NCBI GenBank assembly: GCA_000004695.1
Contig: CM000153.2
Span: forward strand, 128,001-192,000
Length of the DNA: 64,000 nucleotides
Source: Dictyostelium discoideum
Lineage: Eukaryota
Direction of reading: 5' to 3'
The translations under genes were made by a program, and so were the position numbers. The notes below the pieces were generated by a model. The model worked only from the letters and a program-made list of their open reading frames with translations, was not told where the DNA came from and searched no databases. How positions within the stretch are numbered: position 1 is the stretch's first letter; each line of letters starts with the position of its first letter. Of this stretch, positions 1 to 64,000 are shown piece after piece.

Positions 1-5086
<5,086 letters not shown>

Positions 5087-5100
5087 AAAAAAAGAAAAAC

Positions 5101-5137
<37 letters not shown>

Positions 5138-5294
5138 AGAAAACTTTTACATAATACATTTTAATTAATTATTATAGTTTACTTTTTTTTTTTTTATTAC
5201 AAAGAAAAAGAAATAAAAAATTTAATAAAAATAAATTTTTTGAATTTGTACAAATTAATAATTAACATTGTTTATTAGATTATTTTTTTATTTT

Positions 5295-5387
5295 TTATTT
5301 TTTATTTGAATATAAATTAAAAATCAAATAAAAACAAAATGTTAACATTGAAACTATTATAATAATTGAATTTAAAAAACCAATTTT

Positions 5388-5452
<65 letters not shown>

Positions 5453-6839
5453 GATTAATTAAAGGTTTATAATTTGGAATAAATTTTGGAATGATTTCAT
5501 TTGAAACTCTTTCAGCAGATTCAAGTGCTCCCTCCATATATCCAGACCACTCAGTTGAAGTTTCAGTACCAGCGAAATGAATATTACCAATTTGTTTTCT
5601 TAAAGATTCATTGTATTTATGATAGTTTTTATTTGAACCAATGATACAACCATAACCACCTTTTGACCATTGATTTTTTGTCCAATCTTTATCTATGTAA
5701 TGTTTTGGAGTTAAAGCTCTTTGATCAGAGTTGAAACTTTTATAAATGATTTTAATTGCTTCTTCTTTTCTTTCAGATTCCGATTTCATTGACCATTCAT
5801 CTGTATAATCACCCTCAAAGAAACCAATAATCGATGGTTTCGAACCATCCTCGAATGAACCATCATAACAAAATGAAATTGAACTACCATCATTAACGAT
5901 TTCACCACTAAATCCCAATTCTCTCCACCAACATTGATCATAAAATATAATGAATTTTATAACTTTACCCATTTCCATTGATTTTGTTAATAATCTTCTT
6001 TCATTTGGTAATTCAGGTTGATAAATTATTGAATCTGCTAAATTTGGTGGTACTGTAATCACTAAATTTTTACATAAATAATATGATATTTCATTTGTAA
6101 TTACATTTTTACTTGATATTCTAATTAAATTATTTTCATTATTTTCATTATTTTCATTTCGATTTTGATTTTGATTATTATAATCTTGTTCAACTTTAAA
6201 AACTTGAGAATTTAATTTGATATTACCATTATTACCATAAAAAAAAGTGCCAGAATTATTTGTTAATTTTGAAGGGAATAAAAGTTTTTTTGATAAAATT
6301 TTTGAAAGATTATGTGAACTACCAAATACTCTATCTTGTTGTGCACCACCTTCAACTTCCATTGCTTTAACTACACCACCAGAACTTTTAAAATAGGTTA
6401 ATACAAATAACATTGATAGATTTTTAGGTTGACTTGAAAATATGGCTAAAATAGTAATTTCAATTAATTTCTTTGAAGTTTCAAAGAAAATATTTTGATT
6501 AATCCAATCTTGAAAACTTATTGAATCATAATATTCACATTTCTTCCATTGTGATATATTTTTTAAATCTTTGATTTGGTTGGCTAAATAATCAATTCTC
6601 CACATTACAATTTGAATTTCAATTATATATTGTAATCCAACTGGTGGTATTAATGATGAGTATCGATATAGTTTACCATTGATTTCTAATACTTTTTTAC
6701 CTTTTTGTTGTTGTGGAAATATACTTTGATTACATTCTTTAATTAATTCATTAATTCTATATTGTGTTGGTCCAACCCATTGACCACCAATATCCCATGA
6801 ATAATTTTCAAATTGAATTGAATCTGTTCTACCTCCAAC

Positions 6840-6870
<31 letters not shown>

Positions 6871-7115
6871 ATATAAAAAAAAAAAAATAAAAAAAAAAAA
6901 TTTTAGTAAAAAGATAGAGATAGATTTGGTGTGGTCGAATGAAAATTAAAAAAAAAAAAAAAAAAAAAATTATTTTATTTTTATTAATAAATACATACAT
7001 CTTTTGCCTCTAATACCAAAACATTTATATTTTGATTTTTTAATAGATTTGCTGTTTTTAAACCTGATAATCCTGCTCCAATAACAATACAATCAAAAAT
7101 AATATTTTCTTCCAT
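5295..7115 (-). CDS. Flavin-containing amine oxidase, monoamine-oxidase-like, with a C-terminal membrane anchor. Exons are approximately join(5295..6838,6995..7115). The exon 1/exon 2 junction is uncertain because the acceptor lies in an A11/T30 homopolymer.
   Basis: On the minus strand, exon 1 (7115..~6995) encodes [39 protein letters not shown], the FAD dinucleotide-binding GxGxxG fold. Exon 2 encodes ...[25 protein letters not shown]... and ends [28 protein letters not shown], which is the MAO family C-terminal signature. That is followed by a poly-Gln(22) tract and a hydrophobic tail, [22 protein letters not shown]. The track ORF 6743..7000(-) lies inside the intron. Confidence 0.78.
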
Positions 7116-7185
7116 TTTTTAAAAAAAAAAAAAAAAAATTGAATTTTGAAATTTTTTTTTATTAAAAAACAATGAAATAAAGATA

Positions 7186-7230
<45 letters not shown>

Positions 7231-7728
7231 TATTGTGAATAAAATTTCTGTGTGTGAAAAAAAAAAAAATAAAAAATAATTTTAAAATAAAATAATTATT
7301 TTTTTTTTTTTTTTTTTTTTTGGGGTTGGCAACAATTAAACAATTTTCATACCAAAACCCATTAAAAAAAAAAAAATATAAAAAATTTTAAAAAAAATTT
7401 AAAATAGTGTGTTTTAAACAAAAATAATAAAAAAAAATAAAAAAATAATAAAAAAAAAGTATTTGAAGCAATGAATGAGTGATAATTAATTTATCTCATA
7501 ATCAAAAGGTAAAAATGGGTCCCCGCATTTTGAAAAGTGATCGAAATTTGAATCGGATTTTTGAATATTTTTAATCATCCCAAAGATATTTTTTTTAAAA
7601 TAAAAAAATAATTAAAAATAAAAAAAAATAAAAATATAAAATAAAAAAAAAAAAAAAAAAAAAAAAAAAAGATTTTTTTTTATAAAATTTTTTTTTTAAA
7701 AATTTTTATTTTGATTGCACCGTTGCAA

Positions 7729-7759
<31 letters not shown>

Positions 7760-8002
7760 AAAAAACGCAACAAAAATAATATCAATAGTAACAACAGAAG
7801 TAATAATAACAATAACACTATTTATTATTTTAAATAAATTATTTTAAAGGAAAAAAATAATCAAAATAAGGTAAAATTTATGTGATATCAACATTTTATT
7901 GTGATATTGTGTGTATGTGTGTGTATATATACATATTCATTTTAGTATTATATATAAAATTAAAAATAAAAATTATCTTTTAATTTTTTTTTTAAATCAC
8001 TC

Positions 8003-8036
<34 letters not shown>

Positions 8037-8085
8037 CGGGGAATAATAATTTTTTAAAAACCCTGGAATTTATTTAGAATAAAAT

Positions 8086-8134
8086 AAAATAAAATAAAAT
8101 AAAATAAAATAAAATAAAATAAAATAAAATAAAA
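8086..8134. repeat. (AAAAT)n pentanucleotide repeat, about 10 units. The same motif recurs at 59598..59632.
   Basis: The sequence is aataaaataaaataaaat... and lies in a gene-free AT-rich region. Confidence 0.9.
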
Positions 8135-8531
8135 GGATTAAAGAAACTAAAGACTAAACCACCATCAATATTTTTTTGTTTTTTTTTTTTTTTTTTTTTT
8201 TAGATTGCTTATTCTCTTAAATAAATAAAAAAAAAAAAAAAAAGGAAAATGTTTTTTTTTTATTTTTTTCCATGGATATCTTGTGTGTCAAAAAAAAAAA
8301 ATAAATAAATAAAAAAAAAATAATAATAAAACAAGATTTGGGGTGGTGGGGTGTGACGATAGTATGTGTACACCAACAGTATCAAAAAATTGTATTTTAA
8401 TTTAATTTATTTATTTTTTATTTTTTTTATTTTTATTTTCTATTAAAAAAAAAAAAAAAAAAAAAAAATTATCACGATACTACTTCCACCACCGTTATAT
8501 CACTACTAGTATTTTATTTAATTAAATTATT

Positions 8532-8566
<35 letters not shown>

Positions 8567-8588
8567 TTATTTATTTCCACCCATCAAT

Positions 8589-8623
<35 letters not shown>

Positions 8624-8751
8624 ATAAAAAAACAAATTGTTTTTTTTTATTTATACTTTATACAGCTAAATATTTAGTCTGTTATCATAATAAAAAAACA
8701 TAAAATTGTTAATGTTGTTTAAAATAAAAAAAAAAAGAAAAAAGTTTAGAG

Positions 8752-8792
<41 letters not shown>

Positions 8793-9010
8793 CAAAAATC
8801 GTAGAAAAGAGGAAATCATTTACAAATTATTTTTACAAATAAATAATTAGATCTATAATACCAAATTAGAATATAAATTATTTTTTAAAGAAACATACAC
8901 GCAGAGGAGCACTATTTATGTGTTTATAATTCAAAAAAAACAATCAACAATTGTGTGTATCCAATATGTTTTTTTTTTTTTTTTAAAAATTTTCAAATGT
9001 TTAGAAAATT

Positions 9011-9018
9011 CCACCCCC
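9011..9018 (+). promoter_or_regulatory. CCCACAA octamer resembling the Dictyostelium upstream sequence element (DUSE, [A/T]CCCA[C/T]AA) of small ncRNA genes.
   Basis: The text is ttccacccccccacaaacaatt, in the middle of a 3 kb gene-free interval. No convincing ncRNA body was found downstream: no class-I CCTTACAGCAA motif and no GC-rich hairpin. Confidence 0.2.
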
Positions 9019-9390
9019 CCACAAACAATTAATACTTTTTTTTTTATTATATTATTTTTTTATTTTATATATATTAGGTTTATTTTATTTATTTTTTAAA
9101 TTTTTTTTTTTATTATTTACCACTCTCAATAATAACAATTAATTAATCACAAAAAAAAAAAAAAAAAAAAAAAAGAATAAAAAAATACACCCTTTGTCAA
9201 ATTGTTTGATATTTAGTTATAAATAATCAATTCAATTTGGTAATAGTTTTATCATTTAAAAATAATTTTTTTTATTTTTTTTTTTTTTATTTTTTTTTTT
9301 AAAAATATTATATTTATTTAAATTTTTTAATTTTTGTTTTAAATACACACACAAACACACACAACTTTTATCCAAATACATATAAAATCA

Positions 9391-9447
<57 letters not shown>

Positions 9448-9981
9448 CTTTCTTTTCTTTTCTTTTCCTTCGTACTTTTTTTTTATTTTTTATTTTTTAT
9501 TTTTTTTATTTTTCTAAATATCAATCAACAAATTTTTTATTTTTATTTTTTTTTAATTATTAACAGAAATAAAAAGTTCAAATCAAAAAAATCAAAAAAA
9601 ACTTTTTTTTTTAAAACAAAGATTTTTATCAAATTTCAAATAAAAATCTTTTTTTATTTTAATTTTATTTTTTTAAAAATTTTTTTTTTATTCCATCATC
9701 ATTTTTTTAAAAAAAAAAAAAAATTTTTGTTAACACAAAAAAAAAAAAAATAAAAATAAAATTTAAAAAACTAAATAATTTTTATAGAAATAGGAGAAAG
9801 AGTGTAAAAGTGAAAAACGAGAGATAAAAATTAAAAAAACAAGATAGGGATAACAATAACTAAAAGAAATATAATTTAAAATTATTAACGAATACTTTAA
9901 CGATAATAATAATAACAACAACCAACAACCAACAACAACCAACAACAACTGTATATTTTAATTAGTAGTGGTAGAAGTATA

Positions 9982-9983
<2 letters not shown>

Positions 9984-10045
<62 letters not shown>

Positions 10046-10046
10046 G
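9984..10046. repeat. (ATT)n microsatellite of about 21 units, 30 bp upstream of the ATG at 10075.
   Basis: Perfect attatt run. Confidence 0.9.
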
Positions 10047-10074
10047 TACAATATTATTTATAAATATTTATGAA

Positions 10075-11277
10075 ATGGGTACATGTGGATCGAAACCATC
10101 AAAAAATAAAAACAACAAAACAAATATAAAAAAGAATAATAAAAATAATAAAGATACAAAGAGATTAAGTTCAAATCTATCAAAGAATGGTGGTAGTACG
10201 TCATCATCATTACAACAATTTGATAATGGTATAAATGGTGGAGATGCAAAGAAATTTCATGACGAACATAAGAATAATTTAAATCAAGTTGCATTGAATT
10301 GGAAACCAAATACCATTGGAATTTGGAAGAGATCACATGAAAAGTTAGCAATTCATACCGATATACCAAGATTAGGACACAAGATTGAAATTATAGATAA
10401 AATGGATAGACTTCAAAATATTAGTTTTTCAAATGTTACTTCAATCTCTTTAAATAATAATATTATACCACCAAATAATAATACTGATATAAAGAGTAAA
10501 GATGATGGTGGTAATGATAATGATAATAATAAAGAAAATGAAGAACAACAACAAGAACAATTAGAACAACAAGAAAAACAATCAATTGAAGTAACACCAA
10601 AATCTGAACAATTAATTGAACATAATTCAAAATATACATCATTGACAACGTTAACATCACATGGTACATTTTCAACAGCACAAGTATTGAAAAAAGAAGA
10701 GGTAGTATATCAAGTTTTAACCAATTTAGCTCATCTATTAGATGGTGAGGAGAAAGAAAAGAGAATAAAAAGTACATTTTCAAACTATATTAAAGGATCT
10801 GGTGATATGTCACAACAACTATTGGCATTATTGGGTCAAGAAGTTGGTGAGAATAGTAGATTGATGCAATTGTTGAAAGTTTGTCATCAGAAAATCATTC
10901 TTCCAAGTTATTATTTCATCAAGGCAAATCTATTTGAAGAATTACCATTCAGAGATAAAAGAGGTAGTTGGAGAATGAGAATCACCTTTGAAACTGATGG
11001 ATCTGTGATTGCATCTCATTCAAAACGACAACAATCAACAGCTGGTGCTGAAAATGATCCTGAATTCGAATTTGAATGGTGTCTCTCCATTATCTTTGAT
11101 AAAGATATGGTCATTAGTGGTCTAAAGGTTGAAGTGACCGATTTAATCATTAGTAAAAATATTTCAGACGATAAAAAACAAGAAATTCAACGTGCTTTCC
11201 AAGTTTTACAACAAGCTACAAATAATACAAATAGTAATAATAATTCTGAACCAATACCATTAAATAAAGTCGATTAA
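10075..11277 (+). CDS. Hypothetical 400-aa protein with a consensus N-myristoylation and palmitoylation signal (MGTCGSK).
   Basis: This is an uninterrupted ORF with normal Dictyostelium codon composition. The N-terminus has Met-Gly at positions 1-2, Cys at 4 and Ser at 6. I could not assign a domain from memory. The ORF lies immediately downstream of an (ATT)n tract at 9984..10046. Confidence 0.55.
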   Translation: MGTCGSKPSKNKNNKTNIKKNNKNNKDTKRLSSNLSKNGGSTSSSLQQFDNGINGGDAKKFHDEHKNNLNQVALNWKPNTIGIWKRSHEKLAIHTDIPRLGHKIEIIDKMDRLQNISFSNVTSISLNNNIIPPNNNTDIKSKDDGGNDNDNNKENEEQQQEQLEQQEKQSIEVTPKSEQLIEHNSKYTSLTTLTSHGTFSTAQVLKKEEVVYQVLTNLAHLLDGEEKEKRIKSTFSNYIKGSGDMSQQLLALLGQEVGENSRLMQLLKVCHQKIILPSYYFIKANLFEELPFRDKRGSWRMRITFETDGSVIASHSKRQQSTAGAENDPEFEFEWCLSIIFDKDMVISGLKVEVTDLIISKNISDDKKQEIQRAFQVLQQATNNTNSNNNSEPIPLNKVD

Positions 11278-11920
11278 ATTAATAAAATAAATTAATAAAA
11301 TAAATTGAAAATAAAAATAAAATAAAATAAATAATAAAAAAAAAAAAATAAAAAAAAAAAAAAAAATAAAAAAAAAAAAAAAAACAAAAGTCGATCGTAA
11401 TAATAATAATAATAATAATAACAACAATACCAATAACAAATAATATAAACACATTACTACCATAAAAATATACAATACTACTACCACTACAACTTGCAAC
11501 AACACAATTTCTTTTCTCTTTTTTTTTCTCACTCTTTTTTTTCAAAAATGTCTAAAAATAAGAGGCATCTATTTATTAAAAATTAATTAATATTTAAAAA
11601 TAAAAATGTAATAAATAATAAAATTTTATTAAAATAAAAAAAAAAAAAAAAATGAATAAAAATAGAATAATAAAAAAAAAAAAAAAAAAAAATCTAGATT
11701 AAAAATAGAAAATTCGATTGTTCGATTTGATTAGAAAAAAAAAAAAAAAAGTGTAAAAACGAATTTAGATATCTAAACCAGAGAGATCTTTTAAAAATTA
11801 TTCTTCTAATAAATACAACTATATCTTTTTTTTATTTATTAATCATTATTATTCATAAAAATTGATAATAAAAGGTTTTTTTTTTTTTTTTTTTTTTTTT
11901 GGTTTCAAAATTAAAAATAT

Positions 11921-12716
11921 GTATTAATTTGATGGGGGTATTTGTTGTTGTTGTTGTTGTGGTTTTTTAGTTGAACCAAATAAAGAAGTGATTCTATCAG
12001 AAACTGATTTTTGTTGTTGTTGTTGTTGTAATAAATTTTGTTGTTGTTGAATTGATTGTTGTTGTTGAGTATTTAAATTATTTGAAAGTTTATCTAATCT
12101 TGTCATAATGATTGCTAATTTACTATTGACTGCTAATAATTTACCCCTTGCATTTAATAACTTTTGAATATGTGGAAGTAATGGTGGTATTTGTGTAAGA
12201 TTATTGAATGAATCAAGTTCTAATTTTTATTTTATTCAATATTCAGTAGTTTGTGTATATATTTTTTGTTTAAAATTTCAATTTAAAAAATTAATTGATA
12301 AATAAATTGATTTACAATAATATTGATATTAATAATAGTAAAAGTAGTGGTAGTCATGGTGGTAGTGGTAGTGGTAGTGGTAGTGGTAGTGGTAGTGGTA
12401 GTGGTAGTGGTAGTGGTAGTGGTAGTGGTAGTGGTGGTAAGTATTTATTTTTAATAATATCTAAAAATATTTGAGAATAAAATGAAAAATAGAGGGAAGA
12501 AAAAGAAAAAAAAATAAAAATAAAAATAAAAAAGGGGCGGTGTGGGTGATAAAAAATGAAATTTAATTAATCCTTACCATGTGATAAACTATCAATTTGA
12601 TCTGAAAGTGTTTTTTGTGAATAATAAACTTCTTGAATCTTTGCATCACATTCCTTTACAACTGGTGATAATAATAAATAAAGTCCACTGGCTAAAATTG
12701 CTTTTGGATCTTGTGG

Positions 12717-12753
<37 letters not shown>

Positions 12754-12755
12754 GG

Positions 12756-12796
<41 letters not shown>

Positions 12797-12950
12797 GCTG
12801 TGGTTGTTGTTCTTCAACTTTATCTGTATTTATATTATCGTTATTATTTTGTTGTTGTTGTTGTTCATCTTTATTAATATTATTATTATTTATTTCCTCT
12901 TTTGGATTATTGTTTTCTTCAATTGCTGTATTAATTTCATTTTCACTCAT
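11921..12950 (-). CDS. Snapin (BLOC-1 / BORC subunit) homologue. Exons are join(11921..12219,12578..12950), with intron 12220..12577 (GTAAGG...AATTAG, phase 1).
   Basis: The spliced product reads ...GLYLLLSPVVKECDAKIQEVYYSQKTLSDQIDSLSH|ELDSFNNLTQIPPLLPHIQKLLNARGKLLAVNSKLAIIMTRLDKL.... This aligns with human SNAPIN (GLLEFLRPAVQQLDSHVHAVRESQVELREQIDNLATEL...KKLLNARRRVVLVNNILQNAQERLRRLN). The N-terminal extension contains a poly-Gln tract. The intron contains a (GGTAGT)13 microsatellite. Confidence 0.8.
12361..12436. repeat. (GGTAGT)n hexanucleotide microsatellite, about 13 units, inside the snapin intron.
   Basis: Perfect tandem ggtagt units follow the sequence ...aaagtagtggtagtcatggt. Confidence 0.95.
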
Positions 12951-13271
12951 TTTTTATTTTTTTTATTTTAAAAATAAATTAAAATAAAAAATAAAAAAAT
13001 AAAAAAATAAAAAAAATGTTCTATGGAAGCATTTATGAAAAAAAAAAAAAAAAAATAAAAATCTTACAGCAAATTTTTTTTTTTCATTTTTTTTTTCTTT
13101 TTTTAATTTTTATTTTTTTTATTTTTTATTTTTTATTTTTTATTTTTTATTTTTTTTAAAGAAGTTAAAAAACCCCACAAAGAAAAAAAAAGAATAAAAA
13201 TAAAATAAAGTACACAATCCACACACACACACCTCAAGTAAATACATCATATAAATTTAGAATATTATATA

Positions 13272-13856
13272 ATGAATTCAATGATTAGAAATGTACTTAA
13301 AACTACAACAAATGTTGGTTTAAAAAATACAAGTGGTTTAGTTTTTAGACAAACAAATGTTAATTTTTTAAAATCCTCAACAACCACAACAGCAATTAAA
13401 AGTGGAATTTTTGGAGAACTAATTACAAAAAGAAATTATCATGAAAGAGTATTGGATCATTATAATAACCCAAGAAATATTGGGTCATTCGATAAGAAAG
13501 ATATCGATGTTGGTACTGCAACCGTTGGTGCACCAGCATGTGGTGACGTTATGAAAATTCAAATCAAGGTAAAGGAAAACATTGTTGTCGATGTTTGTTT
13601 CAAAACTTTTGGTTGTGGTTCTGCAATCGCTTCAAGTTCATTGGCAACTGAATGGGTAAAAGGTAAAACATTAGATCAATGTCTCGAAATTAAAAATACC
13701 GATATCGCAAAACATCTCTCACTTCCACCAGTAAAAATGCATTGTAGTATGCTTGCCGAACAAGCTATCAAAAGAGCTATCTATGATTACAAAGTTAAAC
13801 ATGAAAAATTAAATTCATCTGAACAAACTACAATTGAAACTACTGCATCTTTGTAA
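13272..13856 (+). CDS. iscU: Mitochondrial iron-sulfur cluster scaffold protein IscU/Isu1, intronless, with an N-terminal presequence.
   Basis: HYNNPRNIGSFDKKDIDVGTATVGAPACGDVMKIQIKV...FKTFGCGSAIASSSLATEWVKGKTLDQCLEIKNTDIAKHLSLPPVKMHCSMLAEQAIKRAI is near-identical to the canonical IscU core. All three cluster-ligand Cys residues and the LPPVK Hsp70-binding motif are present. Confidence 0.92.
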   Translation: MNSMIRNVLKTTTNVGLKNTSGLVFRQTNVNFLKSSTTTTAIKSGIFGELITKRNYHERVLDHYNNPRNIGSFDKKDIDVGTATVGAPACGDVMKIQIKVKENIVVDVCFKTFGCGSAIASSSLATEWVKGKTLDQCLEIKNTDIAKHLSLPPVKMHCSMLAEQAIKRAIYDYKVKHEKLNSSEQTTIETTASL

Positions 13857-14398
13857 ATAATTTTAATAATTTAAAAAAATAAATAAAAAAATAAAAAAAT
13901 AAAAAAAAAATAAAAAAATATATAAAAAAAAAAAAAACTATTATAAATTTAAATAATATTGCCTTCTTTACTTTGATATATACCATTTTTATTATTTATT
14001 TTTTATTTATTCATCCTTTTTTTTATCGGGGTTTGGTTTTTCTTTTTTTTTTTTTTTTTTTTTTTTTTTTCGCTAAAATTTTTACGCCCTAAAAAAAATT
14101 AAAAAAATATCTCGAAATTATCGTTTTTTAATTAATTAATTAATTAATTAATTTAACTTTTTTTTTTTTTTTTTTTTTTTTATTGTATTTCTATTTTTGG
14201 AAACTCTCATAAGGGTTGATATGTAAGTATTTTATTAAATAGAGATTTTTTATAGTCTAATTGTTTTTTTTTTTTATTTTTACATTTTATTTTTTTTTTT
14301 TTTTTAAATTTTTTAAATTTTTTTTTTATTTTTTTTTTATATTTTTTTTTTTTTTAAATTTCTGCTTTGTAAATTCACACATAGAGCAAGTTAAAGAA

Positions 14399-14639
14399 AT
14401 GTTTAAAATAATCAAGATTAGAAATTTAGTGAAAAGTAGTAATTTTTCATTAAACAGATGCAATTTTAATAATAATTATAGGAATATAAATTTCAAAGAA
14501 AATAGGCTTTTTTCAACCTCAAATAGTATTATAGATAAAGATAAAATAAATTTTCAAAATGATATAAATAATAAATCCTTTGATAATAACAACAACACTA
14601 ATAGCAATAATATTAACAACGAAAACAAAAACAACCAAG

Positions 14640-14670
<31 letters not shown>

Positions 14671-14731
14671 CAACTACAATAATAGTAATAATAATAATAA
14701 TAATGATAATAATGACAATAATAACAACACA

Positions 14732-14772
<41 letters not shown>

Positions 14773-15277
14773 TAATAATAATAATAATAATTATAATTAT
14801 AATAACTCATATTATAATAAACGTTTAAAGTTTGATAAAGATTTCCGCATACTATTGCTTAAATCTTTGGGTATTATGTTTTTAGTTAGGACTTATGTTG
14901 TAGAGCTTACATATGTATGTATCTTTATTTTATTTATTTTAATAAAGTAGGAGATGAACAATTTGTTTTATTAATATTATTGTATTTAATTCCCCTCTCT
15001 ATCTATCTCTCTCTATGAATCTTACACATATACACAGTGTCAAGGTACATCAATGGAGCCAACAATAAACACAGGAGATTTCATTTTTATTAATAAATTA
15101 AGTAAAGATTATAAAGTTGGTGATTTAATTACTGCTGCTTGTCCAACTAATCAATTTTCAATTTGTAAAAGGATAAGGTTTGTTGTAAGTATTTCAAAAA
15201 TAATATTATAATTATAATATAAATAATTAATAATTAATAATAATAATAATAATACTCTCATATTTACATTTTATATT

Positions 15278-15314
<37 letters not shown>

Positions 15315-15635
15315 AACAACTAATAGGAAGGTGATAGAATTATATTTGAATCACCAAATGGTTTAGAGGTATATGAAGTTCCAAAAGATTATGTTTGGAT
15401 AGAAGGTGATAATTATGACACTTCAAGAGATTCTAGAATTTATGGTGCAATCCCAAAAAGATTAATAACTGGAAAAGTTTTAATGAGAGTAAGTCTTAAC
15501 TTTATCATTCAATATTTATATATTGTAGACCTTTTACTAATATATTTCTTTTTTTTCTCTCTCCACCTAAAGTTTTATCCACCCTCTTTATTAAAAGGAC
15601 CTGCTCCAATTACATTAACAGAGAAAATAAATTAA
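14399..15635 (+). CDS. Mitochondrial inner-membrane protease subunit, IMP1/IMMP1L-like (signal peptidase family S26), with an Asn-rich N-terminal extension. Exons are join(14399..14914,15038..15184,15327..15488,15573..15635).
   Basis: Exons 2-4 encode CQGTSMEPTINTGDFIFINKLSKDYKVGDLITAACPTNQFSICKRIRFV|EGDRIIFESPNGLEVYEVPKDYVWIEGDNYDTSRDSRIYGAIPKRLITGKVLMR|FYPPSLLKGPAPI. This matches human IMMP1L (SGPSMEPTIQNSDIVF...ICKRVIGLEGDKI...HVWLEGDNLQNSTDSRCYGPIPYGLIRGRIFFKIWP), including the catalytic Ser (SMEPT) and Lys (KR) positions. The donors are GTATGT, GTAAGT and GTAAGT. The acceptors are ...CACAG, ...AATAG and ...TAAAG, and all are phase 0. The choice of start codon at 14399 rather than 14261 is an inference. 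Confidence 0.72.
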
Positions 15636-15761
15636 TAAATAAATTAATAAATATATATTTGGTAACAATATTAATAAGATTTGAGAGAGAGAGAGGGAGA
15701 GATAATATTATATTATTTTGCATTTTATTTATTTATTTATTTATTTATTTGTTTTTTTTTG

Positions 15762-15803
<42 letters not shown>

Positions 15804-15806
<3 letters not shown>

Positions 15807-15950
15807 ATTTTATATTATTTATAAATCCCATGATTTGATTTGTTTATCGAAACCACCAGAAAATAATAAATTTAAAGATTTTGAAATGTGAATACAATTA
15901 ATTGAAGAATTTAAATGTCCTTGATAAACTTTATCTAATGAATAATTAAT

Positions 15951-15998
<48 letters not shown>

Positions 15999-17181
15999 TG
16001 ATGTTAATTTAAAAGATTTTAAAGAACCATTTTCAAAAGCACAATAAATTAAATTTGTATCACTATCAAATTGTAAATCATTAATTGATGAATTTTCATT
16101 TGTATTGATTTTTAATAAATATTGATTATCATTAAAATTATTTAAATTATCACAAGACCAAATTTTAATTGTACCATCATTTCCACCACTAATTAATTGA
16201 TTTAAATTATCATTATAAATAATCTTTCTAATCCATCCACCTTGATTTCCTTTAATAATATTTAAACACCTACCACTCTTTTTTTTTTTAAAAAATAATA
16301 AAAAATAAAAATAAAATAAAAATAAGAGAATTAATAAAATAATTTATAAATTATGTTATTTATATATGCTTACATTAATATCCCAAAATCTAATTGTACC
16401 ATCATTTGAACAAGAATATAAAGTATTTAAATTTTTATTAATTGCAATTGAAGAAACCCAACCATTATGACCAATGAATACTCTTTTAAAATTAATATTA
16501 TTTAAATCAAATTGTCTAATTGTATTATCATCAGAACATGTAAAGAAATAACTTGAATTTGGGATTACAATCAATTGATTAATTATACCAGTATGTCCAA
16601 TGAATGTTTGAATAACTTGTAAATTATTATCCCAGTATTGAATAGTTTTATCATGTGATGATGTTAATAAATTTTCAAATCCATAATCATTATTGTTATT
16701 GTTGTTACTACTAAAAATAAAAGTACTCCAAATTCCACCTCTTTTATGAATATATTTTGATTTTAGTACTTTAAAAATACCATTATCAGTATCATTACCA
16801 CTAGTATTTTCAAATTTCCAAATTTTAATTGATTTATCAATTGATGTTGTAAATAATTTACCATCATCTGATGAATTTATACTTGTAATTATATCTGTAT
16901 GATTTTTCAACACATTTTTAAATAATTTTATTTCTTTATTATTTTCATCATCATTATTAATATTGCTATTAATATCAATTTCATCATCATTAATATACCA
17001 TAATCCATATTCAATGAATCTATCTTTTTTACTTCTATGACCAATTATACAATTATTATGAATAATGAATGGTGTAATATTATCTCTTTGAGTAATTTTT
17101 AAATTAAAATAATTTGTACCATTTGGAAATAACTTTTTATCTAATAATCTATATCTAATTTTATCTTTTTTATCATTTTCC

Positions 17182-17254
<73 letters not shown>

Positions 17255-17984
17255 TAATTAATTAAATAATAAATTAATTAAATAATGAAAAATAAAAACT
17301 TACAGATAATGATAATAAAATATTTTTTGATTTAATATTAATACCTTGAGATTTTAAAAATAATCTCATTGCAATTTGATCATCAATACATGGGTTTAAG
17401 AAATTGATTGAATCTTGAATAAATTTAATTGTTCTTTGATTTGAACGAATGAAATAGAAACCAGCACAAATATCGTCATCATCTTGTTGAACGTATAAAT
17501 CAATGTCGTCATCGTTAGTGAATTGATTTTCTTGATTAATATCTTGATAGAAATGAATGAATGGATCTCTTTTCCAAACTATATCAGTATCAGTCCATAA
17601 TACATTATAACCTTTTTTTAAAACATCCAATACTACTAATGGTTTTTCATTACAAATCGCTCTAAATCCAATATCACCATATGACTCGGCATTTTCACTA
17701 TAAATTCCTTTATTATCGTTTGTATTATTATCATGAAAAAGTTGTGTTGATGATGTTGAAGAATTTATAATATCATCTCTTGAGAATCTTTGACACTCAA
17801 TACCTTTAAACTCTGCAAAGAATTGATATGCTTTATCATCCATACAATATAAAATGTATCTACTTTTATCAATTGATAACTTTTCAAAACATTTCAATAA
17901 ATTCAATGTCATATCTCTAAATCCATAATTACACATTAATACAATCTTATCATTTTCTTTAATATATTCAACTTTTTTTTCCAT
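15804..17984 (-). CDS. agtA: Fusion of a GT77-family glycosyltransferase with a WD40 beta-propeller, of about 653 aa. It matches the architecture and size of Dictyostelium AgtA, the Skp1 alpha-galactosyltransferase. Exons are join(15804..16277,16374..17180,17304..17984).
   Basis: Exon 1 (MEKKVEYIKENDKIVLMCNYGF...LWTDTDIVW...ICAGFYFIRSNQRT...) is a nucleotide-diphospho-sugar transferase (GT77 / Nucleotid_trans) domain. It ends at a phase-0 GTAAGT donor after ...KNILLSLS. The next exon begins directly after the acceptor TATAG at 17181 and contains no in-frame ATG. It therefore cannot start a gene and must be an internal exon. The downstream exons encode WD40 repeats (GHTGIINQLIVIP...TCSDDNTIRQFDL; GHNGWVSSIAI...SCSNDGTIRFWDI; GGNDGTIKIWS). 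Published AgtA is 648 aa with exactly this domain order. Confidence 0.75.
17184..17250. repeat. (TAA)n microsatellite forming most of the agtA intron 17181..17303.
   Basis: ataataataat... lies between the acceptor TATAG at 17181/17182 and the donor GTAAGT at 17298..17303. Confidence 0.9.
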
Positions 17985-18069
17985 GTTTTTTGGGTATAAA
18001 AAAAAAAAAAAAAAAAACAATTACAAAAAAATGATAAACAATTAAATTCTAAAAATAAAAATTTTTATC

Positions 18070-18100
<31 letters not shown>

Positions 18101-18173
18101 TATTTTTTCATCCAAAATGCAAAATTTATATTTTTTTTAAAAAAAAAAAAAAGAAAAAAAAAGAAAAGAAAAA

Positions 18174-18336
18174 ACTCCTCTTTACCAAAAGTAATAAAAA
18201 AAAAATTAAAGTTATTATTAAAAAAAATAATAAACCGATAAAAAAAAAAAAAAAAAAAAAACTCCTCTTTAATTTTTTTTTTTATTACTTTTGGTAAAGT
18301 TATTATTAAAAAAAATAATAAAACGATAAAAAAAAA
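18174..18336. repeat. Two tandem copies of about 75 bp in which a central segment of about 30 bp is inverted between copies.
   Basis: Copy A at 18174..18248 is actcctCTTTAccaaaagtaataaaaaaaaaattAAAGttattattaaaaaaaataataaaccgataaaaaaa. Copy B at 18261..18336 is actcctCTTTAatttttttttttattacttttggTAAAGttattattaaaaaaaataataaaacgataaaaaaa. The segment between the short inverted repeats CTTTA/TAAAG is in reverse-complement orientation in copy B. Confidence 0.85.
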
Positions 18337-19250
18337 AAAAAAATTCAGACGTTTTGTGTGTCTTTTGGCTTAAAATAAAATTTTCAGTGTAAAAACATTA
18401 TTATTTTGTTAAAAAACATTATTAAAAAAAATCTTTTATCATGTAGCTAAGTTGTGTTGGCATCATTATCGTTTTTTCAGGTAAAAAAAAGCCTTATAAA
18501 AAAAAAAACAATTCTTTTAATTTTATTTTAATTTTTATTTTAATTAAATTTTTATTTTTAATTTTAATTTTAATTTTAATTTTTTTTTTATTTTTTTTTT
18601 TTTTTTTTTATTTTTTTTTTATTTTTTTTTTTCATTTAATATATCAATAATAATATTTTATCGAGAAACCACTTTTTAAAATAATTTATTTCTTTTTTTT
18701 TTTTTTTTTTTTTTTTTTTCATTTAATATATCAATAATAATATTTTAATTAAATTTAATTTTTTTTTATTTTTTTATTTTTCTTTTTTTTAAACTATATC
18801 TATCATTTATAAAAACTATTTTTTTTTTCGATTTATATTTATAATTTTAATATATCAACAATTATTTTAAATTATTTTCCATTAATAATAAGAAATTTTC
18901 CAAATTTAGAAAATCACAAATTTTAATTTCAATTTTTTTTTTTTTTATTTTATTTTTTTAATTACAAAACACCAATTTTTATAATTTTTAAAAATCACTT
19001 TAAACAATTTTATTATTATTATTATTTTTTTTTTAACCACCCCCAAAAAAAAAAAAAATATAATTATTCTCTTTCTTTTTTTTTTTTCTTCAACACTCTC
19101 GCACACATAATTTAATTTATCTGTTATCTTTTCGTGTCATATAATTTATCATTATTAAATAATTAATAATAATAATAAATAAATAATTAAATAAATAAAT
19201 AAATAAATAATAATTTTTTATTACGTATATACACATAATATAAATTTTCC

Positions 19251-19287
<37 letters not shown>

Positions 19288-19312
19288 ATTTAAAAAATAT
19301 AACAATAAAAAA

Positions 19313-20900
19313 ATGGAGGCAGCAACAAATACTTTAAGATCAATGTTTCCAAAGAGTTCAGCAGACCAATGTGTTTCTGCATTAAAAGTTAATAATTGGG
19401 ATTTAAGTGCAACTATTGACTATATGTTAGCACAAACTGCAACTGAGGAACAACAAGTTCAACAACAAGTCCAACAACAAGTTAACCCTTCAATTCCACC
19501 ACCACCACCACCACAAACAATTCCACCACCATTACCAGCCAATGTAATTGAATCTGAAGAGGATAAATTATTAAAAGAATTTTTATTCCTTGAACAACAA
19601 ATACACATTAATAGAATTCCAACTCCACCACCATACAATCCTTCAACAAACAACATTAAACCATCAATTGCTGTAGTTGAAAAGGTTGAGCCAATTTCAA
19701 TTCCACCACCACCTCCACTACCACAACCAATTGTTCATGAACATCAACCACAACAAGAACAACAACAAGAACAACAACAAGAACAACAAGAAAAACAAGA
19801 GGAAGAACCAAAAACTAGAGAAAATAATAGTTTATTAAGAAATATTACAAATACTCTTAAAGAATTGGAAAATGAAGTTAGAAATTTAGTTATGGAAAAG
19901 AAACCACAACCAAATGTTGTTGAAACTGTTGAAACTACTGAAACCGTTATCTCAAATAATAACAACAACAATGACAATGTTGAAAATATTGCTCAAAATA
20001 ATATCGAACAATTAGTTGAAAAAGTTGAACAAGAACAACAAGAACAAGAAGAAGAACAAGAAGAAGAACAAGAAGAAGAACAAGAAAATAATGAAAACAA
20101 TAATAACAACAATAGTCAAATACCAAATGAAGTTAAAGTTGCAATCGATCAATTGGAATCATTATTTAACTCTTCATTAGAAAAAACTGAAAAGATTTTA
20201 AATGAATTAAAAGAAGAAATTACAAGTTGGAAAATTAAAGATAATGTTAAAACTTTCACCGTTACCGTTAGAAATGAATTATCTGATATGTTGGCCTCTT
20301 TAGCAAACTATATCTCACCAGAACAAACTGTAAATACTCAAGAAGAAATTGAAACTGGTTTAATTTAAACTTTGATTTTCAATATCATCATTATTTATTG
20401 TTGTTGTTCTTTTTATTTTCCTCTTTTCTATTTTTTTATGTACCTTTAACTCTTATTTATTTGGATTAAAATAGTTTGGTCTCTTTTTATTTCCTCTTTA
20501 AACTACTTTCTATCTCAACATAAAAAAAAAAAAAATAATAAAAAACTTTCTTCCATATACTACTTTCTATCCACTTCCTTTCTAAACTTTTTTTTTTTAA
20601 GATATAGTTCTCTCCCCTTTATAATTTTCCAATTTTATTGTTCTTTTTTTTTTACTAATAATAATCTTTTTTTTAAAATTTTTTTAGCAAGTTCAAATTC
20701 AAAGAAAGGAAGCAAAAAGACAAGAATTAGAGAATAAATTAAAAGAATTAAAGGAACATAATAGAAATTTAGAAGAGGAAAGAAGAATTGCAATTGAAAA
20801 GATTGAAAATAAATATAAACAACAAACAACAACTACAACCTCTTCTGGTAATCAAATTCCACCACCACCACCATATCCAGAAGAAAATTCTGAACAATAA
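19313..20900 (+). CDS. CUE-domain protein with Pro-rich and Glu/Gln-rich coiled-coil regions. Proposed exons are join(19313..20329,20688..20900). The alternative is the unspliced ORF 19313..20368.
   Basis: The N-terminus TLRSMFPKSSADQCVSALKVNNWDLSATIDYMLAQ has the CUE MFP motif. The ORF 20688..20900 has no start codon and encodes QVQIQRKEAKRQELENKLKELKEHNRNLEEERRIAIEKIENKYKQQ...PPPPPYPEENSEQ. It begins right after a polypyrimidine tract plus AG. A phase-0 GTAAAT donor after ...ISPEQT at 20329 joins it in frame to exon 1. Confidence 0.6.
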
Positions 20901-21066
20901 ATAATATATTAAGTTTTAAATAAATAGTTTATGTATCTTTTAATATATACATTTTGTGCATTTTTTTTTTTTTTTAATATTATTATTATTATTTACAAAA
21001 AAAATTTATTTATTTATTAATTTATTTACAAGTTTATTTTGTTTATTTTTTTTTATTATTTTTTTT

Positions 21067-23575
21067 TTATCTAGTAATTGTATATTTATTATTACCACTT
21101 TTTAAAATCATTCCTTGATTATTTAAACCTTCTAAAACATCATTAAAATTTTCAAAAGGTAATTTATATTCTTTAACAATTTGTAAGAGTTCTTGTTTTG
21201 AAAAAGTTGATGTACCAGTTTTTGAGGCTTCTTTATTGAAAATTGAAATATATTTTTTAGATAAACCACTTTTACTCATACCAGTGGCTCTTCTAAAATC
21301 AATATTACCATGTTCATCTTCAAAAGTATCCAAAAGTGAATCTCTCATAATCTCTACGATATCGATTGCATCTTGTTCTGTAACGGTTTCACGTAATTCA
21401 AGTTTTGCTCTTGCTTCTGCTAAACGAATTAATGATTCCAATTGACGAGTTGTAACTGGCATTGAATCAGAACCTGTAGATTTTGAACGAAGTTCTAAAT
21501 AAAATTTTTGTATAACTTTAATTGCCTCTTCTGAAAGTCTTGGTGAAACATATTTCTTTGCATAACTTATATATTTTCTAAGGATAACTGTTGGAATTAA
21601 ATTAATCTCTTGACCATGAGTTATTAATAATTTTTGTTTTAATGGTAATGATTTATCATGATCTTCTTCATGAGTATATTGAGATGAATTTGTTGTTGCC
21701 GAGGATGATGATGATGATTGTTGAGGTTTTCTTTTTTTAACGCCTGATCCATTTGAATGAAGATTTAAAATATTATGAGAGATAATATGATCCTTTTCAG
21801 TGTTTGGTTTATCCATTAAAATGAAAATTAAATCGAATCTACTGAGTAGTGGTGCACTCATTTTGATATTTTCTGAAACTGTCTTTGCACGATTATAATG
21901 ACCCCCGACTGGATTAGCAGCAGCAACTACAGATGTACGAGCTGGTAAATTACAAACAATACCAGCCTTTGCAATACTAACCGATTGTTGTTCCATTGCT
22001 TCGAGTAGAGCAGGATGTTCATCTGTCATCTTATCGAATTCATCTATACAACAACAACCTTGATCCGCCAATACCAAAGCACCAGCTTCAATTGCAAAAT
22101 CACCTGAACCTTTTTCTCTTAACAATGTTACAGTTAAACCTGTTGTACTTGAATAGCCACCACAAACATAAACACCACGAGGTGATAAATGATAGATCGA
22201 TGTTAACATTTGACTTTTACCTAAACCAGGATCACCAACAATTAAAACATGTGGATCCGATCTAATTGATAGTTTATTCTTGTCGGATCCATTACTACTT
22301 CTATTTGGACTACCACCAAACAAAGCCAATGTTAAACCTGCTTTAACCAATTCATGCCCATAGATGGTTGGACAAATTGAATTTGAAATTAATTTGAAAA
22401 TATTTGGATGTTCAGCAATCTCTTTAATACCATACATATCCTTTAAAGAGAAGGAGGTAGTTTCAATCTTTCCTCCATTGCCACTAGTTCTCTTTGGGGA
22501 ATCTATAGAGTTTACATCTATATAAATGAGGAAAACAGGTTTATTTTGATTTTGAAAACCTGTTTCCTCTGCTCTTAATACTTTTACAACACCACTAATG
22601 GTCACAATATCGCCAGGTACAATAGTTTCAACCATTTCATCGGTGATTTCACATTCAAATGCTTTTGGTATACCACTTGATTCCTTTTGGTCGGCATCCT
22701 CTTGAATTCTAATTTTTTGCCAATCTATAGTGACGGCGGTTGATCTATCCGGTTCGAATATTTTACCTCTACAACCATGATTTAAACAATTTGAAGGAAA
22801 TGTAACTTTTCCCTCTGTAAAATATTGTGTTGGTGTACGTGTTGAACATTTATTACAAATGAATTGCATTTGAGTTACCAATGGTTTAACATTACCAACA
22901 CGAATTACAGTACCTTTTAATGAAACAAATTTATCAATAAGATTTGCTTTCAATTTCTTTAATTGTAATAATGGTTCAAAATGAAATATCCTTATATTTA
23001 TCTTTTTCTTTGGTCTTTGACTCTCTGAAACATTTTCATATAATACTTGATAAATTACAACACCTAAACAATTAATTACCATTTCTGAATCATCTCTTAA
23101 TCTAATTTCAAATTGATCTTCTACTCTATAAATTTGATTTTTTAATAATTGATAATCTAATGGTATTGTATTATTTTCATCTGGTGCATAAAGTGTCTAA
23201 AATAATAATTTTAATTAATTTAATAAATCAATTAATAATTTTTGTATTATTTAATTTTTATCTTACCTCATTACAAACATCTCTAAAAAGTGGAAGTGAT
23301 AATTGAATGAATTGATGTCTCTTTTCAAGTATTGCCTCTTGATTTAATTTTTCATCACCATTTTCAATAATTTTATTTGTTTTTGGTGGGAAATATAGTT
23401 TATATCCAATTAACTCATCCAATTGCGGATGTTGTTGTTGTTGCTGCTGTTGTTGACTTTGTTCTCTTTGTATAGTTTGTTGAGATTTAAATTGGACATA
23501 GTCATCACCTTCACTATTATTTCTTCGAATAATTTGTGTATTTGTGTTATTATTATTATTATTATTATTATACAT
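21067..23575 (-). CDS. mcm8: DNA helicase MCM8 (MCM family AAA+). Exons are join(21067..23196,23267..23575), with intron 23197..23266 (GTAAGA...TTTAG, phase 0).
   Basis: LIVGDPGLGKSQML...GVYVCGGYSSTTGLTVTL...SGDFAIEAGALVLADQGCCCIDEFDKMTDEHPALLEAMEQQSVSIAKAGIVCNLPARTSVVAAANPVGGHYNRAKTVSENIKMSAPLLSRFDL is almost residue-for-residue human MCM8. It has Walker A, Walker B and the arginine finger. An N-terminal Zn-finger/OB region (CNKCSTRTP...CLNHGC) and C-terminal winged-helix region are present. Exon 1 adds a 103-aa low-complexity N-terminus. Confidence 0.85.
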
Positions 23576-23836
23576 TAAACAAAAGAAATGAAAATAAAAA
23601 AAATTAAAAAAAATAAAAATAAAAATGAAAAAATAAAAAAAAAAAATTCAAAAAATAAAAAAAAAAAGTTTCTTTTCTAAGAAATATATTTGTTCCAAGT
23701 TTGTGTGTTTTTTTTTTTTTTTTTTTTTTTTTGAAAATAATTATTTATTTTTTTTGTACAGAGGAGATAAAAATCGGATTATGATTATAATTCTCCTTTA
23801 TTTATCGGAAGAGGGAAGAGGTTTTCGATTGTGAAT

Positions 23837-23869
<33 letters not shown>

Positions 23870-23993
23870 ATGGAGACGGGGCACGATTTAAAATATATTT
23901 TATTGAAGGTGGTATTACTTGATAAAAAAAAAAAGGTGAAATTATATTTGAAATATTATTATTATTATTATTATACTGTTATTGTGATTACTA

Positions 23994-24273
23994 CTACTTT
24001 TTAACAAAGAATTTGATTGATGCACCAATTACAACGGCAAGAATTAATAAAATCACAACGACTAAAATTATTATTCTCTTTTTTGATCTTGATTTATAAA
24101 CATATGCCTTTTCCAATTCTTCTACACCATATTCAATCTCTAAATCTGCTGTTGTAACATTATTATCTGCTTGAACTAACATTTCACCTTGTTCATCTAC
24201 CATCATTCTATATATTTTTTTTTTATTAATAATTTATTTATTTTAGGAAATAAAAAAATAAATAATAAATAAA

Positions 24274-24335
<62 letters not shown>

Positions 24336-24491
24336 AAATTTTTACTTTAAATCATCCATTGCACCTTTTAAATGATATATATCTTGAGCTAAATGTTTTG
24401 CTTGTTCATTTCTTTCGGATAATAAAGTTTCTTCGTAATCAAAACTCCCATCATCTTCAAGTAATGGTTGTTTTAATGGTACATATGACAT
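23994..24491 (-). CDS. Small syntaxin-like Q-SNARE of about 119 aa: a SNARE motif with a zero-layer Gln, followed by a C-terminal transmembrane anchor and no Habc domain. Exons are join(23994..24207,24346..24491).
   Basis: The spliced product is MSYVPLKQPLLEDDGSFDYEETLLSERNEQAKHLAQDIYHLKGAMDDLK|MMVDEQGEMLVQADNNVTTADLEIEYGVEELEKAYVYKSRSKKRIIILVVVILLILAVVIGASIKFF. This parallels the syntaxin-1 SNARE motif (...[45 protein letters not shown] + TM). The donor is GTAAAA and the acceptor is ATATAG, phase 2. Confidence 0.7.
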
Positions 24492-25607
24492 TATTGTTAT
24501 ATTTTATTTTTTTACTAGTATTATGTTTTTAAAATTTAGCTAAAAAATTTAAATGTATTTTATTTTATTTTTTATGTCTTTTTGATTATTTTTTTTTTTT
24601 TATATTATTGAGAAAAAATAATAAAAAAAAAAAAAAAAATTAAAAAATTAAAAAATTAAAAAAAAAAAAAAAAAATAAAAAAAAAAATTGAAAAATACGT
24701 CACAAGATATTTTTTTTTTTTTTTTTTTTTTTTTAAGGTTAATTTAAATAATTATTAATCGAACAAATAAAAAAGTAATACATTTGACAACTTTACCTTT
24801 ATAAAAAATTTTAAATAAATTATAATTACTTTTTAAATAAATAAAAAATTTTAAAATTTAAAATTTAATAAAAATAAAATAAAATATTGATTAAAATTTT
24901 TTTTTTTTTTTTTAATTTTATATATCTTCTTTTTTTTTTTTTTGATTTTATCTCTTAAAACTATTATTACTTGTTCCACTCCAAATTTTATAAAAAAAAT
25001 AAATAAATAAATAACTTAAAAAAATAAAAAAAAAATAAAAATAAAAAATGTTGTCCTCCTAAAAAATTTTTCGTTTTTTTTTTTTTTTTCATTTTCCATT
25101 TTTTTTTTTATTTTTATTTTTATTTTTTATATTTCATTTTGGGTTGTAAAACGAAAACTTTACTTTCGTTCAAAAATAAAAATGAATAGAAAAAAGCAAA
25201 AGAAATTAAGTTCATTAAATGTAAATATTTTTTATTTTTTATTTTTTATTTTATTTTTTCATAAAATTTAATCATTCCTAATTATGTAAATTATTGAATA
25301 ATAATGTAAATAGTGGAAACTTGAAAAAAATAAGAAAAAAGATAACAACAATGAAAATGAACCATTATCAAATATTGAATATATAGAAAACTTATCATTA
25401 TTTAAATTTAAACAATTAATAAATTCAGCAAGTAGTAAAGATGTTGAAAAAGGTTTATATTCAATTAATAAATTAATTAGAGATGAAAAAGAACGTGAAC
25501 CATCTGAAGACGATGATGATGATGATGATGATGATGACAATCAATTAAATTATAAGAATAAAAGATTATCAATTGTATTTGAATTTTTAAAATCATCACA
25601 ACAATCA

Positions 25608-27419
25608 ATGACAGAAATTTTTAAGATATGGGATTTATGTATTGACAAATATCAAATTTATCAAAATGTTTATTCACTATTATTAGAGTTTATTGCAATT
25701 TTAATTACAATTAATGATGATCCATCACTTTCACATTATTCAAAAATTTTAGCTGATAAAATCCTCTCAAATAAATTTCAAGATTTATTAAAACTTATTA
25801 ATAACTATACTGATGAAACTGTTAATTTAACTTTAAATTGTTTTAGATTATTATCTTCAATTGTACCATTATCTTTAAAAATTGCAAAATCAATTCAAAC
25901 TAATATTGATTTTTCATCACAAGTAAGTTTTTTAAAAAAAATTAATAATTATTATTAAATTTTTTAACTTTTTTTAACATTTTTTATTTTTTTTAGGGAT
26001 TCCAAAAAGCAATGAATGATATTTCAATTAATGGTGCATATCTTGGAACAAGACCATATGTTTTAAGATTTTTATTATCATTTTTAAAACATCATAATAT
26101 TAAACTTAGTGAATTCATTTTGGAGAATGATCAATTACTTGTAAAATATTGTCAAAAATTACAATTGGACCATCATAATGTAATTATTAATTAATTTTAG
26201 TATTTAATTTTAGTATTTAATTTAATTTTATTTTATTAATTATTTAAATATATATAAATATAAATATAAATAAATATAGGTTATATTAGATTTAATTGAA
26301 TCATTAGAAGTTAATGTATTAAAAGTATCAAATGTTTCAAAAATTTTAAAAATTAAATTCTTTTCAACATCATTTTTATCAAAAATTGGTTTAATATTTT
26401 CAAAAGATGATATTGGTGAAGATTGTCGTCAATCAATTTTTAAATTTCTTTCAATTTTATGTTGTTCATCAACTCATGGTATTATATCATCTGATCCAAA
26501 GTATGTAGTAGTTATTATTTATTTATTTGTTATTTTTTATTATTTTTATTAATTTATTATCAAAATTTTTTTAAAAATTTTTTTAGATGGACATGGTTTA
26601 GAGATAATGAAAATCCAAGTTTTGAAAATAAATCATTAGTATCATTAATTTCAGAATTAAATCCAATTGCATATCAAACTCATCAAACATTATTTATAAA
26701 GATTATTAATTCATGTCCAGATTTATTTACATCATATTTGAAAAAGTTGGGAACATGTGAAGTATCGTTATCATTGAATTGGTTAAACAGAACTACAATG
26801 TTAATAAAGACATTATCATCACCAGTACCAAAAGCACCAATCACTAAAATCAGTGATAAACTATTGGACCCAATTCCATCATCACCAATTGTATTAATTA
26901 ATTGTTTAATACCACCACAAGTTACAAATTTACAATTTGGTTTCGATCAACAACATCAATTAGTAATTTATAATCAATTATTAGTTTTATTATTATGTTT
27001 AAAAAGAATAAATCAAGTTTTAAATTCATTAAATATTTATTTTATTGAAAAATCAAATAGTAGCAATAATAATAATAATAATAGCAAGGAGGATAAAGAA
27101 ATTGAAAAATTAAATCAATTTATTATAAATTTAAAAAATGGTATTAAAGAAAGGTTACCACAATTTAGATATTTTAAAGAGAATTATAATCAATTTAAAC
27201 AATCATCAGTATTATATAATCAATTCATTTCAATCATTAGTGAATATTTTAGATTCTTACCAATTAATGATTTCATTTCATTGAAAATGTTTGATTATCA
27301 ATTTTTATTAACATCAGATTTATATACACAAAAACAATTTATTCAATTAATTGGTAATTCAAAATCATTTCATTCAACTTTAAATTTATTTAATCGTACA
27401 AATGATAATAATAATAATT

Positions 27420-27474
<55 letters not shown>

Positions 27475-29165
27475 TGGTGATTCAATTATAACAATGTTAT
27501 TAAAATTATATTTAAATTCAAAATCAATTGAAATTAAAGAATTATATGGTCAATTAATATTTAAATTATTATCAACAAATTCAATATTCTCTGGTGTTGA
27601 TCATGAAATTGATTGTTGGTTAGAATCATTGCAATCAAATGAAAATATTGAATTCTTTGAAGGTACACTTATTAATGCTCATCAAAATAAATTTCAATAT
27701 GTTGATCAATGTCAAATTGAATCAAAGAAATTATTTGGTCAGGATTTAAATCAATTATTAATTAGTCCATTAATAGTGTCAACAATATTTCAACTTTTAA
27801 CAAATTCACAATCTTGTTTAAACCAACATCAATACATTTCAAATTTATTAAATAATATTTCAAATTGTAAAATTAATTCTTTAATAATTTTATCAATTTT
27901 TAATTTTATAATAAAAAAAATGAAAAATCAAGATAAAATGGATGATGATAATGATGATGATCAATCAATATTACCATCTGATTATAATTTACCAATTGAA
28001 TATAATGAAACTTTAAATTATATTTATTATAAAGCATATTCAAAATACCCAAAAGATTATAAAATTTCCTCCTCTTCTTCAAATTTTAAATCTCAATTAA
28101 TTTCATGTTCATCACCAAATGATATTAAATTTATAATTTCAAATAATATTCAACATTCAATTTTATCATTAATAATTTTAGAAATTGAACAACAACAACA
28201 ACAACAACAGCAACAACAAGAATCATTGAATAAATTATTAACAATATTAAAAGTTTCACCAATTAATTTAATTTTATCTCAAATTAATTTATTATCAAAA
28301 AATGAAAAAGAAATTTTATTTAAAAACAATTTAGTTAAATCAATTTTATTAAATTCAATTTCAAATTTATCATTAAAGAAATTATTCATCTTATTCCCAA
28401 TAATTGAAAATTTAATTGAAAATCATGAAAATCAAACTACAGCAACCACAACAACAACAACAGCAACTGAAGATATTTTAGATTTAGAATTTGATTTTTA
28501 TTTTGATTGTCTTGAAAAATCAATTAAAATGATTTTAGATTCAAAATCAATTTTATCATTACGTTTAATTGATCATTTATTTTCAAGTAAATTAATTTTA
28601 AATAATTTCTTATTAAACTTTAAATTTACATTTAGTAAGTATTTTTTTAAAAAATAATTATAATTATTATAATAATTTATTAATAATAGTTTATTAATAA
28701 TAATTTCTTTTTTTATTTCTTTTTTTTGTTTTATTTTAGATATTTCAAAATTATTATTAATAATTTTAAATAATGAAAATTCAAATAATGGTTTTAAATT
28801 TATAATACCATTATTAAAGAAATTATTAAAACAATTTAATAGTAAATCAATTAATAATTTCATTAAAAATAATGAAAAAGAAAATGATAAATTAATAATT
28901 TCAATCAGAGTTTTAGAATTAATATTACCATTTTTAGATTTTAATACTTGTATTGAATTATTAAATTCATTTAAAATTTTACAAATAAATCAATTAGCTT
29001 CAAATGAAATTATTTTACAAATTTATTTAGAAATTATAAATTCAACTTTACAATCAAATAATATCATTGATAATAATAATATTAATTTACCATCATACTT
29101 TAATTTAATAATTCCAAATTCTTCAAACTTGGATAAAAATATTAATAATAAATTATCAATTACAA

Positions 29166-29196
<31 letters not shown>

Positions 29197-29383
29197 TCAA
29201 ATTGACTCATTAAGAATAATATTTAATCAATTAATTCAATTATCAATTGAATTTAAAAATATTTATAAATATTCAACAGCAACAATTTATAGAGTTTCAA
29301 TTGATCAATTTATTTTACAACTTTTATTAATTGATATTAATCAAATTAAATATCCATTAAATTTAATTAATATTTTATTATCA

Positions 29384-29414
<31 letters not shown>

Positions 29415-31690
29415 ATGATGATCAATTATTAAACAAATATTCAAATTATTGTTTAGAGAATTATTCACCAACCACTTCAACAATTTTATCAATTTTATTA
29501 ATGATTAATTATAATAATAATAATAGTAATAATGGAAAAGAAATTAAATTAAATTATAAATTATTAAATTTAGATAATTTATTTAAATTTGATATAATGG
29601 TATGGTTATCATTATTTTATTGGTTAATTGTAATGAATAAGGATAAAGAATTATTATCAAATAAAAAGTTTTTAATTCAATTATTTAATTCAATTTCAAG
29701 TTCAAATATTTTCCAAAGAAAATTAACAACTGATGCCAATACTACTACTACTTTTAATTCAATAATTGAACTTTATCAAATAATTATAAATAATTTAGAG
29801 AAATCATCAAGTAGATCATTATTAATATTAAATTCAAAAGTTAATTATTTCTTATTAATGACAACAACAACAACAACAACATCAACAACATCATTAGATA
29901 AAACAAATGAAAATTATGAATATTTAAAAAATGAACAATTATCAAAATCAATCATTACAAATTATTTAAATAATTTAGAATCAAATTTAAATTTAAATAA
30001 CAAAATTTTATTAAATTTAAATTTAAATTGGTTTAACAATTTTAAAAAGTTATTTAATTTTTCAAGTTTTGATAAAATCATTAAATTAATATTTTCAAAT
30101 AGTAATTTCAATTCAAATGATTCTTTAAAATTAATTGAAAATTTAATTTTTAATTGTAATAGTAAATCTTTATTTAAATATCAATATTATATTGATTTAA
30201 TTTTTAAAGAGATTATAAATAATGATGAAATTTTAAATTTAATTAAATCAACACCAGTTTTAACTGATTTAATTATTGAAAATTTATATAATAATATCAA
30301 TAATATTAATAATAATAATAATAATAATAGTGAAAATATAATTAGATATCGTATACTTAATTTATTATTATCAATTTATAAGAGTGAACCAAATTTATGT
30401 CATTCTGGTAAAAATTTATCATCAATTTATTTTAGTATCTATAATGCAACAACTCATCCAATTGATCAAATTTTATTAAAAATCATTTATCAACATGATA
30501 GTAATAATCATTCTATCCTTGCTGAATCAAATTATCTTTGGGGAAAACATTCAAAAGAAACTTCAAGTATTAATCAATTATTACTTTCAAATACTTTCTT
30601 TTCTGGTATTCAATTTGAAAATTCAATTAATAATTATCCATTTGAAGTTAATACTTTAATTAATATAGAAGAAGAAGAAGAAGAAAAAGAAGATAATGAA
30701 GATAATAATAATAATAATAATAATAATTTAAATATTAATGAAAATTTAATTTCAAAATCATATAATGAATTTTCGTATGATCCATCATTTTTATTAAGAT
30801 TATTTATTTCATTATTGGATAGTTATATTTCAGAATATTCATTGTTAGATGATCAACAAGAAGATTTAAGAAGAGAGAATACTGATAACCTTTTGAAAAC
30901 AATTTGTTGTTTCTTTTATAATGGTCCATTTTCTTTTACTGTACGTTCAACAAGTTCAAAGCGATTATCAATTCGTCAATTGGCTTATTCAATATTTTCA
31001 AAGAATCAAACATTAATAAATATTTATAATAAGCAACTTGAAGCAACTCAAATTTCAAATATTGAAATATTTGGTATTGATGAAAAACAAAAGAAATCAA
31101 ACAACACAAACACAAAGAATAATAGTAAATATTCATTAAGTTCAAATAAATTCAATGAAAATATAATGTTTAAGATGATTCAAGTTTTAAAATCAACAAT
31201 TTTTGAAAAGGATCAATATATTCCATCGATTTTCACTCAATTCTATTGTAGTTCAATTAAAACTGTATCTTCTAAATCTGATTTAAATAGAAAAGCAATC
31301 ACTTCATACTTAAAGGGTATTGCTAGTTTTGATCTATTAGTAATTCCAATGTTTTCTGGTGTTTTTAATTTCACTGCTACAAAAAGCACAATTGTTTGGT
31401 TATTAGATTTATTAACTCAATCATTACCAGATGAACATACTGAACTATTATTAAAAAAGAATAATTACGTTCAATCTTTGTTAGCTCTATTCGATTCTTT
31501 CATTAGTTCAAGTAAAATTAAACTCTCAATACTAAATTGTTTATTAAAATTATCAACAACTTCAACTGGTATACAATTATTAATTAAACAAGGTATTTTA
31601 CCATGGTTATCAATTTTAGTTTCAAATTCAAGTTGTTTAAAATCTTATTTTGATTTAATTTTTAAATTATTTAATAATATTTTAATAACA

Positions 31691-31726
<36 letters not shown>

Positions 31727-32521
31727 TTAATATCAAATAATTTAGAAATTTCACAAATTTCAATTATTTTAAATAATTTATTAAAATTATTTTTAAATAT
31801 TAATTGGGATATTGAATTTAAATCAATGATTAATGATTATTTATTTTCATTAAAATCAATAATTAATTTAAATTCAACATTTATTAGATTATCAAATTCA
31901 GATTTAGTTTTATTAATTAAAAAATATCAACAACAACAACAACAAGAACAAGAAAGTGGTGATAATAAATTATTAGAATCAATTTTATCAATTGTATCAT
32001 GTTCAAAATTATCATTAATATCAAATGATTCAAATTTAGATGACAATTTCATTTTCAATTGGATTTGGAATCAATTAAATAACAATCAATTTAATAATGA
32101 TTCAAATATTATTGAACCAATCTTAAAATGGATACAAGATTCATTATTAACTTCAAAGAAACAATTCATTAATTGTTTATCAAAGAATCTCTCATTAAAT
32201 GGTGCTGCTGGTGAAGTCAAATTATTCAATCAATTATTAATTAAAGTTTGTCAAATAGATATTAAACTTTTAAATCATCAAGATTACCATCTCGAGACGA
32301 TTCAATTATTGCAATGTAAGAGATTAATTTGTAATATTATGATCTTATTAGCTCCACAACCACAAATAATGAATATCATTCAAAAGAAATATGATCAACA
32401 TCATTTCTATCAATTGTTGAGTGAAATTCAATCACCAAATAATCAAAAAATTGAAGATTTGAAATTATACAAAAACCATGTCAATAATGTTATCCAATAT
32501 TTAAAAGATTTATTTTTTTAA
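25608..32521 (+). CDS. Very large helical protein of about 2,180 aa with unknown function; no domain could be assigned from sequence. Exons are join(25608..25922,25997..26179,26280..26500,26587..28634,28740..32521). The frame is open back to an AG at 25313, so the true 5' end may be further upstream.
   Basis: Five track ORFs (25608.., 26012.., 26738.., 29129.. and the unlisted 26280 exon) are connected in frame by GT...AG introns. The donors are GTAAGT, GTAATT, GTATGT and GTAAGT. The acceptors follow polypyrimidine tracts. The splice phases are 0, 0, 2 and 1, and they match across each junction. The protein is leucine- and asparagine-rich and shows repetitive helical LLxxL patterning of the ARM/HEAT solenoid kind. 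Its size class matches URB1, INTS1 or NUP205, but I cannot discriminate between them. Confidence 0.6.
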
Positions 32522-32758
32522 ATAAATAAATAATTAAATAATTAAATAAATAATTAAATAAATAAAATTAAATAAACGTAACCTTAATTTTCTTTTTGAA
32601 AAAAAAATATATAAATATATGTATCCCATTAACTCTAAATTTATACTTATATAAATGTTACAACTCTATTTTAATGGTTGTTTGTTTTTTTTTTTATTAT
32701 TTACAATTATTATTTATTTTTTTAGGCTTTATAATATATGAAAACTTTTTTTTTTTTT

Positions 32759-33341
32759 TTAACCCCACGCCATTTGAAGGGAATAATTGATAATTAATTG
32801 ATCATTATGACTAAAACATTTATATAATTCACCTAAAATTTCATCTGGGCTTGGTTGAAAAACTTGATTTATAAATAAAAACTAAAAAAGATTATATATA
32901 TACGAATGAATTAGTATATGTATACATATTATATATATATACTAATAACCTGAATATTATATCATTTGGGGGTGTGATTTACTTACTAATGATTCATTTG
33001 ATTTTAATTTTAATTGCCCTCTTAATTTATCTATAACATTTTGAAATGAAACATTTGCCTGTATTTTAAATTTCTTTTGTTTTAATGGTTGTGCACCACC
33101 TGCATTCTTAAAATATACTATAACTGTTGTCAAAGAAAAATAAAAAAAAAATAATAAAAAATAAAAAAAAAAAAGAATTAGCACCAGCATTTCAATTATG
33201 CTAACTATTTTTTTAATGAATCTTACTTTTACTTTCGGATGTAATTTTAACTGGTAATTGAGGTTGCTGCTCTGTTGTTGATTCTGTATTTTGTTCTGTA
33301 GGTGATGCTACTTCATTATTATTTTTTTCTTCTTCCTCCAT
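32759..33341 (-). CDS. atg12: Ubiquitin-like autophagy protein Atg12 (124 aa). Exons are join(32759..32881,32987..33123,33227..33341).
   Basis: The spliced product is MEEEEKNNNEVASPTEQNTESTTEQQPQLPVKITSESK|IIVYFKNAGGAQPLKQKKFKIQANVSFQNVIDKLRGQLKLKSNESL|FLFINQVFQPSPDEILGELYKCFSHNDQLIINYSLQMAWG*. The ubiquitin fold and the C-terminal ...AWG glycine that is conjugated to Atg5 are both characteristic of Atg12. The donors are GTAAGA and GTAAGT. The acceptors are AACAG and TTTAG, with phases 1 and 0. Confidence 0.85.
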
Positions 33342-33930
33342 TCTCTATAAATGTATGTATTTGTTATAGTATGTATGTATTTATTCAATATGATTTTTTT
33401 TTTATGAAAAAATAAAAAAAAAAAATTTAATCTCACAAAAACAAAAAAAAAAAAATAAAAAAATAAAAAAAAAAAAATAAAAAAAAAAAAAAAATAAAAA
33501 TTAAAAAATCAAAAATGGACTGAATATTTAAGAATGAGTTTATAAATATCTTTTTTTTAATTCCTTACTTGAAATAATAGAAAATATTCAATTTTAATGT
33601 TTTTGAGTGATCACTTTTTTAAAATTAAAAAAAAAAAAAAAAGATTTCTATGGTTTTCCAATTAAATTGTAAATTTTTTTATTTACATAAATTCTTTTTT
33701 TTTCTTTTTTTTCTTTTTTTTTTATTGGATAAATAAAGATTTTGTTTTTTTTTTTTTTTTATAATAAATTAAATATTTCTCTAAAGCTTGAACCACTTCT
33801 TGCAGTGCTCCACGCAGCGGTAACATATAAAAGTGAGGCGAATATATTAAAATAATTTGTCCAAGGTAAATATTGAGGGAAGAAAGCTAAATATAGTGAA
33901 TAGATTGTACAAAAAAATAATCCTGTCTGA

Positions 33931-34092
<162 letters not shown>

Positions 34093-34155
34093 TATAAAAG
34101 TGTAAAAAAAAAAAAAGTTAGAAATTATAATAATTAACTTTTTAATGATAATAAA

Positions 34156-34848
34156 TTATGAACATACTTGTCTTTTCCAAGCGGTATTTCTTGATAATAA
34201 GAAAGAAGAGATGAAAAAGATCCAACTCTTTCTAGCAGCATTTGAAATTGCTTCTAATAATAATAATGAAATATGATTTCTAGATTCTTTTTGACCTAAA
34301 GAGGGTACGACGACATGAAGTAATCTTGATTTCTTTTGTTTTCCAATATACATAAGTATTCTACTGATACTAACCCAAATTCCCAATAAAAAGTTTGAAG
34401 TGATTAACACTCTTCTTGCATATTTCAAACCCCAAGCATTTCTACCCTCTGATCTTTGTTCTTCCTCTAATTCTCTTACTTTTTTCTTTAATGAATCAAC
34501 TTCATTCAATATGAAATTAATTTGATTTATAAAGTCTTCTTTTTGTTGTTGTGATATATTATTATTAATATTATTATTATTATTATTATTAATAGAATTA
34601 TTATTATTGTTGTTGTTGCTATTATTGTTATTGTTATTGTTATTATTACTATTAGTAGTGGTAGCAGCAGTGGTAGAAGTAGCTGTAGCATTAGTAGTAG
34701 TAGTAATAGCATTGTTAGTGTTGCTAGTATTGTTATTATTATTATTATTATTATTACTATTTGGAGAATATGGATTACCATATAATGAAGCTAAATTGTT
34801 TGGGTATTGAGTTGGTGTTTGAGGTGATAAATTTGGTGATCCAATATT

Positions 34849-34923
<75 letters not shown>

Positions 34924-35147
34924 TGGTTGTTGTTGATATTGTTGTTGTAAATAAAATTGAAATATTCTGTTTGGTATTTTATTGCTACTATTACCATTAT
35001 TATTATTATTATTATTGTTATTATTTTGTACAGTTGAGGTTGTAGTAGATGACATGTTTGGTGAATTCATTAAATTTAAAAATGGTGTACTTTTACTTCT
35101 TTTTATTGTTTCTGAGTTATTATTATTAAAATTACTATTACTATTAA

Positions 35148-35240
<93 letters not shown>

Positions 35241-35598
35241 TATTATTGTTATTATTATTATTATTATTATCATGAGAATTATTATTATTATTAAAATTTA
35301 AAAAAGAGCCAAATGAATCATCTCCTTTCTTATATCCAATACTATTATTATTATTATTATTAATATTATTATTATTATTATTATTTATATTAAAATTATT
35401 TGAAAAAGATGAATTATTTAATACAGTTGGGGGTGTTGGTGATCTACTGTAATCATTATATTCAGTAAGGGGAAGAAGTTCATTACTATCATTATTATTA
35501 TTATTATTATTATTACTATTATTTATATTGATACTACTACTATTATTAAAATTACCCCCTCCTGTTATTGTGTTGTTGCTGCTATTATTGTCAAACAT
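34156..35598 (-). CDS. Membrane protein with an Asn-rich N-terminus, a coiled coil and two or three predicted transmembrane segments (TMCC-like topology). A possible additional 3' exon at 33722..33886 is reported under findings.
   Basis: The ORF starts MFDNNSSNNTITGGGNF..., has about 250 aa of poly-Asn low complexity, then the coiled-coil segment FINQINFILNEVDSLKKKVRELEEEQRSEGRNAWGLKYARR. Hydrophobic segments follow: VLITSNFLLGIWVSISRILMYI and ISLLLLEAISNAARKSWIFFISSFLL. A GTATGT donor sits directly after ...AWKRQ at 34167/34166, before the annotated stop. Confidence 0.55.
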
Positions 35599-36285
35599 GT
35601 AAATATTTAATGTGGTGGGTTGGTGGTGGGTGTCGTTTTGAAATTAGAGAAAAATAAAAATAAAAATAAAAAAATTAAAAAAAAATTAAAAATTTGAAAA
35701 AAAAAAAATTAAATTATATAATTTCTTGTTTGGTAAATGACAAAATGGGAATATTTGTTGATTTTTGGCAGTGGTGGTGTGATGACAGAAAAAAATAAAA
35801 AATTAAAAAAAAAAAAAAATAAAAAATTAAAAAATAAAATTTTTTGATAATAAAAAAAATAAAAAAAAAAAAAAAAAAAATTATTACTGGTTATTGGATT
35901 TTTGCATTTTCCCAATTGTGGCGCCTTTACAAATTTAAGGAAATATTTTTTTTATTTTAATTATCTGTTTTTTAAAAATTCATCATCATCATAATCAAAT
36001 TATAACATAATAATATAATAATAACAAATATAATAAAATATAAAAAAAAAAAAAAAAAAATTAAAAATAATTTATTCGTTCATTGCTTTTTTTTTTATAT
36101 TTTACTTTTTTTTATAATTTTTTCAATTTTTTTAATTTTTTTAAGAAAATGGGAAATTTATTTTCTTGTCAACATCCAGTCAGTAGTTTGTCATTAATTT
36201 CAAATAAAAAAAAGTTTTAGTATAAAAAGAAAAAAAAAAAAAAAAAAAATTAAAAAAAACTTTAAAAATTTAATAATAATAAAAC

Positions 36286-38961
<2,676 letters not shown>

Positions 38962-39135
38962 AATATGAAAATAATAAAAACAAAGCAAAAAAAAAACAAA
39001 AAAAAAGAATTTGTTTTATTAAAAAATTTAATTTCCATGGACCAACCTTTGTTAATTGTCCTTTTGTTGGTGATTATTCTTTTAATTTATTAACTCTTTA
39101 TTATTATTATTATTTACAATTTTATATTTATAGGT

Positions 39136-39543
39136 TTATTGAGTGTTCTCACGATCAACTTTAAAAGGTTGTTCTAATGTTGATAAAACTTGATTATAAT
39201 TATTTATGTCAATATCTTGTTGATGTTCAATATCAATTTTTGATTTTTCATTATTTAATGTTTCTTTTGATACTCTAATTGGTAAATTTGATGCAGTTTT
39301 AAAACCTGTGCTTTCTTTATTATCGAATTTATTTACTTTAAAGTTGTTGTTGTTGTTATTGTAATTTGATTGTATTGGTTCTGTATCAATGTTTTCATTA
39401 TCATTTCTACCTCTTTTAGTTGGTGGTGTTTTTTCAACTGATGATATTATTCCTTTAGCTTTCTCAATTGATTCTTCTGTAACTGTAATTGGTTCACCTT
39501 TACCACTTGTAAAATTTGTATTTTGGTTGTGACTTTCGCTCAT
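39136..39543 (-). CDS. Hypothetical small hydrophilic protein of 135 aa.
   Basis: The ORF is squeezed between two convergent or tandem genes, and its GC content is higher than the flanks. I recognised no motif. Confidence 0.35.
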   Translation of the reverse strand: MSESHNQNTNFTSGKGEPITVTEESIEKAKGIISSVEKTPPTKRGRNDNENIDTEPIQSNYNNNNNNFKVNKFDNKESTGFKTASNLPIRVSKETLNNEKSKIDIEHQQDIDINNYNQVLSTLEQPFKVDRENTQ

Positions 39544-39773
39544 TTTTTGAAATTAATAACATATGTATTATTTTTTTTTGATTTTTTTTTTGATTTTTTT
39601 GATTTTTTTTTTTTTTTTTTTTTAAGCAATTACAAGAAAATGATTAAATTTTTGGAAAAAAAAAATAAATAAATCAAAAACGCTGTTGGATTTAATCACA
39701 AAAAATATTTTAAAAAGTTATTATTTAATTTTTATTTTTTTTATTTGTTTTTATTTTTTTTTTATTTATAATT

Positions 39774-41139
39774 TTATAAAATTAAAATAACAGAAATTAA
39801 AGAAGATAAAATCAAAACAAAGAATGGAGCGAGATAAGATGAAGTACCTGGTTGTGAAGTTTCGGTTGGAGTTGGAGTTGTTGATGGAGTTGGTGATGGT
39901 TCAATTGTTGATTCACCAGTGTAAGTACCATTTGAACAGATAACTTCGTATTTCCAATTAGATGGAACTTGATTTAAAGTTGTAGCAGCTTTTGGAATTA
40001 AAGCAACAACACCTTGAGCAACACGATCACCACCAACATAAGTGTTACCATCATCTCTAGCGGCATGAACAGCGAAACCTCTGCCAACTAAACCAGAGAA
40101 TGAAAAGTAACTAGTTGAGAGATAATAATAGGCATTTTTGAAATCGTTATCAAAGATGCAAAGATTACCTAAATCACCGAAATGTCTTGATGTATTCTCT
40201 GGGAAAGCATGGACTTGTGCGCCTGATAACCAGTGACCACCAATTGAAGCACCATCAACAGTGGTTAAATCACCAAATGCATGAATATGGAAACCATGTA
40301 CACTTTTAGCAACACCACTTACAATACCATTTACTGAAACTGAATTTGATGAAGATCTAAACAAGACGGAACCTCCAATAGCGGCAGATGGAGATTTGGT
40401 GGTATTTGCCAACAAAACCATTGCGTCATATTGAGTATTTGATAAGCTTGAGTAGGCACCAGCAGTATTTGCATTGCCAGTGGTTGTATTAACACCATTG
40501 GTGGCTGGCACATTTGCTGAATTACCAATACCAATAATACATGATGCAACAACGGTTGTCAATGGACCAACTGATGTTCCAACTGATGATTTCAATAAAT
40601 CACATGAATATGACTCTTGGAAAATTGCAATCGATCTTCCAATGATCGAATTTGGTGAGTCAACAATTGATACTGATGTCAAACTATCGAAATTGCTGCT
40701 AATTCTATTATCATTAACATAGAGATTATATAAATCACCTGCTCTGGAACCTCCTGATTGACATTGCTCTGTACCTTTTCCATCAACTTGGAAAACACCA
40801 CCTAAATCAGTATTATTTGATGGATTATAACCATATGTCATAATTGCAGTTGCATATGAACCAGTTGGTAAATTAATTGAACTTATATTATAAACTAAAT
40901 TAAGGGCACCCTTTTTAATAATAATAATAATATTAATAATTAATAAATTTACTTTTTTTTTTTTTTTTTTTATAAATTAAATATTTACTTACATCTTGTG
41001 CAGTTAATGTAACATAACCTGTAATATTTTGATTTACAGTACCAACAGAACCAAATTTACAATAACCATATTGGTAATCTGCTGAAATGATAGAGATTGC
41101 TGATAAAACAATTAATAAAGAGATAATTAATTTATTCAT
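39774..41139 (-). CDS. Extracellular, probably GPI-anchored Cu/Zn superoxide dismutase (SodC-like). Exons are join(39774..40910,40993..41139).
   Basis: Exon 1 is a signal peptide, MNKLIISLLIVLSAISIISA. Exon 2 contains a Cu/Zn-SOD domain with all metal ligands positioned: GFHIHAFGD, GGHWL, HAFPENTSRHFGDLGN, GRGFAVHAARDD, VAQGVVAL. It is followed by a Ser/Thr/Pro-rich stalk (SPTPSTTPTPTETSQPGTSS) and a hydrophobic C-terminus (YLAPFFVLILSSLISVILIL), typical of a GPI attachment signal. The intron is GTAAGT...AAAAAG, phase 0. Confidence 0.78.
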
Positions 41140-41489
41140 TTTTTTTTTGTTTTTTTAAAAAATTAGATTCTAAAAATAAAAATAAAAATAAAAAAAAAAA
41201 AAAAAAAAAAAGGTATCCACATTTTTGATTTTTATAAAATCATTAAAAAAATTAAAAAAAATAAATTAAAAAAAAAAAAAAAAATAGAAGTTACAAAAAA
41301 AAAAAAAATATCTTTTCCAGTTTTTTTAAACATTTTTTTCAATTTTTTTTTTTTTCAAAATGTAAAAACCATGATTATTTGAAAAAAAAAAAAAAATTTT
41401 AAAAAAATTAAAGAAATCGACGGATCTTTTGAAAAATCAAAATGTTTTTTTATGATTAATTTTCATATATTCATTGAAATTAATTAATA

Positions 41490-41526
<37 letters not shown>

Positions 41527-41532
41527 CAATAA

Positions 41533-41566
<34 letters not shown>

Positions 41567-42064
41567 TTAATTTTATAAAAAATCTCGGTAGGAAATTAGC
41601 TTTTTTTGGATTAGCTCAGGAAAAAATGATTTATTATTATAAAAATAATAGAAAAAAAAATAAATAATAAAAAAGAATAATTGATAATTTTATTATTTTT
41701 ATAATAAAGATTTTATTCCTTGAAAATTTATTAAAAAAAAAAAAAAAAAAAGGAAAAAAAGGAAAAAATTATTTTCAGTTACAGTTACTTGTTTCATTAT
41801 GGCTAATAATTTTTTTATTTTTTTTTTTTTATTTAAATTTATTAAATTCTTATTAGAATTATTTAGTAATTCTTTAAAATATGAATTTTATTGTTTTCTT
41901 TTTTTGGATACACATTTTTATTTGTTTTTTTATTTTTTTTTTTTTTCATTTATAAAAATGTTTATTAATACATGATAGTGGAAAAAGATTTGGTTTGATC
42001 TTTTTTTTTTTTTTTTTATTTCATTTTTCTATATTTTATAGATGTTTTTTTTTTTTTTTTTTTT

Positions 42065-42742
42065 TTAACTTTGTTGACCCTTATAACCAAATTTAAGTCT
42101 ATTTTCATAAAATTCAATTAATTGTAATGGTTCTTTATGTTTAAGGATTTCATTTAATACCCAAGATAATTTTTCTTGACCTCTCCATTTAACAAAGAAA
42201 AATAGTGTATTATCTTGACCAAAGGGTTTACAACCTATAATCTCCTCAACACAATGACCATTTTCAAAACCAATACCTTCAATATAGGGTACACCAAATT
42301 TTATATATTCATTTTTTATATATTCTTCATCATCAATTAAATGATTTGTTTTTTGCTGTGTTGATGTATTTGTTGTTGTTGATGTTGCTGCTTTTGTTGT
42401 TTTTGTTGATGATGATGATGATGAAGGTTTGGTGGTTGGTGGTGGTGATGATGATTCTACTGCAGTTTGATCATCATTAACTATAACATTTTTTCTTTTT
42501 CTACTTTTTTTTTTTTCTTGTTCTCTTGAACTTTCAAATTCTTTAACAAGTTCTGGACAACCTGCAACATTATCTTCATCTTCCCATGTATCATAATCTG
42601 CTGTGAATCCTTTCCATCTTATACTATATTGAATCCTTCCATGCTGAACCCTTTTATCTAAAATTTTTTCAACTTCAAAAACATCTCCTGCTTCCTCTGG
42701 TTCTTCTGGTTCTTCTATTATTCTCTTATCTCTTTTTCCCAT
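42065..42742 (-). CDS. Heterochromatin protein 1 (HP1) homologue with a chromodomain and chromo-shadow domain. It is one of the Dictyostelium hcpA/hcpB-type genes.
   Basis: N-terminal chromodomain: FEVEKILDKRVQHGRIQYSIRWKGFTADYDTWEDEDNV. There is an acidic, Ser-rich hinge. C-terminal chromo-shadow domain: IIGCKPFGQDNTLFFFVKWRGQEKLSWVLNEILKHKEPLQLIEFYENRL. Confidence 0.85.
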   Translation of the reverse strand: MGKRDKRIIEEPEEPEEAGDVFEVEKILDKRVQHGRIQYSIRWKGFTADYDTWEDEDNVAGCPELVKEFESSREQEKKKSRKRKNVIVNDDQTAVESSSPPPTTKPSSSSSSTKTTKAATSTTTNTSTQQKTNHLIDDEEYIKNEYIKFGVPYIEGIGFENGHCVEEIIGCKPFGQDNTLFFFVKWRGQEKLSWVLNEILKHKEPLQLIEFYENRLKFGYKGQQS

Positions 42743-43341
42743 TTTTTTACAATTTTATCCGTTATTTGAAATAATTAAAAAAATAAAAAAAAAAATAAAA
42801 AAATGAATTCAAAATTTCAAAAAAAAAAAATAAAAAAAATTAAAAAAAATAAATTTTTTTTTATATTGGCTATGAAGATGAAAAAATTAAAAAAAAAAAA
42901 AAAAAAAGAAAATAAAATTAAAATTAAATGTGTGTTTGTACAAACTCTCAAAGAGTTATATATATATAAAGGAATTCTAAAAATGTTTGAAAAAATAAAA
43001 AATTAAAACTGTAAAAAATTTATGCCTATTTTTATTTTCAAACCCAAAAACACAATTCCCGCTTTTTTTTTTTTTTTTTTTTTTTTCAAAAATAAAAATA
43101 TTATGACAACATTTCTTAAAATGGCAGAATGCAACTTTTCAACCAATTTATGTTATTAGAGTTTTAGACAATTTATCTCCAAAATTGCTTTTTTATTTTT
43201 TATTTTATTTATTTTTTTTTGGGTTAAGTTATTAAATTTTTTTTTTTTTTTGCAGGTTTATGACATATCACCAATAGAGTCAATTTCTTTATTTTGTTTA
43301 TTTTTTATTTTTTATTATATTTAAAACTCTAGATCTTATAG

Positions 43342-43373
<32 letters not shown>

Positions 43374-43884
43374 ATTCTTTTTAAAATTAAATTTCATAAA
43401 TAAACTTTCACAATGTCCAAAATAAAAAATATACATCGGGAATGAATATGGATATTAAAATTATTTTTTATTATTTTGTTTATATTTTTTAATTGTTTTT
43501 TTTCAGTAAGCACATAAATATTATTTAAGTTCAAATGAAATTGATTTTACAAATAATATGGATGGTTTAACATGTTTGGCGAATTCATTTATTAGTGAAA
43601 CATCAGGAGTATTAAATTTTCAATTAGGTTCATCATTATATAATTATGAAGTTAAAATTGAAGAAATTGAATTTTTTATTTCTCCATCACCATCTCCATC
43701 TCCATCCTCAACCCCATCCTCAACCCCTTCATTAACCCCATCGTTACCTCCAACTTTACCTCCAACTTTACCTCCAACATTACCTCCAACACAACCTCCA
43801 TCATTACCTCCATCTTCCTCATCTTCCTCATCACCCTCATCACCCTCATCACCCTCATCATTATCAAAAAGTGATAGAAATAAA

Positions 43885-46319
43885 TCAATCAATCAAAGTT
43901 TCATTTGGAAATAAACTGCATTGTAAATTACATTCAAGAGGTATAATATTATTATTTGAAGATCTTGTTAAACTTGCATTTTTAAAATCTTTTAAACTCA
44001 TTCCACCAATCTTTATTGAAATACCATTGTAAATATTATTTCTAACCATTGGAACAACTGTAATAATTGGTTCTAAATATTTAATAATAAAATTTGATAT
44101 TTTTAAATCTTTACCAATAAATACAGTTACATTGAGTGAACTCTCTTTACTGTTTGCTCTAACTATTAATACCCTTTCTTCTTGTTTGAATATTGTTGTA
44201 TTTTGATTATTTGCAAATACATTAACTTTGAATTCATCAGTCGTATTGAAATTTTTACCTGAAATTGTGATAAGACCTCCACAACTTAATGTTTTACTAT
44301 CTTTATTTATTATACCAAAAATAATAGGTGGTAATATTAAATAAAATGATGATTGCATTTTAAGGGCATTGACAGTAATATCAATTGGACCACTTTCATA
44401 TATATCTGCTCTAACAAGTGTAATTTGGTTATCTGTTAGTGATATAATATTTGATTTGATTTCTTCACCATTTAAATAAACTTTAATTAATGATATTGTA
44501 TTACCAAAATTATTACCATGAATTGTAATTAAATTACTATAACCTACTCTAGAGAATGAACATGATTTTACATTTGGTGGTTCATATGTAAAATATAATT
44601 GATCAAATACTTTAAAATTATATTTAAATGTAAATCTTTTATTCATACCAGTACCAAATGGTGTTGGACATATGGTTCGATAGTATCCTGATGTTGACAA
44701 TTGTAATGATGGTATTGAACATTCTTTAGCTGGTTCCTTACCGACTACCATAGTTGGTTTCATATCTAATGAATGAATTGGACACCTGACGTAATATAAT
44801 TCCATAACTATCGTCCCATTTGATACTGATGATGTTCCATTGATAACTTTAACTGATAATGATGCTGGAATTGAAATTGGATTAATCGAAATATCAGCAC
44901 GAGTGAAAATAATATTAAATGATGCACATTTTAAAAGTGGTATTTTAAATGTTACAGTCTTTTCATCAGGTGTTACATTAAATTGGGTAATATTAATTTT
45001 AGTTCCATCAGCAACATTTAATTGAATAGATGATTCTTTTGAACCAAGATTTGAGCCAGCCAATGTTACAATACCATTTAAATATGACCCACTTGAAATT
45101 TTGGGAATATTGTATGAAAATGTTACAGGACTAGAACTTGTTGAATTACAACCACCAAAATTAATATTAACAGGTAAATTTTTACCACCAGATTCATTGG
45201 AACTTAATTTACATTCTAATTCAGTTGATGTTGTTGATTTAATAAATTCACATTGTTGATCACCTATTGTAATTATTGGGATTAATGAAGTTGAAGATAG
45301 TTTTGAACCTTTAATTGTAACAATACCACCAATTAGATTTGATACTGATGATATTGATGTTATTATTGCTGGGAAACAATGGATAAATTTCTTTTCACTT
45401 GAAATTTCATCTACAGTAATATTTACAGACATTGGACCAACTTCAACTCTATTATAGTCATTTACCTCAATTCGTACATGTCTTTCTGTAATATTAAAAT
45501 TATTTTGTATAACACCATCGAAATAAACTTGAACTAATTTTTAATATAAAAGTTTTTACCATTAATTGTTATTATTTGTTTTGATGGATCTGAAATGATA
45601 CTTGATATTATTGGTGATGCATAAGAAAAAGGAAAATCTGCGGATAATCTGTTAAATCTAAAAGTAAATTTCCCAGAACCTATGTTAGCATAAACTGTAA
45701 TATTGTTACAGTTAGAGGAAGGATTAGACATATCAGTTCTAATATTAAAACCTTTTCCTGCACTTGTAAGAATATATTTATTTTCTTCATTGAAATATAA
45801 TAACTTTCCACTAATAAGAAATTCACCTCCATCTGTTGATGGATGTTTACTATACTTGACGCCAAGTGGTTTTGGAACACCATTTGATAAATGCAAACTA
45901 AAAGTGCAATCTTCTGTTGGATTTGAAACATCTCGTGCACAACCTTTATTACTTAAAGTGCCCCATAATCTTGTTAATGGTTCATCGGAATGGAAAACAC
46001 AATATCGGTATGTATCATCAACTTGGCTACAATTAAAATAATTTGGAGCCATATCAGTTCTTGGAACCATTAAATCATTATACATAATCAAGCTAGTAAA
46101 ATATGATTTATCTTTATTATAAACGTAAGTCAATGTATCATTTGCAAACCTAATGTCTAAAATTAAAAAATTTGAAAATTAATAATATATATTAAAAGTT
46201 AACTTTTTTAAATTATTACGAAACCAATAAATACCCAATACTTCTGGTGGACGCACAGAAAAAGTCTTTCCATAAAATGATATCGAAATGATCAAAAATA
46301 AAATTAATTTACTTTTCAT
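43885..46319 (-). CDS. Secreted IPT/TIG-repeat protein of the Tgr (tiger) type; copy 1 is apparently intact. Exons are join(43885..45485,45560..46156,46220..46319).
   Basis: Exon 1 is a signal peptide, [33 protein letters not shown]. Exon 2 is an approximately 200-aa Cys-containing N-domain, ...[45 protein letters not shown].... Exon 3 has at least 4 IPT/TIG-like repeats with the pattern P.I.SI....GG.VTI.G.NL ([27 protein letters not shown]; [14 protein letters not shown]; [13 protein letters not shown]; ...). Exon 2 and exon 3 are joined by a 74-nt GTAAAA...TTACAG intron at 45486..45559. This intron contains the in-frame stop that ends track ORF 45534..46133. No transmembrane segment was found at the C-terminus. 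Confidence 0.6.
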
Positions 46320-46538
46320 TTGCTAATTAATAACAATCAAAAAATTAAAAAAAAAAAAAAAAAAAAAAAAATAAATAAATAAATAATCAAAAAAAAAAAA
46401 AAATTATAAATAGAATATAAAAATTAATTCTAAAAATAGAAGCCATAATCTGGTTTTTAAATACATTTGACCTGTGTTTGTGATTGTCAAATTTTTTTTT
46501 TGAAAGGGCTTTCTTAAAAACTTACACATTGCAATTTA

Positions 46539-46590
46539 AAAGGAAGTGCTATACATATTTAATCTCGAGATTTTCAATTTAAATATTCTT
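46539..46590 (-). promoter_or_regulatory. Conserved promoter-proximal block shared by Tgr-like paralogues, located about 220-270 bp upstream of the copy-1 ATG. Its counterpart is at 48751..48808 upstream of copy 2.
   Basis: The top-strand text at 46539..46590 is aaaaggaagtgctatacatatttaatctcgagattttcaatttaaatattc. At 48751..48808 it is aaaggaagtgctatacatttttaatctcgagatatccaatttaaatctttt. That is more than 90% identity inside otherwise divergent AT-rich flanks. A second shared block (ctaaaaatagaa.c.ataa.ctg.tt...catttg.cctgtg.ttg) lies 60-130 bp nearer the ATG in all three copies (46428.., 47108.., 48630..). Confidence 0.55.
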
Positions 46591-46704
46591 TCTCTATTAT
46601 TGTTAATTATTCTCTTTTATTTTTTTTTTTTCTAATTAATTTTTTTTTTTTTTTTTTAGTGCAATAGTTATATTTAATTATAATTTTTAAATATCTAAAA
46701 AAAT

Positions 46705-46977
46705 TGTTAACCATAACCTTTAATTGTGGCAATACCACCAATTAGATTTGATATTGATGATATTGATGTTATTATTGTTTGGAAACAATTGACAAAATGC
46801 TTTTTAATTGAAAGTTCATTTACAGTATTATTTACTGACATTGGACAAACCTCAACTCTATTAAATTAAAAAATTAAGAAACCAATAAATACCCAATACT
46901 TCTGGTCTGACCACAGAAAAAGCCCTTCCATAAAATGATACCAAAATGATCAAAAATAAAATTAATTCACTTTTCAT
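46705..46977 (-). pseudogene. Fragment of a Tgr-like gene: a signal-peptide exon (ATG at 46977) fused directly to about 160 nt from the 5' end of the IPT/TIG exon. The N-domain exon is missing.
   Basis: 46885..46985 is about 85% identical to the copy-1 exon 1 region 46217..46319. 46700..46860 matches copy-1 45300..45460. The upstream 47100..47180 shares the promoter-proximal block with the other copies. Confidence 0.5.
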
Positions 46978-46994
46978 TTGTTTATTAATTAAAG

Positions 46995-47040
<46 letters not shown>

Positions 47041-47518
47041 ATAACCCAAAAAAAAATAAAATAAATGGTAAAAAAAAATTATTAATGAATCTAAAAATAA
47101 ATTCTAAAAATAGAACCTATAAATCTGGTTAAAAAACATTTAACCTGTGCTTGATTGTGTCAATTTTTTTTTTTGATAACCATGTATATAGGTTTTAGTT
47201 TTATGTTTTTTTTAAACTGTGTGGTTATAGTTTCGAAATTATTATTTTATATATATATTATTATTTTATTTTATTATATTTTATTTTTAACATATCAGAT
47301 ATTTTAATTAGTTTTTTTTTCAGTAAAATTATTTAAAAAGAGTTTTTGGAGGGTAATTAATTTAAATTAAAGCAAAAAGAAGTAACTAAACCAATTGAAA
47401 TACCCGCAAATATATCACTTAATAATTTACAAGATTTATTTCCACCACATTTTGGTAATGAAGAGGCTGATGAGGATGATGAAGATGGTGATAAATATGG
47501 AGATGATGATGGAGAATT

Positions 47519-48462
47519 TTATGGAGATAATGATGGAGATAATGATGGAGATAATGATGGGGTTAACGATGGGGTTGGCGATGGACCACCTTCAACTCTA
47601 TTATAGTCCTTCACTTCAATTCGTACATGTTTTTGTGTAATATTAATATTATTTTGTTTAACACCATCGAAATAAACTTGAACCAATCAATTTTTAATAT
47701 AAAAGTTATTACCATTAATTGCTATTGTTTGTTTTGATGGATCTGAAATTATACTTGATATTATTGGTGGTGCATAAGAAAAATCAAACCATTGTTGAAA
47801 GTTAAATATAAATCTAAATTTCCCAGAACCTGCTGAAGCAGAAATAGTGAAATTGTTACAGTCAGAGGACGGTAGAGACATCAGTTTTAAATCTAAAATA
47901 ACCTACATTGGTTTGTACTTCTGGGAATCTTTCAGAGAAACATAAAAACTTTCCACCAATAAGAAATTCTCCTCCACTTGTTGGTGGATGTTTACTATAC
48001 TTGACGTCATATGGTATTGGAATAGCCCTTGATTGTGACAAACTATAACTGCAATCTTCTTTTGGCTCGTATTCTTCCCGTGCACAACCTTTACTATTTT
48101 GATATCCCCATAATCTTGTTAATGGTTCATCGTAATGGAAAACACAATATCGGAATTTATCATCAACTTGACTACAGTTAAAATAGTTTGGTGCCATATC
48201 AGTTCTGGGAACCTTATAATCTTTATACATAACCAAGCTAGTAAAATATGGTTTAAATTTATAATAAACGTAGATCAATGTATCATTTGCCAACCTAATA
48301 TCTAAAATTAAAAATTTTGAAAATTAAAAATTAATATATTTATAACTTTTTTAAAATATTAAGAAACCAATAAATACCCAATACTTCAGGCGGGAAAACA
48401 GAATAAGCCGTTCCATAAAACGATACCAAAATGATCAAATATAAATTTAATTTACTTTTCAT
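47519..48462 (-). pseudogene. Degenerate paralogue (copy 2) of the Tgr-like gene. The exon-1 donor is mutated GT->TT. The mini-intron acceptor is mutated CAG->CAC. About 1.5 kb of IPT/TIG coding is deleted and the gene is fused to a Ser/Pro-rich repeat.
   Basis: The signal exon [33 protein letters not shown] is followed by TTAATA instead of GTAATA. The N-domain ORF 47862..48293 is paralogous to 45534..46133 ([34 protein letters not shown]). After the retained 78-nt mini-intron homologue there are only about 40 codons of IPT exon left ([51 protein letters not shown]). Confidence 0.55.
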
Positions 48463-48519
48463 TTATTTATTTATTAATTAAAGATAACAAAAAAAAAAAA
48501 ACAAAAAAAAAAAAACCAA

Positions 48520-48555
<36 letters not shown>

Positions 48556-48990
48556 ACCGAAAAAAAAAAAGAAAATAAAAAATAATCAAAAAAAAAAAAT
48601 AATAATAATTATCGATAGAACCTAAAAATAAATTTTAAAAATAGAAAGCTATAATTCTGATTAAAAACCATTTGTCTGTGCTTGATAATGTTAAATTTTT
48701 TTTTTTTTTTTTTTGAAAGAAGTGTTTTTTAAAAACTTTTACTTTGAATTTTAAAGGAAGTGCTATACATTTTTAATCTCGAGATATCCAATTTAAATCT
48801 TTTTTCTGTGTTTCTATCTTTTTTTATCTTTTTTTTTTTTTTTATTCACAGTGTATTATTATAATTTTAATTCATTAATGAATTAAAGTAAATAAAGAAA
48901 TAAAGAAAAATACAAAAAAACAAGATAAACTTAATTTTGTGCAAAAAAAAAAAAAAGAAAAAGAAAAAAAGTTTTTTTTAAAAATATTAT

Positions 48991-49028
<38 letters not shown>

Positions 49029-49074
49029 AAAAAAAGAAAAAATCTATCAAATTTTTTTTTTTTTTTAAATTAAA

Positions 49075-50059
49075 ATGAAAAGTAACGGAAAACAATTAAC
49101 ATCAACAATATTTCCATACGTTGCACCATATTTAATAAATGAATTGAAGTTTTTAGAAATTTTAGAATTATCATTACTTTCAAAACAAAATTTTAAAATT
49201 ATTAGAAATTTAATAACTTATGAAAGTAAAGAATTAAATATTGTATTAGGAAAATTTGATCAATTAAAATTATATATTCAATTATCATTCATATATAATC
49301 TATCATATTCAAACTATGAATTTAAATTAATTCAATATAAAGATATTGAATATATTAATTTAAAAAGAGGAAATATAAAAATTGAAAATAACAATGATTA
49401 TCTACTTGAAAATAGTAATAATAATTGTAAAGATTATTTACTTTCACATTGTTCCAAATTAAAACATATTCATTGGGTAATGGATATTAATATATTGAAA
49501 TCCACAATTGGGAAATTAATAATTGATTATACTGATAACGGATTCACAAGTTTTGATAGGTTAATTTTAAATATTGATTTTAATAATCTACCATACTCAA
49601 ATACAAATGAAATTGAATCATTACAATTCATAAATACATATACTCTACAAACTGAAAATGTTTTTAATTTTAATTTTATTAATAATTTTAAACCAAGAAA
49701 ATTAATAATCCATGATGAAAATATTGGTTTACTTTATAACAATATTTTTAAAATAAATCATTTAAATTTAAAAGAATTAAAATGTTTTAGAAATATAATT
49801 GGTTCTTCAATTTTAATTAATTCAATTTTTAATTATTTAAATCAACAAACACAACATGTTCAACAAGAACATTACTCATCAATCACAAGTTTAAAATCAA
49901 TTCATATCAATATCAATACCACCTCAATTAATACTACCAACTTTATTGAATTTAAAAATGAAATTCAATTAATTAAGGAATTAATTAAAAATCAATCTCA
50001 TAATAATAATAATAATAATAATAATAAAACTTTAAATTATTTAAAGTTTAAAATTACAT

Positions 50060-50141
<82 letters not shown>

Positions 50142-50241
50142 TAATAATAATCAATACATAAATGAAATTAATTCATTTAAAAATTTTATAGATTTAATAA
50201 ATAATTTTAATTTTAATATTATAATTAAAATTAAAGATTAA
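49075..50241 (+). CDS. Hypothetical protein with an F-box-like N-terminus and leucine-rich / FNIP-like repeats, poly-Asn near the C-terminus.
   Basis: FPYVAPYLINELKFLEILELSLLSKQNFKIIRNL resembles an F-box. The rest is Leu/Ile/Asn-rich repeats common in Dictyostelium FNIP/LRR families. The ORF is uninterrupted. Confidence 0.5.
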
Positions 50242-50284
50242 TAAAAAAACTATTATTTATTTTATTTTATTTTATTTTATTTTT

Positions 50285-52683
50285 TTAAATACCTTTTAAT
50301 TTTAAAACATAAGATAAAAATAAATTGAAATCAATTGAACCTAAACCAGTTACAGGATCCCAAGTATTTGAACTTGTTGACCAACCATAAAGACAACAAT
50401 ATGATCTACTACAACGATTACTTGAATCACCAGTGATATCATTGAAAATTCTTGGTTCATCAATTGCCATTTGATATAATAATGGATTTAAGAAACCTAA
50501 TTGAGTTTTACCATTTAAAAGTAATTGATCATTAATTAAACCAATTAAACCAGCTAATGTTGGACTTGAGCATGAGGTACCATCAACTGGTAAACTTTTA
50601 CAAGGACATTGATTGAAATCTTTATTATTACCATCACTTGAATAAATTTTATAATTATGACCAACCATTGAAATATCAGGCACACCTCTATTGGTTGGAC
50701 AGTATGAAAATGAAGGTGGTAGTGAATTGAAAGAGGTGTTGAAAAACTGCGAAATTGCATATTGCTGATACTTAGGTTGACTTTGGAATGAACTAAATCC
50801 ACCACCAGTTGTAATTTTAGCACCTTGTAAAATTGTACAACCAACTTCTGTTGTAATTTTCTCATCCCTTGATAAGAATTGAGTTGCACCAACACTTGTA
50901 ACAAATGGGCTTGAACTTGGATACTCAGCTACAAATAATGCACCATTATTCTCATTGAATTGATATTGAGTGAAATGATAATTTCTAAATGTCACATTCA
51001 CCAAATCTTTACATTCACATTCAGAATAAACATGTGGTAAATTAGTTCTATCATATTCAATTGCTAAATTACATTGTTTATTTTTCTCTGAGAATATTTT
51101 CATACCACTATCAAGTACACTTGGATCACCTAATATATTAGTACAACCACTACTTGCAATACCCATTGGAAAGAAACAATATGAATCACTACTACCACCA
51201 CTATCACTACCACCATTTAAATTATAAATTGTAAATTCTGGACACATTGTTTTTGTATGATTACAACCACCAGTTGGACAATAAACAGTACCATCAATTG
51301 GACAATTACCAGATGATCCACCCATTGAAGGTGCACCATCATCACCACTTGATACTAAAACTGATATACCTAATAAGGCCAATTTTTGAAATTCTGAATT
51401 TGTTCTATCTACATACTGTTTTGAATCATAACCAAATGTTGAACACCCATTTGAAACATCACATTGTAAAAGCTCAGCCCAACCATAACTTATAGATTGT
51501 ACTAATGGTGGTTTCTCCATTAGCAATACACTATGAAGATAATCTAATATCCATTGTGCATCATTGAATGATATGAAATCTGTTGAAATATTCTCACCCA
51601 TTGACCTAATATATTGAATATCTAAATCACTTTCATATTGATCACAACCTTTACCCAAACAATCATTACCAATTATCTTTAAATTATCTTTTGTAGTCGT
51701 TATATTAAACTTCTCATCAAATAATTCCAACGCACCCATTGAAAAATAATCATTAAATGCAATTACACCAATACTATTATTTTCAAATTTACCAATTAAT
51801 TCATTGGGTACATTATAATATGATTTTAAAACTTTTGGTGTAATTAAAATATCATCTAATCCACCATTATAACTATTACTACTACCACTACCACTACCAC
51901 TACCACTATCACTATCACTATCACCATTATTTTTGTTATTATTATTTAAATAATTTTCAATTTTAAAATTATTTTCAAAAAATTCTGATAAACCAGTAAC
52001 GAAATCAATTGAATTTAATAATTGTTTTGGTAAATAGGCTGGACCATTTAATCTATTTCTTGTATTACCATTATTTTTATTTTTATAATTTGAAAATTTT
52101 GAATTAAACATTGATGATACTTTTTCAATTGTAGTTTCAACAAGTATATAATCACTAAATACTTTAATTTCACTTCCATTTTCAATATTACCAATATTAA
52201 ATGATTTTAAATATTCTAAAACAACATTAAAATCACTTTCACTTGATTTAACTAATTCATTAATTTCATTTATACTTAAAAATTCACCATAAATTTTTGA
52301 TTTTGGATCACTAATTTCTTCAAATAAATAATTTAATTTATTTAAATTATTCTTTTTTTCAAAAAAAAAAAAAATAATAATAATAATTAGTGATTATAAT
52401 AAATTTAAAAAATAAAAAAATAAAAGAAAATAAAAAAAAAACTTACTTGTTTTAATAAAATTTTAAAAGAGATTAAATCATTTGGATTTGAAATTTCATT
52501 TTCAATTAACCAATATGGTGGAATTTTTGGATGGGCAATTATAACTTTTTCATTTCTATTATTATTATTATTATTTTCAATGATATTGAAATTGTGAAGT
52601 TGCTGTTGTTGTTGATAAGGTTTTAATGAAAAACTAATATTGATTAAATAAATAACAATGAAATAAATAAGTATTACTTTCAT
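50285..52683 (-). CDS. Sedolisin-family (S53) serine peptidase, tripeptidyl-peptidase-I-like, with a signal peptide and pro-domain. Exons are join(50285..52351,52447..52683).
   Basis: Exon 1 is the signal peptide MKVILIYFIVIYLINISFS.... Exon 2 has the pro-domain LFEEISDPKSKIYGEFLSINEINELVKSS (compare TPP1 [28 protein letters not shown]). The catalytic region has ...VSSGDDGA... and the GTSCSSPTLAGLIGLINDQLLLNGKTQLGFLNPLLYQ motif (TPP1: [37 protein letters not shown]). The intron is GTAAGT...AAAAAG, phase 0. Confidence 0.8.
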
Positions 52684-53082
52684 TATTGTTTTTTTTTGAT
52701 ATAATTTATATGTTTTTTAAAAAAAATAAAAAAAAAAAAAAAAAGAATTTATAAAAAAAAAAATAAAATAATAAAAAAAAAATAATGAAAGTAATAAAAA
52801 AAAAAAATTGTGTAAAAATCATGTCAACAATTGAATACCTAACCCCCACATACTTTAACACACACTTTATTTTTAATTTAATTAACGCGCCACAGTGATT
52901 AATGTTTAATAAAAAAAAAATAAAATAAATATAAAGAAAAATTATTTAAAATATATTTAAAAATAAAAAAAAAATAAAAAATAAAAAATAAAATTAAACA
53001 TTTCTCTTCTTGGGATTTAAAGTAATTCCCAATTAAGATTTTTAATTATTAATGATTGGCAGTTTTATTTGAAAAAAAAAAA

Positions 53083-53123
<41 letters not shown>

Positions 53124-53321
53124 ATAAATTAAAAATAAAAACAATTGTGTGTTATTGATCAAAATTGTGGGAAGAAAAAAAAAAAAAAAAAAAAATTGGA
53201 AAAAAACCAAAAAAAAAAAAACAAAACAAAACAATCAAAAAAAAAAAAAAACAAAACAAAACAATCAAAAAAAAAAAAAAATAATAATAAATTCAACCAA
53301 TAACCAAATAAAAATAAAAAA

Positions 53322-53939
53322 ATGAATTTAATTTATTCACCAACTATAATTTTTCATGATAAATTTAAAATTACTTATAAAATTATTGAAAATAATAATT
53401 TTTTCTTAGAATTTATTGAATTGGATAAAAATGGTGGTGCTATAAATCAATATTCAAAAACCTTTTCACAAATTGATATTGATAAAATGGATACTGGTGT
53501 TTTCACTAATGCAGAATCATTTTCAAATACAATTAAAAGAGCATTCAATACAGAGAATTGTGGTAGTTTTGAAGTTAAAAGAATTAAACATGATAAAGAT
53601 AATAATAATTTAATAATTTCTTTAAAAATTATAGTTTTAGAAATTAATATAACATTACCAAGAAAATCAAATTATCAAAGTTTAGATGAACGTGTATCAA
53701 TTTTAGAATCTCAAAATTTAGAATTAAAACAAAAATTATTAATTTTAGAAAAATTCATTTTAACAAATTTTCCAAATAATAATAATATACTAAATAATAA
53801 TAATAATAATAATTCAAATAATTTAAATTTAAAATCAAGTAATAATAATTTATCATTATCACCACCACCACCATCAACATCACCTTATTTATCAATATCA
53901 CCAAATTTAATTTCTTCACCATATCCTTCCTCCCCTTAA
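53322..53939 (+). CDS. Hypothetical 205-aa protein with a central coiled-coil (LDERVSILESQNLELKQKLLILEKFI) and a Pro/Ser-rich tail.
   Basis: This is an uninterrupted ORF flanked by poly-A and poly-T intergenic DNA. I recognised no domain. Confidence 0.45.
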   Translation: MNLIYSPTIIFHDKFKITYKIIENNNFFLEFIELDKNGGAINQYSKTFSQIDIDKMDTGVFTNAESFSNTIKRAFNTENCGSFEVKRIKHDKDNNNLIISLKIIVLEINITLPRKSNYQSLDERVSILESQNLELKQKLLILEKFILTNFPNNNNILNNNNNNNSNNLNLKSSNNNLSLSPPPPSTSPYLSISPNLISSPYPSSP

Positions 53940-54062
53940 GGAATAATAAAAAAAAAAAAAATAAAAATAAAAAAATTATAATAATACCTTTTTTTGTAAA
54001 ATAAAATAAAATAAAACCTATTTAAATTAAAATATAATAATAATAAAAAATTAATTTTATTT

Positions 54063-54125
<63 letters not shown>

Positions 54126-54129
54126 TTAT

Positions 54130-56025
54130 TTAATTATTACTAATTTCTAAATTTTTTAAATCTGGATCTTGTTCTAAACCAAATGATAAATCTTCTAAAG
54201 GTAAATTTAATTTAATTTGATGATCCCAATTTATTGGTTTATCATCTTGAATGATTATAAATTTACAACCTAATAAATTACCAGCTAATTGAAATAATTG
54301 AGTTGGATTTGGACATGAAACATTGATTTTCTTTGTAATGATACGCATTCTAGTTGAAATTGTACCATATTTAACCTCTGGAACATTTGAAAATTGATTC
54401 TCTCTACAAATACATAATAGAAATAATTTTTCATAAAATGATAATTGATTTAATTTCTTTAAAAGTGGTGATGAGAATTGTTCAAAAACCTCCTCAATAT
54501 GATCTGCAGTGATCGGGCCTGGTATTGGTAATTTTTGACTACCACTCAATGATTTATTATTATTACTATTATTAAAAATTAATAATTTCTTTTGATATTC
54601 TTGATTTGCAATTGTTGCTGCCTTTCTACAAATTTCCAACGCCCTTCTAGCATCACCACAAACCGCAGCGACCCTTTTCGAACAAATTTGAATTGACTCC
54701 TCATCAAATGCATCTAAATCCTGTAACCTGTATTTAATGATAGTTTCCAACTGTTCGATATTGTATGGTGTGAATGGAACTTTCTGCAAGCCCATTCTAC
54801 TCTTTACACGTGGTAAAAGTGTGTCTGGTAAATTCATTGTGTTTGCAATTGCAATAATGATTAATTTCGAATTTGGTTTATTAGGCCACTCGAATAAGTT
54901 ATAAATTACCGTTTGTTTCTTTGTTATTAAACTATCGAATTCGTCCACTAGAATCACTCTAAATTGTTTTTTCTTATTCTTTAACTCGAAATTCCTTTGA
55001 ATTAATCTCAATGCATCCTGACTCGATATTTTCTTTGGTTCTAATGATTTTCTAGTTTTTTGCATTTTATTATACAGAATATGGTAAAGTTGATGTGGGT
55101 CTGATAATTGCATACCATTGATCTCTATGAATTGAAAATTCAAACCACCACCACCACCTTGTTGTTTTTTTTTAGCTTGTAACTCTTTGATGATCTCTTT
55201 TACAGTCGCGGTTTTACCAGTACCTGGCATACCTGCAATATAAAGACAGCCACCAGACTCATTTGCTTTTAATTTCGCTCTAATAAATGATGCAATAGTT
55301 GCTTTCTCTTTCTCTCTACCTGGTAATTTATCTGGTACTGCTGATAAATGTAATGCTTCTTTTGCTTTTGTATATATATTATCATTTGCATAATCATTAT
55401 CATTATCATTATCATTATCAAGATTTTGATGTTCAATTTGAAGTATTTCCACTTTATCTTGTGCATTTTCATCATCATCATCATCATCATCACCATCATC
55501 ATCATCTTCATAAAATTCATCATATTGATCTAAATTAAATTTGCCTTCTTCATCTTCTTCTTCTTCTTCTTCATATTCCTCTTCTTCTTCTTCTTCTTCA
55601 CTTTCAGATCCATTTACTGTAGATTTAAAACCTTCATCAAGATCTGTAGTATTTTTAGTATGGTTATTAAAATCTTCACTATTATCACTTTCATCTTTAA
55701 TTTTATGATTTTCATCTTCATCTTCATCTTCATAATCGTCATCATCTGTATCTTCATAATAAGTACTATTGTTATTATTTTCATCATTACTATCTTTAAA
55801 TGATGCTTTATGTTTATTTATTTTCTCATTTTCTGGATCTGAAAATCCTATTTTTTCATTATCACTACTTTCTTCATCTGTTGAATTAGGTTGCATTACT
55901 ATATCTCTATTATTATGATTATTATTATTTTTATTATTATTATTTGTATTATTATTTAATTTCAAAGATTTTTTATATTTTTTAATTGGAGGATATGAAA
56001 TTGATGAAGAAGATTCGTCGGTCAT
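54130..56025 (-). CDS. orcA: Origin recognition complex subunit 1 (ORC1/Cdc6-family AAA+ ATPase with a winged helix). The N-terminus is acidic low-complexity, and no BAH domain was detected. The alternative start is 56082.
   Basis: LHLSAVPDKLPGREKEKATIASFIRAKLKANESGGCLYIAGMPGTGKTATVKEI...FQFIEINGMQLSDPHQLYHILYNKM...FRVILVDEFDSL...TVIYNLFEWPNKPNSKLIIIAIANTMNLPDTLLPRVKSRMGLQKVPFTPYNIEQLETIIKYRL...AAVCGDARRALEICRKA tracks human ORC1 (FQYIEVNGMKLTEPHQVY...[64 protein letters not shown]...ALSGDARRCLDICRRA) more closely than CDC6. Walker A, Walker B and sensor 2 are intact. Confidence 0.75.
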   Translation of the reverse strand: MTDESSSSISYPPIKKYKKSLKLNNNTNNNNKNNNNHNNRDIVMQPNSTDEESSDNEKIGFSDPENEKINKHKASFKDSNDENNNNSTYYEDTDDDDYEDEDEDENHKIKDESDNSEDFNNHTKNTTDLDEGFKSTVNGSESEEEEEEEEYEEEEEEDEEGKFNLDQYDEFYEDDDDGDDDDDDDENAQDKVEILQIEHQNLDNDNDNDNDYANDNIYTKAKEALHLSAVPDKLPGREKEKATIASFIRAKLKANESGGCLYIAGMPGTGKTATVKEIIKELQAKKKQQGGGGGLNFQFIEINGMQLSDPHQLYHILYNKMQKTRKSLEPKKISSQDALRLIQRNFELKNKKKQFRVILVDEFDSLITKKQTVIYNLFEWPNKPNSKLIIIAIANTMNLPDTLLPRVKSRMGLQKVPFTPYNIEQLETIIKYRLQDLDAFDEESIQICSKRVAAVCGDARRALEICRKAATIANQEYQKKLLIFNNSNNNKSLSGSQKLPIPGPITADHIEEVFEQFSSPLLKKLNQLSFYEKLFLLCICRENQFSNVPEVKYGTISTRMRIITKKINVSCPNPTQLFQLAGNLLGCKFIIIQDDKPINWDHQIKLNLPLEDLSFGLEQDPDLKNLEISNN

Positions 56026-56226
56026 TTTAATTGGCGAGGTAAAAAAAAAAAAAAAATTAAAAAAAAAAAAATTTGCGCGCAATTTAAATTAATTATTATT
56101 ATTACTATAAATAATTGTATTATTCATATTATTTGTATATTTTGTATATTTATAACACACACACACCCACACCCATGAAATGAAAAAATAAAAACGAAAT
56201 TGAAAATTATTTTTTTTTTTTTTTTA

Positions 56227-56262
<36 letters not shown>

Positions 56263-56490
56263 AAAAAAACTAAAATATATTTATTGAATTAAATGATTTA
56301 TATATGTATATAATTGGTTGATTATGAGAAAGAAAGTGAAAGGAAGAATTTCTTGTAATATTTTTGTAATTTATGATTATTTTTTTTTTATTATTATTTG
56401 TTATTTATTATTAGTTGTTTTCTTTTTTATTTTTTTTTTATTTTTTTTTATTTTTTTTTTTTTTGAATCATTTCTAATAATATATTTTAA

Positions 56491-57655
56491 TTAATTACTA
56501 CCACTTGCAGCATCAGAAGCAGTACTACTTGTTGAATTTGAAACTGGAGCTAATGTTTGTGTTGATTTAAATTCCCAAATCTCTTTATCATCATTATATT
56601 TAAAGTAAGCTCTTTCTTTCTTTTCTTCCTCTTTGGTAATTTGTAATCTCTTTCTTTGTTCATCTTCAATTTCTTTTTTAATTTGATCTGCTGCTTGCAT
56701 ATCACCTGCAACAATTTGTTTTGTAACTTCTTTCCAAGTACTATTTAAATATATATTAAATAAAGTTAATAATAAATCTTTTGAAAAATATATTATATAT
56801 ATATGTTTATAATTTACCCTAATGAAGTAATTGGATCAGTTTGTTTTGGATATAAAGTTGAATTTGGTTCTAATTGTTTAGTATCCATTAAAATGGTATC
56901 AGATGGACTACATGTATGTTTTGAATGTTTTGCTTTCTTCTTTTCTTTCTTCTTTTCTTTTTTACTTGCAGAAGATGCTGGTGCAGCTTCAGATGATTTT
57001 GATTCTAAATAATCGATATTGACAACATCACTAATATATCCCTTTAAAGATGCTCTATGCTCTTCAACTTCTAATTCTGTATTATAAACTGAAACTTCAC
57101 CTTTAACATATTCCTAAAAATAATAAAAAATAAAGAATAAACATATATGTGTGTGTGTGTTTATGTGTATATGTGTTAATAATAATAATAATTTCAATTA
57201 TTCCCTCTCTCTCTCTCTCTCTCTTTTTTTAAATAAATTATTATTATTAATTATTTAAAGTTAATAATTTACATTCTTATCGAAATGAACAGTTGCAGAA
57301 GTTTTTGAATCTTCACACATTATATCAACAGAATCAGTCCAATAAATTGATCTAGTACCAAAAATTACATTCTTTACCAAAGCATCTGGTAAACCTTTAT
57401 CAATGATATATGTTTCTTTAATGATTTGATTACCAACTTTAACTGGAATACAAATTTTAACTGCACCAGTTGTAACAACTGATACTGAGTTCATATGGAA
57501 TTTAGCTGAAAATTGTACATTACACTGTTTAATTATTAATTTATTAATTAATTATTAATTTATTTTCATTAATTATTATTGTTGTTGAATAAATTTAAAA
57601 AAAAAAATAAAATAAAATAAAAAATAATGTTAATTTTAATCCCAATAAAAATAAT

Positions 57656-57749
<94 letters not shown>

Positions 57750-57949
57750 TAAAAATAGATAATTACATCTAAAGTAATTCCTTCTGAAGTAGTAATATTG
57801 AATGCTGTTAATGGTGGATGATGTGTAACTTGTTCACCTATAAATTGTGCAGTAGATGTTGATTGACCATCATATGATGGATATTTGACAAAACATTTAT
57901 GAACTTCTCCTAATAATGCATTATATGGTTTTTTTTGGAACTAAATTTG

Positions 57950-57981
<32 letters not shown>

Positions 57982-58125
57982 TTTGATTTGATTTGATTTG
58001 ATTTGATATTTGCAGAAATAAATTTATTTTTTATTTTTTTTTATTTTTTAATTTTGAAATTATAATAATCATCATTTATTATAACAATGGAAAAAAAAAA
58101 TTATTAGGTTATAATATTAGTTTTG

Positions 58126-58157
<32 letters not shown>

Positions 58158-58159
58158 CT

Positions 58160-58218
<59 letters not shown>

Positions 58219-58660
58219 CAAGGAGGTGTATTTTTATTTTTATTTTTATTTTTATTTTTATTTTTATTTTTATTTTTCTTTTAAAAATAAAAATAAAAAA
58301 AATGTGTCAAATTATTTATCTTAATATAATAATAACTTACATTTCCATCTCTAACACAAGAAAAAAAGTATTGAATAATAATTGCCATTCTTTTTAATGG
58401 ATCTTCTTCGTGTTGGGCTGAAATTAAAAGGTGTATATATTTAAGATGTCTTGATGCTGCTAACTCTAAAATTGAATATGGCATTAAAAAAATTGATGGC
58501 ATACTAACTCTGTAAGTTTTTTTATTAAAAAAAAAAATAAAAATAAAAAATTTAATTTAGTTTTGTCATTAGTAGGATGTAAATATAGTATATTATATTA
58601 TATTAAAGTTATATTATTTTATGGTCAATTAAAAAAAGAAAGAGAAAATATAATAATGAT

Positions 58661-58721
<61 letters not shown>

Positions 58722-58870
58722 TAAAATTTTTAACTAACTTACTTTGTCAACTCTTGACCAATTGATAATTGAGAAATAAAACTTTTTACAACACCAAAGA
58801 TTGAAATTTCACGAGTTTCCCATTCACCATGTTGGTCTGCATAAGAAACTAAGCTCGGATCGGCCTCCAT
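56491..58870 (-). CDS. Oxysterol-binding protein (short ORP, osb family, ~422 aa). Exons are join(56491..56740,56818..57113,57273..57524,57767..57940,58341..58509,58743..58870).
   Basis: The fourth exon encodes FQKKPYNALLGEVHKCFVKYPSYDGQSTSTAQFIGEQVTHHPPLTAFNITTSEGITLD, which contains the OSBP fingerprint EQV(S/T)HHPP. The flanking exons encode the rest of the ORD, ending ...TWKEVTKQIVAGDMQAADQIKKEIEDEQRKRL.... All six exons are joined by GTAAGT, GTAATT or GTAAAT donors and polypyrimidine-AG acceptors, with consistent phases 2, 0, 0, 0 and 2. Two introns carry (TAA)n tracts of 60-90 bp. Confidence 0.75.
57658..57746. repeat. (TAA)n microsatellite of about 30 units in an OSBP intron. A second, 57-bp (TAA)n run lies in the next intron at 58662..58718.
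   Basis: Perfect taataataa run. Confidence 0.9.
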
Positions 58871-58919
58871 TTATATATATATTTTATTTATTTAATCGAT
58901 TATTTACACGCGAGTGTGT

Positions 58920-58959
<40 letters not shown>

Positions 58960-59217
58960 GCTGTGTTCACCTAAAAAAAAAAAATTTGCTTCGGTTGGAA
59001 AAAAAAAAAAAATTTTGTTAATTTTTAAAATTATTTTATTTTTATTTTTTATTTATTTATTTTTTATTTTTTATTTTTTTTTTTTTTTTTTAATTTTTGC
59101 AATGTTGCGCATCACATCATGATGTGGGAAATTGAAAAAAATTTAGAAAATAAGAAAAATAAAAAAAAAAATAATAGTAAAGATATCTTTTATTTGTTTA
59201 ATTGAAATTATAATAAA

Positions 59218-59250
<33 letters not shown>

Positions 59251-60330
59251 TTTGGTAATTTGTTACACTATAGAATTATAGATACATACATATATATATA
59301 GTATATTACAACTTTAATTATTATTTAATTATTTAATTATTTATTTTTTTATTTTTTTATAGCTATAAATAAAATAAAATTTTTATAAAAATGGATGTAT
59401 AATGTATTGGAAATGAAAAAAAAAATAAAATAAAAAAAAAAAAATAAAAAAATTTATAATTTAAAATAAAAATTAAAAAAATTTTTTTCTATGATATTAT
59501 AATTTAATATTAAATTAAAAATTTTTTTTTTTTTTTTTTTATTTTCTAATTTGTGGTTTGGAATTAATAAAAACGATAACCCACACACACAAAAAAATAA
59601 AATAAAATAAAATAAAATAAAATAAAATAAAAAAAATAAAAAAAATCTTGTGTGTTGTTGCAATAAAGTAAGTGTGTGTGTGTTATTTTTATTTTTTCTT
59701 ATTTTTATTTTTATTTTTTTTTTAATTTTTCTTTTACATAAGATATTTTAATAATCATTATTACTTTTATAGTTTTTATTTTTTTTATTTATTTTTTATT
59801 TATTTTTTATTTTTTTAAATATTATTTGTTTATCTTAAATAATTCATCGCGATGGGTGGATTATCAATTTTCTTTTTTTTTTTTTTTTTTTTTCTGATTT
59901 CTTTTTTTTTTTCTTTTTATAAAAATTTGTGATATAATTAATTACCTTTATCGACTTTATAATTGTTTTTAAAAAATATCTTTTTTTTTTTTTTTTTTCA
60001 ATATCCTACATTTTAATTAAAATAAAAAAAAAGATATTTTTTTATTTTTATATTTTTATATTTTATTTTTAATTTTTTTTTTTTTTGGATATTTTTTTTT
60101 TTATTTTTATATTTTATTTTTTGGAATTAATTAAAAAAAAAAAAAAAAAAAAATAAAAAACTAAAAAAATATTATTTTATGGTATTTAGATTTAAAAAAA
60201 ATAAAAAATAAAAAATAAAAAATAAAAAATAAAGATTTAAATTCTATTAATAAACTTTTTTAATTTTTTAATTTTTTTTTTTTTTTTTTTTTAATTTTTT
60301 TTTTTCCACATACAATAATTAATTTTTATT

Positions 60331-61103
60331 TTAATTTGAGGAGGCAGCTTTTAAATAAGGAGAGGATGCAATGGTATACTCTTTTAAAAATAAGGTTGAA
60401 GAATTCTTTTCTAAATATTCCAAAACTATTTCAAAGGCATCTTTTAATTGAGTAATTGTTTTCTCTTCTAAATTTGATATTACTAATAATTGTGGTAATT
60501 TAACTAATATATATATAATATAATGGTATTTTCAAAAATATTGAAAATTGACATAAAATTGAATTTTTGTGTTAATTATTTTTTTATTTTTTTTTATTTT
60601 TTTTTATTTTTTTAATTTTTTTATCATTTTAAAACACATACCAAATAATCTTAACAAATGTTCAGCACCATAAATATCAGACATTGATTTCTTTGGATTA
60701 GTTTTTAAAATTGAATCATATTGGGGTCTTTCAAATTTGTACAATAACAAGGTGCCCAAAGCCTTATTAAAATATTGTTTTATACCATTAATTACTTCTT
60801 TACATTCTGATGATTTATCATTCTCTTCAATAATTTTATTTAATATATCTTTAACATTTGGTGATTTTGGTAATGACAATATCTTCAAAAAATTTATAAA
60901 TAATTAAAATTTGTTATTAATTATTTAAATTATAATAATAAATTGTAATAATAATACATACAGATTTTTCATTATTTATCGAATTCCAATCATCAACTAA
61001 TTTATTTTTTAAAGATAATGGAATTTCAATATCAATAAATTTTGTAGATTGAAAATGAGAAGATTTCGAATCATTTCTTTTTCTTTTATTATTATTATTA
61101 TTA

Positions 61104-61138
<35 letters not shown>

Positions 61139-62020
61139 GTTATTGTTGTTGTTATTATTGTTGTTGCTCTTTGAAGATGAGGATGAGGAGGAAGAACCTG
61201 TAGATCTTGGTGAAGTATTATTATCGTCTGCTTCTTCACCACCTGTATCATTATTATTATTATTTTCTTGATCTTCTATATCTTCACCACCTTCATCTGC
61301 ATCTTCACCACCTCCATCTTCTAATTCACTCTCATTTTCATCTTCATCAGAGTTTTCTGAATCATAAGCTATAGGTTGTTGTTGTTGTTGTTGTTGTTTA
61401 ACTTCTTTAGCTTTTTTTGTATTTTTTTTATTGTTTAATGATGTTGTTGATGCTTTAATATTGGTTCTTTTTTGTAATTCTCTATTTTTATCTGTATATT
61501 TTAATATTTTATTTGGTTCTATCCATTCATTCCATCTTTTATTTTATTTATTTATTTTTTTTTTTTTAAAAAAAAAAAGGAATATGTTAATAATTAAAAA
61601 AATAAAAATAATAAATATTAGATAAAAAAAAAAAAAACCAAATAAAACTTAATTAATTAAATTGATATAATTGTTTTTTTTTTTTTTTTTTTTTTTTCAA
61701 ATAAGTTTTTTATATATTATCCTTACTTTTCTTTCCAACCTAAGTAATGAATAAAATATAATGGTTTCTTTTTATCAGATTTACTTGTTTTTGGATCAAC
61801 TTTAATAATCTTTTTTTTTTTCCAATAAATCATTATTTTTTTTTTTTTTTAAAAAAAATATATTTTTAGGATATACAAATAATAATAATTGATATAATTA
61901 TATAAAAACAAATTGACAATGATAAATATTCAAATAAAATAGATTACATACCTTGGCTTCATATATTCTATTTTGATGATGTACTAATACCTTTTCATTC
62001 TCTTCATATGTTTCATCCAT
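60331..62020 (-). CDS. MRG15/Eaf3-family chromatin protein with a chromo-barrel and an MRG domain. Exons are approximately join(60331..60503,60642..60882,60961..61535,61727..61809,61952..62020).
   Basis: Exons 1-3 encode MDETYEENEKVLVHHQNRIYEAK|IIKVDPKTSKSDKKKPLYFIHYLGWKEK|WNEWIEPNKILKY. Compare human MRG15 RVLCFHGPLLYEAKCVKV...KYFIHYSGWNKNWDEWVPESRVLKY. Exon 3 continues through acidic, poly-Ser and poly-Asn low complexity. Exons 4-5 encode the MRG domain ...LPKSPNVKDILNKIIEEN...LGTLLLYKFERPQYDSI...YGAEHLLRLF|VKLPQLLVISNLEEKTITQLKDAFEIVLEYLEKNSSTLF... (MRG15: GAPHLLRLFVRIGAMLAYTPLDEKSLALLLNYLHDFLKYLAKNSATLF). Around 61075-61085 my hand count of a T-run differs by 1 nt from what the track ORF 61009..61251 implies. 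The exon 3 coordinates are therefore ±1. Confidence 0.72.
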
Positions 62021-62200
62021 CATTCATAAATACACAAACACACACAATTAAATTAGCTATGAATTAAAATTATATATATAAATATTTATAAATTATATAT
62101 ATATATATTCGACAAACTTTTTTGTTTAATTTTTAAATATGATAAAAATTTTTTTTTTTCCCACACCCTAAAAAAAAAAAAAAAAAATTAATAAAATAAA

Positions 62201-62260
<60 letters not shown>

Positions 62261-62345
62261 AAATATCCGATGTTTTATTTTTAATAATTAACTGATGAAG
62301 TTATTTATTTGAATTTTACAATTATTATTTTATTATTATTATTTA

Positions 62346-62881
62346 TTAATTTGAAACAGTTGTTGTTGTTGTTGTTGCTGCTGAAGTACTTTCTAATTTT
62401 AAAGTATTATTATTATCATTATTATTACTATTATTATTATTATCTTTTCCTCTTTTTAAATTAATTGATAATTTAACTTTTGCTAAACCACTATTTAAAT
62501 TCTTTAATAAATCACAAGCCATACAAATATCATTTGAACAAATATAACCACACTGAATACAATTTCTTTGAACTGGCATTTTATTTTCTTCTCTGAAATG
62601 AAAGTTTTCAGCGGAATGAATGATATCGATAATGATTGAGGGTCTGACTGCTTCTAAATCCTTTAAGAAATCTCTTGCATGTCCTCTGTATGCATTTGGT
62701 GCATAAATACACTCTGTTGAAAAATAATCTAATTTCTTAAAATATGCATACATTACAATCTCTTTTTGATATGTATATTTAAATGGTTTACTTCTTGGTA
62801 ATGCTCCTTCACTACCTGTTATAATATTTACACATCTTTGTAATCTTGGTATATCACCACGTAATACTTTTTTTTTTAAAA

Positions 62882-62917
<36 letters not shown>

Positions 62918-63610
62918 GATATTAATATTTATTTGATTATATGTTATACTACTACTACTACCACTACTACTTACAATTCATTAATACAGTTTCAGCTATA
63001 TCATCAGCGTTGTGACCAGTTACAATTTTATTTGCTTTTAACATTACAGCACCTCTATCAAGTGCTTGTCTTCTAAATACACCACAAAATGTACAATTAC
63101 CTTTTAATCCAATCTCTTTAACGATATCATCCATTGTCCAATTATATAATTCTTTATATGATAAAATCTTTAATGGAATTTGATATTGTTCTTGATTTCT
63201 TTTAACTGTCTATATATAATATAAATTATTATTAATTATTATTTTGTTATTTGTTATTTGTTATTTATTTATTTTTTACTTACTTCTAATGAATCATCTC
63301 TATAACCTGTAATACCTTCGTCGATTGATAAAAGGAATAAATCTAAACCATAATCATATTTTTTATTTAATAATGTCATAATTTCAGCTAAAACTGTGGA
63401 ATCTTTACCACCTGATGCACCAATTGCAACTCTATCACCTCTTTTAAATAAATTATTGGATATGATGGTATGATGAATTTCATCTTCAAATACTGTGTAG
63501 AAACATTCTTTACAAATCATTTCCCCAGTTTTTGGTCTTTTTAAAACTGGTCTTGATACATTACAAACTTCACATAATTTTGATTTCTTTTTTGTTGCTG
63601 TATTTTCCAT
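62346..63610 (-). CDS. ctu1: Cytoplasmic tRNA 2-thiolation protein 1 (CTU1/Ncs6, PP-loop ATPase, ~360 aa). Exons are join(62346..62866,62975..63209,63284..63610).
   Basis: [109 protein letters not shown] has the N-terminal Zn-finger, the SGGKDS PP-loop and the DEGI..YRDDSLE motif of Ctu1. Exon 2 has ...[32 protein letters not shown] (human ...[32 protein letters not shown]). Exon 3 has [12 protein letters not shown]... and the C-terminal Cys cluster ([19 protein letters not shown]). The donors are both GTAAGT, with phases 0 and 1. Confidence 0.85.
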
Positions 63611-64000
63611 TTTATTTATTTATTTGTTTGTTTTTTGGGAAATTAAAAATAAACAAAAAAAAAAAAAAAAAAAACGAATAATTTTTTTTAAAAAATTTTT
63701 CTTTTTTTTTTTATTTTGTTTTTTTAATTTTTTATTTTTTATTTTTTATTTTTTATTTTTTATTTTGGGAAAGAGTTAGTAAATTGTAATAATATATTTA
63801 ATTTTATAGAATTTTGAATACTTATTTTTATTATTACTTATTATAATAATAAAATTTTTTAAAATTTTTTTTTTTTTTTTATCTGATAAAAAGTTTTAAT
63901 TATCACTCATTTTTTTTATTTATCTAATTAATAGATAGACCCACTATTGCCAAGAAATTGTGTTAACATACAATAATCAAGAAATAAAAATGTTGATAAA

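Follow-up and report, generated by a model that had tools for sequence, protein, structure and literature searches.

Two open reading frames and one spliced gene

The window (the whole 64,000-nucleotide stretch of Dictyostelium discoideum DNA analysed here) has a GC content of 21% and contains long runs of single nucleotides and of triplets, as Dictyostelium DNA typically does. On its minus strand, the list of open reading frames (ORFs) holds a 248-codon ORF with glycosyltransferase sequence (17274..18020) and, apart from it, a 185-codon ORF with WD40 sequence (16356..16913). This raises the question of whether the two ORFs belong to separate genes or to a single gene and, if the latter, which gene that is. 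The original prediction named this pair of ORFs and held that they form one gene, a GT77–WD40 fusion of the AgtA type. We found that both ORFs belong to exons of the same gene, an ordinary spliced one, and that their apparent separation is an artefact of stop-to-stop, intron-blind ORF listing.

The gene, which is almost certainly agtA (see below), occupies 17984..15819 on the minus strand and has three exons, with every junction in phase 0. Exon 1 (17304..17984, 681 nt, codons 1–227) starts at the ATG at 17984; the upstream ORF has no earlier ATG, and an in-frame TAA lies 12 codons 5′ of this one. Orthologue N termini likewise begin with MEKK. The first three quarters of the GT77 catalytic domain are encoded by this exon, which ends at 17304, with the predicted phase-0 GTAAGT donor at 17303. 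Intron 1 (17181..17303, 123 nt, 3% GC) runs from GTAAGT to TATAG, and its bulk is a triplet microsatellite, (TAA)n on the plus strand (TRF 17183..17322), as had also been predicted. Exon 2 (16374..17180, 807 nt, codons 228–496) begins at 17180, immediately after the TATAG acceptor, and has no in-frame ATG. The prediction was right on both points but had described exon 2 simply as a WD40 exon, whereas it encodes the last ~60 residues of GT77, a linker, WD40 blades 1–4 and part of blade 5. Intron 1, which had been placed between the glycosyltransferase and WD40 parts, in fact cuts the catalytic domain between residues 227 and 228; the point at which the two domains are fused lies elsewhere. The WD40 region is further split by intron 2 (16278..16373, 96 nt, GTAAGC to AAAAG, 7% GC, phase 0), a second correction to the earlier model. 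Exon 3 (15819..16277, 459 nt, codons 497–648 and the TAA stop at 15821..15819) encodes the last WD40 blades, and its C-terminal sequence, KQIKSWDL, is kept across Dictyostelium. The spliced coding frame is 1,947 nt long and encodes 648 amino acids rather than the roughly 653 foreseen; coding sequence ends at 15819, and position 15804, previously given as the end of the gene, falls in a homopolymer run past the stop. The exons have a GC content of 21%, compared with 3–7% in the introns.

The alternative is that the locus contains two independent genes, a small GT77 enzyme encoded by the ORF at 17274..18020 and a WD40 protein that starts somewhere within 16356..17180. The stop-to-stop list does show the ORFs apart, and a very AT-rich spacer of 123 nt could in principle house a promoter. 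However, a separate WD40 protein would have nowhere obvious to start: in-frame ATG codons are absent from exons 2 and 3 (no methionine follows residue 206), which leaves one GTG and two TTG codons as possible starts, and exon 3 is devoid of in-frame ATG, GTG and TTG alike. Nor would the glycosyltransferase be complete. The Pfam Nucleotid_trans match (residues 41–282) spans the 227|228 junction, and the unspliced ORF would be short of ~60 residues at the end of PF03407, among them the invariant motifs FPNGT.YFN (residues 245–253) and HNNCIIGH (residues 268–275), both of which are encoded in exon 2. Reading on into either intron without splicing brings stops within 5–10 codons (10 in intron 1 and 5 in intron 2).

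The spacer itself behaves as an intron, and orthologues are continuous across it, which further argues against two genes. Both junctions named in the original prediction, 17304|17180 and 16374|16277, are in phase 0 and gap-free in a protein alignment of nine species (LSLS|ENDKK and WDIN|SGRCLN, respectively). Intron positions and GT/AG sites are common to a second D. discoideum genome (L001), Dictyostelium dimigraforme (L002) and Dictyostelium purpureum (L003), with the GT and AG dinucleotides in register in DNA alignments with the first two; when the annotated D. purpureum protein was threaded through its locus, one intron more than in the window gene was found. Against the second D. discoideum isolate, nucleotide identity is 0.98–0.995 in exons and 0.85–0.90 in introns (0.90 in intron 1, compared with 0.98 in the exons flanking it, and 0.85 in intron 2, compared with 0.99 in exons); against D. 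dimigraforme, it is 0.88–0.90 in exons and 0.67–0.68 in introns. The indels within introns have lengths not divisible by three and include, in intron 1, a 44-nt length difference. In Cavenderia fasciculata (L004), both introns are absent and a single 1,227-nt exon carries residues 1–409, which comprise GT77, linker and propeller blade 1. In each of the metagenomic homologues P0011 and P0013, both parts share one frame in a single uninterrupted ORF, and the NCBI annotation of related Dictyostelium and Cavenderia genomes has one gene at the locus. The two-gene reading thus has a vanishingly small probability and is effectively refuted, and the predicted union of the two ORFs into a single gene is supported, on the evidence of a domain that spans the junction, a downstream part lacking an ATG, conserved introns, continuous orthologues and similar selective constraint on both halves. 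In intron-containing eukaryotic DNA of 21% GC such as this, an ORF list made in the bacterial manner breaks genes into pieces, and adjacent ORFs of the same frame family need to be linked across GT...AG introns ahead of any interpretation.

The GT77 catalytic domain

The GT77 domain (PF03407, Nucleotid_trans) extends over residues ~10–290 (16992..17957, minus strand, split by intron 1). Similarity of the N-terminal half to GT77 enzymes, on which the original prediction depended, was readily found: the PF03407 profile matched residues 41–282 with 95.7 bits (cutoff 22) and an E value of 4.9e-27, covering profile positions 4–208 of 208. The correspondence between PF03407 and CAZy family GT77 has been described (PMC8778642). 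When the domain was compared with the PDB by sequence, only chance-level matches to arrestins were returned (E about 0.8). Because the PDB contains no GT77 structure detectable by sequence, we compared folds, and the catalytic half models as a GT-A fold of the retaining type (a Rossmann-like nucleotide-diphospho-sugar transferase).

Three motifs stand out in this domain. A candidate DxD metal/nucleotide-sugar motif, D132-T-D134 (17583..17591, minus strand), follows directly on a core strand (residues 127–131) in the model; T131, D132 and D134 are invariant in two alignments (A1 and A2), and the motif may have a catalytic role. An acidic run, QQDDDD, with D168–D171 at 17472..17483 (minus strand), represents a conserved acidic motif of the domain. 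Here, D168–D170 are invariant over amoebozoan and metagenomic homologues (alignments A1, A2 and A3), and position 171 is either D or G. The most conserved motif of the family is H268-NNCIIG-H275 (17037..17060, minus strand), which is encoded by exon 2, past intron 1, and is invariant in the same three alignments; it could provide a metal ligand or form part of the active-site wall. At residues ~72–110, pLDDT falls below 50 in a loop of low complexity. The loop that is disordered and of low complexity in D. discoideum is occupied by a B-box-like zinc-finger insert in Heterostelium, Cavenderia and Acytostelium.

Plant GT77 enzymes, such as the rhamnogalacturonan-II xylosyltransferases and extensin arabinosyltransferases, share their Pfam and CAZy family with the window domain. 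They are type II Golgi membrane proteins that act on wall polymers or extensins and, to our knowledge, have no WD40 domain. The window protein differs from them in its propeller and, by inspection, in its N terminus (MEKKVEYIKENDK), which looks hydrophilic and free of a hydrophobic anchor and gives way at residue 12 to the first beta strand. A relationship between AgtA and the plant enzymes that synthesize pectin has been reported (PMC8724618).

The WD40 propeller

The WD40 domain comprises residues ~311–648 (15822..16931, minus strand, split by intron 2). Its profile match has an E value of 1e-44, with matches beginning at about residue 310, and the region models as a seven-bladed beta propeller of 28 strands. 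An (AAT)18 microsatellite at 15945..15998 (minus strand) encodes a poly-asparagine insert (15 Asn) in a propeller loop, and pLDDT is below 50 at residues 592–603. The insert is 27 nt shorter in the second D. discoideum isolate and longer in D. dimigraforme.

We also considered a receptor of the F-box/WD40 (Fbxw) type, for example beta-TrCP1 (PDB 1p22), as a known counterpart. This candidate was rejected: no F-box family was found among the best 25 of 32 listed Pfam matches, which comprised only Nucleotid_trans and WD40-type families, and the N-terminal 300 residues, where Fbxw receptors carry the F-box, fold as GT-A in the model.

Identity of the gene as agtA

These features taken together identify 17984..15819, with near certainty, as the known and already characterised agtA gene of D. 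discoideum, a single three-exon gene with a 648-aa GT77–WD40 product. The identification rests on its architecture, length and species-level similarity and on the presence of one such protein per dictyostelid genome. The published length of AgtA, which we take to be 648 aa, is that of the spliced product. AgtA of D. discoideum, a UDP-Gal:fucoside alpha-3-galactosyltransferase, is reportedly the subject of papers in the Journal of Biological Chemistry by Ercan et al. (2006, 281:12713) and Schafer et al. (2014, 289:9076). The window protein and AgtA are alike in organism group and in having an N-terminal GT77 domain followed by a C-terminal WD40 propeller, an architecture documented for AgtA (PMC8724618, PMC13278062), and the prediction of an AgtA-type fusion is therefore borne out. 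The genes are alike in being single copy per genome and in synteny with orthologues, and no difference between them in these respects was detected. All of the GT77/PF03407 and AgtA features that could be tested were present, namely the profile match, the fold, the acidic motif, the fused architecture, unique-copy orthology and the gene neighbourhood.

A homology search returned one GT77–WD40 protein for every named dictyostelid species found, D. discoideum included. Fusion proteins were found in the D. discoideum isolate, D. dimigraforme, D. purpureum, Tieghemostelium, Heterostelium, Cavenderia, Acytostelium, Physarum and Arcella, and all of these orthologues are collinear over both junctions. 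Identity to the window protein is 81% for D. dimigraforme and 62% for D. purpureum. The best match is the 646-aa protein of the D. discoideum isolate, for which BLASTP gives 95% identity and a count of aligned columns 98%. From 12429 to 23969, over at least 11.5 kb that include neighbouring genes, the window and the locus of this isolate are collinear, and every Dictyostelium locus has Peptidase_S26 and NifU genes on its downstream side. This collinearity and the shared neighbours indicate orthology. The isolate sequence is the nearest D. discoideum sequence to the window gene and is separated from it by a dS of 0.063, which indicates that the two come from different strains.

A rival reading is that the window gene is a paralogue, a second D. 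discoideum GT77–WD40 gene with a different substrate. An exact look-up of the 648-aa sequence in a collection of 15 billion proteins gave no match, and the closest D. discoideum protein is 95–98% rather than 100% identical, both of which count in favour of a paralogue. However, the search found exactly one GT77–WD40 protein per named dictyostelid species, the collinearity with the locus of that closest protein points to orthology or allelism, the differences are scattered substitutions and microsatellite length changes at low dS, and the length equals that quoted for AgtA. A paralogue is, on this evidence, very improbable. Even less probable, in our judgement, is that the locus is a decaying, non-functional copy that only looks intact. 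Such decay might be suspected from the long asparagine and serine low-complexity tracts and the disordered loops (pLDDT below 50 at residues 72–110 and 592–603), but these tracts fall in loops and are frequent in Dictyostelium proteins. Moreover, the spliced frame is open over 648 codons, every family-invariant residue is present, and the Nei–Gojobori dN/dS values against three species are low: 0.14 against the D. discoideum isolate, 0.20 against D. dimigraforme and 0.26 against D. purpureum. In the same three comparisons, the two halves separately gave 0.14–0.21 (GT) and 0.11–0.29 (WD40). The agtA gene is the preferred reading of the locus; as the gene is already known, its re-identification adds no new knowledge.

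A proposed mechanism and a functional analogue

AgtA is described as a GT77 alpha-3-galactosyltransferase that ‘operates twice’ to make the Skp1 pentasaccharide, and its C-terminal WD40 propeller is said to modulate Skp1 and to assist addition of the second sugar (PMC8724618). It has likewise been characterised as an amoebozoa-specific, dual-function glycosyltransferase that adds the fourth and fifth Skp1 sugars, both of them alpha-3-linked galactose, and that stands in for Glt1 and Gat1, both of which are missing from amoebozoa (10.1101/764241). The pathway proceeds in the order PhyA, Gnt1, PgtA and AgtA on Hyp143 of Skp1, and trisaccharide-bearing Skp1 builds up in agtA-null cells (PMC3515798). 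The WD40 domain strongly binds unmodified Skp1 and can sequester it, and catalytically dead AgtA inhibits Skp1 modification and terminal differentiation (PMC13278062); for the binding of Skp1 by the WD40 domain, both PMC13278062 and PMC8724618 cite Schafer et al. 2014.

On this basis, the 648-aa product would be a cytoplasmic protein that combines a retaining GT-A domain of family GT77 with a seven-bladed propeller. With UDP-galactose as donor, its catalytic domain would extend the Fuc-Gal-GlcNAc trisaccharide at hydroxyproline-143 of Skp1 by two alpha-3-linked galactoses, one after the other, and would so complete the pentasaccharide, the formation of which would depend on the O2-dependent prolyl hydroxylase PhyA. 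The propeller would bind Skp1 and help the second galactose addition, and it may also sequester or buffer Skp1 independently of catalysis. We take from the published work on AgtA what the window protein would use as donor sugar and acceptor, which linkage it would form and that it would bind Skp1; the GT-A fold with its DxD motif, the hydrophilic N terminus and the propeller agree fully with that mechanism.

The functional analogue in Toxoplasma and Pythium is Gat1 (PDB 6mw8). This retaining alpha-galactosyltransferase of the cytoplasm puts the terminal sugar on the Skp1 pentasaccharide and, like AgtA, also binds Skp1 non-enzymatically (10.1101/764241, PMC13278062). In other respects, the two enzymes differ. 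Gat1 belongs to CAZy family GT8 and is glycogenin-like, whereas the window protein belongs to GT77; Gat1 has no WD40 domain, whereas the window protein has a propeller; and Gat1 is responsible for the fifth sugar alone, whereas both the fourth and the fifth are added by AgtA. By sequence, no match of the window catalytic domain to any PDB chain was detectable, and identity to Gat1 over the structural alignment was only 11%. The likeness is at the level of the fold only and is of the same degree as that to glycogenin or A64R. The two enzymes also have complementary distributions, with Gat1 in SAR and archaeplastid protists and AgtA in amoebozoa.

Distribution of the fusion and metagenomic relatives

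The original prediction also called the fusion rare outside amoebozoa. Published work places AgtA in amoebozoa only (10.1101/764241), and in our homology search all named GT77–WD40 matches came from Amoebozoa. When 185,579 genomes of bacteria and archaea were scanned with two patterns, one of them HNNCIIGH, the scan produced 161 pattern matches but 0 GT77–WD40 relatives confirmed by tblastn. The claim fits the data as far as named organisms and prokaryotes go, but three metagenomic GT77–WD40 fusion proteins keep it short of proof.

These three proteins are 26–29% identical to the window protein and are encoded on short contigs with a GC content of 47–58%. Contigs L005 and L006 have 56–58% GC, and L005 is densely packed, with the fusion gene adjoining a desulfoferrodoxin gene and a Rad52 gene; contigs L007–L009 have 47% GC. 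A 528-aa protein is also encoded next to these relatives, and the contigs come from samples 3300055001 and 3300035623. The proteins of the two groups, 605 and 687 aa long, are encoded by intronless single ORFs and have both domains and all of the family-invariant motifs. Within its limits, the two-pattern prokaryotic scan lends no support to the idea that the metagenomic homologues came from bacteria. We consider it unlikely that AgtA-type GT77–WD40 fusions extend beyond Amoebozoa.

The window gene itself is ordinary, and the question of a wider distribution concerns related loci. Should the metagenomic contigs prove non-amoebozoan, with an anaerobic protist as one possible source, the AgtA route to the Skp1 pentasaccharide would have a greater age or mobility than the view of it as an amoebozoan invention allows. 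In Dictyostelium, the gene is a well-studied part of the Skp1 hydroxylation and glycosylation pathway of O2 sensing.

Intron turnover in AgtA orthologues

Introns have been turned over among the AgtA orthologues. The D. purpureum gene (L003:3001-4973) has introns at both of the positions used in D. discoideum, together with a third that lies within the first WD40 blades, at KIWEINGN|TQLF. The Cavenderia gene (L004:3001-5125) is interrupted only at this third position and is without both D. discoideum introns.

We also observed a B-box-type zinc-finger-like insert within the GT77 domain of the orthologues from Heterostelium (P0007, residues 72-103), Cavenderia (P0008, residues 76-108) and Acytostelium (P0009, residues 99-131), with bit scores for Pfam PF00643 of 23.6-25.5 against a cutoff of 24.1. 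The equivalent site in D. discoideum AgtA, at residues ~70-104 (about 17673..17777, minus strand), holds only a disordered Ser/Asn-rich loop.

GT77-WD40 fusion genes in metagenomes

Genes encoding GT77 and WD40 domains together were found on metagenome contigs with a GC content of 47-58% (L005:2503-4320, L006:619-2436 and L007:11-2074, and also on L008 and L009). Their products are 26-29% identical to AgtA of the window, and every family-invariant motif is present in them. Proteins of 605 and 687 aa are each encoded by one ORF without introns. On L005, the fusion gene is tightly packed and adjoins genes for desulfoferrodoxin and Rad52. A two-pattern scan of 185,579 prokaryotic genomes in GTDB revealed no relative.

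Genomic surroundings of agtA

We considered the flanks of agtA in the window from ~12400 to 15500 and from 18400 to 24000. Kept across the Dictyostelium loci are, downstream, a mitochondrial-type signal peptidase gene (Peptidase_S26) and a NifU/IscU scaffold gene and, upstream, a 412-aa gene, which had no Pfam matches, and an MCM-family (MCM8-like) gene. On the plus strand, the ORF spanning 15053..15211 appears to belong to the Peptidase_S26 gene as one of its exons. Before the agtA ATG, the 5' flank (18020..18400) has a GC content of 5-19% and contains a number of T/A homopolymers, each 20-36 nt long. A near-duplicate segment of ~40 nt, 'tatcg(t/g)tttattatttttttaataataacttta', was spotted by eye in this flank, with minus-strand copies at about 18325..18290 and 18240..18205.

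Divergence between the window and L001

We compared positions 12429..23969 of the window with L001, a locus from an assembly labelled D. discoideum (GCA_054859355.1), and found the two to be collinear, with an overall difference of about 10% when gaps are counted. Two triplet microsatellites in agtA differ in length between them: the repeat in intron 1 (17183..17322) by 44 nt, and the coding (AAT)18 repeat in exon 3 (15945..15998) by 27 nt, such that the poly-Asn tract comprises 15 Asn in the window and 6 in L001. This tract falls in a low-confidence propeller loop of the predicted AgtA model. Synonymous divergence in agtA between the two sequences (dS) was 0.063, which is high for two strains within one species. 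It is possible that the L001 isolate represents a cryptic sister lineage or that a different strain group is the source of the window.

Follow-up and report, generated by a model that had tools for sequence, protein, structure and literature searches.

Divergent genes and the tandem units between them

The window, by which we mean the whole 64-kb stretch of Dictyostelium discoideum DNA that was analysed, is 79% AT, and the genes around the locus described here are of GT77-WD40, CUE, MCM8-like and SNARE-like type. The first two are transcribed divergently from a spacer of about 1.3 kb. The minus-strand gene, which starts at 17984, encodes a GT77 nucleotide-sugar transferase domain (PF03407, E 3.7e-22), and its orthologue in another D. 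discoideum locus (L001) also has WD40 propeller families. We take the combination of GT77 with WD40 repeats to be the architecture of AgtA. The AgtA protein is the terminal Skp1 glycosyltransferase (PMC9485057). On the plus strand, the open reading frame at 19313-20368 has relatives in D. purpureum and Heterostelium that are annotated as CUE-domain proteins; Pfam, at E up to 0.01, detected no CUE domain in this frame. It runs for 351 aa to the first stop, against 412-421 aa in the annotated relatives, and the similarity stops near residue 339. Since the similarity ends there and the relatives are longer, there is probably an intron near 20330 and a further exon. Between the D. discoideum comparators and the window, the CUE protein is 94% identical, the differences being mainly indels in Q/E/P/N repeats.

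A sequence-only reading of the window had placed a duplication with an internal inversion in the spacer of these divergent agtA-like and CUE-like genes, a placement borne out by the GT77 and WD40 architecture on one side and the CUE-annotated relatives on the other. Sequence reading and alignment of the units show about 87 bases of AT-rich spacer DNA lying between the two genes as head-to-tail tandem copies. Measured from the start codons, they lie 189-359 bp upstream of agtA and about 970 bp upstream of the CUE gene. The features of the region are as follows.

18139-18172, plus strand: A-rich run upstream of the duplicated unit, candidate misalignment site
18173-18259, plus strand: unit 1, AACTCCT-CTTTA-CCAAAAGTAATAAAAAAAAAAT-TAAAG-TTATTATTAAAAAAAATAATAAACCGAT-A22
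18180-18211, plus strand: B segment in the ancestral orientation, CTTTA-CCAAAAGTAATA10T-TAAAG, with 5-bp arms and a 22-nt spacer
18212-18233 and again 18300-18321, plus strand: small internal hairpin of the C-part, TTATTATT-A8-TAATAA
18240-18261, plus strand: A22 run at the junction of units 1 and 2
18260-18343, plus strand: unit 2, AACTCCT-CTTTA-ATTTTTTTTTTTATTACTTTTGG-TAAAG-TTATTATTAAAAAAAATAATAAAACGAT-A16
18267-18299, plus strand: B' segment (the microinversion), CTTTA-AT11ATTACTTTTGG-TAAAG, the reverse complement of B with one additional homopolymer base

Unit 1 consists of an A-part (AACTCCTCTTTA), a B-part in the ancestral A-rich orientation, a C-part (TTATTATTA8TAATAAACCGAT) and the A22 tail. 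Unit 2 has the same A- and C-parts, a reverse-complemented B-part and an A16 tail, which closes the unit at 18328-18343; it adjoins a conserved block, TTCAGACG, and its C-part, AATAAAACGAT, is the same as in locus L004 and in D. citrinum. The head-to-tail copies have their boundaries in a shared repeat, namely the A-runs at 18139-18172, 18240-18261 and 18328-18343, as is characteristic of a tandem duplication by slippage or unequal exchange.

When the two units were aligned globally in direct orientation, the outer parts matched and the middle did not, and therefore simple direct repeats were not recovered. Once the CTTTA..TAAAG segment of unit 2 was reverse-complemented, only three points of difference were left: one homopolymer base (A10 vs T11), a single CC/AC substitution (AAACCGAT vs AAAACGAT) and unequal poly(A) tails (A22 in unit 1, A16 in unit 2). 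This realignment confirms the earlier claim that one copy is inverted between CTTTA and TAAAG, which directly abut the flipped spacer in both units. The dimensions given with that claim need to be corrected: the tandem period is 87 bp rather than 75 bp (with non-poly(A) cores of 67/68 bp), and the flipped spacer between the 5-bp inverted repeats measures 22/23 bp, or 32/33 bp with its arms, rather than 30 bp. The two units had also been described as identical outside the flip, which is nearly so, save for the three differences above. Together, the B segment (18180-18211) as the left arm and the B' segment (18267-18299) as the right arm make up a new, near-perfect inverted repeat of 32/33 bp with a 54-nt spacer, which the relatives do not possess.

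Single-unit relatives and the polarity of the change

Comparator loci were found through a search with the CUE protein: L001 and L006 from D. discoideum GCA_054859355.1, L004 and L005 from D. discoideum GCA_054859385.1, and L002 and L003 from D. citrinum. A single unit is present in all four orthologous loci, and CTCCTCTTTA occurs once per D. discoideum locus. Both L001, which reads A-run-AACTCCTCTTTACCAAAAGTAATAAAAAAAAAAAAGTTATTATTAAAAAAAACGAT-A13-CATTCAGACG, and L004, which reads AACTCCTCTTTACCAATTCAAAAAAATAAAAAAAAAAAAGTTATTATTAAAAAAAATAATAAAACGAT, carry it in the orientation of unit 1. In D. citrinum the end of the C-part (AAAATAATAAAACGAT) and the downstream blocks are conserved and the B region resists alignment. 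Within the unit, conservation is lowest in the B-part (CCAAAAGTAAT in L001, CCAATTCAAAAAAAT in L004), and the C-part end AATAATAAAACGAT is conserved together with the blocks that follow it. Because the relatives have a single unit, and in D. discoideum one in the unit-1 orientation, both the duplication and the inversion are derived and belong to the window lineage. The sequence-only reading had seen in the structure a recombination footprint and had proposed a comparison with other strains; in two D. discoideum and two D. citrinum assemblies the duplicated and inverted state has no counterpart, which makes it a derived footprint of rearrangement.

We also compared the MCM8-like open reading frame (21067-23082), counting substitutions only. 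The window differs from L005 and L006 by 2.0-2.1%, these two differ from each other by 1.1%, and any of the three D. discoideum sequences differs from D. citrinum by 8.3-8.9%. These values give the tree ((L005,L006),window),D. citrinum, which places the gain on the window branch. With comparators at 2% coding divergence and about 90% raw identity to the window (blastn, gaps included), the timing of the event is coarse. Over window positions 9000-31000, the divergence of GCA_054859385.1 and GCA_054859355.1 from the window is about 2% in coding sequence and about 8-11% overall with gaps, which seems large for conspecific strains.

Unit 2 stands at the ancestral position with the ancestral C-part, and unit 1 has the ancestral B orientation. 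The arms that were already present in L001 and L004 are CTTT/AAAG. The 'TT' that gives the arm TAAAG (AAAATTAAAG in the window vs AAAAAAAAAG in L001/L004) occurs in mirror form in both units, and it is either older than both events or was homogenised later.

The two events might also be placed in the reverse order. In that scenario, the microinversion came first, as a polymorphism of a single-copy unit, and an unequal crossover at poly(A) between a B and a B' allele, for example in the sexual macrocyst cycle, then gave an array with one copy per orientation. On one hand, the CC/AC substitution, the homopolymer base and the tail length could be former allelic differences, and the poly(A) boundaries fit unequal exchange. 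On the other hand, no single-copy B' allele was found among the four comparators, and mutation after the duplication in slippage-prone runs explains the differences equally well (PMC7466956). We regard this order as rather unlikely, and infer that duplication preceded inversion.

An observation on the outgroup should be added here. In D. citrinum (L002 3135-3195, L003 3100-3160) there is a sequence, CCTTTTTTGATAAGAGG, that is the reverse complement of a motif resembling CCTCTTTACCAAAAG of D. discoideum, and it lies inside a block flanked by GAAAT/ATTTC. Composition-aware local alignment gave a weak signal for the CCTCTTTACCAAAAG motif (CCTCTT..CAAAA) in opposite orientation, with p of 0.03-0.15 against shuffles. 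This block may represent an older, larger inversion of the same region; if the motif is truly reversed, flipping of this region would be recurrent.

Rarity of the inverted match and neighbouring rearrangements

Minus-strand self-comparison of the 64-kb window, for arms of 20 nt or more that contain at least 4 G/C and lie no more than 1 kb apart, returned a single inverted repeat once TAC and GAT microsatellites were set aside: the exact 26-nt match between 18180-18205 and 18274-18299. An exact 20-mer scan gave one locus in the window against a mean of 0.02 in 60 third-order Markov simulations, and thus the match exceeds chance. In a minus-strand blastn-short comparison, 18273-18299 matched L006 8991-9017 at 27/27 positions on the minus strand, with its flanks on the plus strand. 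This was the sole complex local minus-strand match over about 21.6 kb of window against L006 (hits close to the collinear diagonal that contain 3 or more G/C, AAT-type low-complexity matches set aside). A single inversion in a comparison of this length indicates that microinversions are infrequent in the neighbourhood. No further copy of B was found in the 64-kb window with three mismatches allowed, nor in the orthologous loci of about 21 kb. A search of metagenomes and of bacterial and archaeal genomes for the pattern CTCCTCTTTA-N(18-28)-AAAGTTATTATTAAAA gave nothing beyond chance matches in Flavobacteriaceae.

A near-perfect inverted repeat of 32/33 bp around a 54-nt spacer could be taken as the mark of a miniature inverted-repeat transposable element, with B and B' as its terminal repeats, or of a site-specific invertible switch. 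However, the sites in the relatives are not 'empty': they hold a complete A-B-C unit, and therefore insertion cannot account for the structure. The flanks (CTCCT and TTATT) form no target-site duplication, and with B having no other copies in the window or the orthologous loci, a transposable element was ruled out. As for a switch, the repeats bounding the flip are only 5 bp long, the two orientations reside in two different fixed copies and there is no recombinase gene nearby, so an enzymatic invertible switch was likewise rejected. We assign next to no probability to either of these ideas. The sequence-only reading holds as to an inversion bounded by short inverted repeats, but 'flip-flop' in the sense of an active or reversible switch is not supported by repeats of 5 bp and orientations in separate copies. 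Plastid non-coding DNA offers a parallel in its hairpin-loop 'flip-flop' inversions, in which one locus has flipped repeatedly and homoplasiously across taxa. Shared with the present case are AT-rich non-coding surroundings and a short loop that occurs in both orientations between small inverted repeats; the difference is that the two orientations observed here occupy two copies of one tandem array.

One could suspect an artefact of cloning or assembly in the source sequence, since cloning hosts do not stably maintain AT-rich Dictyostelium DNA or inverted repeats. Against this, the whole structure spans about 170 bp, which is shorter than one read, artefacts usually delete exact inverted repeats rather than create them, and small differences between units are typical of real divergence. 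An artefact is, in our opinion, most improbable.

The tandem units are not the only peculiarity of the spacer. Several further changes are specific to the window, the first of them as follows.

18636-18654, plus strand: insertion of 18-19 bp, window only, identical to 18723-18741, 87 bp downstream

This insertion, missing from all four relatives, is the second duplication to which the sequence-only reading had drawn attention, and it was recovered here as a T-run followed by CATTTAATATATCAATAATAATATTTTA at about 18631 and 18718, 87 bp apart. The inserted block, TTAATATATCAATAATAA(T), comes after a T-run and CAT, and by its sequence the insertion looks like a templated, conversion-like event. 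A third relative, TTTTAATATATCAACAATTATTTTA at about 18846-18870, is conserved and common to all five sequences. Just upstream of the agtA start, at 18005-18023, the window has a 19-bp insertion (an A-run and CAATTAC) relative to L001 and L004, and this insertion belongs to a 10-bp periodic array, AAAAACAATT x3.3, at 18013-18046. About 55 bp, GAAATAAAAATAAAAGAAATAAAAATAAAAGAGAATATTCTTTTTTTGCGTTA, present in L001 at 2892-2947 and in L004 at 2880-2935, are missing at about 18165-18172 of the window; in both other D. discoideum assemblies these bases adjoin the poly(A) of the unit on its upstream side, and their loss may or may not be tied to the duplication event. Locus L001 has itself lost TAATAAAA from the C-part (L001 3020-3036), apparently by slippage within the A-run, and this loss abolished the internal hairpin. 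Small structural changes are frequent within this 1.3-kb spacer.

The position of the lost 55 bp bears on whether everything happened at once. The duplication and the inversion, perhaps along with that loss, would then go back to one complex event during replication, with serial template switching as in FoSTeS or MMBIR. The upstream copy does lie roughly where the missing bases of L001 and L004 stood, and MMBIR has been proposed for microinversions with short arms (PMC8755829). Nevertheless, at least three or four switches would be required, the units are slightly diverged, and the other independent small rearrangements in the spacer indicate that separate events are common here. A single event thus appears unlikely to us.

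Proposed origin, the new hairpin and its meaning

The reading that we prefer, and consider to be highly probable, is that of a neutral scar of mutation, confined to one lineage and lying in AT-rich intergenic DNA that evolves fast, which took at least two steps to form. In the first step, the block of about 87 bp between poly(A) runs would have been tandemly duplicated by replication slippage or unequal exchange at misaligned poly(A) tracts. The A-runs bounding the unit are natural substrates for slipped or unequal alignment, and in D. discoideum indels arise about twice as often as base substitutions, A:T homopolymers being hotspots (PMC7466956). In the second step, the 22-23-nt spacer between CTTTA and TAAAG of the downstream copy would have been swapped for its reverse complement, probably through a short-range replication template switch, in which the nascent strand leaves for the complementary strand at one arm and comes back at the other; in the four-point model this would be a '1-3-2-4' in-place inversion. 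An equivalent route would be copying of the complement of the upstream unit. Since after the duplication an identical B lies 87 bp upstream, the product of such copying is indistinguishable from that of an in-place flip, and microhomology-mediated break repair would give the same product as well.

The segment has the properties of the microinversion class, being an exact reverse complement with collinear flanks, with inverted repeats at both breakpoints and a derived state. Published work on microinversions of this kind leans towards replication template switching or microhomology-mediated break-induced replication and away from classical recombination (PMC5453318, PMC8755829, PMC8604942). Comparing humans with chimpanzees, Potapova, Kondrashov & Mirkin (2022) identified 59 microinversions 17-33 nt long; each had flanking inverted repeats, of 3-75 nt, and in 28 of them the arms were 4-7 nt long (PMC8755829). 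Our case resembles theirs in the precise reverse complement, in its size of 22-23 nt (32-33 nt with arms) and in the inverted repeats that abut the inversion, whose 5 nt fall into their 'intermediate, 4-7 nt' class. It differs in that the host is an amoebozoan and the window 79% AT, and in that the inversion occurred inside one copy of a recent tandem duplication, so that the ancestral orientation was kept 87 bp away and a long inverted repeat was created as well. The same authors argue that microhomology-mediated break-induced replication explains short arms better (PMC8755829). For a classical hairpin-guided switch, five-base arms around 22-23 nt of spacer are short, and MMBIR is equally compatible here.

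Comparison with template-switch mutations leads to a similar picture. In-place inversion of the '1-3-2-4' type makes up 45% of high-confidence human-chimp template-switch events (PMC5453318), and in yeast, intermolecular template switching was shown to flip what lies between the two arms of an inverted repeat (PMC8604942). As in the mutations described by Löytynoja & Goldman (2017, PMC5453318), the product here corresponds to an in-place inversion of that type or to a complementary-strand copy of a neighbouring repeat, and the switch points coincide with inverted microhomology, as they do in this class (PMC5453318, PMC8604942; Ripley 1982 quasipalindrome model). Unlike the yeast coding cases (Abraham & Hazkani-Covo 2021, PMC8604942), with arms of >9 bp and spacers of 2-5 bp, the arms here are 5 bp and the spacer is 22-23 nt. 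A literature search returned nothing specific on template switching in Dictyostelium, and the mechanism that we suggest is drawn from the anatomy of the locus combined with the studies cited above.

Another consequence of the inversion is a strongly folding stem. The predicted folding energies are listed below.

Window 18165-18345, single-stranded DNA: -28.5 kcal/mol, z -6.4
Window 18175-18305, RNA, plus strand: -30 kcal/mol, z -7.7
Window 18175-18305, RNA, minus strand: -33.5 kcal/mol, z -5.1
L001 single-unit region, RNA: -1.7 kcal/mol, not significant
L004 single-unit region, RNA: -2.9 kcal/mol, weak (z -2.5; 10/200 shuffles fold as well)

It was plausible to ask whether such a structure is used, either as an orientation-independent duplicated promoter element or as a hairpin (a small-RNA precursor, or a structural or regulatory element for agtA). 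The position about 190-360 bp upstream of the agtA ATG and the strength of the hairpin in comparison with the relatives both speak for a function, and new hairpins and miRNAs are known to arise by template switching (PMC8794818; bioRxiv 10.1101/2023.04.19.537475). However, Rfam gave no match in 17900-19400 at E up to 1, the B/B' arms were not found in the supplements of an Amoebozoa miRNA survey (PMC11014262), and a search for the arm sequence in full-text literature matched only unrelated primers. With no Rfam family and no miRNA of that survey's supplements matched, a known structured RNA or miRNA precursor was rejected as a candidate. Moreover, conservation of the B-part fails already between L001 and L004, and the structure is confined to one lineage. 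We found no evidence of function, including any effect on agtA or the CUE gene, and a functional element seems to us very unlikely. Our case for neutrality comes from a single observation, the lack of conservation, and an effect on agtA expression from this distance is possible.

As with the de novo hairpins of Mönttinen & Löytynoja (2022, PMC8794818; 10.1101/2023.04.19.537475), one event yielded a long near-perfect stem that is new in comparison to the relatives. In contrast to those cases, no sign of transcription or processing of the stem was found here, with neither Rfam nor the miRNA supplements providing a match. An expressed newborn hairpin would be the only non-trivial possibility. In this scenario, to which we give only a slight chance, the inversion supplied, in one step and in one lineage, a 33-bp stem that may be a newborn Dicer-like substrate (a small-RNA or miRNA locus) or an element altering agtA. 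The former holds only if the region is transcribed. If true, it would be a regulatory novelty caught in the act, arising from a template switch inside a tandem duplication.

Returning to the scar that we consider highly probable, the duplication combined with the microinversion is a new instance of well-known mutation types. Its value as an illustration comes from the ancestral and flipped versions lying side by side: because the event struck one copy of a fresh tandem duplication, no outgroup is needed to locate the breakpoints at the 5-bp inverted repeats or to see how precise the flip is. The case suggests that the Dictyostelium genome, extremely AT-rich as it is, undergoes short-range template switching or microhomology-mediated repair, and that one such event can yield a long hairpin-forming inverted repeat. 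In strain comparisons, microinversions of this type are easily mistaken for clusters of substitutions.

Two other parts of the spacer deserve mention. In the window at 18344-18500, the GC-richer blocks TTCAGACGTTTTGTGTGTCTTTTGGCTTAAAATAAAATTTTCAGTGTAAAA and CATGTAGCTAAGTTGTGTTGGCATCATTATCGTTTTTTCAGG are conserved between D. discoideum and D. citrinum in what is otherwise unalignable AT-rich spacer; neither had an Rfam match, and by their conservation they are candidates for genuine regulatory elements. Farther towards the CUE gene, the window at 19035-19050 reads AACCACCCCCAAAA, L001 (about 3727-3742) and L004 (about 3709-3722) read AACCACCCACAAAA, and D. citrinum reads AACCACCCACTT. About 45-60 nt downstream of the ACCCACAA site there is a conserved block, CTTCAACACTCTCGCACACATAATTTAATTTATCTG, which matched no Rfam family. 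In the form found in L001 and L004, ACCCACAA is presumably the DUSE consensus ([AT]CCCA[CT]AA), which is found upstream of Dictyostelium ncRNA genes.

Follow-up and report, generated by a model that had tools for sequence, protein, structure and literature searches.

A six-exon gene of Dictyostelium discoideum very probably encodes the dictyostelid ortholog of URB1/Npa1

The window analyzed here is a stretch of 64,000 nucleotides of the Dictyostelium discoideum genome (contig CM000153.2, positions 128,001 to 192,000 of the forward strand). The locus at 25182-32521 on its plus strand is best read as a single six-exon gene, the product of which, a protein of 2,293 aa, is very likely (probability of about 0.95) the dictyostelid ortholog of URB1/Npa1 (nucleolar pre-ribosomal-associated protein 1). 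The locus is composed of the following features.

25182-25220, plus strand: exon 1, 39 nt, phase 0; contains the start codon; encoded peptide MNRKKQKKLSSLN; donor AAT/gtaaat
25221-25313, plus strand: intron 1, 93 nt, 9.7% GC, GT..AG; its sole AG is the acceptor (aaatag/TGG)
25314-25922, plus strand: exon 2, 609 nt; ATG 25608 is codon 112, within this exon
25611-26788, plus strand: Npa1 domain (PF11707), aa 113-418, spanning introns 2 to 4
25923-25996, plus strand: intron 2, 74 nt, 6.8% GC, gtaagt..tag; orthologs align without gaps over the junction
25997-26179, plus strand: exon 3, 183 nt; joined in frame, with ortholog alignment
26180-26279, plus strand: intron 3, 100 nt, 4% GC, gtaatt..tag; position DHHN/VILD
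26280-26500, plus strand: exon 4, 221 nt; absent from the list of open reading frames (ORFs), joined in frame
26501-26586, plus strand: intron 4, 86 nt, 8.1% GC, gtatgt..tag; splits a codon, position SSDPK/WTWF
26587-28634, plus strand: exon 5, 2,048 nt; long open frame
28635-28739, plus strand: intron 5, 105 nt, 6.7% GC, gtaagt..tag; splits a codon, position FKFTF/NISK
28740-32521, plus strand: exon 6, 3,782 nt; TAA stop at 32519-32521
30929-31606, plus strand: NopRA1 domain (PF16201), aa 1764-1989, a Pfam match

The spliced coding sequence of 6,882 nt contains a single stop codon, the terminal one. All introns are of the GT..AG type, short (74-105 nt) and poor in GC (4-10%; 7% for introns versus 18.7% for exons), and each of them introduces in-frame stops on read-through. 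Given that ~10% of codons would be stops in this composition, frames of 683 and 1,260 codons would stay open by chance with probabilities of ~1e-31 and ~5e-58, respectively. The translation of exon 4 shows 70-77% identity to Dictyostelium purpureum in tblastx, and an alignment of five dictyostelid species is collinear and gap-free at all five junctions. The splice junctions, that of exon 1 to exon 2 especially, were all placed from the sequence and the ortholog alignment, and the ortholog gene models used for comparison are themselves predictions. The original prediction had joined five exons (25608-25922, 25997-26179, 26280-26500, 26587-28634, and 28740-32521) into a product of 2,182 aa, and this chain proved sound, with canonical GT..AG introns and the only stop at 32519-32521. 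Its picture of one multi-exon gene of transcript size, encoding a very large helical, solenoid-type product without a catalytic domain, was likewise supported. The product is also the largest in the window that the ORF list allows, the next being a hybrid histidine kinase of ~1,535 aa (336-5086), and it is rich in Leu (14.6%) and Asn (14.3%), as had been noted, followed by Ile (11.9%) and Ser (10.8%). Two antisense ORFs, 28573-28863 and 25268-25540 on the minus strand, were rejected as genes, being of low complexity and straddling intron/exon boundaries. No tRNA genes or Rfam families were found within the window.

Where does this gene begin? A five-exon model starting at ATG 25608 would leave the open frame upstream as 5' untranslated region, and it has in its favor that this ATG is the first Met codon of exon 2 and that the five-exon coding sequence is clean. 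However, the same frame remains open, and free of ATG, for 98 codons upstream of ATG 25608, back to the acceptor at 25313/25314. Residues 30-111, encoded upstream of that ATG, are conserved in the alignment of five dictyostelid species, with invariant positions such as N39, L40, F45, I68, R69, D70, E71, K72, and E73, and the segment 25371-25508 is 78% identical to D. purpureum in tblastx. Furthermore, the 13-residue exon 1 peptide, MNRKKQKKLSSLN, is identical at 12 of 13 residues to the N-terminus of the D. purpureum ortholog (P0001), MNRKKQKKLNSLN, and matches the N-termini of the other dictyostelid orthologs as well. A start at ATG 25608 is thus improbable. As read from the sequence, the five-exon model is short of exon 1 and of 111 N-terminal residues, and both its start and its exon count give way to a six-exon gene of 2,293 aa beginning in the upstream exon at 25182-25220.

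The family assignment is carried by two Pfam domains. The Npa1 domain was matched at E=2.1e-53 (182.2 bits versus a gathering cutoff of 22.7), covering profile positions 2-330 of 331, and the NopRA1 domain at E=3.4e-14 (53.3 bits versus a cutoff of 29.6), covering profile positions 1-199 of 199. Npa1 and NopRA1 are curated Pfam families specific to URB1/Npa1, and their arrangement here, Npa1 N-terminal and NopRA1 towards the C-terminus, is the order of the URB1/Npa1 family. At E<=1, the Pfam scan returned beyond these two only one sub-threshold chance match (SoFic-like_C) and no UTP20/DRIM, nucleoporin, or Integrator families. The gene had been described as having no assignable function, a verdict overturned by the two families scoring above their gathering cutoffs and by the profile alignment to URB1 (probability of 100%) described below. 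Among the classes that had been suggested for it (nuclear pore, Integrator, URB1/UTP20, and trafficking scaffolds), URB1 is the one that held up; UTP20, nucleoporins, and Integrator dropped out with no Pfam match. Conservation had been pointed to in the C-terminal 400 aa (31300-32521); the best-conserved C-terminal block is NopRA1 (aa 1764-1989, 30929-31606), which begins upstream of 31300.

Orthologs with both PF11707 and PF16201 were found in all four other dictyostelids compared, D. purpureum, P. violaceum, T. lacteum, and A. subglobosum. The first three carry the UniRef name "Nucleolar pre-ribosomal-associated protein 1," and that of A. subglobosum is a "hypothetical protein." A profile of the C-terminal region retrieved 477 proteins at E<=1e-3 among 1.84 billion representatives, mostly 1.6 to 2.7 thousand aa long and aligned in their own C-terminal third. 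The matches sampled in molluscs and echinoderms are named "nucleolar pre-ribosomal-associated protein 1-like," that in Basidiobolus has the UniRef name "Nucleolar pre-ribosomal-associated protein 1," and that in Balamuthia is a [quoted passage not shown]; three of the four profile matches scanned possess both Pfam domains. With hhalign, the dictyostelid profile aligned to a mollusc/echinoderm/Basidiobolus/Balamuthia profile with a probability of 100% (E=5.9e-64) over 1,623 collinear columns, positions 36-1854 versus 30-1871. No exact match to the six-exon or five-exon product was found in a collection of 15 billion sequences. Word-indexed homolog searches with the C-terminal profile and with the 407-aa Npa1 region gave no match either, and since even the D. 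purpureum ortholog escaped them, we read their emptiness as a limit of candidate selection with an Asn/Ile/Leu-rich query rather than as absence.

The closest protein found is that of D. purpureum (DICPUDRAFT_25595, P0001), which has 2,206 aa, covers the full length with 52-57% identity, and shares the N-terminal peptide. In both species, MCM8, SNARE, and ATG12 genes are neighbors of URB1, although the small upstream SNARE gene lies in inverted orientation. Four of the five intron positions in the window (introns 2, 3, 4, and 5) coincide with those of D. purpureum, its intron after aa 210 corresponding to intron 2. In contrast, the D. purpureum model lacks intron 1 (after codon 13), so that its aa 1-210 are contiguous, and it has an additional intron at its own aa 1971 that is absent from exon 6 in the window. 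Within the window, the shared neighbors and intron positions favor orthology over paralogy with the URB1 gene of related species.

Could the exons instead belong to two or more genes, such as one for the N-terminal Npa1 domain and another for the C-terminal part? Nothing was found in favor of this, and a break could go unnoticed only in the middle of the protein (aa ~770-1560), which is of low complexity and poorly conserved. With the short, AT-rich introns removed, however, 2,293 codons run free of stops, the full length is covered by orthologs of 1,862-2,206 aa, the hhalign alignment to non-dictyostelid URB1 passes collinearly through the middle, and molluscs share the architecture of an N-terminal Npa1 and a C-terminal NopRA1. 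A division into separate genes is very hard to reconcile with these data. Equally remote is another giant solenoid scaffold resembling URB1 (UTP20, a nucleoporin, an Integrator subunit, or a trafficking adaptor), in favor of which the fold search offers beta-catenin, importins, and other generic ARM/HEAT proteins, but against which stand the Pfam result at E<=1 and the sampled named profile matches outside social amoebae, which are of URB1 type, one unnamed wasp protein aside.

An AlphaFold2 model of the C-terminal 731 aa (aa 1563-2293, from five sequences) is all-helical and of low confidence (mean pLDDT of 56.9), and its PDB fold matches are generic ARM/HEAT solenoids (TM of 0.2-0.37); these matches say nothing about function. 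When PDB was queried by sequence and by profile with the window protein, the dictyostelid profile, and one mollusc and one fungal URB1, only low-complexity or chance matches came up, and no solved structure of the URB1 family was among them.

What this protein does may be approached by analogy with yeast; no paper on Dictyostelium URB1 was found in the literature searched. Yeast Npa1/Urb1 is a large helical scaffold that aids construction of the earliest large-subunit precursor (PMC6136799, PMC8994135, PMC11879421); Npa1p is nucleolar, resides on 90S and the earliest pre-60S particles, and is needed for 60S production (PMC6136799). By orthology, we infer a backbone role for the Dictyostelium protein in the Npa1/Urb1 module, within the earliest pre-60S particle. 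It would act as a non-enzymatic alpha-solenoid scaffold (PMC6136799, PMC8994135, PMC11879421), the backbone of a module that also comprises Npa2/Urb2, Nop8, Rsa3, and the DEAD-box helicase Dbp6. By carrying this helicase into 90S and the earliest pre-60S particle, it would promote the folding and compaction of the large-subunit rRNA core at an early stage. The yeast and Dictyostelium proteins are both very large, lack a catalytic domain, are predicted to be helical, and have an N-terminal Npa1 and a NopRA1 towards the C-terminus, and the yeast protein is described as an alpha-solenoid scaffold. Yeast Npa1p is smaller, at 203 kDa (PMC6136799), than the 2,293-aa protein of the window, the two being compared through their Pfam families. 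The yeast system also features an snR190-type snoRNA. None of the partners Urb2/Npa2, Dbp6, Nop8, and Rsa3 was found among the ORFs scanned in the window. The window protein further differs from Npa1p by tracts of poly-Asn, poly-Gln, poly-Thr, and poly-Asp. Such homopolymer tracts are typical of this AT-rich genome.

Animal URB1 proteins, such as XP_033740037.1 of Pecten maximus and XP_067675055.1 of Haliotis asinina, fall in the same length class, with 2,239-2,261 aa, and have both Pfam domains at equivalent positions, yet identity to the dictyostelid protein in the profile alignment is only 17%, and the NopRA1 match of the latter, at 53 bits, is far weaker than those of animal URB1 (165-177 bits). 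The N-terminal extension (aa 14-111) is conserved and highly charged, with ten consecutive Asp residues, and the insertions in the solenoid are rich in homopolymers. A lineage-specific extra role of these segments, for example in binding basic ribosomal proteins, is conceivable but unlikely; ordinary URB1 function together with homopolymer expansion explains the observed features equally well.

Overall, this is an ordinary, intact URB1/Npa1 gene, already known in kind, and there is nothing remarkable about this copy of it. By this assignment, the largest gene of the window joins a conserved and well-defined family of ribosome-biogenesis proteins, and its 5' end is corrected, with little import beyond annotation. 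The early steps of pre-60S assembly are described in the yeast literature as among the least understood, and no PDB chain was found for the family; hence, a tractable ortholog may be of some use.

The product of the URB1 gene (2,293 aa), originally predicted to be a protein with no assignable function, belongs to two Pfam families and shows full-length homology to URB1 proteins. The Npa1 domain, "Ribosome 60S biogenesis N-terminal" (PF11707), spans aa 113-418 (E=2.1e-53), and the NopRA1 domain, "Nucleolar pre-ribosomal-associated protein 1" (PF16201), spans aa 1764-1989 (E=3.4e-14). Both matches exceed the curated thresholds and cover their profiles end to end; URB1 was among the several guesses first offered. 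The Pfam scan, taken to E<=1, showed neither an enzymatic domain nor any family of the UTP20, nucleoporin or Integrator type. The homolog search returned four dictyostelid proteins of 1,862-2,206 aa, all with PF11707 and PF16201; three bear the UniRef name "Nucleolar pre-ribosomal-associated protein 1," and the fourth, from A. subglobosum, has only the source label "hypothetical protein."

A profile built from the 731 C-terminal residues was run against 1.84 billion representatives with no word-index step. It matched 477 proteins at the E<=1e-3 level, 242 of them at E<=1e-10; the majority have 1.6-2.7 thousand residues and align through their C-terminal third. Among the sampled matches, those from molluscs and echinoderms are named "nucleolar pre-ribosomal-associated protein 1-like," that from the fungus Basidiobolus "nucleolar pre-ribosomal-associated protein 1" (UniRef), and that from Balamuthia [quoted passage not shown]; the others have no informative name. 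Both Pfam domains occur at equivalent positions in two mollusc proteins and one further dictyostelid among the matches scanned. Comparing profiles of the full-length dictyostelid alignment and of seven aligned URB1-type proteins gave a probability of 100% (E=5.9e-64) over 1,623 aligned columns, collinear between dictyostelid positions 36-1854 and positions 30-1871, indicating that homology covers the poorly conserved middle besides both named domains. The URB1 gene is intact and unremarkable within a known family that is widely conserved; its sister-species orthologs already carry the family label.

The C-terminal profile matched the dictyostelid homolog DFA_07764 of Cavenderia fasciculata (2,083 aa) over its full length (E=7.8e-41). 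This protein has no Pfam match at E<=1e-3, Npa1 and NopRA1 included, and reflects either unusual divergence or a faulty gene model.

The original gene model consisted of five exons that join in frame:

25608-25922, forward strand, exon 1
25997-26179, forward strand, exon 2
26280-26500, forward strand, exon 3, not among the listed ORFs
26587-28634, forward strand, exon 4
28740-32521, forward strand, exon 5, with the sole stop at 32519-32521

The joining holds: splicing gives 2,182 aa and one stop, the introns between these exons are all GT..AG (length, 74-105 nt; GC content, 4-8%), and reading through any intron of the gene meets in-frame stops. The window is very AT-rich (21% GC), and a random codon is a stop with ~10% probability at the local base composition. 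The chance of open stretches of 683 and 1,260 codons is near 1e-31 and 5e-58, placing the exon structure far beyond chance. GC content in the gene is 8.9% at third codon positions versus 23-24% at first and second, and the described Leu/Asn-rich composition is borne out (Leu 14.6%, Asn 14.3%, Ile 11.9%).

The 5' end of that model was incomplete. Preceding ATG 25608 are 98 Met-free open codons in the exon frame, reaching back to 25314, which adjoins an aaatag acceptor containing the only AG within the preceding 93 nt. A 39-nt exon starts at ATG 25182 and ends AAT/gtaaat; joining 25220 to 25314 preserves the frame and yields the N-terminus MNRKKQKKLSSLN-WKLEKN..., compared to MNRKKQKKLNSLN in the closest homolog (D. 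purpureum) and M-x-x-K/R-K in the other three. Residues 30-111 contain many invariant columns in the five-species alignment, including an IRDEKE motif, and 25371-25508 is 78% identical to D. purpureum (tblastx). The upstream open frame, the matching peptide of the 39-nt exon and the conserved residues together define a predicted six-exon gene at 25182-32521 encoding 2,293 aa, with the earlier initiator Met as residue 112.

All five junctions (N/W, FSSQ/GFQ, DHHN/VILD, SSDPK/WTWF and FKFTF/NISK for introns 1-5) lie within gapless conserved stretches of the five-species alignment. When the D. purpureum protein was mapped onto its own genomic locus to place its annotated introns, four coincided with introns 2-5 of the window gene. 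These shared positions support the junctions short of proof, the D. purpureum model itself being a prediction. Intron turnover between the two species is also seen: the intron after codon 13 (25221-25313) is absent from D. purpureum, which has an extra intron near its residue 1971 (about 10205-10281 of its locus, L001) that the window gene lacks.

The neighboring genes are as follows:

21067-23082, with further exon(s) up to about 23420, reverse strand, MCM8-type helicase
about 24075-24491, reverse strand, small SNARE-domain gene, upstream of URB1
about 32760-33341, reverse strand, ATG12 (ubiquitin-like autophagy protein), three exons read from the sequence
36286-38961, forward strand, WD40 protein gene

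The helicase, a replicative-helicase paralog, has MCM OB, P-loop, lid and MCM8 winged-helix domains. In D. purpureum the counterpart measures 807 aa, so the gene extends past the 671-aa ORF into further 5' exon(s). ATG12 lies directly downstream of URB1, tail to tail; its last exon ends ...QMAWG*, and its ORF 32957-33190 (reverse strand) matches Pfam APG12 (E=1e-7). The D. purpureum locus has the same order of MCM8, SNARE, URB1 homolog and ATG12, collinear by tblastx (ATG12 included) with the SNARE gene inverted, and this shared order supports orthology of the two URB1 genes. The SNARE gene (24075-24491, reverse strand) corresponds to 3196-3611 of L001 on the forward strand, with the orientations of MCM8, URB1 and ATG12 unchanged, a single-gene inversion between the two species.

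Elsewhere in the window, (ATT/AAT)n trinucleotides form a perfect array of about 160 nt (33930-34092) just past the 3' end of a 480-aa ORF (34156-35598, reverse strand) with no Pfam match; an intergenic microsatellite or a poly-Asn-coding exon could account for the array. A hybrid histidine kinase of about 1,535 aa, the window's second-largest product, is formed by two adjacent ORFs (336-5086, forward strand), the first with PAS and HisKA and the second with HATPase_c and receiver domains; an intron of ~140 nt (2565-2704) probably separates them.

No protein in the searched collections was closer to the URB1 product than 52-57% identity; the exact product was absent, as was any representative of a cluster expected to include the source species or D. 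purpureum. Known orthologs were also overlooked by two word-indexed searches. The proteome of the source species therefore seems to be missing or masked in the collections that could be searched.

Queries with the protein, its profile, and one mollusc and one fungal member found no chain of the URB1/Npa1 family in the PDB copy searched. For residues 1563-2293, the AlphaFold2 model from the five-sequence alignment is helical throughout but has low confidence (mean pLDDT 56.9; 65-85 in the best stretch). In the PDB, Foldseek matched it to beta-catenin, importin alpha/beta and Vac8, all at low TM-scores (0.2-0.37) and with an rmsd >8 Å. The model fits a generic ARM/HEAT-like alpha-solenoid and nothing more specific.

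No study of this gene in Dictyostelium was found among the papers searched. In Saccharomyces cerevisiae, the complex that contains Npa2p, Nop8p, Rsa3p and the DEAD-box helicase Dbp6p has Npa1p/Urb1p as its backbone; insertion of Dbp6p into 90S particles requires Npa1p, and the first pre-60S particle is depleted on Npa1p loss (PMC6136799). Npa1p also assembles with the snR190 snoRNP outside pre-ribosomes (PMC11879421). As a probable full-length ortholog, the window protein most likely has the same role, by analogy with yeast: it would be a noncatalytic scaffold placing a helicase together with snoRNPs on the nascent rRNA of the large subunit, to promote compaction of its core.

Follow-up and report, generated by a model that had tools for sequence, protein, structure and literature searches.

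On its minus strand, the analysed window, a stretch of 64,000 nucleotides of Dictyostelium discoideum DNA, carries three Tgr ("Tiger") cell-surface genes of the TgrC/D/K type in tandem, and all three are very probably pseudogenes in the AX4/AX2 laboratory lineage. The window shares 99.7% identity with the AX2-214 assembly and is collinear with its chromosome CM142510.1, which marks it as AX4/AX2-type D. discoideum. For comparison, the AX2-214 assembly (L001), the GCA_054859385.1 strain (L002) and a third D. discoideum strain (L003) were used. An uninterrupted frame over the whole unit is absent in all three copies, and none of them would be expected to give a functional membrane protein. The Tgr family, its pseudogenes and its fast turnover have already been described, and the locus is a lineage-specific pseudogene cluster within this known family that raises no new question.

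A preliminary description of the region had proposed three related head-to-tail units, and self-BLAST bore this out. Copy 2 (48569..47582) aligns to copy 1 (46423..45433) with 82% identity over 1009 nt (E=0), and the respective upstream regions (48847..48560 and 46632..46356) align with 77% identity (E=2e-38). Copy 3 matches copy 1 with 47176..46866 against 46503..46208 (82%, E=2e-68) and with 46863..46715 against 45454..45306 (89%, E=6e-48). The start codons lie at 48462 (copy 2), 46977 (copy 3) and 46319 (copy 1). Exon 1 measures 85 nt in every copy, encodes a short hydrophobic leader resembling that of TgrC1 and ends in the same donor, G|GTATTT, in three out of three copies. In its ancestral form, the unit would have had an upstream region with conserved blocks, followed by the 85-nt signal-peptide exon, a single intron of about 78 nt and a long exon. 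This last exon would have coded for an Ig-like domain at the N-terminus, then IPT/TIG repeats, a stalk rich in S and P and finally a hydrophobic anchor at the C-terminus. The recognisable parts of each copy are listed in Table 1.

Table 1. Features of the tgr cluster, in window coordinates
Feature	Position	Strand	Remark
Copy 2, distal upstream block (ATTTAAATTGGATATCTCGAGATTAAAAATGTATAGCACTTCCTTTAAAATT)	48747..48798	-	285-336 nt upstream of ATG
Copy 2, exon 1, signal-peptide exon (MKSKLNLYLIILVSFYGTAYSVFPPEVL)	48378..48462	-	donor GT 48377-48376 intact; position set by L002 B and TgrC1
Copy 2, exon 2: N-terminal Ig-like domain and IPT1 start	47582..48301	-	
Copy 2, S/P-rich stalk and hydrophobic C-terminal tail	47357..47581	-	terminal stop 47357-47359
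Copy 3, proximal upstream region	46978..47176	-	distal block not recognisable
Copy 3, exon 1 (46893-46977, MKSELILFLIILVSFYGRAFSVVRPEVL) and 29-nt intron 1 stub	46864..46977	-	
Copy 3, IPT1 fragment, 149 nt	46715..46863	-	corresponds to copy 1 45454-45306
Copy 1, distal upstream block	46533..46584	-	214-265 nt upstream of ATG
Copy 1, exon 1, signal-peptide exon	46235..46319	-	donor GT 46234-46233
Copy 1, intron 1, 78 nt	46157-46234	-	
Copy 1, exon 2: N-terminal Ig_TgrO1 domain and IPT1 start	45541..46156	-	PF24612, E=1.4e-10
Copy 1, disabling lesion: 4-nt deletion and TAG stop (45534-45536)	45534..45540	-	inside supposed mini-intron
Copy 1, IPT/TIG body, 548-codon open frame	43887..45533	-	TIG, E=4.5e-22
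Copy 1, C-terminal stalk (LSSNEIDFTNN..SETSGVLNFQL..EEIEFFISPSPS..S/P repeats..SKSDRNKS)	43525..43886	+	inverted relative to body
Copy 1, 3' flank, orientation original	43419..43528	-	TTAA microhomology with inverted segment

Membership in the IPT/TIG-containing Tgr family, which had been suggested from the letters of the sequence, was confirmed by both domain and protein searches. Pfam located TIG (PF01833) in three stretches of the open reading frame 43885-45432 (78.3 bits, cutoff 20.9) and Ig_TgrO1 (PF24612) in the open reading frame 45534-46133 (41.7 bits, cutoff 27.9). The best named matches of copy 1 were TgrC1/LagC with 53-55% and TgrD1 with 53% identity at a query cover of 95-98%, and its intact ortholog in the GCA_054859385.1 strain can be aligned end to end with TgrC1 (51% identity over 820 aa). 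TgrC1, the allorecognition ligand paired with TgrB1, has the same collinear architecture of signal peptide, PF24612 domain, IPT/TIG repeats, stalk and C-terminal hydrophobic segment. However, the present cluster lies at a different locus with housekeeping neighbours, the intact allele of the cluster ends directly after the hydrophobic segment without a cytoplasmic tail, and every copy in the AX4/AX2 strain is disabled. A divergent partner gene of the tgrB/E/J type was not detected by tblastn within the 64-kb window, in which only the three copies themselves gave matches; the neighbouring open reading frames are unrelated to Tgr and encode an HP1-like chromo protein, a Cu/Zn SOD, a sedolisin-like protease and ORC1/Cdc6. 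TgrD1, whose 53% identity extends over 95% of the query, belongs to the tgrCDK clade, which PMC12745789 describes as a large group that occurs only in the discoideum clade and duplicates rapidly. The functional tgrD1 gene stands singly and has tgrE1 as its partner, whereas the cluster is made up of same-orientation tandem copies with no partner gene.

Copy 1, the B-type copy, had been regarded as intact, a view that cannot be maintained in the face of a frameshift and stop at the start of its body and of an inverted and truncated 3' end. In the AX4 lineage this copy would have been inactivated by a 4-nt deletion, which breaks the frame at residue 236 and leads to the TAG stop within IPT1, and by a 362-nt inversion of the stalk with junction losses of 15 nt and 100 nt, the anchor being part of the latter. 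Positions 43525-43886 of the plus strand correspond to 16272-16684 of L002, positions 43528-43419 of the minus strand correspond to 16785-16899, and the 100 nt at L002 16685-16784, which encode the hydrophobic anchor and the stop codon (CKLSRGTIAGISIGFVTALFALILY followed by the stop), are missing from the window. Copy 1 consequently lacks the C-terminal hydrophobic anchor that is present in the intact ortholog, and the stop codon ending its body (43885-43887) is an artificial one made by the inversion junction. The stalk is in sense orientation in the GCA_054859385.1 strain and in the third strain. Microhomology or short filler sequence is seen at both inversion junctions, and microhomology-mediated repair or template switching may have produced the rearrangements. 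A point against the pseudogene reading is that the body of copy 1 has a dN/dS of 0.58 against the intact allele, which together with its 548 open codons indicates that inactivation was recent or that some constraint persists.

The decayed state ascribed to copy 2, the A-type copy, was upheld, but two of the lesions proposed for it were not. The exon-1 donor was said to be lost, whereas the true donor is kept and the intact allele L002 B lacks the GT used earlier; this claim and that of a lost mini-intron acceptor were built on a wrong gene model. The deletion, given as 1.5 kb, amounts to about 2.1 kb when measured against the ortholog of copy 2 itself, and the copy does not end at 47519, as its stalk and hydrophobic tail extend to 47357. 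This copy would have been lost through a microhomology-mediated deletion from IPT1 to the stalk together with smaller lesions. The deletion is in frame, shows CCA microhomology and fuses IPT1 directly to the stalk; a 2-nt deletion around 47880 shifts the frame (break at residue 171), and it is accompanied by a TCA-to-TGA nonsense change at 47687-47689 and a TAA stop within the stalk at 47519-47521. The hydrophobic tail (IFAGISIGLVTSFCF) is retained, but it lies behind premature stops, and the homologous 3' flank reaches to about 47253. Pfam gave no PF24612 match for the broken N-domain, yet it can be aligned to the intact allele. For copy 3, the proposed fusion of exon 1 to the IPT1 region was found as described, with the intron stub lying between the two. 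It covers only residues 1-30 and 264-313 and is an old remnant in which proximal upstream sequence, exon 1, the intron stub and 149 nt of IPT1 survive. On the 3' side of its IPT1 fragment lies intergenic sequence with homology to the region far upstream of the B copy.

Two copies are found in the GCA_054859385.1 strain: the A copy has a frameshift, and the B copy is intact, with 953 codons and its stalk in sense orientation. The third strain has three copies, a fragment (A'), a frameshifted copy (M) and a B copy with a single 1-nt deletion. The earlier notion of a young cluster was thus only partly right. The lesions of copy 1 are specific to AX4/AX2 and the cluster is absent at the syntenic site of D. 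citrinum, but the A/B duplication is older: paralogs are about 81-86% and orthologs about 91-93% identical, which places the duplication before the split of AX4 from the two other D. discoideum strains. The suggested framing as birth-and-death evolution agrees with these results and with PMC12745789 and bioRxiv 10.1101/2025.10.22.684067. In the latter, pseudogene loci of AX4 are reported to be often open in other strains, and the same gene being intact in a wild strain fits this published view of strain-specific functional tgr repertoires. The tgr pseudogenes annotated in AX4, of which 26 are reported (e.g. tgrC_ps1, with the low-expression tgrC2-C5), are likewise truncated or frameshifted tgrC relatives in duplicate clusters, and some are open in other strains according to both sources, a pattern that copy 1 and L002 B match exactly. 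The locus can serve as a worked example of tgr gene death by small indels, microhomology deletions and a small inversion costing the membrane anchor. The portions of the tgr literature available to us contain no mention of a stalk inversion with anchor loss or of a false mini-intron.

There is a small but real chance that the broken copies persist because they supply sequence to tgr paralogs through gene conversion or non-allelic recombination and thereby form a reservoir of diversity, a reading that is compatible with a cluster of pseudogenes. A donor role of tgr pseudogenes has been proposed (bioRxiv 10.1101/2025.10.22.684067 and PMC12745789), and copy 1 looks mosaic, as its 5' part is 89-94% identical to B alleles versus 73-85% to A, and its last 500 nt are 95% identical to the A/M copies of other strains versus 90-92% to B alleles. 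However, this signal is based on a few windows of 250 nt, and a reservoir effect would be a population-level consequence, with no selected function demonstrable here.

The upstream region deserves separate consideration. A block shared by copies 1 and 2 had been noticed before and is real, with a 15-mer core occurring twice in the window versus 0.03 times expected by chance. Its 52 nt contain a palindrome, ATCTCGAGAT, and after it a nearly invariant AGATTAAAWATGTATAGCACTTCCTTT, and 43 of the 52 columns are invariant among seven copies from three strains. Upstream of tgrC paralogs at other loci, no such block was found. Such conservation is unusually high for a set of mostly pseudogenes and counts against the explanation favoured here. 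It is conceivable, but distinctly unlikely, that the block serves this sub-cluster alone as a cis-regulatory element and is still under selection. The "dead" copies would then be transcribed, giving regulatory or decoy RNAs or short secreted N-domain products, or they would be retained as donors for recombination, through which the intact allele of other strains could be resurrected or diversified.

For copy 1 in particular, a secreted product of about 227 residues, comprising the signal peptide and the N-terminal Ig-like domain and ending at the TAG, might have a function of its own, e.g. as a soluble decoy. Its exon 1, donor, acceptor and N-domain frame are intact to 45537, and the upstream blocks are conserved. 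However, the N-domain has a dN/dS of 1.02 against the intact allele, which indicates that there is no purifying selection, such a product would stop within IPT1, and most tgr genes are low or undetectable in AX4 according to the legend of Fig. S2 in bioRxiv 10.1101/2025.10.22.684067. This possibility is therefore considered very improbable.

A working copy 1 was implied by the 26-nt mini-intron (45534-45559) of the preliminary description, the splicing of which would yield a secreted, anchorless Tgr protein of 776 residues comparable to TgrB2. The 26 nt start with GT and end with AG, their removal restores the frame, the frame downstream is open for 548 codons, and two automated gene models use this splice. 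Tgr proteins without anchor are also known, as TgrB2 is naturally truncated, lacks a transmembrane domain and is reported as strongly expressed with an open reading frame in bioRxiv 10.1101/2025.10.22.684067. Copy 1 has the loss of the C-terminal anchor in common with TgrB2, but unlike the latter it has an internal frameshift and stop, and its truncation is due to the inversion, whose junction also supplies the stop codon of the body. Moreover, the supposed intron is conserved coding sequence. Six further copies, L002 A and B and L003 M and B among them, are in frame at this site, as are two tgrC paralogs and TgrC1, and the intact L002 B reads through it uninterrupted. Only the GT..AG ends fit an intron, and the sequence is present in the coding alignment of the homologs. 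The 4-nt loss occurs in copy 1 alone, and copy 2 has the TGA in place of TCA at this site. Together with the four missing nucleotides, the 26 nt form ten in-frame codons (GKNFYINNPL; GDNFFTNKNL in TgrC1), and splicing would deprive the IPT domain of its G-x-N-F strand. In the cluster genes, the true intron 1 measures 76-78 nt. A length of 26 nt is far below the usual size of Dictyostelium introns. A functional spliced copy 1 is thus very improbable.

That the lesions, chiefly the inversion, are assembly artefacts of an AT-rich and repeat-rich region, with a stalk of 12-nt tandem repeats and long flanking homopolymer runs that are hard to assemble, can be all but dismissed, as the window and the independent long-read AX2-214 assembly are collinear over 22.8 kb with the identical 4-nt deletion and inverted stalk, and both inversion junctions lie in unique sequence.

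With the copies read as pseudogenes, which is presumably how the locus is already on record, the existing annotation of the locus can be reassessed. No AX4-labelled protein matched it at more than 52% identity, and the only gene models are an automated chimera and an older model with forced introns. The AX2-214 models, a chimeric protein of 729 aa and a 118-aa "gene" on the opposite strand, are artefacts of modelling across the frameshift and the inversion, and the intact-looking 515-codon IPT/TIG frame of the reference laboratory strain should not be counted as a gene.

Self-comparison of window positions 43000-49500 recovered three related units in tandem on the minus strand: copy 1 (B-type), copy 2 (A-type) and copy 3 (a fragment). 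Copy 2 (48569..47582) matched copy 1 (46423..45433) at 82% over 1009 nt, and the upstream region 48847..48560 matched 46632..46356 at 77%. Copy 3 matched copy 1 in two pieces, 47176..46866 against 46503..46208 at 82% and 46863..46715 against 45454..45306 at 89%, and every match among the three copies had an E-value <=2e-38. The ATGs of copies 2, 3 and 1 (48462, 46977 and 46319) each start an 85-nt exon with a short hydrophobic leader. Pfam placed IPT/TIG in three stretches of a 515-codon ORF at 43885-45432 (E=4.5e-22) and a TgrO1-like Ig domain in the ORF at 45534-46133 (E=1.4e-10). The nearest named relatives by protein search were TgrC1/LagC alleles (53-55% identity) and TgrD1 (53%). The three self-matching units, the Pfam domains and the similarity to TgrC1 and TgrD1 show that the tandem Tgr array of the preliminary description, together with its IPT/TIG assignment, is real, and both domains and collinear similarity place the copies in the Tgr family. 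An open frame and a membrane anchor, which a functional gene would have, were not found in the window copies of this AX4/AX2-type strain, and tblastn over the whole window detected neither Tgr fragments beyond the three copies nor a tgrB-type partner gene.

Copy 1 was compared with its syntenic counterpart in a different D. discoideum strain (L002, GCA_054859385.1), where the flanking genes are the same and two tandem copies, A and B, are present. Its copy B is a single uninterrupted long exon with a 917-codon ORF, gives the annotated 953 residues together with exon 1, and aligns with TgrC1 end to end. Copy 1 had been described as intact, with a 26-nt mini-intron at 45534-45559. However, this segment falls within the open frame of L002 B, which reads coding sequence there, as does TgrC1 with GDNFFTNKNLVRVSFDG. 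Across eight aligned copies, a 4-nt deletion with TAG at 45534-45536 is seen only in copy 1, whose frame changes at residue 236, and the lesion bases are identical in the independent AX2-214 assembly. A spliced product was built for the mini-intron model, which was rejected on comparison with the eight paralogous or orthologous sequences and TgrC1. Because the segment is open in L002 B and TgrC1 and the lesion occurs in copy 1 alone, 45534-45559 is coding sequence that has been damaged rather than an intron.

Copy 1 is also rearranged at its 3' end. Its body can be aligned to L002 B as far as 43892. Plus-strand 43525-43886 corresponds to the C-terminal stalk at L002 16272-16684 (..LSTNEIDFTNY..SETSGVLNFQL..EEIEF..S/P repeats..SKSGGNKS), whereas minus-strand 43528-43419 corresponds to the 3' flank at L002 16785-16899. 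A plus-strand stalk lying between a minus-strand body and flank shows that the stalk of copy 1 is inverted relative to its body; in a further strain (L003, GCA_054859355.1), as in L002, the stalk runs in the sense direction. At the proximal inversion junction 15 nt are lost and a short GATT-repeat filler is present; at the distal junction, which shows TTAA microhomology, the lost 100 nt code for CKLSRGTIAGISIGFVTALFALILY and the stop codon. The stop that appears to end copy 1 (43885) arises from the inversion junction. Compared with the intact L002 B, copy 1 was thus wrongly presented as the one intact copy: this headline of the preliminary description fails, its observation is largely right and its interpretation partly right.

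These lesions have misled gene models. The AX2-214 annotation calls a 118-codon plus-strand ORF at 43558-43914 (L001 12928-13284) a gene, but an independent convergent gene is rejected at this position, and the 118-aa model is an artefact, the Tgr stalk in inverted form. The "AHKYY" that precedes it is not coding either, since it reads the 3' flank in reverse complement. P0001 (729 aa, L001 10001-12829), also from the AX2-214 annotation, is an artefactual chimera in which the IPT fragment of copy 3 is spliced onto exon 2 of copy 1, and it uses the false 26-nt intron. The older model P0067 (UniParc UPI00004E3722, 755 aa), to which copy 1 is an exact match, crosses the frameshift by forced introns. 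No dictyBase names for copies 1-3 are given in the tgr literature consulted.

Copy 2 was said to have lost its exon-1 splice donor. The true donor, G|GTATTT, is present in all three copies (copy 1, 46234; copy 2, 48377; copy 3, 46892) and yields both the annotated 953 residues of the intact allele and the TgrC1 N-terminus. The GT proposed before (cGTaat) lies 15 nt further downstream and is ruled out as donor, since the intact allele has TTTCTTACT there and G|GTATTT gives the annotated product. With G|GTATTT present at 48377 and the supposed GT absent from the intact allele, the donor of copy 2 is not lost. Its actual lesions were determined against its ortholog, L002 A (93% identity): 2 nt deleted at about 47880, a TCA to TGA stop at 47687-47689 (alignment of eight copies), an in-frame deletion of ~2.1 kb that fuses IPT1 (at GGTCCA) with the stalk's S/P repeats at a CCA microhomology, and a further stop, TAA, at 47519-47521. 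What is left of copy 2 reaches 47357 and includes the hydrophobic tail.

In copy 3, proximal upstream sequence and exon 1 are followed by 29 nt of intron 1 and 149 nt of IPT1; beyond them lies a homolog of the sequence far upstream of the B copy. Identity to every A- and B-type copy is 80-84% in the upstream part and 84-90% in the IPT piece. Copy 3 is about equidistant from all copies, so a one-step recent duplication of A or B is unsupported and copy 3 is old rather than recently derived. Two breakpoints, where the copy 2 deletion begins (47582) and where the IPT piece of copy 3 begins (46863), lie <=21 nt apart at one IPT1 site (..YNRVEGGP..), a coincidence with a chance of ~1-2% for two random breakpoints by rough estimate. 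A fragile site or one template-switch event may lie behind it; copy 3 could then be either what remains of a third unit, like L003 M, or itself the outcome of a template switch, and only the latter would account for the proximity of the two breakpoints.

Orthologs in AX4 and L002 or L003 are about 91-93% identical, like the flanking DNA, whereas A and B paralogs share 81-86%. Since the paralogs are further apart than the orthologs, the A/B duplication evidently predates the strain split. The lesions of copy 1 are confined to the AX4/AX2 lineage in comparison with L002 and L003, and copies other than the intact L002 B bear private lesions of their own at those two loci (see table). At the 3' end of the copy 1 body, 500 nt (43891-44390) are 95% identical to A and M of other strains, versus 90-92% to B alleles, a hint that the paralogs have exchanged sequence by gene conversion or recombination. 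Values of dN/dS for copy 1 against L002 B (1.02 in the N-domain, 0.58 in the IPT body) are not decisive; they are compatible with recent inactivation and do not settle it. No Tgr gene is present at the syntenic site of D. citrinum (L004 6483-9232), and that of D. firmibasis (L005 3017-9405) holds Tgr genes of another subfamily, 25% identical, so lineages differ in Tgr type at one intergenic neighbourhood. The D. citrinum site instead encodes a multi-pass membrane protein and a papain-like protease.

Tgr copies in two other D. discoideum strains and genes flanking the array in the window
Feature	Position	Strand	Description
L002 A	L002 10032 (11-nt deletion)		11-nt deletion in exon 1 (signal-peptide exon), frameshifts
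L002 B			intact
L003 A'			upstream joined to last 100 nt of body, plus stalk
L003 M			full length, frameshifted
L003 B	L003 3799 (1-nt deletion)		one 1-nt deletion in A4 run, real or long-read homopolymer error
HP1-like chromo/chromo-shadow protein			flanking gene, unrelated to Tgr array
Cu/Zn SOD			flanking gene, unrelated to Tgr array
WD40 protein			flanking gene, unrelated to Tgr array
Uncharacterised 388-aa protein	49075-50241	+	flanking gene, unrelated to Tgr array
Sedolisin-like protease			flanking gene, unrelated to Tgr array
ORC1/Cdc6			flanking gene, unrelated to Tgr array

The AX4 Tgr repertoire has been reported to comprise 38 genes and 26 pseudogenes, with the tgrCDK clade being large, confined to discoideum-clade species and prone to rapid duplication (PMC12745789). 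Other strains often have an open frame where AX4 has a Tgr pseudogene, and most Tgr members are barely expressed in AX4 (bioRxiv 10.1101/2025.10.22.684067). The cluster matches this picture exactly. It is an already known kind of object in a model-organism reference genome, and its value lies in the correction of gene models and in a clear example of Tgr gene decay.

The shared upstream element proposed earlier was recovered as a 52-nt block at 46533-46584 and 48747-48798 and is absent from copy 3. Of its 52 columns, 43 are invariant when seven upstream regions from three strains are aligned, compared with 125/209 in the remaining upstream alignment and 69% in the N-domain exon, whose best 52-column window has 46 invariant columns. 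The block includes the nearly invariant AGATTAAAWATGTATAGCACTTCCTTT and a 10-nt palindrome (ATCTCGAGAT) that B alleles do not strictly preserve. Two promoter-proximal blocks, TTGACA..CAAGCACAG and TTCTATTTTTAGAATT, are common to all copies including copy 3. We infer that the 52-nt block is most likely a promoter element. A general tgrC promoter motif is rejected, as the core 12-mer and palindrome are absent from two loci with tgrC-type paralogs (L006 and L007); a BLAST comparison of the upstream regions was dominated by low-complexity matches. An ncRNA or tRNA is rejected, with no Rfam and no ARAGORN matches.

By eye, the cluster's promoter-proximal blocks (CAATCAAGC..AACCAGA..TCTATTTTTAGA, window 46440-46500) appear to recur at about 9740-9800 and 1040-1090 of L006, upstream of two tgrC-type genes in the chromosome-3 tgr locus, where BLAST gave mainly low-complexity matches. 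L003 M carries an insertion of ~56 nt with higher GC directly downstream of the distal upstream block (about 8650-8710), absent from all other copies.

The window is AT-rich (GC ~14-29%) and collinear with CM142510.1 (D. discoideum GCA_054883475.1) over 22.8 kb at 99.7% identity, with 4 mismatches and 14 short gaps. The locus tags of GCA_054883475.1 match those of the ten-genome study with AX2-214 among its strains (PMC12745789); together with the exact match to P0067, this identifies the window as sequence of the AX4/AX2 lab strain. Among the neighbours, the 388-aa ORF contains a long poly-asparagine tract, and no Pfam domain was found in it. Its divergence is rapid: identity is 86% to a second D. 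discoideum strain, 62-63% to D. citrinum and 52% to D. firmibasis.
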